A DNA stretch of 51,280 nucleotides, from the IMG/VR virus record IMGVR_UViG_3300029703_000007. One strand, 5' to 3'. Below are positions 1 through 51,280 of the stretch, piece by piece; within the stretch, counting starts at the first letter, position 1, and each line of letters opens with the position of its first letter. The position numbers and the translations under genes were made by a program. The notes under the pieces were generated by a model. That model had not been told where the DNA came from. It did not search any database and worked only from the letters and a program-made list of their open reading frames with translations. Source of the stretch: a virus.

Positions 1-99
1 CCAAGGATATTATTATTTTAATCCAGAACCTTTAGATTTAGGAGAAGTATACGAATGTTCTTTAACAGCTGATGTTAAAAGTAATGCTGGAAACCGTTC
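1..99. repeat. Terminal overlap: bases 1-99 identical to 51182-51280 (circular-assembly overlap or terminal redundancy)
   Basis: Direct comparison of both window ends, 99/99 identical by eye. Confidence 0.95.
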
Positions 100-655
100 G
101 CGTGTTAGAGATATAGTTTCGGTTCGTTCTGTGGAATCAATTCGAAATTTTAATCTTTATTATCAAATAAGAACTGTTGAAAATATTAGAGCTTTGGAAG
201 AAATTCGTACATTTTCATCGGCAAATTGGGAAACTCGTCTTGAGATGAATTTAAGCGATGATAATGTAAATTGGACAGGGTGGCAACAGTTTTCCGCTTC
301 TCAACATGTGTTTAGATATTGTAAATTCAGAATATTTTTATTTATTGACAATTTGTTTTTTACACCAAATGTATTGAAAGCGACTGTTACTATTGACATG
401 CCTGACAGATATGAAAGCGGTGAAGATGTTGAAATAACAAATGCTAATGCTGGAAGTACCATAACATATGAAAACGCTTTTTGGAACAATCCTTCAGTTA
501 ACGTAACAATTCAAGACGGTGCTGTCGATGATAGAGTTGAATTTATTAATAAAGATAATAAAGGCTTTACAGTTAGGATTTTTAATGCTACCTTAAATTC
601 ATATGTTACAAGGTCTTTTGACTATATTTCAGCAGGTTACGGAAAGGTTGTTTAA
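1..655 (+). CDS. Tail-tip host-specificity protein (lambda gpJ-like), C-terminal part of the gene starting at 47796 and crossing the circular junction
   Basis: Frame of ORF-track 131..655 is open back to the window start and equals the frame of 47796..51280 once the 99-nt overlap is removed (131+51181 and 47796 both 0 mod 3); stop TAA 653-655. Confidence 0.85.
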   Translation, partial: QGYYYFNPEPLDLGEVYECSLTADVKSNAGNRSRVRDIVSVRSVESIRNFNLYYQIRTVENIRALEEIRTFSSANWETRLEMNLSDDNVNWTGWQQFSASQHVFRYCKFRIFLFIDNLFFTPNVLKATVTIDMPDRYESGEDVEITNANAGSTITYENAFWNNPSVNVTIQDGAVDDRVEFINKDNKGFTVRIFNATLNSYVTRSFDYISAGYGKVV

Positions 656-1192
656 ATGTCACAAACATTAGTAGATTTTTCAGGAAATCCCTCTGGCGCA
701 GAGCTTATGGATGATTATCTGACGCCATTGCAAGAAAACATTTTAACATCTAACAGTGGTGTAACTCGCCCTGAATATGCCAAAAAAGGGACTAAGTGGA
801 TTGATGAAAATCAAACACCTTGGCTTTTGAAACTTTATGATGGTTCTCAGGATATTGTTCTTGGAGAAATTAACCCTAACAATCATTCTTTTGTACCGAC
901 AGACCCTATGACAACTACAGGTGATTTAATTGTCGAAGGTGATGCTGGTATACCCGTACGATTGGCTGCGGGAACTGCCGGACATGTTCTAACTTCAAAC
1001 GGCCCGGGAACTTTACCGAGTTATCAGTTAGGTGTTTACGCAAATACCGATTTAAGCAATTTAACGACTGCTGGTAATACGATTATTGACAATCGCGTAA
1101 TAAATCTTATGAATAGTCGTCTTCAGGTAGTTAATAGTTTACCAGAAAATCCTGATTTAGATACGTTTTATTTTATTAAAGAGAGTATTTAA
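656..1192 (+). CDS. Tail fibre / fibre-adaptor protein (178 aa)
   Basis: ATG directly abuts the J-like stop (TAAATG); G/T/N-rich with GDLIVEG..RLAAGTAGHVLTS..PSYQ fibre-like motif; sits between J-like and receptor-binding genes. Confidence 0.6.
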   Translation: MSQTLVDFSGNPSGAELMDDYLTPLQENILTSNSGVTRPEYAKKGTKWIDENQTPWLLKLYDGSQDIVLGEINPNNHSFVPTDPMTTTGDLIVEGDAGIPVRLAAGTAGHVLTSNGPGTLPSYQLGVYANTDLSNLTTAGNTIIDNRVINLMNSRLQVVNSLPENPDLDTFYFIKESI

Positions 1193-3315
1193 TGACTGTT
1201 TATAAAAGCTCATCGAAAATTGCCGATACTGGCGTTCATGGTATTAATTTCGGGAGTCAGCAAATCAAACAGATTTTTACAGCTCCGAGAACAAACGGAA
1301 TTACTTATATTCCGCAGGACATAAAATTTGATATTGTTAACGGTACAACACCGACCCTGTATGCTGGTAGCGAGGTCTGGGTTCCTTACGGCCGTAACGC
1401 TCCTGAATATTCAATCGGCGACAGTCTGAACAGCGGTATTATTACGGCCATAAGCTGGGACGGCTCGGCTTTGTTTTATAAGGTTCGTTATGATACAGAC
1501 CTTAATATTGATATTACTGATGACCCGGCGGTCGCAGATTTTGTTACAAGTATTGGTACTAATCACCGTTTTTATTGGTATAACACTAACGTCACTTACA
1601 GCCAAGATACGGCGCCGAGCGGCTTTGGGGGACAATACGCGCTTTGGTATGACACGGCCGAGAATGTTGTAAAGTGTACCAGCGATTCAGGGGCTACATG
1701 GAATGGATTGATTTCTTTGCCTATCGGTGTTTTCACAATGGCCGGCACCGGCGCTACAAAGACGCTTAAATATGTTTTTAACGGCGTCGGCTATATCGGC
1801 ACGACGGTTTTTGCGGTTCCGGGCGTGAAGGGGCTGATGGCCGACGGGTTGAACGAGGACGGCAGCTATAAAACTATTTCCAGAACTATTGAATATATGA
1901 CGTATCGCAACTTGAATTTATCGAGAGAAAATTTTTATTGTTTCATCAGAATGGATTTGCACGGAATCGACGGCGAACATTACATCGAAGCGGACGAGTT
2001 ACCGGAGACGGCAAAACAGTACACAGTTTGTTACCGAAAAACAGATAATACCCTTTGGTGGACGACAGAAGCCAACAGCACTTCATGGTTTCAGATTTGG
2101 GCTATTCCGGTTGGTTTTATATCATGCGACGGCACAAAAATAACATCTTGGGAACCGGCTAAAAACTTTATAAAGGTTTATCAATACAATTCCTATGAAC
2201 CGCAACAAATACTTGTTAACATAAGCGGTACTGCGTCAACCGACATTACATTCAAGAGAGGGGTATACTACATTCGCGCACAAGGTGCCGGCGGTGGCGG
2301 TGGTAATTATGCATATCCTTATGGTAATGGTAACGGCGGTGGTTCTGGTGCAGGTTTTGAAGGGTATATTTATGTAAGTAAAGAATTTTCTTCGAGTGTT
2401 ACTACAGGAGTTGGTGGAAATAGCGCATCAGCTGGTGTAAACACTCAAATAAACGGGGTTATGCTGTTAGGTGCTGGTCAAGCTGGTCCAACCACTTCAG
2501 GAGGAACTGTTGACCCATCTGGTGTACCCGGTACTATTACTATCAATAGTAATAATTTAAATAATCTTTTTACTATTATATCAGCTACTGTAAATCGTGA
2601 CGGTAATTACGGCTCCAAAGCCATTGGCGGCAATAGCGTATTAACTAACTCAGGTGCCGGTCAAGGTGCCGGTGGTGCCGCTACTGCACCGGGTGCGGGT
2701 GGCGGTGGAACGTCATCCATTGGCGGCAAGGGCGGTCCCGGTGGCGATGGAGAATGCCTTATTCAGTATATTGGTTATGAACCCGAGGGGGGGGTAACTA
2801 AGCTAGAGTATTTTCAAACCCCAACATTAACTGCGTCAATAACCCCTGTTGCAGAGGGTAATATTGTCGTAACCTCAAGCTACAATAATACGAGTTCTTG
2901 GAACAATTTGTGCAACAACAGTTATATTATGAGGAATACTATTTCAACTACCTCTGATAGCGGTTATTGGCAGATGAATGGTTCTAATACTCAATGGCTG
3001 CAAATTAAATTTCCCTATACATTGATAATAAAGGGAATGACAATCGCAAGCCGACCGAAAGATAATTATACCGGAACGGTAACGGCCTATACGAACGCCG
3101 ATAAAATCGTTAACATGGGTTCAGTTACGACCAATGCTAAAGCAACTAACTTTACATTAACTAACTTCGGAATTGGAGCTTTTGTAACAGATACAATTTA
3201 TCTTTATATTACGGATATGAATGAATGGTACGGTTTGCAGAATTTGCAGATAAGAGGATATAAGGTTTTAGACAACTCTCTCTCTCTCTGTCTTTTTTCC
3301 CTGAGCCAGACCTAG
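1192..3315 (+). CDS. Receptor-binding tail fibre protein (707 aa) with glycine-rich domain and C-terminal discoidin (F5/8 type C)-like domain
   Basis: TAATG overlap with upstream gene; Gly-rich block aa ~355-527 (RAQGAGGGGGNYAYPYGNGNGGGSGAG ... GGKGGPGGDGECLIQY); C-terminal WQMNGSNTQWLQIKF...WYGLQNLQIRGY resembles a carbohydrate-binding discoidin fold. Confidence 0.75.
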   Translation: MTVYKSSSKIADTGVHGINFGSQQIKQIFTAPRTNGITYIPQDIKFDIVNGTTPTLYAGSEVWVPYGRNAPEYSIGDSLNSGIITAISWDGSALFYKVRYDTDLNIDITDDPAVADFVTSIGTNHRFYWYNTNVTYSQDTAPSGFGGQYALWYDTAENVVKCTSDSGATWNGLISLPIGVFTMAGTGATKTLKYVFNGVGYIGTTVFAVPGVKGLMADGLNEDGSYKTISRTIEYMTYRNLNLSRENFYCFIRMDLHGIDGEHYIEADELPETAKQYTVCYRKTDNTLWWTTEANSTSWFQIWAIPVGFISCDGTKITSWEPAKNFIKVYQYNSYEPQQILVNISGTASTDITFKRGVYYIRAQGAGGGGGNYAYPYGNGNGGGSGAGFEGYIYVSKEFSSSVTTGVGGNSASAGVNTQINGVMLLGAGQAGPTTSGGTVDPSGVPGTITINSNNLNNLFTIISATVNRDGNYGSKAIGGNSVLTNSGAGQGAGGAATAPGAGGGGTSSIGGKGGPGGDGECLIQYIGYEPEGGVTKLEYFQTPTLTASITPVAEGNIVVTSSYNNTSSWNNLCNNSYIMRNTISTTSDSGYWQMNGSNTQWLQIKFPYTLIIKGMTIASRPKDNYTGTVTAYTNADKIVNMGSVTTNAKATNFTLTNFGIGAFVTDTIYLYITDMNEWYGLQNLQIRGYKVLDNSLSLCLFSLSQT
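3276..3298. repeat. (CT)7 dinucleotide repeat (3276-3289) followed by T6 (3293-3298) at the 3' end of the fibre gene
   Basis: Read directly: gacaa ctctctctctctct gtc tttttt ccc. Confidence 0.95.
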
Positions 3316-3326
3316 AGCCAAGTGAA

Positions 3327-3611
3327 GTGACTTATTATTGCTATGATGATACGGGAAGTAATTACACTTATTTGTATACAACGACAACCGATTTTGTAGT
3401 TGGCGAACCTGTTACTTTTCATATCAATAAGCAAATAAAAGATAATGTTGCGTATACAGAGTTGGCGACTTCTTCTGCCGATTTTAACGATACTGTTTCA
3501 GTAACCCCGACGGAGTTGAGAACAAATAGTTTTAAATATAAATTATTAATGTCTGGATATTACTTAACTTATGAATTCAAACGAACCCCTGATTATGATT
3601 TTACAGAATAA
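3327..3611 (+). CDS. Hypothetical 94-aa ORF; frame open from 3264 with no ATG and no SD; probable C-terminal extension module of the fibre protein
   Basis: ORF track (GTG start); the same frame is open upstream through the (CT)7 tract back to 3264; no Shine-Dalgarno before GTG 3327. Confidence 0.5.
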   Translation: MTYYCYDDTGSNYTYLYTTTTDFVVGEPVTFHINKQIKDNVAYTELATSSADFNDTVSVTPTELRTNSFKYKLLMSGYYLTYEFKRTPDYDFTE

Positions 3612-4022
3612 TTAGGCAGTTCTCTCCCAGATATTAACGGTCAAATTTGTTCTGGTTATTGTCGCTTTAAGACCTGATTTGGTAGAATCGGTAGTTACGC
3701 CGTAGATTCCTCGACTGACACCAGTACCAGCAGATGAAGAAAGAACTTCACTAGCGTTTCTACCATAAGCGGTTTTTTCAGCATATAAAACATCGTTTGT
3801 ACCTTGAATAATGCCATATTTGCCATCGGGATTTGCAGAAACATTTACAGGACCTTGTAAGCCAAGAGCTAAACCATTACCTGCAACACTTGCGGATGTA
3901 TTAACATCAATAACAATATTTGAGGCAACCTTAGTCCAAGTTGAATTGCTTAATATAATTTCCAACGGGCAAGTGTCTTGCGTACCAAAATATATACTGC
4001 CAATCGGATATAAACTATTCAT
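3612..4022 (-). CDS. Tail-fibre-tip-like protein (136 aa) encoded antisense to the late operon
   Basis: N-terminal LYPIGSIYFG...STWTKV motif as in conserved fibre-tip/collar modules; G/S/T/N-rich; its stop abuts the stop of 3327..3611 (TAATTA); weak RBS. Confidence 0.5.
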   Translation of the reverse strand: MNSLYPIGSIYFGTQDTCPLEIILSNSTWTKVASNIVIDVNTSASVAGNGLALGLQGPVNVSANPDGKYGIIQGTNDVLYAEKTAYGRNASEVLSSSAGTGVSRGIYGVTTDSTKSGLKATITRTNLTVNIWERTA

Positions 4023-4046
4023 AAGATTTATTACGCGATATAAAAC

Positions 4047-4075
4047 TTGATTAATAAATAAAAGCTTGTTAAAAT
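4047..4075 (+). promoter_or_regulatory. Sigma70-like promoter TTGATT-17 nt-TAAAAT
   Basis: TTGATT 4047-4052, 17-nt spacer, TAAAAT 4070-4075, just upstream of GGAGG 4085-4089 and ATG 4098. Confidence 0.5.
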
Positions 4076-4097
4076 ATTATTCATGGAGGTATTTAAT

Positions 4098-4292
4098 ATG
4101 GATAATATGGTTGAAATTATAAAAGAAGCTCGTAAAGCTGGTATGCAAACAGCATTAATATTGTTTGCTGCTTTATGCGTGGTTGCAAGTTTATTTGCGT
4201 TTTATATTTATCAAAGTTATCAGCCAAACTATGCTACTATTACTCAAATGCAAGATGGTGAGAATAACAAACAGGAAATGATAAATGAGTAA
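4098..4292 (+). CDS. Small membrane protein (64 aa; ORF-track 4083..4292)
   Basis: GGAGG 7-8 nt before ATG 4098; one TM helix TALILFAALCVVASLFAFYIY. Confidence 0.6.
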   Translation: MDNMVEIIKEARKAGMQTALILFAALCVVASLFAFYIYQSYQPNYATITQMQDGENNKQEMINE

Positions 4293-4374
4293 ACAAATTC
4301 AAATAGTTAAATTAGTCCTTCCTCGAGGAGGGGGTCGTGCAACCGGAAGGGGCGGTAAAAGTGGACGTGGTTAA
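4285..4374 (+). CDS. Possible 29-aa Arg/Gly-rich upstream ORF (MSKQIQIVKLVLPRGGGRATGRGGKSGRG)
   Basis: ATG 4285 overlaps stop of preceding gene; reads through the SD-masking hairpin and over the GTG 4337 start in another frame; below ORF-track cutoff. Confidence 0.25.
   Translation: MSKQIQIVKLVLPRGGGRATGRGGKSGRG
4317..4332 (+). promoter_or_regulatory. Hairpin CCTTCC-TCGA-GGAGGG masking the GGAGG Shine-Dalgarno of the 4337 start
   Basis: 6-bp stem (one G-U) with TCGA loop; 3' arm is the only SD for GTG 4337. Confidence 0.4.
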
Positions 4375-4618
4375 ACGTAAAGTAATTGCTCTTTGGTTAC
4401 ATTTCTTTTTAAATCGTATTGGTTCTAAACATCCTGAATTTCTTTCTGACTTACTTAATGATTTGAATATTTCAGAACGTCATAAAATTATCATTAAATC
4501 CAGATATGTTGACAAGCTTAAGTTTAAGCAAATACCTGATGTTAAAGGTGTTAATTGTGAATTAAGACAGGTTATGAATTTGCATAAAGAAGTCATAGAC
4601 AAACTTATAAATCTTTAA
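4337..4618 (+). CDS. Small HTH regulator resembling sigma-70 region 4 / LuxR-GerE type (93 aa)
   Basis: LNISERHKIIIKSRYVDKLKFKQIPDVKGVNCELRQVMNLHKEVIDKL matches region-4 HTH pattern; GTG start (alternative GTG 4361). Confidence 0.5.
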   Translation: MQPEGAVKVDVVKRKVIALWLHFFLNRIGSKHPEFLSDLLNDLNISERHKIIIKSRYVDKLKFKQIPDVKGVNCELRQVMNLHKEVIDKLINL

Positions 4619-4760
4619 AATCAATACTTTATCTTTACACATTCCCAACATTTTAATTTTATATATCCTTGCTACTCTATAAACAGAGAGTGAGGTTATT
4701 TTGTACTTTATCAATTCTTTCAAAATTATCCTCTCTCTGTATTTTAAAGGGAGTTAAACC

Positions 4761-5162
4761 ATGTTTGAAAATAATACATTAAATCAGTACAGCTCAAACA
4801 ATCAAAGTTTTATCGGCTTTGTACAAAATGGAAAAATATTTAATTCTTATGGGCAGCAGCTTGGTTATATCACAGATGAATACAATAAAGCTATTGAAAC
4901 AGCTAAAGGTTTTCAACAGAAATTGATAGAAGCCGGAATACTTGTAAAACCTAAAACACCTGAAGAAATAAATCAGGAATTACAAGAAACGTTAAAACAA
5001 ACTCAAACAATGATGACAGAAATGTCCAATACTATCATTTCCTTAAATGAAAAAGTCAATAAATTAGAGGAGAAGAAAGATGTTCAACAAGCAGTCAATC
5101 CTGTCAATGGCAGGACGATTCTTACCACAAGAAAAGATTCAACTCCTAAGTCAGGCGTATGA
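4761..5162 (+). CDS. Hypothetical coiled-coil protein (133 aa)
   Basis: ORF track; AAAGGGAG SD 4746-4753. Confidence 0.6.
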   Translation: MFENNTLNQYSSNNQSFIGFVQNGKIFNSYGQQLGYITDEYNKAIETAKGFQQKLIEAGILVKPKTPEEINQELQETLKQTQTMMTEMSNTIISLNEKVNKLEEKKDVQQAVNPVNGRTILTTRKDSTPKSGV

Positions 5163-5427
5163 TTTTGCTAATAAAATAACTGACATTACGCAAAACCCGA
5201 AAGAAGCTTTAGAAAAAGCCGGTGTTACTCGAGAAGATTTGGAAAAAGCGAAAAAACTTATAAACAATCCTATGGCTGGTTTTTTTCTCGGTGATAAAAA
5301 ACAATCAGTTATTGACGGATTAAATAGAGCCGAATCGTTATTCGATAAACAAGTTAACTCATTATCTGAACAAGCCCCGGTTAATGAGTTAGAGCAATTG
5401 CAAGCTAATCTTGCAAGGCTTAAGTAA
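5080..5427 (+). CDS. Hypothetical protein (115 aa), overlaps preceding ORF by 83 nt
   Basis: ORF track; GGAGAAG before ATG 5080. Confidence 0.55.
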   Translation: MFNKQSILSMAGRFLPQEKIQLLSQAYDFANKITDITQNPKEALEKAGVTREDLEKAKKLINNPMAGFFLGDKKQSVIDGLNRAESLFDKQVNSLSEQAPVNELEQLQANLARLK

Positions 5428-5452
5428 TGTCGGGCTTAACGGAGAATATATA

Positions 5453-6028
5453 ATGGATAAAGAATCTTATAGTTGGGGAGGGATTGGTTTTCTTGCCTTG
5501 TTCTTTCTGATTATCATTGCTTTTTGGGGCCGTGGTGGTAACGGTTTTGGTTGGGGTAATAACTGCGGTAACGGTTTTGCCCCTTTTGGTGATGGTATTG
5601 GTTTCGGTGCTTCTAGTTATGGTTTCCAGAATTATCGTGCAACCTGTGATGCTGAAAAATCTGAAATCATCAATACCGCCCGTACTCAGTATCTGGTAGA
5701 ACAGCAGGCTGCTGGCACTCGTGAGCTGGTTAATGCAACGGCTAATGCAACTCAGACCAAAATTGATTTTTATGCTTATCAGGCAGAACGTGACAAAGTT
5801 GCTGACCGTGACCGTAGAATTATGTCTTTGGAAAATCAGCTGTTTATGAAAGACCAGCTTGCAGCGTTGACGGCTTCAATTGCTGATATTCGTTGCAACA
5901 TGCTTACCCGTCCGAATATTACCGGGGTTGGTGCGGTTTGCCCGAATGCTGGTGTTTTGAACGGTTTAGGAATTGACCGTTTCACTGGTTGCGGCTGTGG
6001 TTGCAACAGTAACAGTGTTCTAGTTTAG
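5453..6028 (+). CDS. Membrane-anchored Gly-rich / coiled-coil / C-terminal Cys-rich protein (191 aa; ORF-track 5411)
   Basis: GGAGAA SD before ATG 5453; TM IGFLALFFLIIIAFW, GRGGNGFGWGNNCGNGF..., C-terminal GCGCGCNSNS. Confidence 0.6.
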   Translation: MDKESYSWGGIGFLALFFLIIIAFWGRGGNGFGWGNNCGNGFAPFGDGIGFGASSYGFQNYRATCDAEKSEIINTARTQYLVEQQAAGTRELVNATANATQTKIDFYAYQAERDKVADRDRRIMSLENQLFMKDQLAALTASIADIRCNMLTRPNITGVGAVCPNAGVLNGLGIDRFTGCGCGCNSNSVLV

Positions 6029-6041
6029 TTAACTCCCGTTC

Positions 6042-6074
6042 GGGGGCTGAAATACGCCCCCTGATTTTTCTTTT
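6042..6074 (+). terminator. Rho-independent terminator
   Basis: GGGGGC(6042-6047)-loop-GCCCCC(6056-6061) followed by TGATTTTTCTTTT. Confidence 0.7.
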
Positions 6075-6088
6075 ATTGGAGAAATAAA

Positions 6089-6484
6089 ATGACTTGTAAT
6101 TGTGATATTTTAACTATCAAATCAACTTCTATTGCTATGGCTGGAAGTCAATTGTTAATCAATATTCCTGCTGTAACATTGGCAAATCATCAAGAATTTA
6201 GACTTATTTTATGTCAGCCGATTCCAACAGCAGCTGGTGTTAGTCAGGTTCTTTTGCAGACCCCTACACAAACTATTGAAATGCGTTTACGCACAGGTAA
6301 CTATGTAAGAGCAGACCAAATTAAATGTCGCAGATGCTATGATATGGTCTACGGCAATAACCCTGTTCATGCTTCAATGCTTTGTTTGTTGAAAAAAAGT
6401 TGTTACGACGTAGCATTTCCAACTGGGGCGGCAACGTCTACAGCAACGGCTGCTGCAAAAACAAATGTAACTCAAAAGGTGTAA
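6089..6484 (+). CDS. Cys-rich hypothetical protein (131 aa)
   Basis: ORF track; GGAGAAATAAAATG; MTCNCD..., CRRCYD..., Ala/Thr-rich tail. Confidence 0.6.
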   Translation: MTCNCDILTIKSTSIAMAGSQLLINIPAVTLANHQEFRLILCQPIPTAAGVSQVLLQTPTQTIEMRLRTGNYVRADQIKCRRCYDMVYGNNPVHASMLCLLKKSCYDVAFPTGAATSTATAAAKTNVTQKV

Positions 6485-6487
6485 GAA

Positions 6488-6664
6488 ATGCAAGGGCTTG
6501 GTAAATTTATCATAGGCTATATTTTAGGTAATGAAAAAGCTAGAAATTGGTGTATTGAAAAAATATGCCAAGCCTCTTGTATTATTGAAAAAGAATTAAA
6601 AAAGACACCTATCGCAAAACTCGTAAATAAGGAGAGTAAAGATGAAATTTCAGGAAATAATTAA
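6488..6664 (+). CDS. Small hypothetical protein (58 aa), below ORF-track cutoff
   Basis: ATG 6488 fills the gap between 6484 and 6642; translated by hand MQGLGKFIIGYILGNEKARNW... Confidence 0.4.
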   Translation: MQGLGKFIIGYILGNEKARNWCIEKICQASCIIEKELKKTPIAKLVNKESKDEISGNN

Positions 6665-7085
6665 AGAATATACATGCTCCGATTCTGAAAAAGATATGTA
6701 TATTTTAACTGAAATGATTGATGATTTTATTTGTGAAGTTAAAACTCTTCATCCTGAAATAGTTAATCATTTTTTAAGAAATTTGCAAATGTATCAGCAT
6801 CCTTTGCGTGACAGGGAGACGGCTGAATATGCAGTTTCAAAACTTAAAAATGAAGACGGTTCCGTTGGAGAACATTGGGATTTTGAAACAACGTCTAAAC
6901 TTGCTGACAAATATGAAATACACGATAAACCTGCGTTCTATTATGTACTCAATATGATTTACAGTGATTTATATGAATCAGGCCGGCCCGATTCAGAGTA
7001 TGTTAAAGATGCTGTAAAATTTATAAATGATAAGGATGCTCCTCATGATAAAGCTGAAAGATATTATCGTGCTATGAATTATTAA
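6642..7085 (+). CDS. Hypothetical protein (147 aa)
   Basis: ORF track; AAGGAGAG SD before ATG. Confidence 0.65.
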   Translation: MKFQEIIKEYTCSDSEKDMYILTEMIDDFICEVKTLHPEIVNHFLRNLQMYQHPLRDRETAEYAVSKLKNEDGSVGEHWDFETTSKLADKYEIHDKPAFYYVLNMIYSDLYESGRPDSEYVKDAVKFINDKDAPHDKAERYYRAMNY

Positions 7086-7104
7086 TGTTGACATTTTCAT
7101 TGAT

Positions 7105-7134
7105 AGGGGCTACGCTAAAAACAGCCCCTTTTTT
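7105..7134 (+). terminator. Rho-independent terminator
   Basis: AGGGGCT(7105-7111)/AGCCCCT(7123-7129) stem followed by TTTTTT. Confidence 0.75.
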
Positions 7135-7151
7135 GTCAAAGGGTATAATTT

Positions 7152-7517
7152 ATGAGAAGTAAATCAATGACACAACCTCAACAAAGAGTAGCTCTTGACA
7201 TGATATTAGCCGAAGAAAATCACGGCGGTCTGTCATCGGCAGCTTTGTTGCTTCATCAAAAACAGGCTGAGGATGCCGAAAAAATGGATAAAAGAATGTG
7301 TGAAATTGAAAAAAAAGTCGATACCCTTGATAAAAAATTTGATTCTCTCGATAAAAAAGTTGATGAAATAAAAGATTTAATAGCCAAAAAAACAAGTTTT
7401 ATAGAAAATATAAAAGAAATTTTAAGTAATAAAATTTTTATTTACCTATTGATAATTATCACTGCCTCCGCCTGCGGTGTTCAAGTTGCAGATTTAGGAA
7501 CGTTTTTATTTAAATAA
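7152..7517 (+). CDS. Coiled-coil protein with C-terminal TM helix (121 aa); lysis-regulator/holin candidate
   Basis: ORF track; KKVDTLDKKFDSLDKKVDEIK heptads then IFIYLLIIITASACGV; position upstream of lysis genes. Confidence 0.45.
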   Translation: MRSKSMTQPQQRVALDMILAEENHGGLSSAALLLHQKQAEDAEKMDKRMCEIEKKVDTLDKKFDSLDKKVDEIKDLIAKKTSFIENIKEILSNKIFIYLLIIITASACGVQVADLGTFLFK

Positions 7518-7534
7518 AAAAGAAAGGGTTGATA

Positions 7535-7790
7535 ATGAATGTTGGAAAAGTAACTTTAAATAAAAACATGGCGATTTAAATCTATTTATACTGGTAATGT
7601 TTGGAGAACTGCTGTAGCTACTCCGTTAGCAAATATTAAAGCAGGGGATACAGGTATTACAAGTATTAATTATATCGGATATAGAATTTTAGACGATAAT
7701 ATTATTGCACACAAAAGTGATATTGAATTGTTAACTAATCTTATAAACGATTTAACAACTAGATTAACAGCTTTAGAAAATAAAACATAG
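7535..7790 (+). pseudogene. Frame-disrupted small gene: ATG 7535 stops at 7577-7579; +1 frame open 7560-7790
   Basis: AAGGG SD before ATG 7535; removing one A from the A5 run 7562-7566 gives an 84-aa ORF MNVGKVTLNKTWRFKSIYTGNVW...LTALENKT. Confidence 0.5.
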
Positions 7791-7811
7791 TTATAACGAA
7801 AAGGGGGTAAT

Positions 7812-8393
7812 ATGATTTATCTGATTTCATTGGGAATTGTCGTTATTTCGGCGCTGTTATGGCGCATTCGCGGCGGACTTTGGAAAGAATATATCCCGGA
7901 AAATAAAATCTGGTATGCGCTTTTTTTCGGCATTTTGGGGTATTTTTATTTTGGAAACAGCCTCGAGAAAGCCGTTGTCGGCTGCATTGCTTGTTTCACG
8001 TCTTATAAGCTTTATGGCTGGGGACTGTATATCGGTCGGCTGCTGGAGGGCGGCCAGCTTAATCCGAACCTTGTGCAATATCGGGAGTGTGAGCTGATAG
8101 ACGATTTGCTTTATTCCTGCCGAATTACTTTTAAAGGCAAAACTATCTGGTTGTATGAATATCCGAAACTGTTCGGCTTTTGCGGTACGACGTTGACCGG
8201 TCTAATCATTACATTTTTGTGGGGTTTGTATTTTGGCAGCCTGCCGCTAATGCTTTCCGGTATTGCAATGGGTGTGTGTTACTGGGGTGGCGGTTTGCTT
8301 GAGAAACTTAAAGCGCTGGGAAAATCCGGCTGGAATTGGGGGGAATACATCTTCGGTGCTTATCTCGGCGGCTGGCTGGTGTGGATAATTTAA
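7812..8393 (+). CDS. Polytopic membrane protein (193 aa), holin candidate immediately upstream of endolysin
   Basis: ORF track; 5-6 hydrophobic segments; stop/start TAATATG junction with endolysin gene. Confidence 0.5.
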   Translation: MIYLISLGIVVISALLWRIRGGLWKEYIPENKIWYALFFGILGYFYFGNSLEKAVVGCIACFTSYKLYGWGLYIGRLLEGGQLNPNLVQYRECELIDDLLYSCRITFKGKTIWLYEYPKLFGFCGTTLTGLIITFLWGLYFGSLPLMLSGIAMGVCYWGGGLLEKLKALGKSGWNWGEYIFGAYLGGWLVWII

Positions 8394-8394
8394 T

Positions 8395-8820
8395 ATGTAC
8401 AGAAATAAAGATGTAGATATTCTTGCCAGAACTATATACGGGGAGGCAAGGGGAGAAGCAAAAATTGGTAAATGTGCCGTTGCATCGGTTATTTTAAACA
8501 GATATAAAGCACATAAATGGTTTTCGGGTAAAACTATCGCGGATACATGCCAATTTTGCGTCAAAGGCTCAAAATACCATCAATTTAGTTGCTGGAATGA
8601 GGATGACCCGAATTTTACCTTAATTAATCGCATTTCTGAAAGTGATAAAGTCTTTTGCGAATGTATAGATATAGCAGAGAAATATATATCTGGAATTTAT
8701 AAAGACGTGGTTTGCGGAGCCTGCCATTATTGCGCTGTTGGGGTTAACCCTGCGTGGGCAAAAGGAAAAAAACCTGATTTACGAATCGGTCGTCATTTAT
8801 TTTATTGTGAGGTTGAATGA
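8395..8820 (+). CDS. Endolysin, SleB/Hydrolase_2-type cell-wall hydrolase (141 aa)
   Basis: ILARTIYGEARGE...VASVILNR...CWND motif pattern typical of SleB-family hydrolases. Confidence 0.8.
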   Translation: MYRNKDVDILARTIYGEARGEAKIGKCAVASVILNRYKAHKWFSGKTIADTCQFCVKGSKYHQFSCWNEDDPNFTLINRISESDKVFCECIDIAEKYISGIYKDVVCGACHYCAVGVNPAWAKGKKPDLRIGRHLFYCEVE

Positions 8821-9032
8821 AATATGCGATTTTTGTTGGTATTCTTCTCCTTGTTATTAGTGGAACTTATTATACTGGCTATCGGGTGGGAAGTTCTGAC
8901 ACAAAAATTGAATATATAGAAAAAGAGGTTATTAAATATGTGGAAGTTGAAAAAGCGAAGTCGGCAATTTATTCTTCTGCTAATATTGACCGTGATACTG
9001 CTTTGCGGATGTACTCAGAAAATAAATTCTAA
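8817..9032 (+). CDS. i-spanin-like protein (71 aa, N-terminal TM)
   Basis: ATGA overlap with endolysin; TM IFVGILLLVISGTYY then charged coiled region. Confidence 0.55.
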   Translation: MKYAIFVGILLLVISGTYYTGYRVGSSDTKIEYIEKEVIKYVEVEKAKSAIYSSANIDRDTALRMYSENKF

Positions 9033-9171
9033 CCCTTGTCCTGTATATCCAATAGGGGGAGAAAAAGTAGGTAAAGAATTGACCAATATCCCATATAATG
9101 GTTATGAGAATTTTTGGGAACATCAAGCAAGACTTTATAAATTAAAACAGGAATTAGATTTATGTAAATAA
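8938..9171 (+). CDS. o-spanin-like lipoprotein (77 aa) starting inside the i-spanin gene in another frame
   Basis: Signal plus lipobox-like ILLCGC; overlapped Rz/Rz1-type architecture. Confidence 0.55.
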   Translation: MWKLKKRSRQFILLLILTVILLCGCTQKINSNPCPVYPIGGEKVGKELTNIPYNGYENFWEHQARLYKLKQELDLCK

Positions 9172-9174
9172 AAA

Positions 9175-9200
9175 GCCCGGTAGGCACCCACCTTCCGGGC
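9175..9200 (-). terminator. GC-rich hairpin with U-tract only on the minus strand
   Basis: GCCCGGTAGG/CCTTCCGGGC stem (one mismatch); minus-strand reading followed by TTTTTATTTA. Confidence 0.5.
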
Positions 9201-9210
9201 AAATGAGTAA

Positions 9211-9687
9211 ATGTTATCGCAAACGCCAATAACACGCATAGTATATGATAAAATTTGGCAGATGTCAATGCAAATTTGGGTAGACGGGGCTTTTAATTGT
9301 AAAACGAAAGATGCCGGATTAGGAATTTTAATTCGGGAAATGATACCAAACGGCACTAAAGAAACCAGATTACATATAAAAACTAAAGCTGAAGATAATA
9401 ATCAAGCAGAATTGCTCGCCATATATCACGCCCTTCAACATATTAAAGGATGTAAACCTAAAGAACCTGTTTTTATTATTACAGATAGTCAAATTGCTAT
9501 TGATAGTATAAATAATCCAGAAAACAAAAAACTTAAATATAGAGAGATAGCGGAAAGAATACGAGCTATGTTATATTGTGAAAAATGGAAAATATATCAT
9601 AAAAAAGCACACACTGGTGGGAAAGATAGATATTCAATTTATCAAAACCTTACAGATAAACTTGCAAAAAAAATTGATTTACAGTAA
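9211..9687 (+). CDS. Ribonuclease H (RNase HI family)
   Basis: WVDGAF, NNQAELLAI, ITDSQ, KAHTG, DKLAK catalytic pattern; alternative start ATG 9262. Confidence 0.85.
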   Translation: MLSQTPITRIVYDKIWQMSMQIWVDGAFNCKTKDAGLGILIREMIPNGTKETRLHIKTKAEDNNQAELLAIYHALQHIKGCKPKEPVFIITDSQIAIDSINNPENKKLKYREIAERIRAMLYCEKWKIYHKKAHTGGKDRYSIYQNLTDKLAKKIDLQ

Positions 9688-9721
9688 AATGTTAGTACTA
9701 ACTCCATATGGTAACTGACAA

Positions 9722-9782
9722 GCCCTCCTGCTTCAGGCATCATTAGAAATAATGATATACAGCTTCTCGGAGGGCGTTTTTT
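9722..9782 (+). terminator. Terminator at the convergent junction (long compound hairpin + T6)
   Basis: GCCCTCC(9722-9728)...GGAGGGC(9769-9775) enclosing ATCATT/AATGAT hairpin, followed by GTTTTTTAT. Confidence 0.6.
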
Positions 9783-10014
9783 ATAAAAGACCGTTTCTTT
9801 CTTTACAAACAATTTCGGCAGTATGTAAATCAAAGAAAATATCATTTATGTTAGTATATATTTTATGATTTTCAGATTTGATAATAATTTCTAGTTTATT
9901 ATTGGTTATATTAACACCTTCGATATGCCAATCTTCTTTGCTGACTACCCAGCCGTTATCAATCCACCAATCATAATCTTTTTGAATATAAAAAACTTTA
10001 TCCCCGATTTTCAT
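9781..10014 (-). CDS. Hypothetical protein (77 aa)
   Basis: ORF track; ATGA-type coupling with upstream gene. Confidence 0.55.
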   Translation of the reverse strand: MKIGDKVFYIQKDYDWWIDNGWVVSKEDWHIEGVNITNNKLEIIIKSENHKIYTNINDIFFDLHTAEIVCKERNGLL

Positions 10015-10220
10015 TTTAACAATCCCATGTTATTTTTAAGTTCACGATGATAACCATAAATAATACCGTCAACGTCTTTAACGTAAACATCCATACCATA
10101 AGGTAAAATTTCCAATAGTTCGTTTAGATTTTTTTCAAATTTTATCTTCGAACATTTTTCAATCATTGTTAAAGGCGGTAAGCCAGTTTCAACATATTGT
10201 CCGATATAAAAAGTATACAT
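10011..10220 (-). CDS. Hypothetical protein (69 aa)
   Basis: ORF track; GGAGGATG SD. Confidence 0.55.
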   Translation of the reverse strand: MYTFYIGQYVETGLPPLTMIEKCSKIKFEKNLNELLEILPYGMDVYVKDVDGIIYGYHRELKNNMGLLK

Positions 10221-10229
10221 AACATCCTC

Positions 10230-12263
10230 CTATATAATAAGTTTTTGAGCTTCTTGAATGTACCAATCGTAATTGATATTATCCCATTTAAAAGTTTCAA
10301 TATCGTTAACAACTGTGACTTTATATCCGGCCGCTAATCCTGTAACACGTTCCTCGTATTTTGATTTATTCTTTGTGCAAACTCTTTCATCCCATTCACC
10401 GCCTGTTTCAGCCATGACCCTATTATATTCCGTTTCAGTAATACCATTTCGACGTTTATAAGCTCCTACCGGTCCAGCGGGTGCCATACGTTTGCTAAGA
10501 TATTCACCTTCTTTGCTAATATAATAACGGGTATTTTTTTGTACTGGCATATTACCCCAAAAAAGCTGCGCCCCACCTCTGGCTTTTGCCGAACAGCAAA
10601 AATCATAAGGATTGTAAGACGTTTTAATAAATGTTTCAATATCTATACCGTTTATCATATTTGCAACAGCAGCACGAACACTGACAACGTTCGAAAAATC
10701 CTTATGCCATGCCGGGGGTTGAGCTGAAGCTATATCCTCAAAATAATTTTCCGCACTTGGTGTCCAATAGGCTCCTTTGAGTTTGAAGTTACTATCTCCA
10801 CTAACAGCAATATAATTGTTTACATCCCTAATATACATACGGTCATATCTAGCCTCTTCCAATTGCAAACCTGTCAATTCCTGCCAATGGTTGCAAATAT
10901 CCACAGATTGCTGATAGTTATTTTTATGTATATAATATGTTATACCATCAGTATTAGCTTGTATAACTTGCAACGTCGGTACATCCAATAACTGCTCTAA
11001 AAGCATTGAGAGCATAAGCTGTCCATTAACGGTAATCGACATTGTAAATTTAGGGTCGTAAAAAACGCTGAAAATACTGTTTGATTTGCCGTAAGCACCA
11101 TTAAGCGCAAGTTTGATAGCATTAGCTTCTGTGCATTTTTTACCCTTTTCTTTTTGCCATTTTTTACGCTCTTTTTTCAAATCACCGTAAATATCTGCAA
11201 ATCTTGTTCCTAAATGTTCTGGATGCAATCTATTGACGATAGCAATTGAAGGATATAGAGAACTGACATCAACATCAACTATCCACCAATCGGCAGATGC
11301 TTGAATGCGTTTCTTTTCAACAGAGCCATGAATCCCGCCGGTACCGTAATGATATTCTACATTTCCAACGGTTGTTGTCAAATCTGTAAATACTCCTTTA
11401 CTTTTAATAGTAGCTATAGAATCTTCACTTGTAGCATTAAGTTCGTCACTTTTAAGAGTTTGAGCACACATGTAGTCGTAAATATGCTTAAATTCTGGTT
11501 TTTTAAAATTTACATAAGGAAAAATAACATCTTTCAACGCCACTGACGTTCGAGGTGTTTGACGCATTTTACGCCGTCCGGTAGACATATCATAACAAAC
11601 TTCATCACCTAAACGCTGAATAATGGTCTGTTCGCCGATTTTCGTATCATTCCAGTTATAAACATCGACACCAAATTGTTCTTCAAGCCCTTGTCTAAAT
11701 TCAATAGCATGATGAGCGTATTTGGCAAAACGTTTAGTTTCTTGCACATCGTGTATATTGTAAGGGATAAGTAAAGTTTCAACCTGCTCTTTGGTAAGTA
11801 CAGTTCCATCTTTAATAGGCATATCCTGAACAAAAGGCGCACGCATATTTATTTGTAAAGCTTTTAATGATGTAGCTTTAGCTTTATTGTCAAAATGATG
11901 CATTTTAAATAAATCTACTTGTGGCGTAAAACGGTCAGAAGCCCATATGATATGACCAAATTTGTTATCAGCGTTAATAATATCCATAGCTTTTGTATAA
12001 AGTTGCTGATAACTTGCTGAAGGATTATTCCAAAGAAAATGAATTACCGGATAGTCAAAATTAATGTTGTTAAAGCCTATCATAGGTGTTTGGCTTGTTG
12101 CAAGTTCTTTAAAAAATGCCAAAAGTTGTTTGCGGTCATCACGAAATTCAGAAATTTCCCAAACTGAATGTACATCAGAATTTAACATTTCCATTGAAAA
12201 TGTAAAACAATTTGGAAAAGTTTCAATATCGTATACTATAGCATTTACAAAATTAAGAGACAT
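10230..12263 (-). CDS. Family B DNA polymerase with 3'-5' exonuclease (677 aa; ORF-track start 12317)
   Basis: Exo I YDIETFPN, Exo II NNINFDYPV, motif A DVSSLYPS, motif B KLALNGAYGK, motif C QANTDGI; GGTGG SD before ATG 12263. Confidence 0.9.
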   Translation of the reverse strand: MSLNFVNAIVYDIETFPNCFTFSMEMLNSDVHSVWEISEFRDDRKQLLAFFKELATSQTPMIGFNNINFDYPVIHFLWNNPSASYQQLYTKAMDIINADNKFGHIIWASDRFTPQVDLFKMHHFDNKAKATSLKALQINMRAPFVQDMPIKDGTVLTKEQVETLLIPYNIHDVQETKRFAKYAHHAIEFRQGLEEQFGVDVYNWNDTKIGEQTIIQRLGDEVCYDMSTGRRKMRQTPRTSVALKDVIFPYVNFKKPEFKHIYDYMCAQTLKSDELNATSEDSIATIKSKGVFTDLTTTVGNVEYHYGTGGIHGSVEKKRIQASADWWIVDVDVSSLYPSIAIVNRLHPEHLGTRFADIYGDLKKERKKWQKEKGKKCTEANAIKLALNGAYGKSNSIFSVFYDPKFTMSITVNGQLMLSMLLEQLLDVPTLQVIQANTDGITYYIHKNNYQQSVDICNHWQELTGLQLEEARYDRMYIRDVNNYIAVSGDSNFKLKGAYWTPSAENYFEDIASAQPPAWHKDFSNVVSVRAAVANMINGIDIETFIKTSYNPYDFCCSAKARGGAQLFWGNMPVQKNTRYYISKEGEYLSKRMAPAGPVGAYKRRNGITETEYNRVMAETGGEWDERVCTKNKSKYEERVTGLAAGYKVTVVNDIETFKWDNINYDWYIQEAQKLII

Positions 12264-12321
12264 TTTACCACCATTCAAAAATACGTCCGTAAATTGGTAA
12301 AACCATAGCTTGCACAATTAT

Positions 12322-12420
12322 TCAAGCTATAAAACCATGTTCTTTTTTACAATGTGCAATATCTTGAAGAAGAGCAATGACAAACCAGAAAACAGCGGCA
12401 TAAATAACAATCCCATCCAT
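12322..12420 (-). CDS. 32-aa hydrophobic peptide (MDGIVIYAAVFWFVIALLQDIAHCKKEHGFIA)
   Basis: Hand translation; ATG one nt after stop of upstream gene; fills gap before polymerase. Confidence 0.35.
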   Translation of the reverse strand: MDGIVIYAAVFWFVIALLQDIAHCKKEHGFIA

Positions 12421-12421
12421 T

Positions 12422-12727
12422 TTAATCTTCTTTCATTGCATTTAGTAAATTAAAAGGTTTTTCTTGTAAAACTGGATAAAGAAAATTTGTTAAAACTTCA
12501 ACAATTCTTTCTTCTTCATCATTTTTATTCAAATAACCATTTCGATAACAAATGTGAAGTATTTCATGCAGTAAAACATTTTCTTGTACCTGTAAAGGCA
12601 TGCTTTTATTTATAAAAATTTTAGCCTCAGCAAATTTTGCTTTTCCCATGTTATCGTCACAATATTCACCGTCAATCATTTTAATTTCATAATCAATGCC
12701 GGCAATGTTTAAAACTTTTTTAGACAT
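12422..12727 (-). CDS. Minimal ImmA/IrrE-like HExxH metallopeptidase (101 aa; ORF-track start 12829)
   Basis: AKIFINKSMPLQVQENVLLHEILHI matches the ...I.IN......TL.HE..H pattern of COG2856-type peptidases. Confidence 0.55.
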   Translation of the reverse strand: MSKKVLNIAGIDYEIKMIDGEYCDDNMGKAKFAEAKIFINKSMPLQVQENVLLHEILHICYRNGYLNKNDEEERIVEVLTNFLYPVLQEKPFNLLNAMKED

Positions 12728-12728
12728 T

Positions 12729-13085
12729 TTAATTCTCCACATGATGATAACTGCCTTCAGCAGTTTTCTGCCATACCCGAGCTTTATTTTTTTGATGTTT
12801 ATTGTAAACCTGTTTGTAAAAAACATCATTGTAATGAGTTACATCATTTAATAACCCTAAAGTAATAATTTTTCCAGTAATTGAATGCCAACGTGCAAGA
12901 CCGCAACAAACGATAAAAACATCAGCTAATTCTTTCCCAGAATCTTCAACAGTTACAGCCTCTTTCCATTCTCTAAGTTCTTCTTCAAGTTTCAAAAGTT
13001 GACCATTAAGTGTAGCTGTTGGAAAACAATTTAAATGCCATTCAGTAATTTCTGTAGCTAATTCAATCCATTTCTTTTTGTTCAT
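12729..13085 (-). CDS. MazG-like all-alpha NTP pyrophosphohydrolase (118 aa)
   Basis: LKLEEELREWKEA...GKELADVFIV = EExxE...ExxD metal-binding pattern. Confidence 0.55.
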   Translation of the reverse strand: MNKKKWIELATEITEWHLNCFPTATLNGQLLKLEEELREWKEAVTVEDSGKELADVFIVCCGLARWHSITGKIITLGLLNDVTHYNDVFYKQVYNKHQKNKARVWQKTAEGSYHHVEN

Positions 13086-13266
13086 TTTTTAAACCTTTTA
13101 ATATTTCTGGACGTATATAAAATTTATAAATGCAATCAGCATTCGCAGCAATTTCATCAGTTGTAAAAATTTTTAAATCGACAAGCGTTGTAATTAATGC
13201 CGTAAGAATTACATAATTATGTAAGTCTCCATATTTCAAATCTTTAAAATCTTCAGGTAATACCAT
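13063..13266 (-). CDS. Hypothetical protein (67 aa)
   Basis: ORF track. Confidence 0.5.
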   Translation of the reverse strand: MVLPEDFKDLKYGDLHNYVILTALITTLVDLKIFTTDEIAANADCIYKFYIRPEILKGLKNEQKEMD

Positions 13267-13327
13267 AAATATCTCCTAACTTTAATAAATTGACAGACTT
13301 TTACCGGTCTGTCGGCGGTTGTCAACA

Positions 13328-14194
13328 TCAATACGGGACCCTATCCTGTATCAAACTGTTAAACGGTTGAACGGGCTGCTGTCCAGCAGGTGCCATAGGC
13401 ATACCCATAGGAGCCTGCGGCTGTTGCGGCATCGACATACCCTGAGCGTTGTTAACAAAGTCATAAGCCGGTGCAGGCATTGCAGGTGCAGCAGGTGCCA
13501 TAGGCATACCCATAGGAGCCTGCGGCATAGGCATTGGTGCTGTCCCAGGTGCTGAACTAATAGGTGCTGCGGATGCTCCAGCCGGAACAGCAGGGGCCTG
13601 ACCACCAAACAACTTCATCGGGTCAGCGTTTATTGAACCTTTAATTGCCTGACCGTATCCAACAAGCTCATAAGCATTCGGATTCCAGTAAATGCCACCA
13701 TCTTTTTCGGTATGTACAGTTAAATTGACACTTGCAACAACATAATCACCAGTTTTAACCTCTCCTGCTTCAACTTTACGATAAGCGCCGTTTTCAAATT
13801 TGTAAGTTGAAGGACAAAAAGCTGATGTACGAATTTTAATGATATAACACCCTTTATAACCATCACGGGTATTATACGGTACATTTGACCCCTGCGGACA
13901 AGCGGGGCTATCTCCGTTAATAATTTTCCAAGCAAATCTTGTCATTTCAAGTTGCTCAGGATTCGTATTTGCATATTGTGGATAAATTTTTGCAACTTCC
14001 TGAACAATATACGGCCAAACATTCTGCATAAATTCGGTTTTAGGAATTGCAAGGTCGATACGATGTTCTTTGATAGGCTGACCGTTTTTATCTACTTTAG
14101 GCTGTTTGCTATAAAAATCGCTAGCCTGTTCAAATTTATTAGGGTCTCCGCCAACAATACGTCCGGCAGGGAGTTTAAAACATTCTAATGTCAT
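13328..14194 (-). CDS. ssDNA-binding protein (DUF2815-like) with Pro/Ala/Met-rich repeat tail (288 aa)
   Basis: N-terminal FKLPAGRIVGGDP...IDLAIPK pattern and synteny next to DUF2800-like nuclease; low-complexity PMGMPMAPA repeats. Confidence 0.65.
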   Translation of the reverse strand: MTLECFKLPAGRIVGGDPNKFEQASDFYSKQPKVDKNGQPIKEHRIDLAIPKTEFMQNVWPYIVQEVAKIYPQYANTNPEQLEMTRFAWKIINGDSPACPQGSNVPYNTRDGYKGCYIIKIRTSAFCPSTYKFENGAYRKVEAGEVKTGDYVVASVNLTVHTEKDGGIYWNPNAYELVGYGQAIKGSINADPMKLFGGQAPAVPAGASAAPISSAPGTAPMPMPQAPMGMPMAPAAPAMPAPAYDFVNNAQGMSMPQQPQAPMGMPMAPAGQQPVQPFNSLIQDRVPY

Positions 14195-15267
14195 TTCTTT
14201 TCTCCAAAATATTTTTCTGCAATTTTACTTTCATCAACTGCAACGAGTTTCAAACCGTTATCCGGTCTATAAGTGCATTCGGCTACAAAATCCTCTGGTA
14301 CGCCAGCTTTTTTAGCTTGTGCAGGTGTCATAAGCTTTTCAACACGGATGTCAATACCTGTCATTGCTTTAATAAAATCAGCATTGATATTTTTATTCCA
14401 CGTTGTCTGACCTAAAGCCGGGACGATTGAATAACCTTTAACACCATTGCCTTCTGACAATCTGTGCTTTGCTAAATCCTCATAAGCGTCATAAGATTGT
14501 TTTAAGACTTCTTGAGCGCGTTTGAGGTTTGTTAGCATCCATGATAGGCGTTCGTTGCTTATTTCACTATCAAAAGCTAATTCTGCAACGTCCACAGCGT
14601 TCATAGTCGCTATTTGAGCCGCAGGGCATTGAGAGAGCGACTGGCATTTATAGCATTGTGCGCCGCTGCAAACTGTTGGTGAGGGGTTGACAAGAGTTTG
14701 AATTAACTTGTCATGCAGTTGCATCAACTCATTGTAGCTTACCTGCCACTCTCTCATACTCCCTTGCGGATGATACGGTCGGGGTTGAAAAATTTTGAAC
14801 ACTATCAGATTCGGATAATAACCTTCATGTTGTTTGCAAAATCCAATCGCATGACTGATTAATGTCCAATTCATTTTCGGTTCGATAATTTGCCAACCGT
14901 ATTTCAAATCCGCAATGGTTAAAATACCATCAGCACATTTAACGCAATCGGCACGTCCGCGAATTTCCCAGCCGTTACCGGAATAAGATATATCCATTTC
15001 AACCTTGCAATTACCGGAAGTTATAAATTCGAAATAATCACGACAATTTTCGACCATTTCATCGGTTATAAATAAACCGTTCATTGCCGATTGTCCGATT
15101 AATGTTTCTGGGTTAATACCATTTGCAATTTGTTCGGCAAGCCAATGGACAGCATTGCCTTCATCGGTTACTTCAGTTGAAAAATCAAAAGGCTGTATGT
15201 TACCTAAAGATTTATAACCATTGCAGGCCATAAAACGCGGAAGTTCTGTTGCAGTTAATGATAACAT
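14191..15267 (-). CDS. PD-(D/E)XK exonuclease, Cas4/RecB-like (DUF2800-like) with Cys cluster (358 aa)
   Basis: ADLKYGW core motif; CSGAQCYKCQSLSQC cysteines. Confidence 0.7.
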   Translation of the reverse strand: MLSLTATELPRFMACNGYKSLGNIQPFDFSTEVTDEGNAVHWLAEQIANGINPETLIGQSAMNGLFITDEMVENCRDYFEFITSGNCKVEMDISYSGNGWEIRGRADCVKCADGILTIADLKYGWQIIEPKMNWTLISHAIGFCKQHEGYYPNLIVFKIFQPRPYHPQGSMREWQVSYNELMQLHDKLIQTLVNPSPTVCSGAQCYKCQSLSQCPAAQIATMNAVDVAELAFDSEISNERLSWMLTNLKRAQEVLKQSYDAYEDLAKHRLSEGNGVKGYSIVPALGQTTWNKNINADFIKAMTGIDIRVEKLMTPAQAKKAGVPEDFVAECTYRPDNGLKLVAVDESKIAEKYFGEKK

Positions 15268-15270
15268 AAA

Positions 15271-15981
15271 TTACAAACCTTTTTTAACCAATTCATTAAT
15301 TACATATTTAAGAGCCTGTGTATTGTCTCTCAACTCAGCAGCTCCCTGATAAGAAGTGCCGTAAGTAGCATTAACACCGGCAATTACATTCTGCATAAAG
15401 TTGGCATCGAGGATTTTCATCTGCAAACCATTACGCAACTGTTCGAACATTCTGTTATAAAGAGATTCCGGGGTTTCTGTTACAGGAGTTACCGGTGCCT
15501 GCGGAATACTCACAGGAGACTGCGCCGCCATAGGTATTACAGGAGATTCAACAGGGGTTGCCGGAGCGACAGCGTTATTAATAAAATCATACGCAGGGAT
15601 TACAGCCGGCTGTGATACTGTTGAATCAACAGGTACAATCGATGCTGCCGGAGCATAAGGAGTTACCGTAGTCTCAGGGATTACTGATTGTTTTTCTGCA
15701 ACGGGAATCTGTAATTCAGCTTTAATACGGTTATATTCTACATCACTGATACCACGCCGCCGCTGCCAAATACCATTGGAAGTCATTTTATGATTTGAAC
15801 TGTGGATTCTTTCATCCCACGGCAAACCTTCTTTATCCAAAGTTAAGACATCAGATTCTTCAGAATTAGGAATATAAGCAACTTCTGCAATTTCCTTAGT
15901 TTGTTTAACCGGTTCATCAGTTAAAACTTCCGCAATTTTTAACAGCTCATCGACTGTCAGTTCTTCAAGTGTAATTTTCAT
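15271..15981 (-). CDS. Replication-module protein of unknown function (236 aa) sharing short motifs with polymerase and SSB
   Basis: ORF track; LPWDERIH...RRRGISDVEYNRIKAEL and PAYDFINNA motifs. Confidence 0.6.
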   Translation of the reverse strand: MKITLEELTVDELLKIAEVLTDEPVKQTKEIAEVAYIPNSEESDVLTLDKEGLPWDERIHSSNHKMTSNGIWQRRRGISDVEYNRIKAELQIPVAEKQSVIPETTVTPYAPAASIVPVDSTVSQPAVIPAYDFINNAVAPATPVESPVIPMAAQSPVSIPQAPVTPVTETPESLYNRMFEQLRNGLQMKILDANFMQNVIAGVNATYGTSYQGAAELRDNTQALKYVINELVKKGL

Positions 15982-15995
15982 TTCATTTCCTCAAT

Positions 15996-16039
15996 GTTAA
16001 TGTTGACATTTAACATTAACTGTTTTACATTGTTGTCAA
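15996..16039. promoter_or_regulatory. Divergent promoter/operator region
   Basis: 9-bp inverted repeat GTTAATGTT(15996-16004)-N7-AACATTAAC(16012-16020) overlapping TTGACA(16003-16008)-17-TACATT(16026-16031); opposite-strand TTGACA at 16034-16039. Confidence 0.5.
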
Positions 16040-16065
16040 ACAGATTGCAAGAGGAAAAATTAAAA

Positions 16066-16662
16066 ATGTCGAAAATTGTTATAAAAAGTGATGATTTATA
16101 TAGATTTTCAAAACTTGTGGATAATGAGGGATATATAAGAATAGAAATTAAAAATCATAAAGCTTTTATGATTGCAAGCAACGAGGTTGTAGCTTGTGTA
16201 AAATATTTTGGCGATTCTTTTGACACAAATGAAATTGTGTATATTAAAATTGATGAAAAATTTAGAGAAAGAATAGAATTTGATTCAAGGCTTTTAACTC
16301 CTGTAGTGTTAGAAACTATGCCTGAATTTGCTCTTGCAACATTAAAAACAGATAAAGACATTTCCGAATCGCTAATATACCTTGATGAAAGTTTTTACGA
16401 CAATTGGCGTTCTTGGTTTACCGAATCGTCAGAAAACAAAGGATTTATGTTTTGGGATATTTATCAAGTAATTAAATTATTTGAATGCAGCCCTTCAGGA
16501 CAAATAACATTTCCAGCAGTTATAAATAGTTCCAAACCTGTCTTATTAAAAGATGTTACAGATTCAGACTGGGCCGGGGTATTTATACCTGCTGCAAAAG
16601 ATGAGAAAAAAATTAAACCTGCTGAATTACCGGAATGGTTAAAAGATGCCAATAACACTTAG
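16066..16662 (+). CDS. Hypothetical protein (198 aa; ORF-track 15994)
   Basis: AGAGGA SD before ATG 16066; earlier start would lie inside the promoter region. Confidence 0.6.
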   Translation: MSKIVIKSDDLYRFSKLVDNEGYIRIEIKNHKAFMIASNEVVACVKYFGDSFDTNEIVYIKIDEKFRERIEFDSRLLTPVVLETMPEFALATLKTDKDISESLIYLDESFYDNWRSWFTESSENKGFMFWDIYQVIKLFECSPSGQITFPAVINSSKPVLLKDVTDSDWAGVFIPAAKDEKKIKPAELPEWLKDANNT

Positions 16663-18304
16663 AGATTATCAGCAAAAAGCTATCAATGAAATTTATGATA
16701 GCTGGAATCGAGGAAATAAAAATGTATCCTTAGTGATGTGCACAGGGCTTGGTAAAAGTGTCTGTATGTCTTCTATAGCAGTTGATTTTGATAAACAACA
16801 TAAACCTGTTGCGGTTATTGCACATCGTAACGAACTTGTTAGTCAAATGTCTTGTCATTTAGCGCGTGTAGGACTTTATCATCGTATAATAGCTCCAAGA
16901 ACTATTGTTGGACAAATTTCAAGAAAACATAAAATTGAATTTGGAAAATCTTTTATTAATCCATCGGCGTTATCGGCGGTTGTTGGTGTTGATACATTAA
17001 TGGCACGAGCTGATAATCTAAAAAATTGGGCACAGCAAATAGCTTTATGGGAAGTCGATGAACAACATCATATTACTCGCAGTAACAAATGGGGCAGAGC
17101 TGTTGAAATGTTCGTTAACGCTCGTGGACTTGGTGTAACCGCTACACCGAATCGAGCTGACGGTCAAGGTCTTGGTCGATGGGCCGACGGCATCATGGAT
17201 GATATGGTTTTAGGTCCATCCATGCGTTGGGCTGTTGAAAATAATTTTCTTGCAGATTATGAAATTGTTTGTCCTAAATCAGATTTAAATGTTGAAGATA
17301 GCCCGTTATCTATAAACGGGGATTGGTCTAATCAAACGTTGCGTAAAGCTGCTAAAAAATCACAAATCGTTGGGGATGTAGTAACAAATTATATTAAATA
17401 CGCTTTTGGAAGAAAAGCTATTGTTTTTGCTACTGACGTTGAAACAGCAGAAGAAATTTCAAGAGATTTTAACGCTCATGATATAAGAGCAGTTTCACTT
17501 AACGGTAAATCGTTACCTGCATTTAGAGAACAAAGCTTAGACAATTTTCGAGATAATAAATTACAAGTACTTGTTAATGTAGATTTGTTTGACGAAGGCT
17601 TTGATGTCCCAAGTTGTGATGTTTGCATTATGGCCCGCCCTACTGCTTCATTAGGTAAATTTTTGCAACAAATAGGCCGTGTACTACGCCCTGCCCCTAA
17701 TAAAACAGCTCTTATTATTGACCATGTTAGCAATGTTATTCGACATGGTTTACCTGATATGCCCAGAGAATGGTCACTGGACCGTCGACAAAAAAAAGCT
17801 AAATTGACTAAGGACCCAGATGAAATAGAACTTACAGTATGTAAAAAATGCCTTAAACCTTATGAAAAATTTAGAACTCAATGCCCTTATTGTGGTGCTG
17901 AACCTGTATTACCTGAACCTAAATCCCGTTCGATTGAAATGGTTGCTGGTGATTTAATATTATTAGATAAAGTCGCTTTACAACGTCTGCGACAGAATGT
18001 GGTGTTAGAAGCTCCCGGAGAAGTTGCTGCAAGAGTTGCAAGAGTTGCCGGTCCGATAGCTGCAAAAAGTGTTGCAAATCGACAAATAGAGAAAATAGAA
18101 GCGCAAGGGGAATTAAAAGAGGCAATAGCTCAATGGGCTGCAATCGAACGGCTTAAAGGATTTAATGACCGAGAGATATATAAAAAATTTTATTATGCAA
18201 CAGGGTTTGACGTATTAGGAGCGTTAAGTTCCAGTCAAACTCGTCAAGATTATTTGTTATTAACAGAAAAAATAAAAGGATGGTATCACAATGAGAAATG
18301 TTAG
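16646..18304 (+). CDS. SF2 DEAD/DEAH-type DNA helicase (552 aa)
   Basis: Walker A CTGLGKS, DExH box VDEQHH, C-terminal zinc ribbon CKKC...CPYC. Confidence 0.85.
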   Translation: MPITLRDYQQKAINEIYDSWNRGNKNVSLVMCTGLGKSVCMSSIAVDFDKQHKPVAVIAHRNELVSQMSCHLARVGLYHRIIAPRTIVGQISRKHKIEFGKSFINPSALSAVVGVDTLMARADNLKNWAQQIALWEVDEQHHITRSNKWGRAVEMFVNARGLGVTATPNRADGQGLGRWADGIMDDMVLGPSMRWAVENNFLADYEIVCPKSDLNVEDSPLSINGDWSNQTLRKAAKKSQIVGDVVTNYIKYAFGRKAIVFATDVETAEEISRDFNAHDIRAVSLNGKSLPAFREQSLDNFRDNKLQVLVNVDLFDEGFDVPSCDVCIMARPTASLGKFLQQIGRVLRPAPNKTALIIDHVSNVIRHGLPDMPREWSLDRRQKKAKLTKDPDEIELTVCKKCLKPYEKFRTQCPYCGAEPVLPEPKSRSIEMVAGDLILLDKVALQRLRQNVVLEAPGEVAARVARVAGPIAAKSVANRQIEKIEAQGELKEAIAQWAAIERLKGFNDREIYKKFYYATGFDVLGALSSSQTRQDYLLLTEKIKGWYHNEKC

Positions 18305-18515
18305 AATTATCGGGGATGATATTTATTATAAGGATGTATTAGTTGCTAAACTTGTTAACAGCCCTATGCGTACCATACAAGGTGAATTTGTTGATAAATT
18401 TGACGATCCAGACCAAGAAAGTTATGAAAATTTGCTTGATGATTATAACGAGTTAAAAGATAATCTCGTTGGCGAAGTGATATTGACGACATCGAAACTG
18501 CTTGCGAGGAATTAA
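18291..18515 (+). CDS. Hypothetical protein (74 aa)
   Basis: ORF track. Confidence 0.5.
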   Translation: MRNVRIIGDDIYYKDVLVAKLVNSPMRTIQGEFVDKFDDPDQESYENLLDDYNELKDNLVGEVILTTSKLLARN

Positions 18516-18600
18516 GAAAACTAACTAAAAAAGTTGAAATAATTGAAGATTGTTGTCATTCGTTTAGAAAATCATATGAATTTATGATGGATAGTGTAAA

Positions 18601-18786
18601 ATGATAATAACACCGAAGACAACTCTTGAAGAAATTAAAAATATTTTCCCTAATCAACATTGGGGATTAAATAAAGTTAACGGTATTTTAGAAGCTATAA
18701 AAGCGTCTGAAAATTTTGATGTTAATCTTTATGAAAATAATAACGGTAAACTTATGATTTATATCAATGAGCGTATAAATGCGTGA
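18601..18786 (+). CDS. Hypothetical protein (61 aa)
   Basis: ORF track. Confidence 0.5.
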   Translation: MIITPKTTLEEIKNIFPNQHWGLNKVNGILEAIKASENFDVNLYENNNGKLMIYINERINA

Positions 18787-19162
18787 ATCAGCAGTAACAT
18801 CTCACATTCGTCTTGCAGCTGCACAACTTAATTGCCCTCTTTGGCGCAATAACTGCGGTGGGTTTTATGACAACACCGGACGATTTATTCGATATGGTTT
18901 AGGGTCGGAGGTTAAACTTGCGTCCAGCGACTTTATCGGCATTCGTCCGGTACTTATAACACCTGAAATGGTCGGACAAGTTTTAGGTGTGTTTACCGCC
19001 GTTGAAATGAAAGCCGAAAACTGGCATTTCAACAAAAATGACAAACATCTCTTGCAACAAAAACAATTTATTGATATTGTTAAAGAATATGGAGGGTTGG
19101 CAGGGTTTGCAACAAACGTTAAAGATTTTTACAGGATAATAAGATATGCCGACAACAAATAG
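18779..19162 (+). CDS. VRR-NUC domain nuclease (127 aa)
   Basis: SDFIGI...FTAVEMK = D...ExK nuclease core, size and context typical of VRR-NUC. Confidence 0.65.
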   Translation: MRESAVTSHIRLAAAQLNCPLWRNNCGGFYDNTGRFIRYGLGSEVKLASSDFIGIRPVLITPEMVGQVLGVFTAVEMKAENWHFNKNDKHLLQQKQFIDIVKEYGGLAGFATNVKDFYRIIRYADNK

Positions 19163-19433
19163 TATGAAAGAACAAGGTAAAAAGACTAGAAACGCCATAC
19201 TCGAAACGGGTTTGAAACTCTGGCCGAATGTTACATCAACAACTGTTGCCAACGCTTTAAACATTTCACACGGAACAGTGATTTATCATTTTCCCGATGT
19301 TAAAAATGCGGTGGCAGAATATGCTGTTAAAACAGGGAATAGTAAAGTAATAGTACAGTTACTTGCAACAAGGCATAGAGCTGTTAAAGATATGCCTGCC
19401 GCAGAACGCATAAAACATTTTACAGCCATATAA
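19146..19433 (+). CDS. TetR-type HTH DNA-binding protein, N-terminal domain only (95 aa)
   Basis: TRNAILETGLKLW...TSTTVANALNISHGTVIYHFPD matches TetR_N pattern. Confidence 0.55.
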   Translation: MPTTNSMKEQGKKTRNAILETGLKLWPNVTSTTVANALNISHGTVIYHFPDVKNAVAEYAVKTGNSKVIVQLLATRHRAVKDMPAAERIKHFTAI

Positions 19434-19989
19434 TTTCCGGTCGACCGGTAAATTCACGCATCCAAATAAACCAGGCATAACAAACTGCGCTGTTTTCTTT
19501 AAGTGGGAAAAGTCCGTTTTTACTCGAGGGGATTCGTTCAGTAAATACACAAACATAACGAGGTGGGTGCAAATCGAAAAATTTTCTGCGTTTTGCGGAT
19601 TCTAAAAACCGTATATTCAAAAAATGACATGCAACAGGCGCAAGTTCTATTGACCGTTTGACACATTCTAAAGCGTGAGAATAAGGTGGATTTGTAATTA
19701 TAGCGTCAAAAGGTAAGGAGTCATATAAAGTTGGTTTAAGAAAATCAATACCTCCAATACCATATCCACGATTGATAAGGTCGGTGGACAATACATTATG
19801 ACCAAAAGCAATAAGAGCTTCTGATAAATGCCCCTTCCCGGCACACGGTTCCCAAATATATTTACCCCCGTTTTCCCATTTTAAAACATGTAACAAAGGT
19901 GGAATAGCGGAAGGAGAAGTTGCATAAAAATCATGTTCTTCCCGTTTTTCATCCCTTTTGCGATGTAATCCATGCATGTTACCACTCAA
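19420..19989 (-). CDS. DNA N6-adenine methyltransferase (189 aa)
   Basis: Motif I EPCAGKG and motif IV ITNPPY; TTG start in track, ATG 19977 alternative. Confidence 0.8.
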   Translation of the reverse strand: MSGNMHGLHRKRDEKREEHDFYATSPSAIPPLLHVLKWENGGKYIWEPCAGKGHLSEALIAFGHNVLSTDLINRGYGIGGIDFLKPTLYDSLPFDAIITNPPYSHALECVKRSIELAPVACHFLNIRFLESAKRRKFFDLHPPRYVCVFTERIPSSKNGLFPLKENSAVCYAWFIWMREFTGRPEIIWL

Positions 19990-20156
19990 TTTACAATTCT
20001 TTCAATAGTATCAGATTCCATAGCCGTAAATTGATAAACATCTTTACCTTTAATAAAATAAAATGTTATTAAATTACCATTTCTTTCAATGTCATAAAGA
20101 TATGGTCGTTCCAGTAATGCTAAAAGCTGTTTATAGATTTTACGACTTATCCACAT
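19986..20156 (-). CDS. Hypothetical protein (56 aa), below ORF-track cutoff
   Basis: Hand translation MWISRKIYKQLLALLERPYLYDIERNG...; stop overlaps MTase start. Confidence 0.4.
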   Translation of the reverse strand: MWISRKIYKQLLALLERPYLYDIERNGNLITFYFIKGKDVYQFTAMESDTIERIVN

Positions 20157-20292
20157 TTAATACATATCCTTGCATAAAATTTTAATCAGAATGAGGGACT
20201 TTCACTCTCACACGTCTATTAGCTATATGCACTATGCACTTGTAAGTACCGACACAGCCCTTGCGTCTATCTTCCGCTATCTGATTGCCAAC

Positions 20293-20321
20293 AGCTTATA
20301 AATGTTTATAATTAATGTCAA
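20293..20321 (-). promoter_or_regulatory. Leftward promoter TTGACA-17-TAAGCT
   Basis: Minus-strand TTGACA = 20316-20321, TAAGCT = 20293-20298; mirror image of the rightward promoter. Confidence 0.55.
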
Positions 20322-20354
20322 TATAAAATTATACTTTTTTTTACAAAATTATAC

Positions 20355-20383
20355 TTGACACTGACTATAAACATTTATAAGCT
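20355..20383 (+). promoter_or_regulatory. Rightward promoter TTGACA-17-TAAGCT
   Basis: TTGACA 20355-20360, TAAGCT 20378-20383, upstream of GGGAG SD and ATG 20413. Confidence 0.55.
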
Positions 20384-20412
20384 GTTAGCAAATTTTACGG
20401 GAGTTAAATATT

Positions 20413-20598
20413 ATGAATGGAAAAACCCTTAACCTCACTGAGGTCGCAGAACATATAGGAATTACAAGAGCAACACTTTATCAGATGATTCAAGACGGTC
20501 GTTTCCCTGTAAAACCTATTGAAAATGTCTGGCCACGTCGTTGGAACATTGAAGATGTCGATTCTTGGAGGGGGATTGGGAAAAATGATAACAATTAA
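20413..20598 (+). CDS. AlpA/excisionase (MerR-like) type HTH protein (61 aa)
   Basis: LNLTEVAEHIGITRATLYQMIQDGRFP pattern. Confidence 0.65.
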   Translation: MNGKTLNLTEVAEHIGITRATLYQMIQDGRFPVKPIENVWPRRWNIEDVDSWRGIGKNDNN

Positions 20599-21010
20599 TG
20601 AACTTTTTTCCGGTATTGGTGCTCAAGTTGCTGCTTTCAAACGTCTTAATATATCTTACAAAGTTATAGGTATTTCAGAAATCGATAAATACGCTATACA
20701 ATCTTATGAGGCTATCAACGGTTCAACTCAAAAAAACGCCTATGTTGGTTCTTGTGAAAATTATTCACCATGCTTAACAAGTGCAATGGGAATGGGTGGT
20801 GGACAAATTCCCATGCTCTCAGACAATATCAGAATCCGCAAACTAACCCCTCGTGAGTGTTGGCGATTAATGGGTTTTACAGACATTGAATTTGAATCCG
20901 CACAGTTATCAGGTATAAGTAATACTCAACTTTATAAACAAGCGGGAAATTCTATTGTAGTAAATGTTCTCGTTGCTATTTTCAAGGAGCTGTTCAATGA
21001 CAGACCTTAA
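20585..21010 (+). CDS. Internally truncated DNA cytosine-5 methyltransferase-like protein (141 aa; ORF-track 20519)
   Basis: Motif I ELFSGIGA, motif II SEIDKYA, motif IX LTPRECWRLMGF, motif X QAGNSIVVNV present; PCQ (IV), ENV (VI) and QxRxR (VIII) absent. Confidence 0.7.
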   Translation: MITINELFSGIGAQVAAFKRLNISYKVIGISEIDKYAIQSYEAINGSTQKNAYVGSCENYSPCLTSAMGMGGGQIPMLSDNIRIRKLTPRECWRLMGFTDIEFESAQLSGISNTQLYKQAGNSIVVNVLVAIFKELFNDRP

Positions 21011-23255
21011 CCTTACAACAGCCTATATTACTTCTCTTACCGGCAATCCTAATACACCTTGTTTTTGGTTGCTGATAGATGAACATAATAAAAAAAATCC
21101 ACCGATTATCATCAATGATTCGTTTGATAACTGTCATCAGGCTTTAAAGTTTTATAATGATTCTGGTTATGGGGTTTTCATAGCTATTAATTCTATTCGT
21201 TTTGGTTGTCCGAGAATATTTGAAAATGTTGAATATATTCGAGCACAAGTAGTTGATATTGATGACCCTTTACAAATGCAAGACAGTTATAATAGAGCCG
21301 TACAGTCAACTTGCCCGCCGCATTTTGTTGTTCAAACATCACCCGGGCATATTCATCTTTATTGGCTTACAGAGCCTTATACAGGCAATGATTTTTTCAA
21401 ATTTCAACAGCAAAAACTTAATCAGCTTTATAATGGTGATACAAACATTACCGACAGCACAAGAGTTATGCGCGTTCCCGGATTTAATCATTGTAAAAGC
21501 ACACCACACCTTGTAACATGCTGGGAGATTCATAATGGTTCACGATACACAGCGCAACAAATGCAAAATTATCTTACAGACGTTAATGTTGTTGAACACA
21601 ATTTTGGGATTCGTAAAGAACTTGGTAATAAAATGTTACAAGCACCAAATCTCGAATTATTATTAAAAGCTTTATATGATATTGACCCGAATGAACTTTC
21701 TCGAAATGAATGGTTATACATTAGTGCATCGTTCAAACAAGCGGGGTGGTCGTTAACAAATGAAGATAATCTATATAGCGAATGGCTTAAATGGTGTTCA
21801 AATTATGCGACTAATAACATTGATGAAAACAAAACTCTTTGGAACTCTTTAAAAGAAACTCAAGTCGGATGGATGAGTTTGCTTAGAAAAAGTGAAAATA
21901 CTCAACCTATTGTTTATTTTGGTGAACGGGAAAAGGATGAAGAAAAAGAAATTGAAATTTTAGGAGATGTACTTGATGAACGCGGTAAAAAAGTATGGTT
22001 TAAAAATTGTTATTTTGTTGAAAGTGAAGGGCGTATATTTACTTCCAGCGGCAGGTTTATGAATCAAATACAATTTAACGGGCGATACGGTGGTAAGGAA
22101 TTTACAATTAAAAGCGCCGGTCAAAAACTTACAGATAATCCATGGAAGGCCGCTTTAAATAGCATTGACTGGTCTATACCAAAAGTTGACCATTGTCGTT
22201 TTTTACCTCAAAAACCAACTTTTTCAATTATTACAGATGATTTAGGTCGTAAAGGATTAAATACTTATATTCCAGCGAAAATTAAATCTGTACAAGGGGA
22301 TGTTAGCATATGGAAAGACTATTTGCTGAGAATATTTAACACGCCGGAAGATGTTAAAATATTCGAAGATTATATTGCACATTGTATAAAATTCCCCGGT
22401 GATAAAATTCCTTGGTCTGTTTTGTTGCAATCAACTAAAGGTATTGGTAAACAAATGATAGGGGATGTACTCAAACATTCTATTGGTGAAATATATACCT
22501 ATCAGCCAGATGCTGAAGAGCTTGTCAGTGGTGTTAGTCAATTTAACGGATGGATGCGCAACAAACTTATGATTTTAGTTGATGAAGTGCGTGTTGGTGA
22601 CCGTAATGAACTCATGAACGGGCTTAAAACTATCATTACCGACCGAAGAATTGCTGTAGAATCTAAAGGGGTTGACCAACAAATGGAAGATAATGTTGCT
22701 AACTGGATATTTTTTAGCAACTTCAAAGATGCTTTTCCAATTGATGAAAATGAACGTCGCTATTGCATATTTTATAGTAAAATACAATCGGCTTTACAAT
22801 TAGAAGAAGCTGGTATGAATAAAAATTATTTTGATTCAATGTATGATTGGCTTGAATGTGAACAAGGATTTGAAAAAATCGCATGGTATTATCTTCATTA
22901 CCCGATTGAAAAAGGTTCTTTGCCGCATAGAGCACCACATACATCAAGTTACGAAGAAGTATTAAGAATCGGAAGAAGCCCGTTGCGTGTTATTCTCGAT
23001 GATAAAATTGAAGCCGGTGAACGTGGATTTCGCGATGGATATGTAAGTTTTGTAATGTTCCAAAAAGCTGTTTTAGACAGCTCTATGCGTACTAAACCTG
23101 CTGAGCATACATTGAAAGCCATTCTTGAAGGAAGAGGCTATCATGAGCTTGGACGGACGGCAAAACCCATACCGGGTGAGGATTTAACGCATCCGAGTTT
23201 GATATTTGGCTTAAATGGTAAAAACATTGAAGGATATGAGGAAGCGCAACAATAA
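20997..23255 (+). CDS. Primase-polymerase (AEP) / PriCT / SF3 helicase fusion protein (752 aa)
   Basis: AAGGAG SD before ATG 20997; VVDIDD, HIHLYW, RVPGFNH primase motifs; Walker A STKGIGK, Walker B MILVDEV. Confidence 0.8.
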   Translation: MTDLNLTTAYITSLTGNPNTPCFWLLIDEHNKKNPPIIINDSFDNCHQALKFYNDSGYGVFIAINSIRFGCPRIFENVEYIRAQVVDIDDPLQMQDSYNRAVQSTCPPHFVVQTSPGHIHLYWLTEPYTGNDFFKFQQQKLNQLYNGDTNITDSTRVMRVPGFNHCKSTPHLVTCWEIHNGSRYTAQQMQNYLTDVNVVEHNFGIRKELGNKMLQAPNLELLLKALYDIDPNELSRNEWLYISASFKQAGWSLTNEDNLYSEWLKWCSNYATNNIDENKTLWNSLKETQVGWMSLLRKSENTQPIVYFGEREKDEEKEIEILGDVLDERGKKVWFKNCYFVESEGRIFTSSGRFMNQIQFNGRYGGKEFTIKSAGQKLTDNPWKAALNSIDWSIPKVDHCRFLPQKPTFSIITDDLGRKGLNTYIPAKIKSVQGDVSIWKDYLLRIFNTPEDVKIFEDYIAHCIKFPGDKIPWSVLLQSTKGIGKQMIGDVLKHSIGEIYTYQPDAEELVSGVSQFNGWMRNKLMILVDEVRVGDRNELMNGLKTIITDRRIAVESKGVDQQMEDNVANWIFFSNFKDAFPIDENERRYCIFYSKIQSALQLEEAGMNKNYFDSMYDWLECEQGFEKIAWYYLHYPIEKGSLPHRAPHTSSYEEVLRIGRSPLRVILDDKIEAGERGFRDGYVSFVMFQKAVLDSSMRTKPAEHTLKAILEGRGYHELGRTAKPIPGEDLTHPSLIFGLNGKNIEGYEEAQQ

Positions 23256-23263
23256 AAAAAAGA

Positions 23264-23300
23264 AACCCCTTTAGGCGGATTCGAAAGACCTAAAGGGGTT
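23264..23300. terminator. Bidirectional terminator between convergent operons
   Basis: 12-bp stem AACCCCTTTAGG/CCTAAAGGGGTT flanked by A-run upstream and T-containing tract downstream. Confidence 0.75.
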
Positions 23301-23345
23301 AAGCGCGCTTTATAATTTATATATTAACTTAAATTATTTAAAATG

Positions 23346-23807
23346 TCAACTCATTTTCCATTGTTTGATACGTTTCCATTTTGTCGAACATTCTTTTCGA
23401 CCGTTATCATATCTAAAACCTGTTTTTTCATATATATTAATATGCTTAGATGGTTTTTCAAATTTATAATGTTCTTTTGGTTGATAATTATTTTCGGATA
23501 TTTTTTTAGCTAAAATTATTTCTTCTTCTGTAATAGATTTTATATGATATTCAATAGTTGTATGATTAAATTTGGCAACATCACCGGCAGCCAATTTTGG
23601 TAAATTTTCAATTACACAGCATATGTAACAATAAATTCTTTTAGGTTTAGTTTGATTACTATAACGCCCTGAAAATACTAACTGAAAATAATTTTCAACT
23701 TTTTTTAATATTTTTTCACATTTTTTTCTTGAAAATTCTTTTCTACATTTCATCGAACAATAAAGTTTATCTGAGTTTATTTCTTTATCGCAGTTAAGAC
23801 ATCTCAT
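23346..23807 (-). CDS. Zn-ribbon plus DnaA-domain-IV-like HTH protein (153 aa)
   Basis: N-terminal CLNC...CSMKC; VENYFQL...PKRIYCYICC...GDVAKFNHTTIEYHIKSI resembles DnaA C-terminal (..RDHTTVLHA..KI) domain. Confidence 0.5.
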   Translation of the reverse strand: MRCLNCDKEINSDKLYCSMKCRKEFSRKKCEKILKKVENYFQLVFSGRYSNQTKPKRIYCYICCVIENLPKLAAGDVAKFNHTTIEYHIKSITEEEIILAKKISENNYQPKEHYKFEKPSKHINIYEKTGFRYDNGRKECSTKWKRIKQWKMS

Positions 23808-23808
23808 T

Positions 23809-24018
23809 TTATCGTCCTTCGTTAAATCTTTTCATGCGTTTAAGTTTAATAATTTGTTTTTTAAATTCAATATCTTTAGCAACAGGTTGCCAGTGAAATT
23901 CAGAAACCTCGTTACCGCTGTTGTAATATTCGTTAATCTTCTGTGCTTCATGGTCGCAATCGTAATTGTAATTGTCAAATTTGTCTCTTGATTCCATGTA
24001 ACTGTTATATTCAGTCAT
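23809..24018 (-). CDS. Hypothetical protein (69 aa)
   Basis: ORF track. Confidence 0.5.
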   Translation of the reverse strand: MTEYNSYMESRDKFDNYNYDCDHEAQKINEYYNSGNEVSEFHWQPVAKDIEFKKQIIKLKRMKRFNEGR

Positions 24019-24024
24019 ATTAAC

Positions 24025-24189
24025 CTACCTCATTATGAAATAAACAATAAGTGAAGCGCCCCAAATCATAAGGAAAAACATTATTGTTATAGCCGTTTCA
24101 ATTCCGGCAAAGTTTCCATCATCGTTGACCGCTATATAAAATATTGAAACAATAGTGAATAAGCCTAATATGGCAAAGTAATAAATCAT
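24025..24189 (-). CDS. Small two-TM membrane protein (54 aa), below cutoff
   Basis: Hand translation MIYYFAILGLFTIVSIFYIAVNDDGNFAGIETAITIMFFLMIWGASLIVYFIMR. Confidence 0.45.
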   Translation of the reverse strand: MIYYFAILGLFTIVSIFYIAVNDDGNFAGIETAITIMFFLMIWGASLIVYFIMR

Positions 24190-24276
24190 TTCTTAACCTT
24201 TCCGCAATGTAAGCAAATATTGCAATGTCCTCTGAATGTAATCCACTCATGGAACCCCACCCAACAAAATAAGCGT

Positions 24277-24495
24277 CTAATCATCTAAATTATCCCCAGC
24301 TTTTTTTATTGACTTAACAACGCCTTTTACAAGGCTTGAAGTACCTAGTGTTGCGATAGATAATAAACCGTCTGTTTCATCTTTACGGTCGTCTGTAAGG
24401 CTTGACAAATCTTTTCCAAGCTCGCCAAGGCAGCGGATTGGGGTAGATACTAAAGTTGTAATTGATTTAAATATTCCCATCTTTCTCATCCTCAT
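24277..24495 (-). CDS. Hypothetical protein (72 aa)
   Basis: ORF track; several possible Met starts. Confidence 0.5.
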   Translation of the reverse strand: MRMRKMGIFKSITTLVSTPIRCLGELGKDLSSLTDDRKDETDGLLSIATLGTSSLVKGVVKSIKKAGDNLDD

Positions 24496-24847
24496 AAAAA
24501 GTTATTTCATCTTTGTGGACAGGGCGGCAATTTTGATAATAACTATCACCATCTCTTAAATACATATCATCTTCGTTATAGTCTACTAAAATTCCTAATA
24601 CTTTCCTTTCAATATTCCAAAACCAGCAGGGGATTCTATTTTCGATAATATATCCCCAATCTATAGGCTTTTGATAGACTTCCCAATCATTTATGAAAAA
24701 AGAAATATTGCGAAATACATATTCTGTACCACTTTCATCTAAAATTTTATTACCTTTCATATAAATAAAAGTATTTTTGCTCCACAGCGCACTTCTAATC
24801 TTTGCCCCTTTTCTGAACTCGGGCAACAGTTCTTCCAAATATGCCAT
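24467..24847 (-). CDS. DUF2829-like N-terminal module fused to a conserved C-terminal domain (126 aa); paralog of 26250..26633
   Basis: LPEFRKGAKIRSALW...NDWEVY then PIDWGYIIENRIPCWFW...NCRP...TFYE shared with the paralog. Confidence 0.6.
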   Translation of the reverse strand: MAYLEELLPEFRKGAKIRSALWSKNTFIYMKGNKILDESGTEYVFRNISFFINDWEVYQKPIDWGYIIENRIPCWFWNIERKVLGILVDYNEDDMYLRDGDSYYQNCRPVHKDEITFYEDEKDGNI

Positions 24848-25077
24848 TAGTAATCTCCTCCCTCGGCAAGAACATTATCCAACGTTGCAACAATGTTTTG
24901 ATTGGTGAACCCCTCATAGCTGTTCCAATCTGCTTTTGTATGTATAGATACTCCAGCGGAACATCCCCCGCAAAAAGGAACAAGTCCTAAATCGTTCACT
25001 TTCTGTATAGCTTTTTCAAGGCTCGTTAGCGCCTTTACCACCTCTTTAGTGTTATATTTATCATCATGTATCAACAT
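24847..25077 (-). CDS. Hypothetical protein (76 aa)
   Basis: ORF track. Confidence 0.5.
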   Translation of the reverse strand: MLIHDDKYNTKEVVKALTSLEKAIQKVNDLGLVPFCGGCSAGVSIHTKADWNSYEGFTNQNIVATLDNVLAEGGDY

Positions 25078-25202
25078 TCTTCAATCTCCGCACAAATGAA
25101 CTCTTTGCCAAAAAAATTGAAAGCTTTATTTTCTGACAAAATATAAAGCGAGAACACTAAACCGAGTGCTATTCCTATACCAATGTATTTAAACTTCATC
25201 AT
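25071..25202 (-). CDS. Small signal/TM peptide (43 aa), below cutoff
   Basis: Hand translation MMKFKYIGIGIALGLVFSLYILSENKAFNFFGKEFICAEIEEC; stop overlaps next ATG. Confidence 0.4.
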   Translation of the reverse strand: MMKFKYIGIGIALGLVFSLYILSENKAFNFFGKEFICAEIEEC

Positions 25203-25206
25203 TTAT

Positions 25207-25647
25207 CTAATTCCCTAACCCCTCAAAATTCCAAAAATCCATATTATCCCCACATTCATCTTTAATCGCCCAAGTCGGAAAATGACACCAAGTATTGTCT
25301 TTCAGCATAATGGCGATAAATTCATCATCGTTGCGAGGTCGCGCTAACACCCTTGACGAGGGACACCAGCCTATAATATCATCTCGGATAAATTCCTTGT
25401 TAGTATCGAAATCAAAGAAATTTTGGCAATAGCCAGCATTCCAATTTTCAAAGATAAATCGGTTGGCCGGAAGTTTGGGAATTGGTTTATTTATATTTGT
25501 TTTCTTTTCCGCAACTTCCACAACTTCTCCGTCTTTAAGCTCACACAATAAGCATGCTCCCCTTTGTAAGACTGGGCAAAATTTGTCGCAGCCGTTTTTA
25601 ATTCCATACTTGTAACATTCATTCATCGGACACTTCATTAAAAACAT
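25207..25647 (-). CDS. Cys-rich hypothetical protein (146 aa)
   Basis: ORF track; KCPMNEC...CDKFCP...CLLC. Confidence 0.55.
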   Translation of the reverse strand: MFLMKCPMNECYKYGIKNGCDKFCPVLQRGACLLCELKDGEVVEVAEKKTNINKPIPKLPANRFIFENWNAGYCQNFFDFDTNKEFIRDDIIGWCPSSRVLARPRNDDEFIAIMLKDNTWCHFPTWAIKDECGDNMDFWNFEGLGN

Positions 25648-25912
25648 TTCTTAAACCTTGGCACCGTTGGCCGTTACGCCAATAATCCCGATAGGGGTCT
25701 TTAATAAACTTGCCGTCTTTCTTGGCCGAAACCGAATAATCGGGCGTTTTTATATCCATGACCGCGCAATTTGTTTCGAGCTGATCGAGCAGCTTAACAA
25801 AATCCCTTTGCCATTCTTCCGGCATTGATTGAAGTATTGAACGCGGTAGCACCAAATATTTGGCATAACTCAAGCCAAAGAATATATGTATATAATCCTT
25901 GTAGTCAGTCAT
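25619..25912 (-). CDS. Hypothetical protein (97 aa)
   Basis: ORF track. Confidence 0.55.
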   Translation of the reverse strand: MTDYKDYIHIFFGLSYAKYLVLPRSILQSMPEEWQRDFVKLLDQLETNCAVMDIKTPDYSVSAKKDGKFIKDPYRDYWRNGQRCQGLRNVFNEVSDE

Positions 25913-26030
25913 TTCTTAACCTTTCTACAATGTTTAGAGATAAAATTATGCAAAGGAAAATTGCAATTATCAATGCAATCAAGCTCTTTATTTTCCCTTT
26001 GGCAATAATCACAACAATGCTCCCAGTCAT
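25905..26030 (-). CDS. Small TM protein (41 aa), below cutoff
   Basis: Hand translation MTGSIVVIIAKGKIKSLIALIIAIFLCIILSLNIVERLRND; stop overlaps next ATG. Confidence 0.4.
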   Translation of the reverse strand: MTGSIVVIIAKGKIKSLIALIIAIFLCIILSLNIVERLRND

Positions 26031-26056
26031 GGAACCCGAGCCAACAAAGCAAGCGC

Positions 26057-26275
26057 CTAATCATCTACAATCTCCCAATCATCAGCCATAATATCCACAT
26101 CAGATAAAGCCTTACTACAACATCCCGATTTTGTAATAAAACCACTCTCACACCAATCCGGCAGTCTTCCCCAAGTAAAAGCATAACTATCGAGCCATTT
26201 AGCTCTTTTTATATACTTATACTTTCTTACTCCCCAATGTAAAGCCTGTTCAAATCTCATCTTTTTTGCCCTCAT
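26057..26275 (-). CDS. DUF2829-like small protein (72 aa)
   Basis: MRFEQALHWG..YIKRAKW......DIMADDWEIVDD matches the F..A...G..v.R..W ... D..A.DWEIV pattern of DUF2829. Confidence 0.55.
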   Translation of the reverse strand: MRAKKMRFEQALHWGVRKYKYIKRAKWLDSYAFTWGRLPDWCESGFITKSGCCSKALSDVDIMADDWEIVDD

Positions 26276-26633
26276 AAAAAGTTAATTCATCTCTGCGGGC
26301 AGGGCGGCAATTTTTATATAAACTTCTATTCCCTGCGTCATCAAACATAATAAAATCGTATTCAACACCTTTTTCTATTTTTCCCAGAGTTCCGCATATA
26401 GCCCAATTTAAGTTATCATCCCAAAACCAGCAAAGGCACCTATTTTCGATGATATAGTTCCAGTCAATAGGCTCTTGATAAAATTCCCAGTCAGAAGCTT
26501 CCAATTCTTTATTTGTAAAAATAAGACCTTTTTTAAAATCAGATATTTCAACAAAATCATTATCTCCCCAGTATTTACGCCTAATTTTAGCACCGTTTCT
26601 GAACTCGGGCAGCAGTTCTTCTAAATATGACAT
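26250..26633 (-). CDS. DUF2829-like N-terminal module fused to a conserved C-terminal domain (127 aa; ORF-track start 26732)
   Basis: AAGGAG SD before ATG 26633; MSYLEELLPEFRNGAKIRRKYW...SDWEFY; paralog of 24467..24847. Confidence 0.6.
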   Translation of the reverse strand: MSYLEELLPEFRNGAKIRRKYWGDNDFVEISDFKKGLIFTNKELEASDWEFYQEPIDWNYIIENRCLCWFWDDNLNWAICGTLGKIEKGVEYDFIMFDDAGNRSLYKNCRPARRDELTFYEGKKDEI

Positions 26634-27088
26634 TCTTTTCTCCTTAAAGCCGAAACAATTAAACCCCAAGTAGGATTCTCCCTTTCTAAAAGCGGCGCAG
26701 GGCACACCAGAGTTACAAGCTCGTAGTAACATGAAAAATCTTTTTTATCCAAATCAATTTCCAAAGCACCAGCCCAAAGGGGGATTTCTTCTTTTTTCAA
26801 AAGACCTTTAGGAAAGGCATAATAAATTTCATTTGAAAACAATCTCGCGGCGACTTGTTTCCGACAGTTGTTCTTATCCCTTAAAAAATCAGACCGACTA
26901 ACCTTAATTTCGATTGTTACTGTCTTATTTCCTTTTTCAGGACTAATACAAAATAGGTCGGCTCTTTTTTCGCTTGTATTGCCATATCCAGAACCAAAAC
27001 GAAATTCAGGAACACAGATATAATGGTCGAAAGGATATGTTCTTGGTAAAATATCAAGAATTGCCGCTGTTTTTTCTTTATCGGTCAT
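26621..27088 (-). CDS. PD-(D/E)XK nuclease-fold protein (MmcB-like) (155 aa)
   Basis: ADLFCIS...VTIEIKVSRSDF = D...ExK core. Confidence 0.5.
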   Translation of the reverse strand: MTDKEKTAAILDILPRTYPFDHYICVPEFRFGSGYGNTSEKRADLFCISPEKGNKTVTIEIKVSRSDFLRDKNNCRKQVAARLFSNEIYYAFPKGLLKKEEIPLWAGALEIDLDKKDFSCYYELVTLVCPAPLLERENPTWGLIVSALRRKECHI

Positions 27089-27288
27089 CCCTTAATCTCC
27101 TTTAATGCTTGCTGCGCGTCAAATACGATGTTTTTTAAAATCACCTCGGCATCGTAATCATATTGTGTTGAGGTGTCAGCTTGTTCTTCAATCCATTTCA
27201 AAGCCTTAACAGCAATCTCCAGCTTTTTCTCTAATTCAATCTCTCGGTCGGTCTTAGTCATTATTAAACTCCTTGCTGTTGACGGCAT
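27085..27288 (-). CDS. Hypothetical protein (67 aa)
   Basis: ORF track. Confidence 0.5.
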   Translation of the reverse strand: MPSTARSLIMTKTDREIELEKKLEIAVKALKWIEEQADTSTQYDYDAEVILKNIVFDAQQALKEIKG

Positions 27289-27475
27289 CTTGCCACGTTG
27301 GATATTCTGCGATTAAATCCGATTGAACTCCGCCAAAATCATTCTTTACCTGCATAGTTAATCCACTTGGGGTAATAAGGTGTATTTCGACATTATGATT
27401 TACGTCCTTTTTTACCCGAGTTATTGCAAAGATAAAGCCGTTATAACCCTTATAAATCTGTCCGGACTTAATCAT
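27254..27475 (-). CDS. Hypothetical protein (73 aa)
   Basis: ORF track. Confidence 0.5.
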   Translation of the reverse strand: MIKSGQIYKGYNGFIFAITRVKKDVNHNVEIHLITPSGLTMQVKNDFGGVQSDLIAEYPTWQDAVNSKEFNND

Positions 27476-27677
27476 TTTTCCTCACAATATTTAAGAGAAA
27501 CCGGAGCCGTTTATTATCTTTATCCAAAGCTTCGTTTCTGTGTTTTAGCCAGATAACATGCTGATTTTCACTTTGCAGCCGTTTAATTTCAGCTTTCAAT
27601 CTCTCGATCTCAGCGCCTTGTTTTGCTATTATGTCGATATGGTCGGCTCTTTCATCATAATTAACTAATGTCATCAC
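27468..27677 (-). CDS. Coiled-coil hypothetical protein (69 aa)
   Basis: ORF track. Confidence 0.5.
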   Translation of the reverse strand: MMTLVNYDERADHIDIIAKQGAEIERLKAEIKRLQSENQHVIWLKHRNEALDKDNKRLRFLLNIVRKND

Positions 27678-27781
27678 TCCTCGCTTTCACCGATACTGGC
27701 GTTGATACGGGTTAAAACATCAGATGTTTTCCAAACCCAGTCACAACTATAAAACCTAATACCTTTTATCATGTTTTCCAT
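27674..27781 (-). CDS. Possible 35-aa ORF (MENMIKGIRFYSCDWVWKTSDVLTRINASIGESEE)
   Basis: Hand translation; stop overlaps next ATG; weak RBS. Confidence 0.3.
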   Translation of the reverse strand: MENMIKGIRFYSCDWVWKTSDVLTRINASIGESEE

Positions 27782-27833
27782 CTCTTTTTGAATGTACGGC
27801 TTGACGCCGCCGGAAATGGTTAAAGGGTTAAAA

Positions 27834-28202
27834 TTACAAAGCTAGCACCGGGCGAACGTAAGGATAGTCGTTGCCCTTACCGCCCCAGTCCAAACCGGAA
27901 CTGTTGCCAAAGCTAGAGGTCCACGCGTAGCCGTAACTGCACTCCGACGAAGACCAGTACCAACTTTTTTTCAACGGCTCGCCGCCCGCTCTGACGAGGG
28001 CTTTGTTGACAGCATCCAAATTTTCGGCAATCGCCATCCACTCGTTTTTTGTCGGTATGCCAATTTTTACGGCGTCATACCAACTCATCTGTTGCGGCTT
28101 GTCCTGCAGCGCAATAATAATTACCCGTCCGTTGATAGCGGCGGCGCGAACGCCGACCGGCTGGCCGTTCTTTTTCACAATCATTACTCTGAATTTTGAC
28201 AT
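27834..28202 (-). CDS. DUF1566 (Lcl C-terminal-like) domain protein (122 aa)
   Basis: IPTKNEWMAI...SWYWSSSE...YAWTSSF...YVRPV matches the W.lPt..E...yWSS...aw...f...vR.v pattern. Confidence 0.65.
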   Translation of the reverse strand: MSKFRVMIVKKNGQPVGVRAAAINGRVIIIALQDKPQQMSWYDAVKIGIPTKNEWMAIAENLDAVNKALVRAGGEPLKKSWYWSSSECSYGYAWTSSFGNSSGLDWGGKGNDYPYVRPVLAL

Positions 28203-28216
28203 CGTTTATTTCCTCT

Positions 28217-28654
28217 TCAAAAATAAAACACCGGGCGAACGAATAGATTGGTGTAGTTGTACTTATAGTCGCTGTACAAACCGTATCTGTCGCCTAGGTA
28301 AGAGTTCCACGCGTAGCTGCCGGAGCTCTCCGACGAAGACCAGTAAGTGCCGTTCAACATCTTGCCGCCAGCGTTTCTCAGCATTTTGTTGATAGTGCTT
28401 AAGTTATCGCAAATAAATTTTAGTTCATGTTTCATCGGCAGGCGGCAATAGTGTTCTTCACACCAAACTTTTGCCTCGAACCAGTCCATTTTCTCTGGAG
28501 CATCTTCTAACGCAAGGTCAAAATAATGCTGGTTATCAATATAGCAGCGTATGGCGACAGCTTTGCCATCTTTTGTTACCATCTCAATTGTTCCGGCGGT
28601 TTTTGCCGGCTCAAAAGCCAAATTATCCTCATAATCCGGTGCATTATTAGTCAT
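28217..28654 (-). CDS. DUF1566 domain protein (145 aa), distinct N-terminus
   Basis: LPMKHELKFI...TYWSSSES...YAWNSYL...FVRPV. Confidence 0.65.
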   Translation of the reverse strand: MTNNAPDYEDNLAFEPAKTAGTIEMVTKDGKAVAIRCYIDNQHYFDLALEDAPEKMDWFEAKVWCEEHYCRLPMKHELKFICDNLSTINKMLRNAGGKMLNGTYWSSSESSGSYAWNSYLGDRYGLYSDYKYNYTNLFVRPVFYF

Positions 28655-29132
28655 TTTTCAATCCTTTCAATTTATCTGACCAATGTTTTATTAGTTTTAA
28701 GTCTTCTTCTCGCTGCTTGCTACTATAATACATGTCATTTTCGCATTCGTGCATATACTCTTGATTTACAGCCCACTGAAAACCGTTTAATACATCCTCC
28801 AAACTTTCGACTATCGCGCCGCCGGCAGTTTTATAATGCGGTTTCCCTTTAAGAATATTTGTAATTATAACAGGACTCACGCCTAAAAATTTTGCAGCAT
28901 CGGAAGCGGTTTTAAAAACCTCTGTCTTACCGTTTTGTAAATGTAATAGTACGCCATCGGTTTGTGTAATAGTAGTTGGGTCAACAAGTAATGGTACTAA
29001 TGCACTTTTAAACGTTTCGTGTGTTGTGAGTGTAATAGTATCACCGAGAACAAGCTTAAGATGTCTTAAATTTTTAATTACCATTCGAGTTTTAAACCCG
29101 TTCGCGTGCGTAATGGTACAGCTGTAAAACAT
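28647..29132 (-). CDS. Protein with homing-endonuclease-type (NUMOD1/IENR1-like) HTH (161 aa)
   Basis: VFKTASDAAKFLGVSPVIITNILKGKPHYKTAGG pattern. Confidence 0.5.
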   Translation of the reverse strand: MFYSCTITHANGFKTRMVIKNLRHLKLVLGDTITLTTHETFKSALVPLLVDPTTITQTDGVLLHLQNGKTEVFKTASDAAKFLGVSPVIITNILKGKPHYKTAGGAIVESLEDVLNGFQWAVNQEYMHECENDMYYSSKQREEDLKLIKHWSDKLKGLKND

Positions 29133-29147
29133 TTTTACACATCCTTT

Positions 29148-29723
29148 TTATTTGTGAAGTTTAACCGTAAAGCCGAAACTTTCAGCTTCTGATAAGTTTT
29201 TTGTTGTAAATAAAACATTGCCGAAATCGTCTAAAACATCCCAGTCACTTGTTTTAATATCCCCCGGTTTTAAATTTAAAGGCTGTAATAATGCCGCCTT
29301 TTTTTTATTATAACTTTCTAATAAAATAGCGTTGTCAGCTCTTGACGGAATTAAAAGCCGTGAATCATTCCCGATAAAATTTAAAGCAATTTTAAAATAA
29401 CTTTCCTTAATTAAAAAATTGTCAATCTGTGCGAGGCCGGCTGTATATTTTATTCTATCAAGCTGCCAAAGTCGCCGAACGTTTTCTTTTGCCAAATTAT
29501 ATACAATTTTCCAATCGGCGAGAGGTTTTAAGTCGGTCGGAGCAGGCACGGGCATTTGAAGACGCCAGCAAAGCGAAAGTTGACCGCCGCCGCTGTCATC
29601 AATAAGCATAATCATCCCGTCAGACGCTATATATTTCCCGTCTGTATCTTGATAAACATATTGTAGCGCCGGCCTGTCCATTAAACGACTTGTCACTTTG
29701 TCAAGCTCGCACGAGTAAAACAT
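29148..29723 (-). CDS. Hypothetical protein (191 aa; ORF-track start 29780)
   Basis: ATG 29723 follows the stop of the small upstream ORF by 2 nt; N-terminus MFYSC shared with 28647..29132. Confidence 0.5.
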   Translation of the reverse strand: MFYSCELDKVTSRLMDRPALQYVYQDTDGKYIASDGMIMLIDDSGGGQLSLCWRLQMPVPAPTDLKPLADWKIVYNLAKENVRRLWQLDRIKYTAGLAQIDNFLIKESYFKIALNFIGNDSRLLIPSRADNAILLESYNKKKAALLQPLNLKPGDIKTSDWDVLDDFGNVLFTTKNLSEAESFGFTVKLHK

Positions 29724-29725
29724 TT

Positions 29726-29890
29726 TTAATAATCCTTTAAAATTGTTAAACATTCCGTCTTTGACAAATCTTTTAAACAAATAAAATATTCTGTTTCAGC
29801 CTCATAATAAGCATTTTGCCGATGAAAGCCGCTATTTGCGGCGATAAGAATCGCCGCAAATATTAAAACCGTTGTAAAATATTTAAACAT
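29726..29890 (-). CDS. Small secreted/membrane protein (54 aa), below cutoff
   Basis: Hand translation MFKYFTTVLIFAAILIAANSGFHRQNAYYEAETEYFICLKDLSKTECLTILKDY. Confidence 0.4.
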   Translation of the reverse strand: MFKYFTTVLIFAAILIAANSGFHRQNAYYEAETEYFICLKDLSKTECLTILKDY

Positions 29891-29914
29891 TTTGGTTATT
29901 TCCTTACGTAACCA

Positions 29915-30280
29915 TTAAAAATTTACAATTACGCGGACATTATGTCTAAACGGTTTTTCATCAAAATTTAAACCGGATATTCTGTTAAAATCATAATAAA
30001 GCGCGTAATCGTGCCTGGCTTCCGACGCCGACCAATAACAGTCTCTTTTAAGCGGCTCCCCGCCTGCCTGCTCGCATGCGTCATTGATAGCGTCAAAATT
30101 TTCACTAATCGCAAACCATTCTTCAATTGACGGGATTGCTTGATATGAAGCGCTAAACCAATTCATCCGCTCCGGCTCATCTTGAAGCGCAAGGGTAATT
30201 ATCCGGCCGTTTATTTGGGCGGCACGGACGCCTACCGGTTTGCCGTTTCTTTTAACAATTTCAACTTTAAATTTTGTCAT
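29915..30280 (-). CDS. DUF1566 domain protein (121 aa; ORF-track start 30358), close paralog of 27834..28202
   Basis: MTKFKVEIVKRNGKPVGVRAAQINGRI... aligns with MSKFRVMIVKKNGQPVGVRAAAINGRV...; CYWSASE...VRVI. Confidence 0.65.
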   Translation of the reverse strand: MTKFKVEIVKRNGKPVGVRAAQINGRIITLALQDEPERMNWFSASYQAIPSIEEWFAISENFDAINDACEQAGGEPLKRDCYWSASEARHDYALYYDFNRISGLNFDEKPFRHNVRVIVNF

Positions 30281-30284
30281 CTCA

Positions 30285-30476
30285 TTACCCCTTAAAATTA
30301 ATTTCAGCACCGTCGACACAATCAACAGCTTCGCGCAGATATCCCGGCAAACCGTCAACCATGTCGCAAACCCATTGATTGTTATATCCGTAAATTTGGA
30401 AACTTATTGAATCTTTCCCGGAATTTATGGCTTTTTCAACCATACTTTTAAAATCACTTGAATCAATTTTTTTCAT
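30285..30476 (-). CDS. Hypothetical protein (63 aa)
   Basis: ORF track; first gene after promoter copy 1. Confidence 0.5.
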   Translation of the reverse strand: MKKIDSSDFKSMVEKAINSGKDSISFQIYGYNNQWVCDMVDGLPGYLREAVDCVDGAEINFKG

Positions 30477-30507
30477 GTTCGAATCCTTTTCTTGTGTTTA
30501 TACTTAA

Positions 30508-30536
30508 TATATAACATAAATTATTAAAATTGTCAA
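30508..30536 (-). promoter_or_regulatory. Leftward consensus promoter copy 1 (TTGACA-17-TATATA)
   Basis: Minus-strand TTGACA = 30531-30536, TATATA = 30508-30513; part of a ~58-bp block duplicated at 32224-32281. Confidence 0.65.
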
Positions 30537-30557
30537 TAGGCTTTTTAATAATTTATG

Positions 30558-30860
30558 TTAAAAACTCCACGGTCCTTTGATGATTTTACTGTTGCCCGTG
30601 CCGGGTTTGTACCAGACAAAACCCCCACCCGCCGCGCCTTGTCTCCATTTTGTGCAGCTTAATTGATTGTCAATAAATATTTTACCATCCGGCCGCAATT
30701 CTACAACATCAGCGTCCCAAAAATTTTTTATTTTGTCAGCCAAGTCTTGCAGCGTCGACGCCGTGTCATTTACTTCTTCGCGCTGTAATTCAATTTCATA
30801 AGCTGTTTTTAGCTCCGTGATGTCTCGATTCGTAAGTTTTGCACGATTTAAAATTTGCAT
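30558..30860 (-). CDS. Hypothetical protein (100 aa)
   Basis: ORF track. Confidence 0.55.
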   Translation of the reverse strand: MQILNRAKLTNRDITELKTAYEIELQREEVNDTASTLQDLADKIKNFWDADVVELRPDGKIFIDNQLSCTKWRQGAAGGGFVWYKPGTGNSKIIKGPWSF

Positions 30861-30864
30861 GGCG

Positions 30865-31026
30865 TTAACTTCTGATACTTTTAATATAGGCGTTGTTAAA
30901 ACCTAAATATTGCAAAATCCCTAATTGTGTTTTTGCATGATTTAAATAATAACATTTAACAGCTACGTCTTTTTTAGTTGGTTTTTTATCAAGCCCGAAA
31001 TACACGATAAATTTTGCTTTTTGCAT
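30865..31026 (-). CDS. Hypothetical protein (53 aa), below cutoff
   Basis: AAGGGGG SD before ATG 31026; MQKAKFIVYFGLDKKPTKKDVAVKCYYLNHAK... Confidence 0.45.
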   Translation of the reverse strand: MQKAKFIVYFGLDKKPTKKDVAVKCYYLNHAKTQLGILQYLGFNNAYIKSIRS

Positions 31027-31068
31027 TTTAACCCCCTTAAGCGGCTGGCATGTTCTAAGGCTTTTTCT

Positions 31069-31428
31069 TTATTGAAAAAGCAATCTCATCATGGACGGGC
31101 ATTGTTCAACTACTCCGCACGGTGTCAACATATACCATTTGTTTGTTGCTATCTCCACGCCGTTCGCGTATTGTTTACCGGCTTTTTGTGTTATTCTTAA
31201 ACCTTGAATCGCGTTTAAACGTTCGCGGATCGTCTGCGTTGGCCGGTTCGCAAGCGTAAAAAATATTTGTCCTTTGTCGTTATGTTCAGCAATTAAATTT
31301 TCGTGTAAATATAAGCGCGCGCCGCTGTCGTCGCTTTGGACTCTGGTGTTTGACTGTTTGAAGTTTTGAAAGCGGTTGAAAGCGTCCGCGGCTTTGTAAC
31401 TAATATCTTTCATTTTTGAATCCTCCAT
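31069..31428 (-). CDS. Hypothetical protein (119 aa)
   Basis: ORF track. Confidence 0.55.
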   Translation of the reverse strand: MEDSKMKDISYKAADAFNRFQNFKQSNTRVQSDDSGARLYLHENLIAEHNDKGQIFFTLANRPTQTIRERLNAIQGLRITQKAGKQYANGVEIATNKWYMLTPCGVVEQCPSMMRLLFQ

Positions 31429-31438
31429 AAATTATTAA

Positions 31439-31894
31439 TTAGCCAAAAATTTCAACAATTTGATATTTTTTAATTTTTAACATTTTGCAAAGTGATTCTA
31501 ACACAAATTTATTATCACCACTTCCGCCGAAGCTTGGAAAGTTAAAAATTCCCGCGTTGTTAATCGCTTCTTCAAACGCCGCGCTTTGTCTGTTATAACC
31601 ATAACCGCCCGCGCAACCACTGCCGCGCGTGTCGACGCCAACGCCGTTGGCGGTTATCCACAAGCAACAATAACTTGTAGATTTAGTGTTATAAAATCTA
31701 ACGTCAATCGCTTCCACAAAATTCCCATTGCAATTTTTTTCTTCGAAATTGAGAACTTTATAACCGGAAGTGAAATTATTTTCTTTTCTGAATTTAACGT
31801 TAAATTTTTGCCGGGCCGGGTCAATGTCAACTTTTATCATTTTTTCATCAGCTGCCCAACATGACGGTTTATTTTTAAATTTAAGTGTTATCAT
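31439..31894 (-). CDS. Hypothetical protein (151 aa)
   Basis: ORF track. Confidence 0.55.
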   Translation of the reverse strand: MITLKFKNKPSCWAADEKMIKVDIDPARQKFNVKFRKENNFTSGYKVLNFEEKNCNGNFVEAIDVRFYNTKSTSYCCLWITANGVGVDTRGSGCAGGYGYNRQSAAFEEAINNAGIFNFPSFGGSGDNKFVLESLCKMLKIKKYQIVEIFG

Positions 31895-31917
31895 TGTTTT
31901 TAACCTCCAAATATGTT

Positions 31918-32220
31918 TTACATTAATTTACTATCAACTTGTTCGCGTATAACCGCAATAGCTTCTTGATTTAAAGCCGTTTTTAGCAATTCAACGATAG
32001 GACCAATATCCAAATCGCCGCTGAAGTCTATTATTTGGACGAGTAGCGTCGTCTCTAAAACTCGAGTCCCGTCGGTATGCGTATAAAGCCCCTTGCCCTC
32101 TGTTATCGTGCAATCTCCGACAATACCGCCAACAATTTTATAAGCATCTGTTGTTAAAATTTCTTGCTGTTTGGTGTCTTTGTCGTTAAGCCCTATATAC
32201 AAATTAAATTTTGTAAACAT
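31918..32220 (-). CDS. Hypothetical protein (100 aa; ORF-track start 32262 lies upstream of the predicted transcription start)
   Basis: AAAGGA SD before ATG 32220; the -10 box of promoter copy 2 is at 32253-32258. Confidence 0.55.
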   Translation of the reverse strand: MFTKFNLYIGLNDKDTKQQEILTTDAYKIVGGIVGDCTITEGKGLYTHTDGTRVLETTLLVQIIDFSGDLDIGPIVELLKTALNQEAIAVIREQVDSKLM

Positions 32221-32252
32221 TTTTCGAATCCTTTCTTTATGTTTATACTTAA

Positions 32253-32281
32253 TATATAACATAAATTATAAATGTTGTCAA
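32253..32281 (-). promoter_or_regulatory. Leftward consensus promoter copy 2 (TTGACA-17-TATATA)
   Basis: Minus-strand TTGACA = 32276-32281, TATATA = 32253-32258. Confidence 0.65.
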
Positions 32282-32402
32282 TACTTTATGTTAAAAATCT
32301 GTTGGCTAAAGGTGTTAAAAATGTTAAAAATGTTTTTAATAAAATGACTTCATTCTTCTGAAACCCTTGGTATACTTGGAATCTAGAGAGTTGTTAATAT
32401 TT

Positions 32403-32428
32403 GTTGTATAGTTATATAACTAAACAAC
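32403..32428. repeat. 26-bp near-perfect palindrome GTTGTAT-AGTTATATAACT-AAACAAC
   Basis: Core AGTTATATAACT (32410-32421) is perfectly palindromic; flanks match 6/7. Confidence 0.7.
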
Positions 32429-32592
32429 TACAACTTACAACTTTTAAAATCGCGACTTGAAAACGAAAAAAACGACGTTTCCATCCTATCAACATGACCA
32501 ACACACAACTAAATTATAATAACTTTCGTAACATAAATTATTAATGTTGTTAATGTTGTTAATGTTAATAAGACGTACGATGTTAATGTTAA

Positions 32593-32650
32593 GGGGGGGG
32601 GTGGTCCCGGGGTGTTTGGAGCTTCTCTTACCCCAAACCCCGAAACACTG
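32593..32650. other. GC-rich island in the AT-rich control region (G9 tract, TCCCGGGG, GGGGTGTTTGG...CCCCAAACCCC)
   Basis: Read directly; G9 = 32593-32601. Confidence 0.6.
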
Positions 32651-32666
32651 AAAACACCAAAAACTC

Positions 32667-32695
32667 TTGACAACACTTATAGTTTATGTTAATGT
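32667..32695 (+). promoter_or_regulatory. Rightward promoter TTGACA-17-TAATGT heading the packaging/structural operon
   Basis: TTGACA 32667-32672, TAATGT 32690-32695, then AAGGAG SD and ATG 32719. Confidence 0.6.
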
Positions 32696-32718
32696 CCTTT
32701 CTGAAAGGAGAAAATTCC

Positions 32719-33504
32719 ATGTATTTAACGATTGATAGCGTTAGAAAATGGCGAGTTTATAAAGTATACGATGAACTCGGAGAACTCGTTTACATGAACG
32801 CAGCAAAACTGCCTGATATAGTTGCTTTACGTAACATTTCCTGTGCAAGGTCTTTCAATCCTTTGATGACTTATAAAGTTGTCATTGGGGATAAAGAATA
32901 TGATAAAAAAACTGATGCAATGAATGATGTTGTCAAAAACATCCCTTACAAAACGCCTAAATTTAATTTGGAGGTCAGAGGATATATGAATGACAGATTC
33001 ATTGTTTGCGACCAGACAAATGAGATATTCAGAAGTCAATATGAAGCTTGTCAAAGATATGGTATAAATAAATCGAATTTAAGCAACCATCTGCGGGATA
33101 GAAATTTAATCAGAACGGTTAAAGGTTTTTCATTCCATTATTATAATGCTTTGGACGAACAAAGACAGCTTATGAAGAAGTGGACGCCGCTTATGTATAA
33201 TATAAGCGGGCAATATTGGGGGAATTTTGACGCGGAGCAAGTCTACAAAAGCTATAAGTACCGTCATCCGCTTGATGATTCACAGCCGAACAAGCCTGCT
33301 TTTAATTATACGCCTTGGGCGCCTATTATTCCTGACGGCAATGACCCTATTCCTCCCGAAGCGTTAAGGTTCCCGGTGCCGGGACAGACCCCCCTTCCGG
33401 TTCGGCACTGTAATCTTCAGGCATTGTATGAAACCGAGGAGCTTCCGTGGCATCGGCCTAACAGCTCAAGACAGATTGACTTAGGAGATAATCCATGCTA
33501 TTGA
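32719..33504 (+). CDS. Protein with homing-endonuclease-type HTH; compositionally chimeric (261 aa; ORF-track 32686)
   Basis: IFRSQYEACQRYGINKSNLSNHLRDRNLIRTVKGFSFHYY; the 3' third (from ~33180) is markedly GC-richer. Confidence 0.55.
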   Translation: MYLTIDSVRKWRVYKVYDELGELVYMNAAKLPDIVALRNISCARSFNPLMTYKVVIGDKEYDKKTDAMNDVVKNIPYKTPKFNLEVRGYMNDRFIVCDQTNEIFRSQYEACQRYGINKSNLSNHLRDRNLIRTVKGFSFHYYNALDEQRQLMKKWTPLMYNISGQYWGNFDAEQVYKSYKYRHPLDDSQPNKPAFNYTPWAPIIPDGNDPIPPEALRFPVPGQTPLPVRHCNLQALYETEELPWHRPNSSRQIDLGDNPCY

Positions 33505-33854
33505 ACAACAGAGAATATTATATATTTATCAGGGACGGTGAGTACATGGTCGGCAAACTGATACACGCTCTTAAAAAAGGGGACGATATAGAGGTGCTGG
33601 GTCATGCGGATACTAAATTTGAGGCTTATCAACTGCTTGAGGCGCTTACCGGCCAGCGCCCCTTTATGCTGCATCGCGCCCTTCGGCCGGTAGAGTGCGT
33701 AGAGACGGGTGAGAGGTTCCCGTCGGCGGCGGCGGCCTGTGCAAGATACGGTATCTCTGCACCTCTTATGAGTATGCATCTTGGCTGCAAACCGTGCTAT
33801 AATACCTGTAAAGGCCTGCGCTTTAAATATGTAGAGGACAAGGAGACAAATTAA
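33495..33854 (+). CDS. Small protein with the same HTH module (119 aa)
   Basis: RFPSAAAACARYGISAPLMSMHLGCKPCYNTCKGLRFKYV. Confidence 0.55.
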   Translation: MLLNNREYYIFIRDGEYMVGKLIHALKKGDDIEVLGHADTKFEAYQLLEALTGQRPFMLHRALRPVECVETGERFPSAAAACARYGISAPLMSMHLGCKPCYNTCKGLRFKYVEDKETN

Positions 33855-33857
33855 TAT

Positions 33858-34475
33858 ATGACATCCTGTTATCCTACAAGTGCTTATGATATGATAACCG
33901 AGGCGGAGAGAGCCGTTCTCGAGGAATATGTCAGCTATGCTGTGGCAGAGCAACAGCGCAAACATCAACGAGTGGACCTTGCGCTTAATTTGCCCGTGCC
34001 GGCTGAGTTTATGCGCAAGGGGAGAAACTGCTTTGTTAAACCGGTGGTACTTGCGGCTCTTAGAGAGCGGCTTTTAGAGGAGAGCGCCAATCGCGATATA
34101 TCGCCTGACAGAGTGATAAGGGAATATGGGAAGATAGCATTTAGTGATATTAGCGATTATCTTGAGCAGGGGGCGCTTGGGTCTGTCCAACTTAAAGACT
34201 TCGACACCATTTCAGCTGATAAACTCGGCGCTGTCAAAAGCGTGGAAACACGCGTGGGAGCTAACGGCATGTCACAGGTCAAACTTGTGTTGCATGATAA
34301 ATTTCCTGCACTTAAAGCTTTAGCCGAGCTTATGGGGCTGCAAGCTCCTGACGCCCCCCCGGCACTTGAAGGATATGTCAAACAGGAGATACGCTCCATG
34401 GAGCAGGCGGCATTGCAAGCTCCTGAGGCAGAGTATGAGGAGCTGCTGGAGGAGGTTAACCGTGGGGACGACTAG
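33858..34475 (+). CDS. terS: Terminase small subunit (205 aa)
   Basis: Position immediately upstream of TerL; C-terminal ...KLVLHDKFPALKALAELMGL typical of Terminase_2-type small subunits. Confidence 0.7.
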   Translation: MTSCYPTSAYDMITEAERAVLEEYVSYAVAEQQRKHQRVDLALNLPVPAEFMRKGRNCFVKPVVLAALRERLLEESANRDISPDRVIREYGKIAFSDISDYLEQGALGSVQLKDFDTISADKLGAVKSVETRVGANGMSQVKLVLHDKFPALKALAELMGLQAPDAPPALEGYVKQEIRSMEQAALQAPEAEYEELLEEVNRGDD

Positions 34476-34479
34476 CAGC

Positions 34480-36204
34480 ATGAGGGCGTTGACGAGTGGG
34501 AGTGTGTCAGATGTTCAGATACGACCTTGGCATCCCTGCCCGCTTGACAATAACTCATGGCCGCCTGACTATAAAGCAGTGTATGCATGGCGGACCGCTA
34601 TGTTGCGCAAACTCCGTTCAACACCCGGTGCACTTGAGGCAGCTCGTGCTTATTATAGTACGCGGCCCGGGAATTTTATAATGGACTGGATGGATACATA
34701 TGACCCGAGACGGCAACATAACAAATGGGTGCCTTTCATCTTCTTTAAACGCCAACAGGAGGTAATAGACTTCTTTGAGAGTTGCTCAAGTGACAAAGAG
34801 AGCGGGCTGGTGGAGAAATGCAGAGACTTTGGGCTGACATGGCTTGCCTGCGCTTATTCCGTATGGCGATGGCTTTTTATTAAAAACGATGCTGTCGGAT
34901 GGGGGAGCCGTAAAGAGACGCTTGTCGACAAGCCGGGGGACCCGGACAGCATATTTGAAAAAATAAGGCTTATCTTGCATAGGCTTCCTCGACTTTGGCT
35001 GCCTGAGGGGTTTAGCTTCGGGCGGAATTGTACTTATATGAAATTGCTTAATCCGGCTACAGGAGCCATTATCGCCGGAGAGGCAGGGGATAATATCGGA
35101 CGCGGCGGTCGTCGAAGCTGCTATTTTGTTGACGAAGCCGCGCATATTGAGAGAGCAGAGAAAGTAGAGGCGGCTTTAGGAGATAATACTAACGTCCGTA
35201 TTGATATTTCATCAGTGAATGGTGTCGGGAACGTTTTTCATCGAAGACGTGAAAATGGTGTTGTATGGACTCCGGAGCGAAAGGAATACCCGATTGGTTA
35301 TGTTAGAGTATTTGTAGCGGATTGGCGCGACCATCCGACTAAAACCCAAGAATGGTATGACGCTCGTAAAGCTCGGTATGAACGAGAGGGTATGGCACAT
35401 ATTTTTGCACAGGAGGTTGACCGCAATTATGCTGCCGCAGTCAGCAATACCGTCATTACATACGAGTGGATACTGGCGGCTATAGACGCTCATGTTAAAC
35501 TTCCTTGGCTAGGAGAGGCTGTAGAAGCTCATAAAGACGAATGGACGGCCGGGCTTGACGTGGCTGACGAAGGTAATGACCGGAATGCGCTAAGCTTGCG
35601 GCAATTTGTCGTGTGGCGGCAAGTGGACGAGTGGGGAGAAAGAGACCCCGGAATCTCCGCTCGTAAAGCTGTATTGGCATGTCGTCCTCATGCCGGTAAC
35701 ATTACCTGCCAATACGATTGTATTGGTGTAGGAGCGGGTGTTAAAACAGAATATAACAGACTTGCAACCGACGATGGGGTAATAGATGCAAGGCGGATAC
35801 CTTTTATTCCATGGAATGCGGGTGCGGCTGTGGAGAGACCTTTTGAAAGAATTATACCTGATGACAGAGAAAGCTTGCAAAATAAAGATTTTTTTGATAA
35901 CTTGAAGGCACAGGCTTGGTGGTCTATACGCACAAGATTTTATAAAACCTATAAAGCTGTAACGGAAGGTATAAGATATAATCCAGAAGAACTTATATCT
36001 ATTGACAGTTCGATGCAACTTTTGGAACAGGTGAAAAAAGAACTTATGCAACCGACAGTCGGGTACAGTTCTCGGCTTAAAATGCTGATTGAAAAGAAAC
36101 CGAATGGAATGAGGTCACCTAACTTAGCCGACAGCGGTGTTATGGCTTTTTTTCCTCTGTCGGAGAATACAAATTACAGTGTGATTGGTTCATATGGGAT
36201 ATAA
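34480..36204 (+). CDS. terL: Terminase large subunit (574 aa; ORF-track 34366)
   Basis: ATG 34480 lies 4 nt after the TerS stop; Walker B-like CYFVDEAAHI; size and position before portal. Confidence 0.85.
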   Translation: MRALTSGSVSDVQIRPWHPCPLDNNSWPPDYKAVYAWRTAMLRKLRSTPGALEAARAYYSTRPGNFIMDWMDTYDPRRQHNKWVPFIFFKRQQEVIDFFESCSSDKESGLVEKCRDFGLTWLACAYSVWRWLFIKNDAVGWGSRKETLVDKPGDPDSIFEKIRLILHRLPRLWLPEGFSFGRNCTYMKLLNPATGAIIAGEAGDNIGRGGRRSCYFVDEAAHIERAEKVEAALGDNTNVRIDISSVNGVGNVFHRRRENGVVWTPERKEYPIGYVRVFVADWRDHPTKTQEWYDARKARYEREGMAHIFAQEVDRNYAAAVSNTVITYEWILAAIDAHVKLPWLGEAVEAHKDEWTAGLDVADEGNDRNALSLRQFVVWRQVDEWGERDPGISARKAVLACRPHAGNITCQYDCIGVGAGVKTEYNRLATDDGVIDARRIPFIPWNAGAAVERPFERIIPDDRESLQNKDFFDNLKAQAWWSIRTRFYKTYKAVTEGIRYNPEELISIDSSMQLLEQVKKELMQPTVGYSSRLKMLIEKKPNGMRSPNLADSGVMAFFPLSENTNYSVIGSYGI

Positions 36205-36206
36205 AC

Positions 36207-37685
36207 ATGGTTAAAAAATCAGAGATGTTAAAACGGTCACCAGACATTGAAACTATGGTACCGTATTGGGATAAAGTAACAGATATTCTTAACGGAAAAG
36301 AAGCTATAAAATCTGCTGGAACGGCTTATATGCCCATGTTTCCTGACGAAACGACCAAAGATTATGATTTCAGATTACAAATCAGTAAATTTACAAATAT
36401 TTATCGTGATACTGTTGAAGGTCTTGCAAGTAAACCGTTTCAGAATGAAATAACACTTTTAGGTGGTAAAAATCTTCCAGAGGAATTGATTGATTTTGCT
36501 GAAAACGTAGATGGTGCGGGTAATAATTTAACTAATTTTGCAGCTTTAACTTTTTTTAACGGTATTAATTACGCTCTCGATTGGATATTTGTCGATTATC
36601 CTTCTGTACCAAATGCTGAAGTTATTACTGTTAGTGAAGCTAAAAATATGAATTTACGTCCGTTTTGGGTACATATTTTAGCTAAAAATGTAATTGAAAT
36701 TAAAACGGAAATGCAAGGTTCAGAGCAAATTATAACATATTTTAAACATATGGAACCGGGTTTTGGCGATGACCCCATGCATGTCAGAGAGTTTATAAAA
36801 AATGAAAATGGACAAATCGAATGGCGACTTTATGTTGAAACATTAAACAATAAAGATGAAGAAGAATTTGTTGTAGAACAAGAAGGGACATTGAGTATTG
36901 ATTTTATCCCAATGGTACCTTTTATTACCGGTCGTCGAGATGGTAAAAGTTTTAAATTTTATCCACCTATGTCCGATGCCGCAGACTTGCAGATAACGCT
37001 TTATCAGAACGAATCAGCGCTTGAATATATCAAAATGCTTACAAGTTACCCGATGCTTGCAACTGACGGTACAAGGGTACCTATGGAGGCTGACGGTAAG
37101 ACACCTAAAAAAGTTGCTGTCGGACCTAACAGAGTGCTTTACGGTGTCCCGCAAGACAGTGGTGTTGGAGGCAGTTGGAAATATGTTGAACCGCAAGCAA
37201 ATAGCTTGGAATTTTTACAGAAAAATATTGATAAGACTAAAAATGACCTGCGCGAACTGGGTCGGCAACCGCTTACCGCACTTTCAACACAGTTGACGAC
37301 AGTTACAACTTCTATTGCCGCTGGTAAAGCCAAATCCGCTGTTACAGCATGGTGTTTTAATCTTAAAGATGCTTTGGAAAATGCTTTACTAATAACAATG
37401 AAATGGATGAATTCGAAATTTGAACCAGAAGTTAACGTTTATACTGGTTTTGATAACGTACTTGATAATGAACAGGATGTTGAAGAATTAGGCAAAGCTC
37501 GTGAACGTGGGGATATTTCATTAGAAACTTATTGGGAAGAATTAAAAAGACGTAAAGTTCTTTCCCCTGAATTTGATATTGAAAATGAGAAAAAAAGATT
37601 ACTTGAGGATATTCCGGTAGATGAACCGGATATTAATTCTGGAAATAAAGCAAATAACAATTTTAACCAAGACGAGGAAATGTAA
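36207..37685 (+). CDS. Portal protein (492 aa)
   Basis: Size and position after TerL; tight coupling. Confidence 0.8.
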   Translation: MVKKSEMLKRSPDIETMVPYWDKVTDILNGKEAIKSAGTAYMPMFPDETTKDYDFRLQISKFTNIYRDTVEGLASKPFQNEITLLGGKNLPEELIDFAENVDGAGNNLTNFAALTFFNGINYALDWIFVDYPSVPNAEVITVSEAKNMNLRPFWVHILAKNVIEIKTEMQGSEQIITYFKHMEPGFGDDPMHVREFIKNENGQIEWRLYVETLNNKDEEEFVVEQEGTLSIDFIPMVPFITGRRDGKSFKFYPPMSDAADLQITLYQNESALEYIKMLTSYPMLATDGTRVPMEADGKTPKKVAVGPNRVLYGVPQDSGVGGSWKYVEPQANSLEFLQKNIDKTKNDLRELGRQPLTALSTQLTTVTTSIAAGKAKSAVTAWCFNLKDALENALLITMKWMNSKFEPEVNVYTGFDNVLDNEQDVEELGKARERGDISLETYWEELKRRKVLSPEFDIENEKKRLLEDIPVDEPDINSGNKANNNFNQDEEM

Positions 37686-38443
37686 TGAGTAGAGGATGGA
37701 AATTTGATGATACTGGAAACATCATTGTAAAAGATGGTAACCCGGTTTATATTAATACTAACGGTGATGAACAAACTGTATCTGTAGATACTATTGCTAA
37801 TTTAAACAGAGAAGCAAGAGATAACAGACTTGCAAAAGAAGAAGCTTTGGATAAGCTTAAACTTTTTGAAGGTATTGACCCGTCAAAAGCTCGTGAAGCT
37901 TTGGAAACTGTTAGTAAAATTGATAACAATAAACTTATTGAAACTGGTAAGGTAGATGAACTTAAATCTCAAATTACTTCACAGTTTCAGACTCAGTTAG
38001 ATGAAAAAACCAAAGCTTTATCCGAATTGCAGGGTAAATACGAAAATATGATTATTGACAATGTATTTGCTAACAGTGATTTCATTCGTAACAACGTTGC
38101 TGTTCCAAGAGATATGTTTGAAGCTAAGTTTCGTAACAATTTTAAAGTTGAAAATGGGCAGGTAACTGTCTATGACAATAATGGAAATCGTCTTTACAGT
38201 AAAGAGAAAGCGGGCGAATACGCAACCCCGGAAGAAGCTTTGCAGATTTTAACCGAAAGTCATCCTCAGCGTGATAGCATTCTTCGTGCTAACGCAGGAA
38301 ACGGTACGGGAAGTTCTGGTGCTGGTGGTGGCAATGGCGGTTCGCGATACATGCAGCGAGGAGTTTTTGAAAAACTTTCGCCTCAGCAACAGTTGGAATA
38401 TGCTAAGAAAATGGCAAAAGGTGAAATTACCTTGACAGATTAA
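37685..38443 (+). CDS. Scaffolding protein (252 aa)
   Basis: Coiled-coil, charged, between portal and capsid genes. Confidence 0.6.
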   Translation: MSRGWKFDDTGNIIVKDGNPVYINTNGDEQTVSVDTIANLNREARDNRLAKEEALDKLKLFEGIDPSKAREALETVSKIDNNKLIETGKVDELKSQITSQFQTQLDEKTKALSELQGKYENMIIDNVFANSDFIRNNVAVPRDMFEAKFRNNFKVENGQVTVYDNNGNRLYSKEKAGEYATPEEALQILTESHPQRDSILRANAGNGTGSSGAGGGNGGSRYMQRGVFEKLSPQQQLEYAKKMAKGEITLTD

Positions 38444-38486
38444 AAAGTAACTGTTAAAGTATAGTTGCTTTTTTCTAGGATTAGAT

Positions 38487-38579
38487 GAGCGCATCAGGTT
38501 GGATGACCTAAATCAATCAATCGGTGCGCTTTTTTTACGCACCAAATAAAGTTTAACAAAATTTGAAAGGTGCTGATTT
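38487..38579 (+). promoter_or_regulatory. Conserved structured leader, copy A (upstream of major capsid gene)
   Basis: ~88% identical to 42690-42780; segments GAGCGCA, GGTGCGC, CGCACC and SD GGTGCT conserved. Confidence 0.7.
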
Positions 38580-39725
38580 ATGGCTAATATTTTGACTAAA
38601 CTCATCCCTGACCTGTATCAGAATTTGGATGAAGTTTCTCGTGAGCTTACTGGTTTTCTGCCGTCAGTAGCTCGTAATTCTTCAGCTGCTCGAGCTGCTC
38701 TTGGTGAATCTGTTACTGTACCGGTAAGTACGGCTATGGAATCTGGAGATGTTACCCCGTCTATGAATGTTCCTGAGCCTGAAGATTTTACAATGGATAA
38801 TGTTGCTATTCAGATTACGAAATCTCGTAATGTTTCTTTTGGTTTGACTGGTGAAGAATTTCAGGGTCTGAACAATGGTGTTGGAGCTAATTACATTCTT
38901 GGAGAAAACATCAAACAGGCTGTTCGTACTTTGGCTAATGAAATGGAAAAAGACGTTGCAATTGAAGCGGCAATTTCTTCTTCCCGTGCTTATGGTACGG
39001 CTGGAACTACCCCGTTTGCAGCTAATTTGTCTGACGCTGCTCAGATTAAGAAAATTATGGACGATAATGGAGCGCCGATGAGCGGACGTTCTTTGATTGT
39101 CGATACTACGGCCGGTGTTAATCTTCGTTCTTTGACTCAGTTGACTAATGTTGGTGATGCTGGTACTAATATGACCTTGAGACAGGGTGAATTGCTGAAT
39201 ATGTTCGGTATTTCAATTAAAGAATCTGCTGGTATTCAGAATGTTGCTCAGTCAGTGATTGAAGGGGTTACTCTTGAAGCTGTCGATGCTGGTGCTACTG
39301 AATTGACAATTAAAGCTGCTACCTCTGGTTCTCTGAAAGCTGGTGATATTATTACTATTGCTGGAGATGATAACAAATATGTAGTCGCCGTTGCTAACAG
39401 TGCTTTGTCTCCAGCTGGTAAAATTAAAATTGCTAAACCGGGTCTCCTTCATGGAGCAGCTGATGGTGCGGCGGTTACTGTTGTTGCGGCTTCTGCTCGA
39501 AACATTGCTTTTACGCAGAATGCTATTCAGTTGGTTACTCGTGCTCCGGCTCTTCCGGCTGGGCGTGATGCGGCTGTCGATAGTTATATTATGACCGACT
39601 CACGTTCGGGTATGGCTTTTGAAGTCCGTGTATATCAGGGCTACAGAAAGATGCGTATGGAAGTTGCCTGCGCATGGGGTGTTAAGGTTATTAAACCTGA
39701 ACACGTCGTAACCTTGCTTGGTTAA
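38580..39725 (+). CDS. Major capsid protein, P22-coat-like (381 aa)
   Basis: Position, size, downstream terminator; N-terminal MANILTKLIPDLYQNLDEVSRELTGFLPSV resembles P22-type coat proteins. Confidence 0.8.
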   Translation: MANILTKLIPDLYQNLDEVSRELTGFLPSVARNSSAARAALGESVTVPVSTAMESGDVTPSMNVPEPEDFTMDNVAIQITKSRNVSFGLTGEEFQGLNNGVGANYILGENIKQAVRTLANEMEKDVAIEAAISSSRAYGTAGTTPFAANLSDAAQIKKIMDDNGAPMSGRSLIVDTTAGVNLRSLTQLTNVGDAGTNMTLRQGELLNMFGISIKESAGIQNVAQSVIEGVTLEAVDAGATELTIKAATSGSLKAGDIITIAGDDNKYVVAVANSALSPAGKIKIAKPGLLHGAADGAAVTVVAASARNIAFTQNAIQLVTRAPALPAGRDAAVDSYIMTDSRSGMAFEVRVYQGYRKMRMEVACAWGVKVIKPEHVVTLLG

Positions 39726-39735
39726 GGTAAAAAAG

Positions 39736-39769
39736 GGGGAGTAGACCTCTTTACTCCCCTAATTTTTAT
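39736..39769 (+). terminator. Rho-independent terminator after the capsid gene
   Basis: GGGGAGTA(39736-39743)/TACTCCCC(39752-39759) then TAATTTTTAT. Confidence 0.75.
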
Positions 39770-39780
39770 GGAGATTGAAA

Positions 39781-39960
39781 ATGAGTATTTTACCGACTAT
39801 GAAAGTGAAACATAAAAAATATGGGATTGAAATGATTATCAATCAATCTGATTTTGATGAAAATATTTATGAAGATTTGAATAAAAAATCTGTTAAATCA
39901 GAAAAGAAAAAAGCTGATAAAATTGATGATGAATTGAAAGCCCTTATGGGGGAAAAATAA
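39781..39960 (+). CDS. Hypothetical small protein (59 aa; ORF-track 39775)
   Basis: ORF track. Confidence 0.5.
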   Translation: MSILPTMKVKHKKYGIEMIINQSDFDENIYEDLNKKSVKSEKKKADKIDDELKALMGEK

Positions 39961-40469
39961 TGTTTTACGGTAACGTTGAGGATTTTAAAAATTATTGCAC
40001 GTTAAGAAATAAAGTTCTACCTGAAACGTGGACTAATAAAATGATTGAATCAGCGTTACTGATTTCTTCTGAATGGCTTGACAGTAAATATGAAAATATT
40101 TTTATCGGTTATAAAGCTAATGGATATAAACAGGAGCGTAGTTGGCCGAGAGAAGCTGCTGTTGTTCAAAATTATCCGTATTATTTATTTGCAAAAGATG
40201 AAATCCCGGAACAACTTAATAAAGCAACTTATGAAGCTGCGTTTCGTAATTTGACTTCACCGGGTTCTTTGGAAGTTGATTTTACCCCTAATCAATATAA
40301 ATCTGTTAGAATTGAAGGGGGTGTTTCAGTTGAATACAATTCATCGCTTGCATATGCTTCTGATATACAAACAGAAATACCAATTATTCAAAGTTTGATG
40401 AGTGATTTAATTGATTATGATAAATCCGGTTCGTTTAGTCGAATATCCGGGAGAGTGAGTCGTGTATGA
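39960..40469 (+). CDS. Head-tail connector/adaptor candidate (169 aa)
   Basis: Position after capsid; ATAATG coupling. Confidence 0.5.
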   Translation: MFYGNVEDFKNYCTLRNKVLPETWTNKMIESALLISSEWLDSKYENIFIGYKANGYKQERSWPREAAVVQNYPYYLFAKDEIPEQLNKATYEAAFRNLTSPGSLEVDFTPNQYKSVRIEGGVSVEYNSSLAYASDIQTEIPIIQSLMSDLIDYDKSGSFSRISGRVSRV

Positions 40470-40831
40470 GTATTTACAACGATTTACAAAATGTTGCTTC
40501 AAATCTTTTGAAACAATTTAAACAAGGGTCAATAGAACTTATTCAATTTGTTTATCCTGAAAATTCAACACCAGATAATCCCGGAAAACTCGAAGAGGTT
40601 GTAACACCTTTAGATGCCGTTGCCAATGGTGAACGTTTTAAGTTTATGAATACAAGTTTTATAAACTCTTCTGATATTGAGGTTATAACAGCAGTTGTTG
40701 AGGGAATAACTCCTTCGGTAAATGATTTTATCAACATTGACGGTGTGAAATACAAAGTAATACAATTTAATCCGTTACCTGCCGCAGGGACGGCTTGTGC
40801 ATGGAAGTTTATTGTTCGCAAGGGGGGTTAA
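40466..40831 (+). CDS. Head-tail joining protein candidate (121 aa)
   Basis: Position; ATGA overlap. Confidence 0.45.
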   Translation: MSIYNDLQNVASNLLKQFKQGSIELIQFVYPENSTPDNPGKLEEVVTPLDAVANGERFKFMNTSFINSSDIEVITAVVEGITPSVNDFINIDGVKYKVIQFNPLPAAGTACAWKFIVRKGG

Positions 40832-41824
40832 ATGGCTACTACCCTTGATACACTTTATGCTTTACAAATTCCTCAAGTTCAAGAGCTTTTTATTCAGGCA
40901 ATGGAAAATATTGTTGACCGTGCTGTTATTGAAGATATGATAGAAGCAATTGAAAATAATGATATTGAAGCTCTTTACGCCGCTTCAGGATTTACCCCAG
41001 TTGTTTTGAATACTGTTGTTAATCAAATTGAACAGATTTATAATGAAGCTGCAAATATTACAATTAGTTCTTGGCCGAAACGACTTCGAGCAGTTTTTAA
41101 CATTCGTAATCCGAAAGTTGAAGAACAACTTTCAGAATATTCAAGTAATTTTATCACAAATATTTCTGATGAAATAAAAGCTAATATCAGAACGACTTTG
41201 ACAGATGGACAATCGAGAGGTATAAATCCTAAAGAAACGGCGCTTAATATTGTGGGTCGTATTAATCCGGTAACAAAAAAACGTGAAGGCGGAGTTATAG
41301 GACTTTCGACAAATCAAGTGGAATGGGTTTCTAATACCAGAAAATATTTGGAAAATTTAGATAAACGTTATTTTACATTAGGATTGAGAGATAAACGTTT
41401 TGATTCTTTAGTTAAAAAAGCTATTGACGAAAGTCGGCAATTAACAAAAGATGAGATTTCTCGATTAATAACAGCTTATGAAAATAAAGCTTTACAATTT
41501 CGCGGTAATGCCATATCTCGTACTGAAACCATGCAAGCTATCAATCGTGGCGAATATGCCGCAATTCTTCAGAATATTGAAAATGGTTTGATTAATGAAA
41601 ATCAGGTAACAAAATGGTGGGATGATACTCATGACGGTCGGACACGTTTAACGCATATAGCACTTGGTAATAATTATAATCGAAAAAAATCTATACCGTT
41701 TAACGAGCCTTTTATTACTACGACCGGACAGCAATTACTTTACCCGGGTGATAGGTCATTAGGGGCTGATTTGCATGAAATAGTAAACTGTCGTTGTAAA
41801 GCTCAATATAACATTGATTTTTAG
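40832..41824 (+). CDS. Head morphogenesis protein, SPP1 gp7 / Mu F-like (330 aa)
   Basis: AISRTETMQAINRGEY ... TRLTHIAL ... VNCRC pattern. Confidence 0.7.
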   Translation: MATTLDTLYALQIPQVQELFIQAMENIVDRAVIEDMIEAIENNDIEALYAASGFTPVVLNTVVNQIEQIYNEAANITISSWPKRLRAVFNIRNPKVEEQLSEYSSNFITNISDEIKANIRTTLTDGQSRGINPKETALNIVGRINPVTKKREGGVIGLSTNQVEWVSNTRKYLENLDKRYFTLGLRDKRFDSLVKKAIDESRQLTKDEISRLITAYENKALQFRGNAISRTETMQAINRGEYAAILQNIENGLINENQVTKWWDDTHDGRTRLTHIALGNNYNRKKSIPFNEPFITTTGQQLLYPGDRSLGADLHEIVNCRCKAQYNIDF

Positions 41825-41836
41825 CGAGATAAATAG

Positions 41837-42271
41837 ATGGTTGACTTTAATGTTGTAATAGATAAATTTGTTGCTGATAGTAAAGAAAAAATGCTTGCAG
41901 TTGTTAAAAACAGTATTCAGGAAGTTGTTCAAGATGCTCAGACACCTATTGCTAAAGGTGGTAAAATGCCTGTTGATACAGGTTTTTTACGTTCTTCAGG
42001 TACCGCAAATTTAAATAATACTCCATCTGGTGAAATACTCGGTAGAAAACGTTTACCGGGGGAAGAAGGTGTGTTAGCTGATTATGCTGTAGATGATAAA
42101 GCGAGTTATCTTACCGATACACTTATTAAAATGAAGATTGGGGATACTTTCTTTTTTGGTTGGACGGCTATTTATGCTAAACGTCAAGAAGTTTATAATG
42201 GCTTTATGGAATCGGCTATTATGAATTGGCAAAATATTGTAAATAATCAGGTTAGGAGATTGCATAAATGA
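41837..42271 (+). CDS. HK97 gp10-like neck/tail-completion protein (144 aa)
   Basis: PVDTGFLRSS motif. Confidence 0.65.
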   Translation: MVDFNVVIDKFVADSKEKMLAVVKNSIQEVVQDAQTPIAKGGKMPVDTGFLRSSGTANLNNTPSGEILGRKRLPGEEGVLADYAVDDKASYLTDTLIKMKIGDTFFFGWTAIYAKRQEVYNGFMESAIMNWQNIVNNQVRRLHK

Positions 42272-42669
42272 TTGAATCTAAAATTATCGACCTTTTGCAA
42301 AAGCATGTTACTAAAGCCGTTGCCGGTTTTTTTCCGGTTAAATATTTAAATACTAATATTGAAGCGACTGATTCATTTTGGGAAATTGTTTATATTCCTA
42401 ATAATGTTGAAAATGAATTTTGGGATAAAGGAAAAACATATCAAGGCATTTTAAGATTGATATTACATTGGCCGGCCGATAATAGGGGTATCTACACTCC
42501 TCTTCAAGAAGCTGAAAGAGTCGCCGCTGAATTTGCTAAAGGTCTTGAATTATTTAGTAACGATGTTAAAGTCATAATTACCGATAATCCAAATTTAACC
42601 AGTCTTAATGAAGATGACGGGAAATTGTTAATACCCTTGACAATTCGATATTTGTGTTTTAAGCTATAA
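42268..42669 (+). CDS. Tail terminator-like protein (133 aa)
   Basis: Position immediately upstream of major tail gene. Confidence 0.5.
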   Translation: MIESKIIDLLQKHVTKAVAGFFPVKYLNTNIEATDSFWEIVYIPNNVENEFWDKGKTYQGILRLILHWPADNRGIYTPLQEAERVAAEFAKGLELFSNDVKVIITDNPNLTSLNEDDGKLLIPLTIRYLCFKL

Positions 42670-42689
42670 ATCGCATGGAAAATATCTCC

Positions 42690-42780
42690 GAGCGCACTAG
42701 GTTGGATGACCTAAAAAATCAATCAATCGGTGCGCTTTTTTACGCACCAAATAAAATTTTAATATTTGAAAGGTGCTAAA
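42690..42780 (+). promoter_or_regulatory. Conserved structured leader, copy B (upstream of major tail gene)
   Basis: See 38487-38579; GAGCGCA 42690-42696, GGTGCGC 42729-42735, CGCACC 42743-42748, SD GGTGCT 42772-42777. Confidence 0.7.
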
Positions 42781-43533
42781 ATGGCGAATACAAACGCATT
42801 CTCAAAAATTTATGTTTGCCCCGACCCGCAAAATAATGAGTTGACCGCTGATGATTATGCAGGGTTGAGTTGGGTTTTGATTAAAGGCGTAGGTAATCTT
42901 GGTGAAACTGGTAAATCTACTAATATTTTAGTTTATCCTACATGGGAAACTAGTGTAGCAGATAAAGGTAAAGGTATTACTGATGCAGGTTCCCCAATTC
43001 TTGAAGTTGCTCGTGACCCGAAAGATGAAGGTCAGAGAATTTTGAATAATGCAGCTGCCGTTGGTAATAATAATAATTATGCTTTTAAAATTGAACGTTC
43101 GGATGCCCCGATTGGTGGTACTGGTACAATTATGTATAATCGTGGTCTTGTTGTTGGCCCGACTCGTCCGAATGGACAAAACGAAGATTTTGATTTGGAA
43201 GTTTTTACCCTTGCTTTGGTTCAGGAAGAGGTTGTTGTTCTCCCGACAACTGGTGTTGCCGCTCCGGTATTGACTGCCGCTCCCGCTGTTAGTGGAACAG
43301 CAGAAGTTGGTCAGACTTTAACTTGTTCAACCGGTACATTTACTGGTGAATCACTTGCTTATAGTTATCAGTGGTTTGCAAATGGTATTATTGTATCAGG
43401 AGCAATTGAAAGTACTTATGAATTAACCGCAAACGACAAAGGAAAAGTTTTCTCTTGTCGTGTAACCGCTCGAAATAACGGTGGGTCTGCTACTGGTTTT
43501 TCGAATACTACTACAGCCGTTACTGAAGCGTAA
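42781..43533 (+). CDS. Major tail protein with C-terminal Ig-like domain (250 aa; ORF-track 42766)
   Basis: Position before the G/GT chaperones; C-terminal SGTAEVGQTLTCSTGTFTG...YSYQWFANG...FSCRVTA Ig-like repeat. Confidence 0.75.
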   Translation: MANTNAFSKIYVCPDPQNNELTADDYAGLSWVLIKGVGNLGETGKSTNILVYPTWETSVADKGKGITDAGSPILEVARDPKDEGQRILNNAAAVGNNNNYAFKIERSDAPIGGTGTIMYNRGLVVGPTRPNGQNEDFDLEVFTLALVQEEVVVLPTTGVAAPVLTAAPAVSGTAEVGQTLTCSTGTFTGESLAYSYQWFANGIIVSGAIESTYELTANDKGKVFSCRVTARNNGGSATGFSNTTTAVTEA

Positions 43534-43550
43534 TTAAAAAGGATTGAAAA

Positions 43551-43928
43551 ATGGATATTGCAAAACTTAAACCAGCTGAGAGAGTGATTGAAATTATTCA
43601 TCCAGTAACTGGCGAAAACGTTGGTATTAGAGTTACTTTAGTTTCACTTGTCGATGAACGTTTGAAAGCTGTTAGACGTAGATTTCAGAATAAAAAAATA
43701 GAGCTTGAAAAACGTGGAAAAACATTTAAAGCTGATGATTTGGAAGAAAATGCGGTTGAATTGCTTTTAAATGCTATTACAGGTTGGGATTGGTATGACG
43801 CTGATTTTAACGGTGAAAAACCCATTTTTAATGAAAAAAATGTTAAAATGGTTTTAGAAGAACTTTCATGGTTTAAAAATCAGATTGTGGAGGCTATCGA
43901 CGACGAAAAAGCTTTTTTTCAGAGTTGA
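43551..43928 (+). CDS. Tail assembly chaperone (gpG-like, 125 aa)
   Basis: Position before tape measure; slippery site near 3' end. Confidence 0.75.
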   Translation: MDIAKLKPAERVIEIIHPVTGENVGIRVTLVSLVDERLKAVRRRFQNKKIELEKRGKTFKADDLEENAVELLLNAITGWDWYDADFNGEKPIFNEKNVKMVLEELSWFKNQIVEAIDDEKAFFQS

Positions 43929-44332
43929 AAATAAATCTAAAGGAGGCCGTACGAGTATTTGTTCGTTACGACCTCCCAGACGAAAAGGAAGATACTCGTA
44001 GAGCGCGAAACGAAAGAGTTGGTATTTATACACCGCCTTTTGAAATACCTGAAGATGGTATATATCTTTGGAATTGGTTTATAGATATAAATAATAGTGT
44101 TTCTCGAGTTGATTTTAACGGTTATTATTGTTTAATACCACCATCTGAATTTCTTGCTTGGTCAACAATTACAGGAAATGCGTTATATCCAGAAGAATAT
44201 GATATTTTAAGAAGCATGGATGCGGTATATTGTAAAGAAACAAATGCTGAAATACAATCTAAAAGAGCAAAAGAGGAAGAGGCTCGAAAAAGAGAAATAA
44301 GTGTTAAAAGTTCAAGAATGCGGAGAAGATAA
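43551..44332 (+). CDS. gpGT-like frameshift fusion product (G part + ORF 43925..44332)
   Basis: ORF 43925..44332 has no ATG/SD and is in the -1 frame relative to 43551..43928. Confidence 0.65.
43913..43919 (+). promoter_or_regulatory. -1 programmed frameshift slippery heptamer T_TTT_TTT
   Basis: Zero-frame codons GCT TTT TTT CAG AGT TGA; -1 frame open from 43913 into ORF 43925..44332. Confidence 0.7.
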
Positions 44333-46582
44333 ATGGCCACAGATATTGCAAGAATAGGTTTCGGGGTTGAAACTTCTCAGCTTGAAAAAGGTATTTCGAC
44401 TCTTAGCACTTTTAGTACATCTGCAAAATCTGCAAATTCAAATGCTCGGGCAATTGGAACGGCGATGAATAAAGCAGCCGTTACTTTTGCCGGGGCTGTT
44501 GCGGGTATGAGTAGAAGTATAGCTAGTTTAGTATCTAGTACTAAAACAGCAACAGTTGAAGAAATTGCAGCTGCTAAAGAAGCTTCTAATTTTGCTAATA
44601 GCATTTATCGTGCCGCACAGGCTCAGGATACATTAACGGTTAGTACACAAAAAACTACTCGTAATTTACAAAATATGTATTCAGCGATGCTTAAATTAAG
44701 TTCTAGTGAATCTATTTTACAAAGAATTAATAGAATTACTGGGGTTAGCGGATTGACTAACAAATCCGCCGAATATTCTGCTGAATTTTTTAAACGTTCC
44801 ACAACTAAAGAAGAATGGAATGCTATGACGGGTACTCTTGCTAGGGACCAGATGCCTAACAGATTTAATACCGCTAATATTGCCGCACAGTTTCAAGATA
44901 TTGGTGTAACGGCCGCGATGGGTATGAATCCGTTGCTTATTGCTTTGCAACAAGGTACTCAGTTGTCGGCAGTATTGAACAGTATGAAAAAACCTATACA
45001 AGGTTTAGCTGATGCTTTTAAACAAATTATCAATCCGACTTCATTGTGGACTATCGCTTTAACAGCTTTAGCTGTTGTCGGATTGCAAATGGTCGATTGG
45101 ATTGGGGTAGCTCAAAGTAGTTTAAACGGTCTTGCGAGCGCTATGGATTTTGTGGCATCTCATTCGGATAGTTTTGGTGCTGTATTGACGGGATTGGTAG
45201 GTGTTATAGGTGTTATTAAGTTTGAATCTATTAAAACAGGATTATCATCTGTCATTTCCGTAGCTTCAAAAGTTTTTACAACGTTTACAAGTTGGTCGAA
45301 ATTAGTTGAAGTTTTTAACAACATTAAAAAATCAATAGTAGAATTGAAAGTTGTCACCTGGGCGTTAGCAAATCCTGTTAAAGCTGTTACTGCGGTAATT
45401 TTAGCAGGTGTAACAGCGTGGGCTGCGTTTAGTGAAGCTGGAAGAAATGCTTTAAATAAAACAATAGGTTATACTTTAGCAGCAGCTTATTCTATCGGCG
45501 GTGCTATGGAAGCCGGTTTTAAAAGTATTTATAAAGGTTTTGACGAAGCTTTCGGTGAATTATCGGATAAGATGAAGGAAATTGCAGGTAAGGATTATAT
45601 CGCCGCAGTAGATGATATTATTGGTTCAGTAGCGTCTGCGGCGTCTGCGAAATTTGAAGAATGGTCTAACAGTTTGAATAAGATAGATAAAAAAACCAAA
45701 AAAATTATAGAAGCTTGGAAAAAATTACAAAGTCAAATTGGTCAAGATATAGCAAGCGCTAAGCTTGACCAAAACTTAATTGGTGTTGATACATATACCT
45801 CCGAATATATGAAAACGAGAGCTGATTTAATGAATCAAGCAACAAATGCAGGTATACCGTTAACTCCTGAAAAAATAGCTTCCATTGACCAAGCCGCTGA
45901 TAGTTTAGCTCGTACGAAAGCTGAAACTGAAAAATTAACCGACAGTTTTAATTTTGCTAAAGATGCCACTAACAGCTTTTTTTCCGACATGCGAGAAGGA
46001 TTGAGAGAAGGTCAATCCTTGTGGGAATCTTTTGGAAATGCAGTTACAAATGTTCTTGATAAGATTCTTGATAAAATTATGAACATTGGTGTTGATTATT
46101 TATTTGATGCTTTAGGTGGTATGGGTACTAAAGGCGGTAAAACAAGTTTTTCATGGGGAAATATAGCTTCTAGCATAGGGGGTTTTTTTGGTGGTAGTAC
46201 ATCTGCGTCTACACCCGCCCCTGCGGCTAAAGGCGGTGCTTTTACGAATGGTGTTTATAGTTCGCCAACATTATTTAAGTTTGCTAACGGTGGACAGTTT
46301 GGTGTTATGGGTGAAGCCGGTCCTGAAGCTGTTATGCCTTTGCGTAGAGGGTCAGACGGTTCTTTAGGTGTCGATGCCGAAGGTATAGGCGGTAATAATG
46401 TAGTTGTTAACGTTATTAATAATTCAAATGCTCAGGCAAGTGTAAATCAACGAGAAACTAGACAAGGAACTGAAATTGATGTATTGATAGACCAAACAGT
46501 TGCTCAAAAGATGACTCAACAAGGTTCTTATTCAAATAATGCTTTAAATGCTTATAGTAATCGTCGATTGGTTATGAGGTAA
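44333..46582 (+). CDS. Tape measure protein (749 aa)
   Basis: Size, Ala/Ser-rich helical and TM segments, position. Confidence 0.85.
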   Translation: MATDIARIGFGVETSQLEKGISTLSTFSTSAKSANSNARAIGTAMNKAAVTFAGAVAGMSRSIASLVSSTKTATVEEIAAAKEASNFANSIYRAAQAQDTLTVSTQKTTRNLQNMYSAMLKLSSSESILQRINRITGVSGLTNKSAEYSAEFFKRSTTKEEWNAMTGTLARDQMPNRFNTANIAAQFQDIGVTAAMGMNPLLIALQQGTQLSAVLNSMKKPIQGLADAFKQIINPTSLWTIALTALAVVGLQMVDWIGVAQSSLNGLASAMDFVASHSDSFGAVLTGLVGVIGVIKFESIKTGLSSVISVASKVFTTFTSWSKLVEVFNNIKKSIVELKVVTWALANPVKAVTAVILAGVTAWAAFSEAGRNALNKTIGYTLAAAYSIGGAMEAGFKSIYKGFDEAFGELSDKMKEIAGKDYIAAVDDIIGSVASAASAKFEEWSNSLNKIDKKTKKIIEAWKKLQSQIGQDIASAKLDQNLIGVDTYTSEYMKTRADLMNQATNAGIPLTPEKIASIDQAADSLARTKAETEKLTDSFNFAKDATNSFFSDMREGLREGQSLWESFGNAVTNVLDKILDKIMNIGVDYLFDALGGMGTKGGKTSFSWGNIASSIGGFFGGSTSASTPAPAAKGGAFTNGVYSSPTLFKFANGGQFGVMGEAGPEAVMPLRRGSDGSLGVDAEGIGGNNVVVNVINNSNAQASVNQRETRQGTEIDVLIDQTVAQKMTQQGSYSNNALNAYSNRRLVMR

Positions 46583-46584
46583 AA

Positions 46585-46917
46585 ATGATAATTTGGCCTT
46601 CGAAATTTAAAATATTAAGAGACAATTTTCAATTGTTACCAGTTAGCCGTGTTTTAAGTTCTGACATGGATATTGGGCCAGCAAAAAAACGGCGCCGTAC
46701 AGTTATGAAATTAATGAATGTTTCATTTTCAATGTACATGAAACAAGATGTTTTTGACGAATTTATGGATTTTTATTACGATAACGATGCTACCGTATTT
46801 TATTTCCCTCGTCCTGATACAAAAACAACAGTTTCCGCTCGTTTTACAACCGCACCTACCGCAACATTTAACGAAACATTATGGCAGGTTTCTGTTCAAT
46901 TGGAGTTTTTACCGTGA
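46585..46917 (+). CDS. Minor tail protein (gpM-like, 110 aa)
   Basis: Lambda-like order after the tape measure. Confidence 0.6.
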   Translation: MIIWPSKFKILRDNFQLLPVSRVLSSDMDIGPAKKRRRTVMKLMNVSFSMYMKQDVFDEFMDFYYDNDATVFYFPRPDTKTTVSARFTTAPTATFNETLWQVSVQLEFLP

Positions 46918-47411
46918 TTACAGATAATTTACGACAAGTTTCATATGCACAGGAGACAGATGTTGCTGTTATTATTTTATTGACTTTAAAAACAAAAGAT
47001 TTATCTGATACAATAAGAATTTGTAGCATCCCAGTTGAAAAATTTGCTGATTTAGGTGAGAATGTTTATGGATGTACAAGTAATGGAAAAAGATATATAT
47101 TTTTACCTTTTGATATTACTTTACCACAGGATGATAAAACAGGTGCGGTAACGGCAAAATTAACAATAGATAACGTCAATAGACAAATTGTACAATATGC
47201 CAGAGAAACAAAATCAGCAATTAATGTTGATATTCAATTAATTTTGTCTAATGATTTAAATACTGTAGAAATGGAATTTAAAGATTTTAAACTTACTAAT
47301 GTAAGTTATGATGCTTTCACAGTTTCTGGAGATTTATCGGTTGATTATTTAGGGCTTGAACCCTTTCCTTGCGGTCGTTTTACTCCATCAGGTTTTCCGG
47401 GATTATTTTAA
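46914..47411 (+). CDS. Minor tail protein (gpL-like, 165 aa; ORF-track 46881)
   Basis: GTGA overlap, TGGAG SD 8 nt upstream of GTG 46914. Confidence 0.6.
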   Translation: MITDNLRQVSYAQETDVAVIILLTLKTKDLSDTIRICSIPVEKFADLGENVYGCTSNGKRYIFLPFDITLPQDDKTGAVTAKLTIDNVNRQIVQYARETKSAINVDIQLILSNDLNTVEMEFKDFKLTNVSYDAFTVSGDLSVDYLGLEPFPCGRFTPSGFPGLF

Positions 47412-47806
47412 TGTGGAGTGACGAGTTTATCTCTATACCCTTTGCCGACCATGGTCGTTCTAAAAACGGCTGTGATTGTTGGGGATTAGTAACAGTCGTA
47501 TATAAAGAAAAATTTAAGATTGATTTACCTTTTTTGTTAGATTATGATAATGTAAAAGATGTTCGGCATATAACTACTTTGTGCAAAAATGAATGTGAAA
47601 ATTGGCAAGAAATATCTAAAGATGAAGAACAACCTTATGACGTATTGGTTTTTAACATTTTGGGCGCTCCTTGCCATGTTGCGCTTGTGGTTGAAAAAGG
47701 TTTAATGCTGCATACAGAAAAAGGTATTGGTACACATATTAGCGATTATAAACGAGATAGACAATGGTGTAATCGTTTAGCAGGGATTTACAGATATGTT
47801 AAATGA
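47411..47806 (+). CDS. NlpC/P60-type tail tip protein (gpK-like, 131 aa; ORF-track 47369)
   Basis: TAATG coupling; GCDCWGLV ... PCHVALVVEKGLMLHTE Cys-His-His pattern. Confidence 0.7.
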   Translation: MWSDEFISIPFADHGRSKNGCDCWGLVTVVYKEKFKIDLPFLLDYDNVKDVRHITTLCKNECENWQEISKDEEQPYDVLVFNILGAPCHVALVVEKGLMLHTEKGIGTHISDYKRDRQWCNRLAGIYRYVK

Positions 47807-50800
47807 AGACATAATCGTTCAAAAATCTGTTTTACCGTTTAGACAGGATTTTGAAACTTTACGATTACAAGATTGTAAAACACCTCAAGAAATTGTCAAT
47901 AAACTTGTGCCCTTTAATTTTGTAAATTGTAAACTTATTGTAACTCTTGATGGTGAAATTTTACCTGAAGAAAAATGGGGTCAAAATTTAAAAAAAGGTC
48001 AAATTATTGGTCTTAATTATATTCCTACTGGTGGTGACGATGGTAAAGCTGTCATGCAAGTTATTGTAACCATTGCAGCTATAGTAACCACCGCGTATCT
48101 GGGTTCAATAGCGGAAGATGCTATAGTTGCTGGTAATTATGGAACAGCCGCTTTAGCTAGTGCTGGTATTATAGCAGTTTCTATGGTATCCAGTATGGCT
48201 ATGAATGCACTTATGACTACTCCCAAACAATCAGATGGAACATTAGGTTATAAAGATTCTCAAACTCAATTTGTTGAAGGAGCAAGTAATTCTATTAATA
48301 AATTTGGGGTTATACCTGTTAATCTCGGGACGAATCGATTATTCCCTCCTCAAGCTGCTTTACCTTATACAGAAACCAGTGGTAATGACCAATATTGTCG
48401 ACAGTTGTTTACTTATGGTTATGGTAAGGTAACTGTTATTGAACGTAAGTTAGGTGAAACAGTTTTAGACAATTATGATTATGTAGAACTTGAAGATAAA
48501 CTTAACGCAGATTTAAATTCTGGTACATCTTTGTATGCTAATGATGTATATCAGGAAGATTTTAGTATTAAAGTTACAAAGGAAGAATCTCCTTATCTTC
48601 GTACAACTCAAAAAGACTGCGATGAATGCATCTTAGATTTTACATTTCAAGGATTGGTTAATGGTATTACTCAAGGTAAATATGCGGGATTAAAATTAAA
48701 AACAACCGTTCAATTTGAAATTCAATATGCTCCTGTAAATACAGAGAATTGGAGTACATCTATTAACGGTGCTACAATCCAAGAACAATCGATAAATGCT
48801 GATATAAGTGTTTATTTGCTGTATAGATTTTTGAACAGTTGGGTTTGTCGTCGTTATTTTCTTGCCTTAAATACACAAACTGGGGGCATAAGCATTCATT
48901 ATGTTGATTCTCAAGTTCATAAACTTGAATATCCTTCTTTATCATCTGAAAATGTGTATCTTGGTTACTATGAAAACGGTTCTTTTCATGATTTGAGACA
49001 AAATCTCGTTGGTTCTTCGATTGAAAGTATTGATGATTTTATTGTTACTACAGATAATTCTGATAAATCCAATGCTCTGATAACTGTTGGGAGTGGTAAT
49101 ATTCTCGGTAGCACTTCGATGATGACGGTAACAGATGCGACATCAAGAGTGTTAAGAGTTTCTCGACGAATAGTTTTTCCAACAAGAGGTCAATATCAGA
49201 TAAAAGTAAATCGTTTAACAGACGATTCAAATATTGATAGTTTATTAAATGATTCTTATTGGACAGCTTTAAAATCAATTACATATCGAAATCCTGTTAA
49301 TTTTTCAGATATTTCAGGTACAGCTATGAGAATTAAAGCTACAGACCAATTAAACGGTACTGTAAATTCTTATAATGCTATTGTTTCAACACTTATAAAA
49401 TCTTATGACCCTGATAAAGATTTATGGGTAGATGGTGTTGCGAGTTCTAACCCTGCTGATATTTTTCGATATGTTTTGCAATCTCCAGCTTTTGCAAAAC
49501 ATGAACAAATTACCGATGATAAAATCGATTTAGAAAAATTAAAAGAATGGTGGATTTATTGTAATTCATTAAATTTAACTTTTAATAAAGTTGTAGATTC
49601 AGATACAAGTATTGACGATGTTTTAAATGATATTTGTGCTGCGGGTGTCGCAACATTATCAAAAGTTAATAATATTTTTAGTGTTGTTATCGATAATGAA
49701 CGCCCTTATGTTAAAGGGTTGGTAACACCTCGTAACAGTTGGGATTATAAAGGAAATATCAGTTATCCAGAACTTCCTGATGCTCTTCGTGTTGAATTTC
49801 GCAATGCTGAAGTAGGTTATAATACCGATGAACGTATTGTTTACATGGACGGATTTGACGAAAATAATGCAAAGTTGTTTGAACGTTTAGAATTTTCAAG
49901 TTGTACAAACGCTGATTTGGCTTATTGGTATGGTAGACGATATTTTGCTACAGCTTTATTACAACCCGAAACTCACACTTTCAAAATGGATTTTGAACAT
50001 TTAACTTTTAATCGTGGGGACAGAATCAATCTCGTTAACGATGTCATTCTTGTTGGTGTCGGACAAGGACGTATTAAAGAGCTTATCACAGACGATGAAA
50101 ATAATGTTACCGGTTTTGTTATTGATGACGAAGTAAATATTCCTACTAGTAAAAATTTTGCGGTTCGTATTAGAGACAATAACGGCAAGGGGTTTAATTA
50201 TTATTTGTTAAAACAATTTGTCGGAGTTAGCAATAGTTTTACTTTTGCACAATCTTTAACGGCTGAAAATGCCCCCGCTATTGGAAGTCTTTGCGCTTTT
50301 GTTGAAGACGGTAAAGAGCTTGATTTAATCATAACACAGATAAAAACTACCAGCAATGAAACAGCAACTATTACCGCTGTAGATTATGCTCCTGCAAGAT
50401 TTACACCTATCGAAGAATTTCCTGAATGGTCAAGTAATATTACAATTCCGGGAGATTTTTATAAACCTTATGCTCCTGAATTGAATGGTGAAATTAAATC
50501 AGATGAATCTGTTATGATTAGAAATTCTGATGGTTCTTTAACTTCAATTATGATTATACCTCTTAAAAATCGTAATGAAAATTCGGTAATCCCGGTAATA
50601 CAAGTGAAAATTACAGGAGCTACTGAATGGTTTATACCAAACACTTTGAAAAACGATTCAAACGAGTTGGTTTTAACAGGGCTTAGTGACGGTTCATATT
50701 ATGATATAAGCATTCGTTATCAGCGTCAGACAGGTTTGCAGTTGCTTTCAGATGCTTTGTATATTAATAACGTTAAATTTGTCGGCGGTTCAACACCTCC

Positions 50801-51280
50801 AAAAGATGTTGAAAATTTTAGAGTTACTGTTACAAACGGATTAGCGCTTTTTGAATGGACTCCGACTGATGATGTTGACATATCTCATTATGTAATTAAA
50901 TATTCTTTGGATACAGAAGATGTTAGCTGGGAAAGTGCACAGACAGCTGTTGCAAGAGTTACCAGCAATACGGTTACCATGATTATACATCGAGGTATGT
51001 ATCTTATTAAAGCAGTTGATTTAATGGGTTTTGAAAGTAAGAATCCAACTACTATTATTTCAATTGACAGCGGTGCTTATAAAAATGTTGTTGAAGAATT
51101 GATACAGCATCCAAATTGGGAAGGGAGAAAAGAAAATACATACGCAAGTGGTGGTATTTTAACTTTATCTCCTGAAAAATCCCAAGGATATTATTATTTT
51201 AATCCAGAACCTTTAGATTTAGGAGAAGTATACGAATGTTCTTTAACAGCTGATGTTAAAAGTAATGCTGGAAACCGTTC
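47796..51280 (+). CDS. Tail-tip protein: gpI-like N-terminal region fused to gpJ-like host-specificity protein (about 1346 aa in total, continues at 1..655)
   Basis: ATG 47796; hand translation shows no in-frame stop in the stretches checked; gpI-like IIGLNYIPTGGDDGKAVMQVIVTIAAIV...; J-like core; FN3 GSTPPKDVENFRVTVTNGLALFEWTP; not in the ORF track because it has no stop inside the window. Confidence 0.85.
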   Translation, partial: MLNEDIIVQKSVLPFRQDFETLRLQDCKTPQEIVNKLVPFNFVNCKLIVTLDGEILPEEKWGQNLKKGQIIGLNYIPTGGDDGKAVMQVIVTIAAIVTTAYLGSIAEDAIVAGNYGTAALASAGIIAVSMVSSMAMNALMTTPKQSDGTLGYKDSQTQFVEGASNSINKFGVIPVNLGTNRLFPPQAALPYTETSGNDQYCRQLFTYGYGKVTVIERKLGETVLDNYDYVELEDKLNADLNSGTSLYANDVYQEDFSIKVTKEESPYLRTTQKDCDECILDFTFQGLVNGITQGKYAGLKLKTTVQFEIQYAPVNTENWSTSINGATIQEQSINADISVYLLYRFLNSWVCRRYFLALNTQTGGISIHYVDSQVHKLEYPSLSSENVYLGYYENGSFHDLRQNLVGSSIESIDDFIVTTDNSDKSNALITVGSGNILGSTSMMTVTDATSRVLRVSRRIVFPTRGQYQIKVNRLTDDSNIDSLLNDSYWTALKSITYRNPVNFSDISGTAMRIKATDQLNGTVNSYNAIVSTLIKSYDPDKDLWVDGVASSNPADIFRYVLQSPAFAKHEQITDDKIDLEKLKEWWIYCNSLNLTFNKVVDSDTSIDDVLNDICAAGVATLSKVNNIFSVVIDNERPYVKGLVTPRNSWDYKGNISYPELPDALRVEFRNAEVGYNTDERIVYMDGFDENNAKLFERLEFSSCTNADLAYWYGRRYFATALLQPETHTFKMDFEHLTFNRGDRINLVNDVILVGVGQGRIKELITDDENNVTGFVIDDEVNIPTSKNFAVRIRDNNGKGFNYYLLKQFVGVSNSFTFAQSLTAENAPAIGSLCAFVEDGKELDLIITQIKTTSNETATITAVDYAPARFTPIEEFPEWSSNITIPGDFYKPYAPELNGEIKSDESVMIRNSDGSLTSIMIIPLKNRNENSVIPVIQVKITGATEWFIPNTLKNDSNELVLTGLSDGSYYDISIRYQRQTGLQLLSDALYINNVKFVGGSTPPKDVENFRVTVTNGLALFEWTPTDDVDISHYVIKYSLDTEDVSWESAQTAVARVTSNTVTMIIHRGMYLIKAVDLMGFESKNPTTIISIDSGAYKNVVEELIQHPNWEGRKENTYASGGILTLSPEKSQGYYYFNPEPLDLGEVYECSLTADVKSNAGNR
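51182..51280. repeat. Second copy of the terminal overlap (equals bases 1-99)
   Basis: Direct comparison. Confidence 0.95.

Follow-up and report, generated by a model that had tools for sequence, protein, structure and literature searches.

Organization of the Fibre Locus

The window, i.e., the whole 51,280-nt stretch of viral DNA that was analysed, carries on its plus strand a tail-fibre gene (1192..3315) whose 707-aa product is identified by its open reading frame, by synteny and by the 231 homologues recovered for it, and which is present here in a "module off" state. Its upstream neighbours are a gpJ-like tail-tip gene and then a 178-aa gene. A lambda-like placement, with the fibre downstream of a gpJ homologue in the tail module, is found in the relative L001, where the gene order is tail terminator, TAC, TMP, DUF1833, NlpC/P60, FNIII-A_GpJ (1346 aa), the 178-aa gene and the fibre.

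Two intragenic simple-sequence repeats, G8 and (CT)7, occur in the fibre coding region. The poly-G tract (2787..2794) is in frame within EPEGGV and is located where the Gly-rich stalk gives way to a predicted discoidin/CBM32-like β-sandwich (fibre aa 536-691; 2797..3264), one domain before the CT tract. The β-sandwich closes with the conserved motif YGLQNLQIRGYK and is followed by a pyrimidine-rich linker (3265..3329), hypervariable in length in the alignment with relatives, which reads VLDNSLSLS...PEPDLEPSEV when in frame and which contains the (CT)7 tract (3276..3289) and a T6 run (3293..3298). In the window the fibre frame runs through both and ends ...VLDNSLSLCLFSLSQT at a TAG stop (3313..3315). 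The −1 frame has no stop between 3264 and the TAA at 3609-3611; it contains a 94-aa ORF with a GTG start (3327..3611) and encodes the C-terminal module TYYCYDD...DYDFTE (3330..3611, ~93 aa plus stop), which in relatives is fused to the fibre. The positions given for the tracts, the stop and the −1 frame in the initial annotation, which had been made from the letters alone, are exact to the base. Removal of one CT unit in silico yields an 805-aa product, ...DNSLSLSFFPEPDLEPSEVTYYCYDD..., and the junction peptide of the fused form is ...NSLSLS(L/F)FPEPDLEPSEVTYYCYDDTGSNYTYLYTTTTDFVVGEPVTFHINK; one extra T in the T run yields 806 aa. The (CT)7 tract is the sole dinucleotide repeat of at least five units across the 51 kb window and is far above chance expectation, as a first-order Markov simulation gives 0.003 repeats of at least seven units per window.

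Immediately after the module lies a convergent 136-aa gene (3612..4022, minus strand) with a weakly tail-protein-like N-terminus, matching Gp10_C at an E-value of 1.7e-4, which misses the Pfam cut-off, and the tail protein phrog_6465 (8e-5); with regard to a Tfa-type chaperone, these weak matches are all that it shows. The gene is 97-100% identical across all loci with the type-A module and missing from type-B loci, a distribution which suggests that it may form one exchangeable cassette with the type-A module.

Predicted Structure of the Distal Fibre Domains

The initial annotation had called the domain between the two tracts discoidin-like. Structure prediction bears this out: in the AF2 model, residues 13-170 of the modelled segment reach pLDDT values of 76-92, and a Foldseek search against the PDB returns APC10/DOC, FVIII C2, CBM32 and discoidin II (E 8e-5 to 3e-3, target TM 0.45-0.63), with further structural matches to F5/8 type C phage proteins. 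The label finds no such support at the level of sequence families, as the domain has no Pfam match at E ≤0.1 and no PHROG match, and a PDB profile search returns APC10 alone (E 0.23). Fibre residues 536-691 thus model as a fold of the discoidin/CBM32-like sugar-binding type.

The Pfam and PHROG searches likewise gave no family for the fibre as a whole or for the module. The AF2 model of the full-length fibre has a mean pLDDT of 51.6. Structure prediction for the C-terminal module, an idea already put forward in the initial annotation, gave no usable model (pLDDT ~35). The type-A and type-B modules are 43% identical. Matches from a profile search with the module alone reflect N-terminal domains, the informative ones being just P0249, P0195 and P0284, and a word-index search with the module returned solely 94-aa ORF calls from off-state genomes.

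Repeat Length and Reading Frame in Relatives

The fusion foreseen in the initial annotation upon deletion of one CT unit exists in nature. The 805-aa protein P0001 is 99% identical to the window's fibre at 100% query coverage, and its genome (L001/L002), which matches the window at 99.93% across one stretch of 8.9 kb and at 99.73% across another of 4.1 kb, carries a (CT)6 tract with the module in frame. Within 13 kb, the window and L001 differ by 15 substitutions and one CT unit, the latter being the sole indel. Comparison of the junction in other relatives gives the same picture, the state differing with the CT/TC count in further matched alleles: A(TC)6 is off (L006) versus A(TC)7 on (L157/L158), and (CT)8 is on (L151) versus (CT)10 off (L153/L154). 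Among representatives of 90%-identity clusters, the CT allele is on in 10 and off in 9. Scans of IMG/VR and JGI metagenomes provided 8 usable loci. The linker of type-A relatives spans 52-68 nt with (CT)4-10, C5, C9, T6 and GAGCCN repeats, and a C9+T6 allele occupies the junction in L152 and in the short contig L162. The in-frame linker peptides vary widely among relatives, and they look like products of compensating frameshifts. Because the frame of near-identical relatives depends solely on repeat length, the (CT) repeat very probably works as a mutational on/off switch of the fibre tip.

In a second module allele, a poly-A tract occupies the same junction. With identical flanks, A8 is off (L005, L007, L025), A9 on (L004), A10 off (L155) and A12 on (L156); 15 cluster representatives at 90% identity are on and 22 off. 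At the junction overall, the two states are thus about equally frequent, and both are also found inside single 90%-identity protein clusters. At the protein level, P0030 (783 aa) is identical over the shared residues to P0304 (696 aa, ending KKNT*), P0307 (698 aa, ending KKKILS*) and P0302 (536 aa), apart from the two to three frameshifted residues with which each of these shorter proteins ends. Identity up to the tract is also seen in the pairs P0290/P0291 and P0318/P0319, where the two contigs of a pair are just 1 nt apart in length (52712/52711 and 50987/50986). Together with the on/off pairs of the CT allele, the poly-A series supports the original proposal that CT-unit slippage toggles a C-terminal fibre module of about 100 aa. 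Three repeat chemistries, (CT)n, poly-A and C9+T6, are thus found at one junction, which points to selection for mutability there.

A comparable length series is seen at the upstream poly-G tract, which the initial annotation had overlooked. G5, G8 and G11 are in frame, while G9 (L006) and G10 (L160) break the frame, leading to products of ~532 aa, with the reservation that length calls in long homopolymers (G9-G11 here, C9 at the distal junction) could include sequencing error. In 14 cluster representatives the frameshifted tail begins directly after YEPEG..., the tally for this tract being 68 on and 14 off. From these comparisons the G8 tract appears to act as a second, upstream switch. Across the data set, genes that are otherwise identical differ solely, or almost solely, in the length of a tract, and all frame states are common in nature.

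Among 50,697 GenBank phage records, neither megablast of 2600-4100 nor tblastn of the fibre gave a match, and the portal alone has distant relatives there, the best (55% identity) in Rhizobium phage P106B. A scan of bacterial genomes with a degenerate YGLQNLQI pattern returned chance matches, and tblastn of all loci gave no fibre homologue among them, and neither a prophage copy nor a host emerged. Sample labels and TPA records named "Caudoviricetes sp." hint at a human-associated origin.

Proposed Mechanism

It is likely, judging from the allele comparisons, that hypermutable tracts (contingency loci) provide this fibre with nested tips. The gene carries simple-sequence tracts exactly at domain boundaries, here G8 and (CT)7, where slipped-strand mispairing during phage DNA replication would add or remove repeat units. 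Whenever the net change is not divisible by three nucleotides, the frame would shift and the protein would end a few codons further on. Three nested products would result: the stalk alone (~532 aa), the stalk with the discoidin/CBM32-like domain (~700 aa), and the complete fibre, extended by the C-terminal module (~800 aa). The window corresponds to the intermediate of the three, since its G8 tract keeps the frame and its (CT)7 tract breaks it. The model supposes that tracts often change in length and can change back within a lineage, that truncated fibres still assemble via their common N-terminal part, and that mixed fibre tips would serve as bet-hedging for adsorption or host range.

The chances are about even for a more far-reaching version, according to which the two tracts, first poly-G and then (CT)n, poly-A or poly-C, switch independently at successive boundaries, so that the lineage continually makes all three tips, and repeats of unlike chemistry have arisen at one boundary in different alleles. 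If this holds, the two-tract fibre would be direct evidence of selected mutability in a phage host-recognition gene, and would provide a natural phage population with combinatorial, heritable bet-hedging in adsorption.

Alternative Explanations

The genomic frame could matter little if slippage of the RNA polymerase or of the ribosome produced short and long fibres from every genotype. Some features are in line with such expression-level slippage: in the A8 allele the zero frame reads GTC AAA AAA AAT, placing A_AAA_AAT in phase with the module in the −1 frame; runs of at least nine A or G are known transcriptional slippage sites; and off states are too common for them to be strongly harmful. 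Depending on the genome, however, the module is found in frame 0, −1 or +1, and there is no fixed offset of the kind seen in programmed frameshifting. Slippage of the RNA polymerase has, to our knowledge, not been established for CT dinucleotide repeats. Expression-level slippage also leaves the genomic length series unexplained; we regard it as an improbable account of the locus as a whole, while it may add leakiness at the homopolymer alleles. Several observations speak against the T6 run, which the initial annotation had named as a possible slippage site. The zero frame reads CTT TTT TCC, which is out of phase for an X_XXY_YYZ heptamer, T_TTT_TTC being in phase just for another frame, and the run is not conserved, as it is T4 in the in-frame twin and missing from others. 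The sequence behind it (3299-3400) folds at −11 kcal/mol with z = +1.39, 185 of 200 shuffled sequences being as stable, and an Rfam search gave no match. Frameshifting to −1 on T6 is rejected in view of its phase, its lack of conservation and the absent downstream structure.

A second possibility is decay, i.e., that a dispensable module is being lost through one-way frameshifts at an error-prone spot, as in the stf gene of laboratory lambda. Relatives lacking the module do exist, L003 keeping a linker remnant alone and L026 ending ...AEGSYVW, and the fibre occupies the position of the side tail fibre, which in lambda is generally known to be dispensable. Selection on the module differs between its two types. 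The type-A module has very few substitutions, mostly non-synonymous, with dN/dS ~1, and its dS is at most 0.05, compared with 0.05-0.75 in the neighbouring domain; it may be under relaxed constraint, a pattern that would suit decay. In contrast, the type-B module shows dN/dS of 0-0.2 even when on/off pairs are included, which indicates purifying selection. The module ORF is moreover undamaged in every off-state genome, with no internal stop codon or indel, and the in-frame multiples G5/G8/G11 and A9/A12, together with the compensated-looking linkers, suggest that the frame has been restored repeatedly. The in-frame deletion variant P0294, where the module is joined straight to the N-terminal domain, argues that the module is retained for a purpose. 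One-way loss is therefore considered unlikely.

It might also be argued that the true genome is (CT)6 and that the extra unit is a contig error. Dinucleotide and homopolymer tracts are indeed error-prone, and the closest relative has just one unit fewer. Against such an assembly indel, which the initial annotation had left open, the identical 707-aa off-state protein occurs on five contigs, one of them a SPAdes-style NODE contig (51,236 nt, ~10x coverage), and ENA, JGI/IMG and Logan are all named as sources in the database entry of this protein. Short reads comfortably resolve a 14-nt repeat, and the on/off pattern recurs in dozens of genomes and three tract types, leaving an artefact very improbable.

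Equally remote is the reading in which the 94-aa ORF is a genuine gene translated alone from the GTG at 3327, fused and split forms being equivalent. Gene callers do report this ORF in off-state genomes, and the GTG is conserved; the latter is, though, the Val codon of the conserved PSEVTYYCYD. The original observation that the ORF lacks an ATG and a Shine-Dalgarno (SD) sequence holds: no in-frame ATG precedes the module and no SD-like motif precedes the GTG, whereas GGAG, GAGG or AGGA is clear in 16 of the 41 other genes of the window. Neither a promoter above chance nor a terminator was found between the fibre ORF and the 94-aa ORF. In the type-B sister allele, no ATG, GTG or TTG occurs from the last upstream stop to YYCYD. 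On these grounds (no SD, a GTG that serves as a Val codon, no type-B start), independent initiation at 3327 is rejected.

An invertible tail-fibre segment of the Mu G or P1 C type was considered in view of the tail-protein-like gene that directly follows the module on the opposite strand. It is rejected for want of flanking inverted repeats: around 2900-4500 no inverted repeat exceeds 27 nt at 74% identity, and none encloses both the module and the reverse gene. No invertase was found among the ORFs scanned.

Significance

Repeat-driven phase variation is a textbook bacterial strategy, and we know of its experimental demonstration in phages only for Campylobacter phages and, very recently, for T-even phages. 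The present loci add a natural population data set, in which dozens of wild genomes from a widespread lineage of uncultured siphoviruses represent every switch state. Since one junction holds three repeat chemistries, it also offers a clean test of selected mutability. If the contingency-locus reading is correct, such phages would recognize their hosts through a trait that is mixed, heritable and reversible instead of fixed, with consequences for genome-based host-range prediction, for annotation and for the design of phage therapy. Current annotation splits fibres of this type into two or three separate "hypothetical" genes.

Comparison with Known Systems

In laboratory lambda PaPa, the side tail fibre gene stf is reportedly split by a frameshift (Hendrix and Duda, 1992). 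As in the present case, a fibre gene located after gpJ occurs in nature in intact and frameshift-split forms, and phages with the split gene are viable. The difference is that the lambda split is a single fixed laboratory mutation, while here a repeat-driven polymorphism extends across many wild genomes. Homology to Stf was not detected, the fibre having no Pfam or PHROG match.

Programmed ribosomal frameshifting reportedly equips some phage structural proteins with C-terminal domains, for example Ig-like ones (Fraser et al., 2006). The likeness lies in a small extra C-terminal domain encoded in another frame behind a structural gene. Programmed frameshifting, however, depends on a constant offset and an in-phase slippery site, mostly with a stimulatory structure as well, and none of the three applies here.

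A further parallel is provided by slipped-strand phase variation in bacteria, known from contingency genes of Haemophilus, Neisseria and Campylobacter (reviewed, e.g., in PMC6625227). There too a change of unit number in an intragenic repeat shifts the frame and turns a surface-interaction protein on or off. Here the carrier is viral, and the distal domain is removed without loss of the protein.

Two further systems are known from phages. In Fletchervirus phages of Campylobacter, genes for receptor-binding proteins contain poly-G tracts that are hypermutable (Sorensen et al., Cell Rep 2021, 35:109214; cited in PMC12823448 and summarised in bioRxiv 10.1101/2025.10.21.683753). According to that summary, tract-length frameshifts in receptor-binding or fibre genes generate a population with mixed receptor-binding phenotypes, and the G8 tract of the window is a repeat of the same kind. 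The present phages differ in being siphoviruses with a lambda-like tail and, by tblastn of the fibre against the 50,697 GenBank phage records, no sequence relationship to Fletchervirus. The Fletchervirus switch, as summarised there, turns a whole protein on or off, whereas two tracts at successive boundaries of one gene would here give nested truncations; unlike the Fletchervirus poly-G, the distal tract is a dinucleotide, poly-A or C9+T6 repeat depending on the allele.

In T2 and T4, short coding repeats undergo reversible frameshifts through polymerase slippage and are read as bet-hedging contingency loci (Gomez, Barrick and Waters, bioRxiv 10.1101/2025.10.21.683753). In that work, variation was measured experimentally at homopolymer-type repeats of at least 6 nt in genes such as agt and rIIA. 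The tracts described here are known from comparative data alone; they are long (G8-11, A8-12, (CT)6-10) and lie in a fibre gene. The same study reports that simple-sequence repeats are under-represented in the tail-fibre genes of BASEL coliphages, so that switches of this type are not a general expectation. Taken with these precedents, the tracts underlying the proposed nested fibre tips would be a new form of the kind of switch known from Campylobacter and T-even phages.

Fibre gene and junction in the window

The 707-aa fibre ORF (1192..3315) passes through a (CT)7 tract (3276-3289) and a T6 run (3293-3298) and, following the tail ...VLDNSLSLCLFSLSQT, ends at the TAG stop codon 3313-3315. 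Read one base back, positions 3264-3611 form an open frame that contains a 94-aa ORF with a GTG start (3327..3611), encoding the C-terminal module. The initial annotation had described this arrangement, and its coordinates proved exact when rechecked in the sequence. Removal of one CT unit yields an 805-aa product (...DNSLSLSFFPEPDLEPSEVTYYCYDD...), the size that the annotation had predicted for the fusion. Besides (CT)7, no dinucleotide repeat in the 51-kb window reaches five units, and a first-order Markov model gives an expectation of 0.003 repeats of at least seven units per window. As also noted initially, the downstream ORF has only GTG 3327 as a start, and this codon lacks a Shine-Dalgarno motif, although many window genes use one. 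At the junction, promoter signals do not exceed chance, and there is neither a terminator nor an Rfam match.

The window ends are identical over 99 nt (1-99 = 51182-51280), indicating a circularly closed phage assembly of ~51,181 bp, and the gpJ-like gene runs across the circular junction. The tail module resembles that of lambda, in the order tail terminator, chaperone, tape measure, DUF1833, NlpC/P60, 1346-aa GpJ homologue, 178-aa gene and fibre. No GenBank phage resembling the fibre was found, and the best portal match is 55% identical (Rhizobium phage P106B).

Elsewhere in the window, a G9 run between divergent gene blocks (32593-32601, intergenic) and a C7 run (34354-34360) just upstream of a 612-aa ORF are possible further length-variable tracts. 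This ORF (34366-36204), which has no Pfam match, coincides with a G+C content of 0.486 at 34001-36000 vs ~0.33-0.40 elsewhere. Near-identical sequences abut the ATGs of the divergent genes 31918-32262 (minus strand) and 32686-33504, both without a Shine-Dalgarno motif; the pair, TTGACAACATTTATAATTT-ATG (~32263-32290) and TTGACAACACTTATAGTTT-ATG (~32658-32685), may represent a repeated regulatory or leaderless-promoter motif.

Junction tracts in relatives

A protein collection was searched with the hypothetical 805-aa fusion as query. The protein P0001, encoded on a 51,231-nt contig, is itself 805 aa long and 99% identical to the query over its full length. Its DNA, retrieved from ENA (L001) and Logan (L002), shares 99.93% identity with the window across 8.9 kb and 99.73% across 4.1 kb, and the sole gap is one CT unit, (CT)6 vs (CT)7. 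A T-to-C change adjoining this gap interrupts the T6 run. The predicted fusion thus exists in a related phage, and the pattern recurs in further relatives; the junction observation is real.

Divergence between the window and L001 is concentrated in the host-recognition genes: 9 of 15 substitutions over 13 kb lie inside the 2.1-kb fibre gene (1192-3315), and four further ones fall within 32 nt of the gpJ-like gene (48087-48118). Similarity stops at window position 4079; beyond it, in the comparison with L001 12886-15536, L001 carries DDE_Tnp_IS1595 and KilA-N/BstA_C genes that cannot be aligned to the window, which points to a variable accessory region.

Among loci sharing the window's module allele (type A), the module is in frame (on) with A(TC)7 (L157/L158) and (CT)8 (L151), and frameshifted (off) with A(TC)6 (L006), (CT)10 (L153/L154), C9+T6 (L152, L162) and T6C5 (L159). 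The type-B module is 43% identical to that of the window, and its junction has no CT repeat but GGTC-A(n)-TACTTAG with identical flanks: A9 (L004) and A12 (L156) are on, whereas A8 (L005, L007, L025; tail KKNT*) and A10 (L155; tail KKKILS*) are off. Counted as 90%-identity cluster representatives, the CT allele is on in 10 and off in 9, and the A allele is on in 15 and off in 22 (17 at -1, 5 at +1). The locus L003 (IMGVR_UViG_3300045988_136916) carries at 3430-3520 an A8 tract and the linker remnant YLVNEPSVEPT with the module absent; its fibre has 879 aa, with an extra ~170-aa insertion in the N-terminal part.

Upstream poly-G tract and isogenic series

A G8 tract (2787-2794), coding for part of EPEGGV, lies where the Gly-rich stalk meets the sugar-binding-like domain. 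Tract lengths of G5, G8 and G11 in relatives keep the frame; G9 (L006) and G10 (L160) are out of frame and give a product of ~532 aa, and 14 cluster representatives terminate in frameshift tails here. In L160, with both tracts off, the gene is annotated as three ORFs, of 532, 128 and 94 aa. Judged by these lengths, the G8 tract, overlooked initially, behaves as a second frameshift switch in relatives. A +1-frame ATG (2777-2779) lies directly before it (tATGAACCCGAGGGG...); the G9 state places this codon in frame with the downstream domain, and gene callers predict separate ORFs from MNPRGGVT... in that state (P0330, P0334, P0365).

One and the same protein cluster can contain three length classes, ~535, 700 and 790-800 aa. 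The 783-aa protein P0030 is identical at all shared residues to P0304 (696 aa), P0307 (698 aa) and P0302 (536 aa), up to their last 2-3 frameshifted residues. The pairs P0290/P0291 and P0318/P0319 are likewise identical, with contigs 1 nt apart in length. Identical residues in different states indicate that tract change outpaces any amino-acid substitution in ~700 codons.

Domains and a possible exchangeable cassette

The structure model of fibre aa 536-691 is confident (pLDDT 76-92) and matches APC10/DOC, factor VIII C2, discoidin II and CBM32 glycan-binding modules, as well as F5/8 type C phage proteins. These matches back the "discoidin-like" label of the annotation, and the region is plausibly a receptor module that binds sugar. 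The C-terminal module itself could not be modelled with confidence (pLDDT ~35) and has no family match. In P0294 (417 aa) it follows straight on the N-terminal 335 aa, the two meeting at a recurrent ...SYEP boundary motif, which suggests that it functions as an independent terminal unit. The motif ...(Q)Y.SYEP is common to the boundaries at aa 329-335 and 526-532 (window ~2176-2196 and ~2767-2787). Natural variants (P0294, P0320 and P0371 among them) include forms of 417-420 aa, in which the module comes immediately after the N-terminal 335 aa, and, in a related cluster, forms of 240 aa that are missing most of the N-terminal region; recombination between the motifs therefore seems to shuffle domains.

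Type-A modules show dS ≤0.05 vs up to 0.75 in the neighbouring domain, with dN/dS ~1 on very few changes, a pattern compatible with recent spread of a cassette but not decisive as to constraint. They are always accompanied by a convergent 136-aa gene (3612-4022, minus strand) that weakly resembles tail proteins (Gp10_C, E 1.7e-4; phrog_6465, 8e-5). This gene, 97-100% conserved, confined to type-A genomes and missing from type-B loci, looks like part of an exchangeable cassette.

Alternative explanations

One-way decay of the module is possible for some lineages, since it is missing from L003 and L026, but is at odds with the in-frame length series and with the integrity of the silent modules. 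Every off-state genome retains an intact module, and type-B modules show dN/dS of 0-0.2, on/off pairs included. Off states may be leaky if A8-A10 or G9-G11 tracts slip during expression. An assembly indel, considered initially, is unlikely: five contigs carry the identical off-state protein, and the database entry of this protein names three sources. It is also unlikely that the 94-aa ORF is translated independently, since GTG 3327 lacks a Shine-Dalgarno motif and no start codon precedes the type-B module. Against ribosomal slippage on T6, another alternative named initially, the run is out of phase, not conserved and without downstream structure, and the module's occurrence in all three frames rules out a fixed programmed frameshift. 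An invertible segment was rejected, as flanking inverted repeats are absent.

Comparison with known systems

The tract series in relatives supports the main initial reading, in which CT-repeat slippage would toggle a C-terminal fibre module, and the mechanism is probably a repeat-driven contingency locus, an already known kind. A change in tract length would shift the frame and produce nested fibre truncations at successive domain boundaries. Documented examples are the RBP genes of Campylobacter Fletchervirus phages (Sorensen 2021, as cited in PMC12823448 and 10.1101/2025.10.21.683753) and loci of T2/T4 (10.1101/2025.10.21.683753). New here are the two tracts at successive domain boundaries within one fibre gene, the nested truncations rather than whole-protein on/off switching, and a single junction that carries a dinucleotide, poly-A or poly-C tract according to allele.

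Follow-up and report, generated by a model that had tools for sequence, protein, structure and literature searches.

When a phage genome carries what appears to be the same group of small genes twice, one may ask how the two copies arose and what their products do for the phage. The locus considered here lies in a ~51-kb gut-metagenome phage (the window, i.e., the whole stretch of 51,280 nucleotides that was analysed), inside a long leftward operon of small genes (32262 to 23346) that is headed, as judged from the sequence, by a good promoter-like site. An earlier note on this DNA had described two segments with common blocks, and these were recovered as five pairs of repeats that share 73–85% DNA identity at a copy-to-copy spacing of 1723–1804 nt. 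The genes, all on the minus strand, and the repeated DNA are as follows.

24025..24189, minus strand: membrane miniprotein, 54 aa, starting at the conserved 3' joint of copy 1 (repeat D9)
24186..24284, minus strand: Cys-rich miniprotein, 32 aa, MIRRLFCWVGFHEW...CLHCGKVKK (weak phrog_15926 match)
24277..24495, minus strand: swapped-cassette protein of copy 1, 72 aa (67 aa from the second ATG at 24480, MGIFKS...)
24467..24847, minus strand: paralog A, 126 aa, two domains as in B, with different hypervariable segments (phrog_6670, E = 2e-6)
24847-25077, minus strand: spacer gene, 76 aa
25071-25202, minus strand: spacer gene, 43-aa membrane protein
25207-25647, minus strand: spacer gene, 146 aa
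25619-25912, minus strand: spacer gene, 97 aa (phrog_3527)
25909..26064, minus strand: Cys-rich miniprotein, 51 aa, MIRRLLCWLGFHDW...HCRKVKK (repeats D4 and D9)
26057..26275, minus strand: divergent stand-alone protein with a predicted Tad2 fold (DUF2829), 72 aa if counted from the first ATG
26250..26633, minus strand: paralog B, 127 aa (AF2 model, pLDDT 86; 937 homologs)
26253-26474, minus strand: C-domain of paralog B, residues 54-127, CLCWFWD...CRPV..DE.TFYE
26475-26633, minus strand: mini-DUF2829 N-domain of paralog B, residues 1-53
24178..24848: repeat unit 1, blocks D1, D2, D3, D4 and D9, split by a 178-nt swapped cassette at 24297-24474
25901..26634: repeat unit 2, partner blocks, split by a 178-nt swapped cassette at 26077-26254
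24178-24210 and 25901-25933: DNA repeat, 85% identical
24243-24296 and 26023-26076: DNA repeat, 83% identical
24475-24544 and 26255-26324: DNA repeat, 83% identical
24614-24689 and 26418-26493: DNA repeat, 79% identical
24759-24848 and 26545-26634: DNA repeat, 73% identical

The blocks had been described as intergenic, which proved incorrect: they are coding, and consist of the places where densely packed genes overlap, one ending as the next begins. The stretch FYEDKKD at the 3' end of the family gene runs into the start of the next gene, and the ATG of the Cys-rich gene is overlapped by GATGATTAG. A role of the blocks as regulatory intergenic elements was likewise rejected, since each is either coding or sits where two genes overlap. 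What is repeated in the DNA is the conserved coding framework of the cassette genes. The DNA exchanged between the blocks is exactly 178 nt in both copies and is 29% identical when compared without gaps. The two 72-aa genes are unrelated, BLASTP between them returning no alignment, and the swap of the gene downstream of each paralog is confirmed. The locus is a two-slot accessory cassette, with slot 1 represented by copy 2 of the window, and each slot consists of a two-domain family gene, then a swappable 67-aa gene, then a Cys-rich miniprotein.

Counterparts of the smaller genes occur in other genomes. The 51-aa Cys-rich miniprotein is a paralog of the 32-aa one with a central insertion (39% identical, E = 2e-8), and miniproteins resembling these follow the family gene in L006, L007, L009 and L012. 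The spacer genes between the copies (24847..25912) are non-repeated and are found ahead of the slot-2 gene in L013, L014 and L018 as well. In L012, L018 and L019, the 72-aa swapped gene of copy 1 follows chimeric genes, and the 54-aa membrane miniprotein is kept as well. Searches of the locus proteins against PHROGs returned only families without an assigned function, an NCBIfam search gave no matches, and none of 10 locus proteins matched PADLOC-DB at E ≤ 0.01.

Paralogs A and B (126 and 127 aa) are 46% identical (E = 6e-35), in agreement with the two ~127-aa proteins and ~45% identity that had been estimated by eye. The 160-aa open reading frame at 26250-26732 is too long for paralog B and was judged over-extended because every homolog begins with MSYLEELLP, which corresponds to position 26633. 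The stand-alone gene of slot 1 probably starts at its second ATG (26260, MRFEQAL..., 67 aa), overlapping the end of paralog B; gene callers choose the 67-aa start in L018. A profile scan of every open reading frame in the window found exactly three DUF2829-like modules, as claimed in the earlier note, plus two C-domains.

DUF2829 (PF11195) is the family of Tad2, which is, to our knowledge, the most versatile phage sponge family for immune signals. Characterised Tad2 members are single-domain proteins of about 90–105 aa, with an N-terminal helix, a five-stranded antiparallel sheet, and helices in the beta2–beta3 and beta4–beta5 loops. Tad2 assembles as a homotetramer whose ligand pockets lie where protomers meet, and by sequestering the immune signal it protects phage from Thoeris, CBASS or Pycsar. 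The Pfam model has 73 positions and a curated gathering cut-off of 25 bits. Of the window proteins, paralog B and the stand-alone protein score below this value (16.9 and 16.6 bits) and paralog A has no match; the cut-off is passed by close homologs rather than by the window proteins themselves. The stand-alone match has an E value of 0.011 and covers the whole model (residues 6–70, positions 1–73). Its homolog P0125, which is 67% identical, reaches 29.1 bits (residues 1–63, positions 1–72), and the homolog P0127 reaches 31.6 bits over its full length. The predicted structure of the stand-alone protein (pLDDT 68) has the topology alpha1-beta1-beta2-beta3-beta4-alpha3-beta5, and Tad2 accounts for all of its 14 best PDB matches (TM 0.6–0.67, best E = 0.0097). 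Fold searches of the PDB with the models of paralog B and of the 67/72-aa protein gave no match at an E value of 1e-3 or better, and a sequence search of solved structures with the 72-aa protein gave none. The Pfam scores of the homologs and the structural matches bear out the DUF2829/Tad2 likeness of this protein: the swappable gene of slot 1 probably encodes a divergent single-domain Tad2-fold protein.

The N-domains of the paralogs are related to DUF2829, as had been proposed, but they are truncated rather than full domains, with matches restricted to model positions 1–31 to 1–44. Among 44 family members, 19 match PF11195 (best E = 6.8e-8) and four pass the cut-off; P0057, P0066, P0067 and P0062, which are 55–58% identical to paralog B, score 27.6–33.4 bits. 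When compared by hhalign, the N-domain profile aligns end-to-end with the stand-alone family (probability 97%, E = 3.7e-11). Against a Tad2 template of two sequences, too thin to be decisive, the N-domain and 72-aa profiles reach a probability of only 33–38% over the first 34–42 residues. The modelled N-domain of paralog B runs from alpha1 and beta1 through two short helices to the last strand, with the beta3–beta4 hairpin absent, and Tad2 is among the top fold matches of the paralog B model.

All three modules share with Tad2 (SPO1 gp34.65; ModTad2; SptTad2; HgmTad2, i.e., AcrIIA7) the N-terminal helix, the 'G-K-x-I-R-R-x-x-W' hairpin and the C-terminal 'DWE-I/V' strand, and are likewise small and encoded in an operon of small accessory genes. 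They differ in that the middle of the domain is much shorter (67–72 aa, or 53–58 aa in the fusions, vs. 89–104 aa), and in that two of the three carry an extra fused domain that characterised Tad2 proteins lack. The beta3–beta4 portion, which forms part of the Tad2 pocket, is missing from the N-domains of the paralogs. The residues that contact gcADPR are W25, N26, W73, S76, T78 and D79 in SPO1 Tad2 and W21, N22, S90, T92 and D93 in HgmTad2; the motifs were located in Tad2 sequences from the PDB, onto which the SPO1 numbering was transferred by homology. Three of the six contacts are kept in the stand-alone protein (W, S and D), the others being changed from N to L, W to K and T to V. Paralog A retains the first W only, as does paralog B (N to G, W to L, S to T, T to K, D to E). 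Thus, all three modules have lost the Asn of 'GWNG' and the Trp of 'W-x-x-S-x-T-D', and the Ser and Asp of the latter motif survive in the stand-alone protein only.

The C-terminal domain that the earlier note had recognised in both paralogs is indeed common to them, and constitutes a separate family, predicted to be a small beta-barrel, with the motifs CLCWFWD and CRPV..DE.TFYE. The family comprises 168 clusters among 1.84 billion representative proteins, and the domain is also found alone and with other N-domains. Metal binding by its cysteines was considered, but only two of them are invariant across its distant members. Its model consists of a short helix followed by five strands, a topology resembling the small beta-barrels of the Hfq/Sm-like and Tudor/SH3-like kind. 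Hfq is the best PDB match (target-normalised TM about 0.6, Foldseek E = 0.07–0.4) and superposes with an rmsd of 2.0–2.2 Å over 58–60 residues, but the sequence identity is 10–17% and the resemblance is one of topology only. Profile searches against solved structures found no sequence similarity to the C-domain. The possibility that it is a second DUF2829 domain was rejected (hhalign probability 0.1% against the two-sequence Tad2 template).

The family is an uncharacterised two-domain one, with a shortened Tad2-like (DUF2829) N-domain joined to a predicted small beta-barrel domain. At 90% identity its proteins fall into 937 clusters, most of them from gut metagenomes. Every database name found for it is 'hypothetical protein', five representative homologs being either unnamed or hypothetical, and its sole relative in the annotated phage collection, in the metagenomic 'Dulem virus 29', carries the same label. 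The literature was searched for DUF2829, for fusions of Tad2 and for its paralogs, with no mention of this two-domain family. The best viral structural match of paralog B is A0A8S5P724 of Herelleviridae sp. (133 aa; E = 1.5e-5, 128 columns), automatically annotated as a 'Thoeris anti-defense 2-like domain-containing protein' and itself uncharacterised. It probably has the same two-domain architecture, but is 20% identical to paralog B with an rmsd of 13 Å, which indicates a different domain orientation. A match of P0066 to Mediator Med19 (E = 0.018) was treated as spurious, and the matches of the full family profile to parvovirus coat proteins and LH3 among solved structures were at chance level (E about 0.6).

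If the two units had arisen by tandem duplication and then simply diverged, as the earlier note proposed, A and B would be expected to be each other's closest relatives. They are not. Individual domains are 92–100% identical to those on other contigs: paralog A matches P0102 in its N-domain at 93% identity and P0051 in its C-domain at 92.5%, and the N-domain of paralog B is 100% identical to those of proteins bearing other C-domain types. The best hits of N- and C-domains are thus discordant. Over 7140 sequence pairs, N-domain and C-domain identities are uncorrelated (r = 0.03); 328 pairs are at least 90% identical in the N-domain and at most 60% in the C-domain, and the converse holds for 60 pairs. 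The copies themselves also recombine. L012 corresponds to the window with a single repeat-to-repeat segment removed, its flanks being 98.5–100% identical, and single clean crossovers from B to A were mapped to the NCRP block in L012 and the CLCWFW block in L019, which fall inside blocks D2 and D3. Both slots are kept in L018, and one slot only is present in the relatives L008, L013 and L014.

A plain duplication in place, with copies that diverged (subfunctionalised) without exchange between genomes, would account for the tandem position of the units, for their shared gene order and joints, and for the identical layout of L018, from which the two-slot state can be taken as inherited. However, the mere 46% identity of A and B, their much closer relatives domain by domain, the single-slot relatives and the uncorrelated domain identities largely refute it already, and we consider it very improbable. 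The conserved blocks instead serve in the population as joints for homologous recombination. Across the contigs compared, N-domain types, C-domain types and downstream cassettes combine freely, with crossovers between slots giving rise to single chimeric genes. Conserved boundary or 'linker' sequences are known at the joints in the mosaic genomes of temperate phages, lambdoid ones included, in keeping with modular evolution, and there too short conserved stretches flank non-homologous cassettes. The joints of the window, which are crossover sites as well as cassette borders, differ in that they belong to a single gene family, in which one separates the two domains and another marks the 3' end; recombination therefore shuffles protein domains in addition to whole genes. 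Whatever the function of the locus, the mapped crossovers provide a clean example of recombination joints within a gene.

The conserved parts of the family are frameworks at residues 1–19, 48–71 and 106–121, and residues 20–47 and 72–105 are hypervariable. The region equivalent to the Tad2 pocket is the most variable part of the family, an observation that runs against a sponge. Sponges for an invariant ligand usually retain their pocket residues.

Of the earlier reading, then, the paralogy, the gene swap and the Tad2 likeness of the stand-alone protein stand. The DUF2829 reading of the paralogs is weakened by the truncation of their N-domains and the loss of contact residues, and the simple duplication does not hold. 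The most likely function, we infer, is counter-defence, possibly via sequestration of a signal. In the specific form that we favour, tentatively and by analogy with Tad2, the three DUF2829-type modules would be oligomeric counter-defence proteins that work early in infection and trap a small-molecule immune signal, with the conserved alpha1/beta1 core holding the oligomer together. The hypervariable segment from the conserved Trp to the DWE strand would face the ligand; in homologs of Tad2, it is this region that determines specificity. Members of the Tad2 family bind a wide range of signals via the beta2–beta5 region and several pockets (PMC12393519; PMC10680739). The context also favours counter-defence: a mini-DUF2829 fusion followed by a stand-alone DUF2829 gene recurs in L021 and L022, where the pair adjoins Mom and an orphan methyltransferase, and a near-identical family gene (89%) lies in an unrelated phage backbone. 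The C-domain may contribute oligomerisation or a second pocket. The ligand is unlikely to be held in the way that is canonical for gcADPR because the contact residues are mostly absent. The whole explanation, a recombining two-slot cassette together with Tad2-like counter-defence, falls just short of probable in our estimation.

A somewhat unlikely alternative is that the proteins are protein-binding inhibitors or host-takeover factors, in which the core and beta-barrel form a scaffold and the hypervariable segments bind or evade variable host proteins, e.g., those of defence. Such a role would suit hypervariable segments that are flanked by highly conserved frameworks and occur reassorted in every combination, the absence of the canonical ligand residues and of the beta3–beta4 pocket elements, and the adaptor-like joining of the C-domain to many unrelated N-domains. 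The DUF2829 protein AcrIIA7 was once reported as an anti-CRISPR, although this activity was not reproduced (PMC10680739). Against this role, no partner is known, all DUF2829 proteins of demonstrated mechanism are sponges, and Trp, Phe and Tyr abound among the invariant residues (W22, W49, W58, W71, F119, Y120), as they do in nucleotide-stacking pockets. Improbable, in turn, is a phage or prophage 'moron' that helps the host, e.g., by superinfection exclusion or anti-phage defence. In prophage relatives, the gene does end the early operon adjoining the integrase, a typical moron position, and small membrane and Cys-rich miniproteins and a fast cassette turnover would also fit. However, the PADLOC result was negative for all the locus proteins searched, the sole recognisable domain comes from an anti-defence family, and a near-identical family gene (89%) occurs in an unrelated phage backbone with no integrase within the 6-kb flanks examined.

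Returning to counter-defence by signal sequestration, a further extension is rather unlikely as a whole. The family would form a new modular counter-defence class, in which a minimal Tad2 core and an undescribed beta-barrel, each with a hypervariable cassette, are reassorted at in-gene joints with a stand-alone partner, yielding combinations of specificity against signalling-based immunity; hetero-oligomers may form. If immune signals are bound, the minimum needed for a Tad2 pocket would have to be redefined, and nature would have supplied a library of specificity variants. Otherwise, the N-terminal element of DUF2829 would be a more general scaffold, and automatic 'Tad2-like' labels would call for caution. 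The locus indicates a sizeable and wholly uncharacterised branch of Tad2, with a stripped-down core and a new domain, often beside a second Tad2-fold gene.

The genes of the locus lie on the minus strand, are tightly packed with many overlaps, and are transcribed from right to left in the following order:

26621-27088 (-), 155-aa gene, first in transcribed order
26250-26633 (-), paralog B, 127 aa, second in order
26057-26275 (-), 72-aa gene encoding the stand-alone DUF2829 protein
25909-26064 (-), 51-aa Cys-rich gene
between this gene and paralog A (-), genes of 97, 146, 43 and 76 aa, in that order
24467-24847 (-), paralog A, 126 aa
24277-24495 (-), second 72-aa gene
24186-24284 (-), 32-aa Cys-rich gene
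24025-24189 (-), 54-aa membrane protein, last of those listed

Five direct-repeat blocks with 73-85% identity and a spacing of 1723-1804 nt are shared by 24178-24848 (copy 1) and 25901-26634 (copy 2), and paralogs A and B are 46% identical (E 6e-35), which confirms the duplicated segments with paralogous proteins described in the earlier note. The Cys-rich miniproteins of both copies are also paralogs (E 2e-8). The proposed swap of the downstream gene held as well: the two 72-aa proteins have no kinship to each other, and the replaced DNA (24297-24474 versus 26077-26254, exactly 178 nt each) shows an ungapped identity of 29%, which is the chance level. The shared blocks had been called intergenic, but they are coding and represent the common ends and starts of overlapping genes.

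Both 178-nt cassettes encode 67-aa proteins with an Asp-Asp C-terminal end. In the conserved 3' block of the paralogs (24467-24544 and 26250-26324), the codons are identical at 14/14 shared residues, versus 43/58 overall, which fits either recent gene conversion or a dual-coding constraint from the overlapping downstream start. The 155-aa gene shares 13 nt with the start of paralog B and marks slot 1 (copy 2 of the window) in the related loci L008, L012, L018 and L019; its "EIKVSRSDF" motif resembles a PD-(D/E)xK nuclease by eye, and Pfam and NCBIfam gave no match. The 146-aa protein (25207-25647, -), which begins with a Cys-rich N-terminus (CPMNECYKYGIKNGCDKFCPVLQRGACLLC) and has no family match, shows conservation in L018 and, in part, in L013.

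Our results establish both the anatomy of the locus and its recombination behavior, and evolution by recombination is the best-supported part of the analysis. Paralog A shares 93% identity in the N-domain with the homolog P0102; in the C-domain it shares 92.5% with P0051 and 87% with P0045, and the N-domain of P0045 is 100% identical to that of paralog B. Among 120 family members (7140 pairs), the identities of the N- and C-domains are uncorrelated (r=0.03); an N-domain at least 90% identical is combined with a C-domain at most 60% identical in 328 pairs, and the converse is found in 60. Relatives that belong to the phage type of the window are L018, L012, L019/L020 and L013-L015. Both slots are present in L018 (52.8 kb), where slot 1 holds another type of C-domain. 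L012 (51.2 kb) differs from the window by the absence of one repeat-to-repeat segment, and its flanks are 98.5% and 100% identical. Single chimeric family genes are present in L012 and in L019/L020, and three-way alignments reveal one clean B-to-A switch each, within the CLCWFW block in L019 and within the NCRP block in L012.

Furthermore, a B-type gene with 89% protein identity to paralog B is located in L016/L017 (6001-6378) within an unrelated phage backbone, which carries the DNA polymerase III alpha subunit, a SNF2 helicase, and myovirus baseplate and sheath genes; this shows recent horizontal transfer of the gene. Given the discordant domains, the lack of N/C correlation, the chimeric relatives and the backbone transfer, the two copies are two slots for long-lived allelic types, with recombination between them at conserved joints. 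The discordant relatives, the lack of correlation and the B-to-A chimeras show that the copies did not arise by a recent in-place duplication followed by drift. Prophage copies of the family gene adjoin an integrase. L013-L015 have slot 2 only, followed by a truncated DUF2829 gene copy (52-57 aa) and an IS1595 transposase; this IS1595-family insertion is just 3' of the cassette (L013 5804-6499, L014 and L015).

The stand-alone protein matches PF11195 (the DUF2829/Tad2-like family) end to end with 16.6 bits, under the Pfam cut-off of 25, and two relatives pass the cut-off at full length (P0125, 67% identical, 29.1 bits; P0127, 31.6 bits). It is rare, with 4 relatives found by single sequence and 8 by profile in 5.8 billion protein clusters. 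Its AlphaFold2 model, of moderate confidence only (pLDDT 68), follows Tad2 in the order of its elements (helix, two strands, two strands, helix, strand), and its best 14 solved-structure matches are all Tad2 of SPO1 and Myroides (TM 0.6-0.67, best E 0.0097); SptTad2 and HgmTad2/AcrIIA7 are lower in the list. Translation likely starts at the second ATG (26260), which gives a protein of 67 aa. The "MRxxKM" prefix arises when the conserved FYEDKKD end of the upstream gene is read out of frame, and it is found again before unrelated downstream genes in many loci. In the metagenomic protein P0121, the stand-alone protein runs as far as its "DW" motif and then continues into the last 25 residues of the 76-aa protein (24847-25077); P0121 is a further deletion variant of the locus with its junction at this short common motif.

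Hhalign aligns the N-domains of the paralogs (about 53-58 aa) with the stand-alone family from end to end (probability 97%, E 3.7e-11). PF11195 matches were obtained for 19/44 family members, 4 of them above the cut-off. The three DUF2829 modules of the earlier note are homologous to this family at the superfamily level, but the Pfam matches of the paralog N-domains stop at position 31-44 of 73, and the model of paralog B (pLDDT 86) has alpha1, beta1, two short helices and a final DWE strand without the beta3-beta4 hairpin. The best viral structure match of whole paralog B is a 133-aa protein automatically named "Thoeris anti-defense 2-like domain-containing protein" (E 1.5e-5, 128 columns).

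The C-domain (about 70 aa) is an independent module. Its profile found 168 cluster representatives among 1.84 billion proteins, mostly 120-140-aa proteins that carry it C-terminally; it is also found on its own in 60-80-aa proteins (e.g., P0269, L011 3235-3474), behind several unrelated N-terminal regions, in a fusion with an HNH insertion (P0174), and in a fusion also bearing a DUF1566/Lcl_C domain (P0134). In the model, a short helix and five strands form a small beta-barrel of Sm/SH3-like topology, for which we claim no closer assignment; the best solved matches are Hfq proteins, and they are weak (E 0.07-0.4, rmsd about 2.2 A over about 59 residues). A second DUF2829 in this position was ruled out (hhalign probability 0.1%). 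The two-domain family has no name in any database source checked and was not found in the literature, as far as searchable; a single likely member, a 133-aa viral protein, has the automatic label "Tad2-like domain-containing." The new elements are the fused, recombining architecture built around a Tad2-like core and the small domain family joined to it.

In SPO1 Tad2, 1''-3' gcADPR is held by W25 and N26 plus W73, S76, T78 and D79, in a pocket built by the beta1-beta2 loop, beta3-beta4 loop, beta4 and alpha3 from two tetramer protomers (bioRxiv 10.1101/2023.05.01.538930), and the HgmTad2 mutants W21A/N22A and S90A/T92A/D93A affect the same motifs (PMC10680739). In real PDB Tad2 sequences, these motifs are "GWNG" and "W-x-x-S-x-T-D", the second lying immediately ahead of "DxLAEDW"; the SPO1 numbers were placed on them by homology rather than read from the SPO1 sequence.

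Residues aligned with the SPO1 Tad2 contacts (67/72-aa stand-alone protein; paralog B; paralog A)
W25: kept; kept; kept
N26: L; G; S
W73: K; L; Y
S76: kept; T; R
T78: V; K; I
D79: kept; E; S

Because the contact residues at these six aligned positions are mostly replaced, the canonical gcADPR-binding signature is absent from A, B and the stand-alone protein. In addition, the paralogs are missing the beta3-beta4 hairpin, which in Tad2 contributes to the pocket. The claim that the modules are Tad2 proteins binding gcADPR is thereby lowered. A sponge role would still be compatible with the lost residues, since tested Tad2 homologs bind His-ADPR, N7-cADPR, cUMP/cCMP and cyclic dinucleotides through other pockets and a variable beta2-beta5 insertion (PMC12393519, PMC10680739).

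Conserved frameworks of the family (residues 1-19, 48-71 and 106-121) alternate with hypervariable segments (20-47 and 72-105). We tentatively propose, as possible rather than probable, that the modules are counter-defence factors: the conserved alpha1/beta1 core would mediate oligomerization, and the ligand would be a small-molecule immune signal, though not gcADPR held in the canonical mode. Specificity would reside in the hypervariable segment, and the C-domain would contribute to oligomerization or provide a pocket. The main rival, which we consider only slightly less likely, takes the conserved parts as a scaffold for hypervariable segments that bind variable host proteins or evade them. 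We regard a role as a defence or exclusion moron as less likely, given that PADLOC gave no matches for 10 locus proteins (E ≤ 0.01).

The window is a phage genome with a DUF4055 portal, a P22-type coat protein, a DUF2800 nuclease, a helicase and a RepB-type primase. The locus belongs to a leftward operon of small genes that extends over roughly 9 kb (32262 down to 23346) and is headed by a candidate promoter directed away from the packaging and structural genes (32265-32294, -; TTAACA, 18-nt spacer, TATAAT; 11/12), the best sigma-70-like match of the region. Early expression of the operon is plausible. Relatives are found in MAG bins of gut Alphaproteobacteria, Gastranaerophilales/Vampirovibrio and Succinivibrionaceae; the binning of phage contigs is unreliable. 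In L021 (2582-3207) and L022, a 140-aa protein whose N-terminus is a mini-DUF2829 (E 5.5e-8 against the N-domain profile) and whose C-terminal half is different is directly followed, with a 4-nt overlap, by a stand-alone Tad2-fold homolog, and genes of anti-restriction type (Mom and an N6/N4 methyltransferase) are just upstream. This recurrent pairing suggests that the fusion and stand-alone proteins work together. About 1.2 kb upstream in the operon of the window are two adjacent paralogous DUF1566/Lcl_C-like proteins (27834-28202, -, and 28217-28654, -; Lcl_C E 1.3e-4 for the latter). The metagenomic protein P0134 unites a mini-DUF2829, the C-domain and a DUF1566-like tail, which hints at a functional link.

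Follow-up and report, generated by a model that had tools for sequence, protein, structure and literature searches.

In leaders controlled by CsrA/RsmA proteins (glgC, hcnA), as in the RNAs CsrB and RsmZ/Y/X, GGA lies in short hairpin loops that are often paired ∼20 nt apart; the sites follow A(N)GGA or CANGGANG, with an unpaired A and a hexaloop, and the mark of a CsrA-regulated leader is a spacing of 10-63 nt between two or more sites, one of them overlapping the Shine-Dalgarno (SD) sequence. The RAT-terminator antitermination systems of BglG, SacY and LicT and the trp and pyr attenuators have in common a promoter, a short leader and a GC-rich hairpin followed by a U tract, with an alternative helix on the 3′ strand of the terminator and a conserved hairpin abutting its 5′ strand. 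In phage Mu, the SD of the late gene mom is held in a helix, and the small phage protein Com binds an upstream hairpin and opens the structure. Guanidine-II (mini-ykkC) riboswitches consist of two ACGR-loop hairpins that dock on the ligand, whereby the SD is freed. The SAS/ESAS elements of Cluster K mycobacteriophages are repeats placed directly 5′ of several start codons, with a suspected translational role, and the scaffolding protein of phage P22 regulates itself post-transcriptionally in a manner that is unexplained. Finally, the TwoAYGGAY RNA (RF01731), found in gut metagenomes and Gammaproteobacteria, was predicted to bind CsrA (PMC4333381).

How very unequal amounts of virion proteins are set from one long late operon is largely unexplained in tailed phages. 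The window analysed here (the whole stretch of 51,280 nucleotides, IMG/VR virus record IMGVR_UViG_3300029703_000007) is the circular, ∼51.2 kb genome of a phage in which a leader block is present exactly twice, once running up to the ATG of the major head gene and once to that of the major tail gene. An initial annotation, made by reading the letters alone, had described a block that recurs at about 88% identity with small indels in A/T runs, each copy ending at the ATG of an abundant virion protein that starts MAN, and four short segments common to both copies. Global alignment of positions 38487-38579 (93 nt) with 42690-42780 (91 nt) bore out this description: 81 positions are identical (84% of alignment columns, 87-89% of bases), the differences are mostly A/T-run indels, both genes open with ATG GCN AAT and have head and tail matches, and direct reading found GAGCGCA, GGTGCGC(TT), CGCACC, GGTGCT and the hairpin AGGTTGGATGACCT identical in both copies. 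A 23-nt core pattern with up to three mismatches matched exactly twice, at the two copies (0 matches expected from shuffles), and a whole-leader covariance model likewise picked out, within the window, 38483-38581 and 42686-42784 and no other site, each in + orientation. The parts of the two copies and their surroundings are as follows.

38432 to 38460, + strand: predicted promoter of copy A (promoter scan), with -35 TTGACA at 38432-38437, a 17-nt spacer and -10 TAAAGT at 38455-38460
38474 to 38485, + strand: hairpin hp1, UCUA[GGAU]UAGA, in copy A only (hairpin scan)
38487 to 38495, + strand: segment 1 of copy A, GAGCGCAUC, 5′ strand of helix P1 (minimum-free-energy and centroid folds)
38496 to 38509, + strand: core hairpin hp2 of copy A, AGGUU[GGAU]GACCU, conserved family-wide (hairpin scan)
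38510 to 38522, + strand: A/U-rich linker of copy A, AAAUCAAUCAAUC (minimum-free-energy folds)
38523 to 38536, + strand: segment 2 of copy A with its U tract; GGUGCGCUU at 38523-38531 is the 3′ strand of P1 and the SD mimic, and U7 occupies 38530-38536
38538 to 38543, + strand: segment 3 of copy A, the anti-SD CGCACC, able to pair with segment 2 or with the SD
38569 to 38582, + strand: segment 4 of copy A, the SD GGUGCU at 38569-38574, and the ATG at 38580 (sequence, folds)
38580 to 39725, + strand: major head (capsid) gene, P22-coat-like (phrog_283, E 3e-90; Pfam P22_CoatProtein PF11651, E 2e-19)
39735 to 39760, + strand: terminator-like hairpin right after the capsid gene, an 11-bp stem with 5 GC pairs and a T-rich tail (terminator scan)
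42637 to 42665, + strand: predicted promoter of copy B (direct sequence reading), with -35 TTGACA at 42637-42642, a 17-nt spacer and -10 TAAGCT at 42660-42665
42690 to 42698, + strand: segment 1 of copy B, GAGCGCACU (folds)
42698 to 42713, + strand: core hairpin hp2 of copy B, UAGGUU[GGAU]GACCUA (hairpin scan, folds)
42729 to 42741, + strand: segment 2 of copy B, GGUGCGCUU, with its U6 tract (nascent fold)
42743 to 42748, + strand: segment 3 of copy B, CGCACC
42772 to 42783, + strand: SD of copy B, GGUGCU at 42772-42777, and the ATG at 42781 (sequence, folds)
42781 to 43533, + strand: major tail protein gene (phrog_158, E 3e-20; 61% identical to P106B_28)

A TTGACA/17 nt/TAnnnT promoter motif, absent from the initial account, was found 30-50 nt 5′ of each copy. 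That of copy A scored 10/12 matches in the promoter scan, carries TG at 38452-38453 (an extended -10) and overlaps the final codons of the scaffold gene; transcription would start at ∼38467, and from the putative starts the leaders would extend ∼110 bases to the capsid and tail-tube ATGs. The copy B promoter lies under the threshold of the scan, sits within the end of the tail-terminator gene and keeps its position in relatives, with the -10 variants TAATAT, TACACT and TAAGAT. For copy A, TTGACA-17-TAnnnT occurs at the same position in all AT-rich relatives, and the predicted promoter upstream of both copies is conserved in coding as well as non-coding contexts. Together, the promoter at 38432 and the hairpin at 39735 would delimit a short capsid transcription unit.

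The initial annotation had proposed that segment 2 pairs with either segment 1 or segment 3, and segment 3 alternatively with the SD, in an attenuator-like arrangement. Folding of both copies, as it had suggested, yielded leaders far more stable than shuffles (z -3.9 and -4.4 for the two copies; 0/200 shuffles as stable), with P1 plus 3:4 as the optimum. The full leaders folded at about -32 kcal/mol in this form, at about -27 kcal/mol with hp2 forced and at about -22 kcal/mol with segment 1 blocked. Segments 1 and 2 form a long GC-rich hairpin of -20 to -22 kcal/mol followed by U7 in copy A and U6 in copy B, the nascent RNA to the end of the U run having -21.9 and -22.3 kcal/mol, respectively. 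The 3′ part of the linker can also pair with GGUUGGAUGA, by which P1 becomes an 18-bp hairpin that buries GGAU. With this extension, which had gone unseen, the 1:2 hairpin and its U run look like an intrinsic terminator. The 2:3 helix (GGUGCG:CGCACC, -8 to -9 kcal/mol) reuses the 3′ strand of P1 and is mutually exclusive with 1:2. In copy A, 2:3 has -8.1 kcal/mol and 3:4 has -9.3 kcal/mol, and 2:3 forms when segment 1 is blocked; under the same constraint the optimum of copy B keeps 3:4, with 2:3 alone isoenergetic (-9.0 for 2:3 vs -8.1 kcal/mol for 3:4). Forcing hp2 alone left P1 intact in silico. The second GGAU hairpin of copy A, hp1, had also been missed; it would lie ∼7 nt from the transcript 5′ end and is weakly conserved in the clade of the window phage, being kept in L004/L032 and L025 and lost in L001.

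We then asked how these pairings fare in relatives. The same 1:2 / 2:3 / 3:4 topology was found, with different but compensating sequences, in phages whose capsid is 52-64% identical. Nine lineages were compared, Rhizobium phage P106B among them, and the full leader adopts 1:2 plus 3:4 in 9/9; after removal of the 5′ half, 2:3 appears in the optimal fold in 7/9 and a free-SD structure lies within ∼3.5 kcal/mol of the optimum in 9/9. The antiterminator 2:3 is optimal or near-optimal in 9/9 lineages once segment 1 is blocked or absent. The strands of P1 differ between the window phage (GAGCGCAUC:GGUGCGCUU), L050 (GGAGCACC:GGUGCUCU), L039 (GGGUGAAGUGC:GCGCUUCACUC) and L044 (GAAACGAAGCGC:GCGCUUCGUUUC) and remain complementary in each, segment 1 showing compensatory and wobble changes among relatives. 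The SD AAAGGUGCU is kept ahead of both genes across relatives, and where it changes, SD, anti-SD and SD mimic shift jointly from GGUGC/GCACC/GGUGC to GGCGC/GCGCC/GGCGC; in L044 and P106B an altered anti-SD is accompanied by changes in the SD and segment 2. The most variable sites are those directly after ACCU. All 22 full-type leaders of relatives (22/22) are ordered as long hairpin, U-rich tract and SD-sequestering helix; the U-rich tract after P1 is present in most relatives and interrupted in the tail copies of L048 and L038. In an alignment fitted to the model, 97.7% of cells are paired, compared with at most 47% when partners are slid, and double changes are seen in three pairs (0.2 in shuffles). 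The covariation that the annotation had recommended looking for is therefore present in P1, SD, anti-SD and SD mimic. Because the topology recurs with compensating sequences in these relatives, the attenuator-like reading is supported at the level of predicted structure: its pairings are conserved with compensation in nine lineages, and the sequences suggest a switch between them. Orthologous copies across genomes are more alike than the two copies inside one genome, which indicates that the duplication is ancient, not recent. A recently duplicated promoter without an RNA-level role, named by the annotation among the cases that would defeat its proposal, fits poorly with this age and with the RNA pairing kept in relatives. 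Both L039 copies are altered in parallel, which would fit a shared reader.

The small hairpin between segments 1 and 2, which the initial annotation mentioned in passing, is indeed present in both copies; far from incidental, it is the most conserved part and the core of a family. Y[GGAU]R tetraloop hairpins on freely covarying stems are carried in 1-3 copies, 5′ of a scaffold, capsid or tail gene, by prophages of alpha-, beta- and gamma-Proteobacteria; 13 of the element-positive prophages reside in Betaproteobacteria and 5 in Alphaproteobacteria. E. coli phage HK639 has such hairpins too, in its late operon before the scaffold gene. The sources of the element are as different as rumen metagenomes and cultured phages of E. 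coli, Klebsiella and Rhizobium. Across 80 genome loci, GGAU outnumbers every other tetraloop by a wide margin in the 220 nt that precede capsid genes (33, vs at most 9 for any other), and GGAT was flanked by at least 4 bp of complementarity in 52% of cases in upstream windows and in 3.5% elsewhere (Fisher p 3e-65, a value that overstates independence as the compared sequences are related by descent). In an unselected alignment the covariation score was 0.49, compared with 0.21 for shuffles and at most 0.26 for slid partners. GGAU is the rule in the loop, with GGAC rare and GGAG absent; the closing pair of the loop on the + strand is 22 times UG and 3 times GU; and the orientation is always that of the downstream gene. 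Many relatives have 2-3 hairpins, the last adjoining the SD, and enterobacterial scaffold leaders have three GGA-loop hairpins and a GGAG SD. The 17-mer AGGTTGGATGACCTAAA matched seemingly unrelated viral contigs; chance was discarded as the cause, since the capsid that these contigs encode is 50% identical and its leader contains the hairpin. P22, Acinetobacter phage qsb1 and Pasteurella phage Pm86 are without the element, and a DNA similarity search of the leader against 50,697 phage records gave no match. In agreement with the annotation, which recognized no known class, Rfam 15 at gathering threshold gave nothing in the window or in 11 related loci, TwoAYGGAY, rsmX/Y/Z and mini-ykkC included. 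GC-rich prophages carry the hairpins without the four-segment switch, often just past a terminator and adjoining the SD, and for this reason the primary role of the GGAU hairpin could be simpler than switching.

Taken together, the predicted structures make it most likely that a structured leader gates capsid and tail-tube expression. The form that we prefer, with a probability of about 0.45, is a leader that is OFF by default, by a terminator and by SD sequestering, and that is opened by a factor reading the GGAU hairpin. Each block would be the 5′ mRNA leader of a transcript from its own sigma70-type promoter, beginning ∼110 nt before the start codon, and would behave as a two-state RNA. In the favoured state, segments 1 and 2 would pair (P1, extendable over the GGAU hairpin) and the GC-rich hairpin with U6-7 would halt much of the transcription, while on read-through transcripts segment 3 would pair with the SD and block ribosomes. 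In the alternative state, segment 1 would be unavailable and the SD-mimicking segment 2 would capture segment 3, leaving no terminator and a free SD. The Y[GGAU]R hairpin, beside segment 1 and inside P1, would be the site of a trans-acting factor that tips the balance to the open state, most likely a protein that is synthesized or released late in infection and, in the lineage of the window phage, not CsrA. As a result, the two most abundant virion proteins would be made in bulk only at the right time. The single GGAU hairpin of copy B, the persistence of P1 when hp2 alone is forced and the interrupted U tracts of L048 and L038 speak against the switch model, and the proteins common to the window phage, HK639 and Klebsiella phage ST405-OXA48phi1.3 are structural only, with no non-structural candidate factor among them.

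This arrangement shares with the BglG/SacY/LicT, trp and pyr leaders an upstream promoter, a GC-rich hairpin with a U tract, an exclusive antiterminator and a conserved hairpin beside the 5′ strand of the terminator, all of them predicted. In contrast to those systems, it lacks a RAT sequence, a conserved leader peptide and any known antiterminator gene, PRD-type or other, and its predicted anti-SD:SD layer would tie translation to the same choice. With Mu Com/mom it shares, again by prediction, an SD held in a helix and a hairpin just upstream; it differs in having no evident Com homologue, two (or three) target genes and a terminator-like module. The SAS/ESAS elements are likewise repeated conserved sequences at the start codons of several phage genes, but their sequence is unrelated, they have many copies per genome and Actinobacteria hosts, and they lack the terminator/anti-SD architecture.

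Several other readings were weighed against the two-state leader. On one of them, which we consider unlikely although not negligibly so, the block is a cassette that works without any factor: a strong internal promoter and a stable hairpin would boost two high-demand genes, the hairpin insulating the ribosome-binding region, stopping incoming upstream transcription and protecting the mRNA 5′ end, and the GGA of the exposed loop would be a weak SD-like landing or standby site for the 30S, with the alternative pairings tuning rather than switching. The element does precede just those genes whose products are required by the hundred (scaffold, capsid, tail tube), and a partner found in every cell, for example the ribosome, would suit its presence across alpha-, beta- and gamma-proteobacterial hosts. 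The scaffold leaders of P106B and L108 offer no SD-like element 5-10 nt from the AUG other than the loop GGA; promoter-bearing leaders place the first hairpin ∼3-10 nt from the inferred transcript start; and in the simple two-hairpin leaders of GC-rich prophages hp2 lies at -49 to -63 from the capsid AUG, close to the 5′ edge of the 30S footprint. However, pairing with the anti-SD gives no explanation for a loop that is GGAU or rarely GGAC and never GGAG, a most stable fold that is predicted to terminate and to pair the SD would be odd for maximal output, and the co-variation of SD, anti-SD and SD mimic indicates selection on the alternative pairings themselves. More doubtful is the view that the short RNAs of ∼65-70 nt ending at the U tract are themselves the product, CsrB/RsmZ-like decoys that would draw a GGA-hairpin-binding repressor away from the complete capsid and tail messages. 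Rsm/Csr sponge RNAs are likewise built of GGA-loop hairpins and a terminator, the terminator-like hairpin and U run come ∼65 nt after a near-consensus promoter, and the best sub-threshold Rfam match at a related leader was rsmX, a weak similarity (21.8 bits vs a threshold of 56, E 0.14). Yet the conserved block takes in segment 3 and the SD as well and ends only at the start codon, needless for a free-standing sRNA, and the hairpins of GC-rich relatives have no promoter or terminator of their own; we know of no binding protein for such decoys.

The presence of GGA in the short loops of hp2 in both copies, of hp1 in copy A and of the family at large might also point to a host CsrA/RsmA-family protein that binds the hairpins and represses or times the structural genes, which we hold to be improbable. 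GGAUG agrees with the 3′ half of the CsrA SELEX consensus, and the three-hairpin enterobacterial scaffold leaders with their GGAG SD also speak for it. In the element, GGA-loop hairpins often come in pairs 18-25 nt apart, near or at the SD, which is the textbook arrangement (site definition in PMC4333381). In copy A the two hairpins are 22 nt apart, copy B has one, and the SD AAAGGUGCU contains no GGA. Immediately 5′ of GGA stands a C or U that pairs with the R after GGAU, not a conserved unpaired A, and the loop is a strict tetraloop instead of one of 6 nt, so that the CsrA loop context CANGGANG is not reproduced. Moreover, csrA is almost entirely absent from Betaproteobacteria, S. meliloti is without a chromosomal csrA, and alphaproteobacterial hosts too are for the most part devoid of it (PMC7366521), at odds with the 13 betaproteobacterial and 5 alphaproteobacterial element-positive prophages. 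A tblastn search with four CsrA/Rsm proteins found nothing at E <0.07 in the window genome, any fetched locus or P106B. CsrA was accordingly dropped as the general reader. The TwoAYGGAY RNA is similar in its two hairpins with YGGAY in terminal loops and differs in being free-standing and sRNA-like with AYGGAY hexaloops; its model missed the window and the 11 related loci at gathering threshold. We regard as very improbable a small-molecule or ion riboswitch made of tetraloop hairpins, analogous to guanidine-II, with which the element shares short tandem hairpins, an invariant tetraloop, a preferred closing pair, covarying stems, a variable linker and a sequesterable SD: guanidine-II hairpins have ACGR loops, are always paired and serve guanidine detoxification genes, whereas here the loop sequence differs, single hairpins are common (copy B and many capsid leaders), the genes serve virion structure and not metabolism or transport, and no Rfam riboswitch model matches. 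Least credible of all is a DNA-level element, that is, a duplicated promoter/operator at which a phage regulator would bind, for instance the 4337-4618 product, put forward by the annotation on its likeness to sigma region 4. A promoter does belong to each repeat, and by eye that product resembles sigma region 4, but it has no Pfam, PHROG or PDB relative, the conserved block is downstream of the promoter, and the duplication is ancient. A binding site on DNA also fits poorly with a loop that alone is fixed while stems covary freely, with an orientation that always matches the downstream gene, and with the many U.G pairs, which work on the + strand only and are A.C mismatches on the opposite strand.

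Returning to the gated leader, we considered what might sense or read it. Short ORFs cover segment 1 and hp2 in copy A (8 codons) and, in copy B, end beside the tail-gene ATG (35 codons); leader-peptide attenuation was rejected as their frames differ and their start codons are absent in the close relatives L001, L003 and L004. Among capsid-homologous loci, the element and the scaffold (DUF6651) co-occur as 37 : 6 : 1 : 41, a relation seen in several capsid clades. Since the hairpins lie right beside the scaffold gene on either side, the link is explained by cassette exchange; the scaffold was set aside as reader on this ground and because L040 and L047 have tail-leader hairpins without that scaffold/capsid. 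The annotated putL-like RNA of HK639 shows no GGAU-loop hairpins and no similarity, the GGAU hairpins of HK639 being separate from it; the HK022/HK639 put antiterminator RNAs lie directly downstream of early promoters. Nor does the element resemble a lambda-type nut site, in which boxA lies 5′ of boxB and an N-like protein takes part: its loop is a 4-nt GGAU as opposed to the GNRA-like pentaloop of boxB, and the only boxA-like string, GCGCUUUUUUUA (UGCUCUUU in L050), is 3′ of the hairpin and absent from GC-rich relatives. GGUUGGAUGACCU differs by one mismatch from GGUUGGAUCACCU, the 16S rRNA 3′ end, but only GGAU survives in variant hairpins, and the likeness is probably a coincidence. A loop-AUCC pseudoknot was likewise discarded, as downstream AUCC pairing exists in some leaders only and is sterically unlikely for a 4-nt loop.

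It is possible, if on balance doubtful, that the GGAU hairpin is the operator of a new, host-independent circuit for scaffold, capsid and tail tube that is read by something other than CsrA. Such a circuit may extend to siphophages of alpha-, beta- and gamma-Proteobacteria and to their three stoichiometrically dominant virion proteins. One candidate reader is a universal component, for example the free 30S subunit, in which case the leader in the window would be an attenuator that senses ribosome availability without a leader peptide; another, by analogy with the P22 scaffolding protein, is a structural protein that reports assembly status.

The element marks exactly the high-copy genes, has a simple signature, a GGAU tetraloop on a covarying stem, and is absent from Rfam. 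If the device works as predicted, control of transcription and of translation would be coupled in ∼100 nt, which would make it a useful part in synthetic biology and give access to the timing of late genes. A further lesson is that a GGA-loop hairpin is not automatically a CsrA site. Lastly, spurious ORF calls lie on such leaders, P106B_07 and P106B_08 for example, and the element can be used to flag them.

A global alignment of the 93-nt block at 38487-38579 (copy A) with the 91-nt block at 42690-42780 (copy B) gave 81 identities, the differences lying mostly in A/T runs, in keeping with the repeat of about 95 nt that the initial annotation had described in front of the capsid and tail genes. 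As it had also proposed, the genes that follow encode the major head and major tail proteins, and both start MAN. The features of this region are as follows.

37685-38443, scaffold gene (DUF6651), upstream of copy A
38487-38579, + strand, leader copy A
38580-39725, major head protein, P22-coat-like, downstream of copy A
39735-39760, strong terminator-like hairpin directly 3′ of the capsid gene; its flanks are T-rich and A-rich, and the scan called it a terminator on either strand
42268-42669, tail terminator gene, upstream of copy B
42690-42780, + strand, leader copy B
42781-43533, major tail protein, downstream of copy B

A search for the 23-nt core pattern with up to 3 mismatches returned two sites only in the window, where chance predicts none, and a whole-leader covariance model gave exactly two matches, both on the + strand. 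Because bases 1-99 are identical to bases 51182-51280, an exact 99-nt direct repeat at both ends, the window represents a circularly assembled phage genome of ~51.2 kb (about 51,181 bp); the contig is thus a complete genome in a circular or terminally redundant assembly.

Each block is preceded, ~50 nt upstream, by TTGACA, then 17 nt and a TAnnnT hexamer. In the promoter scan the copy A promoter scored 10/12 with an extended −10, and that of copy B, with TAAGCT as −10, was weaker. Relatives carry at the same positions TTGACA with TAAATT, TAATTT, TAATGT, TATTAT, TAATAT, TACACT or TAAGAT, and the position is kept both where the −35 overlaps the upstream gene and where it is non-coding. Given these predicted promoters, each block should be the 5′ leader of a transcript starting ~110 nt before the start codon. 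Together with the hairpin at 39735-39760, the promoter at 38432 would make the capsid gene its own short transcription unit. The minus strand carries three copies of an early-promoter block (TTGACA, 17 nt, TATATA and a leader) at 30478-30538, 32223-32283 and 32529-32554, which drive the early genes of that strand; use of canonical sigma70 promoters by the phage is evident from these three conserved blocks.

Both copies were present in six viral contigs of one metagenome, with capsid proteins 66-91% identical, and one or both in the loci L025, L029, L038, L048 (a 54-kb contig in a rumen 'Alphaproteobacteria' MAG) and L049 (an 18-kb relative of L048). The covariance model found two matches per close-relative genome, only before the capsid and tail genes. 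Orthologous copies are 83-92% alike, compared with 80-83% between the two copies of one genome, so the duplication is older than these phages; this excludes a recently duplicated promoter, which the initial annotation had named as a refuting option. The two L039 leaders (2683-2782 and 6907-7004) are 78% alike and only 60-68% alike to their orthologues, and share derived changes (P1 GGUGAAG.., hairpin GGUC..GAC), a parallel change which suggests that the capsid and tail leaders undergo gene conversion or concerted evolution. Rhizobium phage vB_RglS_P106B (P106B; Rigallicvirus, NC_023566; loci L130 and L136) is related to the window phage across the whole genome, with amino-acid identities of 59% for TerL, 56% for portal, 55% for scaffold, 54% for capsid, 61% for tail, 56% for DNA polymerase, 52% for helicase and 42% for primase. 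The nearest matches in bacterial 'genomes' were contigs binned into rumen Alphaproteobacteria MAGs, and host assignment is uncertain because the MAG-binned L048 looks like a whole phage genome.

The leader contains segments 1 (GAGCGCA), 2 (GGTGCGC(TT), which mimics the SD), 3 (CGCACC, anti-SD) and 4 (the SD, GGTGCT). Both copies were much more stable than shuffled sequence (z about −4). In the predicted optimal fold, segments 1 and 2 pair over 9 bp (helix P1); GGUUGG:UCAAUC adds further pairs, giving an 18-bp hairpin (−20 to −22 kcal/mol) that runs straight into U7 or U6, and segment 3 pairs with the SD in both copies. Since this fold combines a terminator-like hairpin with a paired SD, the leader would on paper be OFF by default. 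Forcing the hairpin AGGUU[GGAU]GACCU between segments 1 and 2 cost ~5 kcal/mol and left P1 intact. Blocking segment 1 cost ~10 kcal/mol; copy A then formed the 2:3 helix, and the optimum of copy B retained 3:4, with 2:3 alone isoenergetic (−9.0 vs −8.1 kcal/mol).

The mutually exclusive 1:2, 2:3 and 3:4 topology put forward in the initial annotation is kept across lineages whose strands differ yet remain complementary. P1 encloses the hairpin and is followed by a U-rich tract in L039, L050, L044, L046, L048 and P106B, its strands varying between lineages with complementarity kept (GGAGCACC:GGUGCUCU; GGGUGAAGUGC:GCGCUUCACUC then U8; GAAACGAAGCGC:GCGCUUCGUUUC; AAUAAAGCGCAC:GGUGCGCUUUAUU; GCGGCGCGC:GGCGCGC). 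All 22 of 22 full-type leaders folded into a long hairpin, a U-rich tract and an SD-sequestering helix, in that order. With the 5′ half removed in silico in nine lineages, 2:3 was in the optimal fold of seven, and each of the nine had a free-SD structure no more than about 3.5 kcal/mol above its optimum. An SD of GGUGC goes with GGUGC in segment 2 and GCACC in segment 3, and an SD region of GGCGC (P106B) or GGUGU (L044) with GGCGC and GCGCC; in L015 the SD is provided by P1's own 3′ strand. This cross-lineage comparison is stronger evidence than the model-fitted alignment (97.7% of cells paired, vs ≤47% for slid partners), since the latter leans towards the model and its close-clade pairs are mostly invariant.

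The small hairpin had been noted as a minor component. It is present and far from incidental: more distant relatives keep only this hairpin, with its GGAU (rarely GGAC) loop, while the stem changes freely (GGUC..GACU, GACU..AGUC, GGCC..GGCC, GAUC..GAUC, GGGCU..AGCCC, GGGUC..GACCC, UGGCC..GGCCA). Scanning the capsid alignment against one genome per bacterial species yielded 80 loci, in whose 220 nt upstream GGAU was the commonest hairpin tetraloop (33, vs ≤9 for any other; 8-fold enriched). Complementary flanks of 4 bp or more bordered 74 of the 141 GGAT tetramers lying up to 200 nt upstream of a capsid or tail homologue, vs 347 of 9866 elsewhere. In an unselected alignment of the 114 distinct sites among these upstream ones, 60.5% of cells were paired (42% in shuffles, ≤43% for slid partners), the covariation score was 0.49 (0.21 and ≤0.26) and double changes occurred in 6/6 stem pairs. 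The closing pair is mostly Y-R (C-G, U·G, U-A); U·G is common and G·U rare, which indicates a structure meaningful on the sense strand only, as RNA. Hairpins occur in 1-3 tandem copies, loops 18-25 nt apart. They precede the capsid gene and, in many of the prophages, the scaffold gene as well; at the latter they usually come directly after an intrinsic terminator, with the last hairpin adjoining the SD.

Recorded hosts span Alphaproteobacteria (Mesorhizobium, Phyllobacterium, Xanthobacter, Azospirillum), Betaproteobacteria (Cupriavidus, Variovorax, Aquitalea and others) and Gammaproteobacteria (Pseudomonas, Shewanella, Serratia, Erwinia, Photorhabdus). Among cultured phages, GGAU hairpins precede the scaffold gene in E. 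coli phage HK639, and both scaffold and capsid genes in Klebsiella phage ST405-OXA48phi1.3 and Rhizobium phage P106B; the element is absent from P22, Acinetobacter qsb1 and Pasteurella Pm86. The element is real, conserved, present in many phages and unannotated. The P106B capsid leader (4856-5102) holds two GGAU hairpins and GCGC-rich segments; P106B_07 and P106B_08, annotated as ORFs on top of it, are unlikely to be genes, and the ATG at 5095, preceded by the SD-like AAAAGGCGC, is the more likely capsid start. The scaffold leaders of HK639 (L129, ~4975-4990), L122, L125 and L127 have a third hairpin, GGCC[GGAA]GGCY, just before a GGAG SD; with three GGA-loop hairpins within ~80 nt, enterobacterial scaffold leaders are the most CsrA-like version of the element.

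Most likely, the leader responds to a factor. By default P1 and the U tract would end many transcripts and segment 3 would hold the SD; occupation of the GGAU hairpin and adjoining segment 1 would prevent P1, whereupon segment 2 would capture segment 3 and both transcription and translation could proceed. We infer activation rather than repression because near-consensus promoters precede the genes of the two most abundant virion proteins, yet the stable leader fold is OFF. This mechanism, which is plausible, would resemble that of a terminator/antiterminator attenuator to which an anti-SD translational switch is added. The repeat, the conserved promoters, the folds, the kept topology and the covarying hairpins are computational results; termination, SD occlusion, switching and the factor itself are inferences.

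Among the alternatives, a factor-independent booster or standby cassette carries most weight, and short terminated decoy RNAs come next. A purely anti-SD-pairing role would fit two scaffold leaders where the loop GGA is the sole SD-like element near the AUG, but leaves unexplained why the loop is never GGAG. Host CsrA, third in weight, is the obvious candidate reader, its sites being paired GGA-loop hairpins close to the SD (PMC4333381). However, the loop context is unlike the CsrA consensus, and the element occurs in Betaproteobacteria, from which csrA is almost entirely missing, as is a chromosomal csrA from S. meliloti (PMC7366521); the window, the fetched loci and P106B all lack a gene for a CsrA homologue. 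A small-molecule switch ranks lower, and a DNA-level site, at odds with the sense-strand asymmetry of the closing pair, lowest. The initial annotation had suggested as binder the product of 4337-4618, for which we found no link to the leaders; this 93-aa protein has a sigma-region-4-like look (..ISERHKIIIKSRYVDKLKFKQI..GVNCELRQVMNLHKEVIDKL) and no Pfam, PHROG or PDB relative.

Proteins common to the window phage, HK639 and the Klebsiella prophage are structural only. DUF6651 scaffold and element co-occur strikingly (37:6:1:41, across several capsid clades), but the hairpins flank the scaffold gene, and L040 and L047 have tail-leader hairpins without DUF6651; this protein is not supported as reader. 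Leader peptides are not conserved, which dismisses a leader-peptide reading, and the putL-like RNA of HK639 is unrelated. The element matched no Rfam family and fell outside CsrA leaders, put and nut; the initial annotation, too, had not recognised it as a known class. We would class it as a new cis-regulatory RNA family, of a general kind already known.

Some further observations concern the same genomes. Within the CDS 41837-42271, positions 42157-42170 form a UGGUU[GGAC]GGCUA hairpin ~100 nt before the tail-terminator gene, with counterparts at the matching position in three distant relatives (L039 6369, L040 6269, L046 5964), in the last two with the stem UUGGUU..GGCUAA. This may be due to conservation of the encoded W-L-D-G, or the hairpin may be another member of the family. 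In capsid leaders of GC-rich prophages (e.g. L056, L064, L070, L077; 55-65% GC), the SD is separated from the last GGAU hairpin by 25-40 nt of strikingly C/A-rich, G-poor sequence; this may serve ribosomes as an unstructured landing pad or be rut-like and load Rho. In the minus-strand early gene blocks, 24243-24848 and 26023-26634, and likewise 27867-27959 and 28253-28345, are diverged tandem duplications (73-85% identity) of paralogous small genes.
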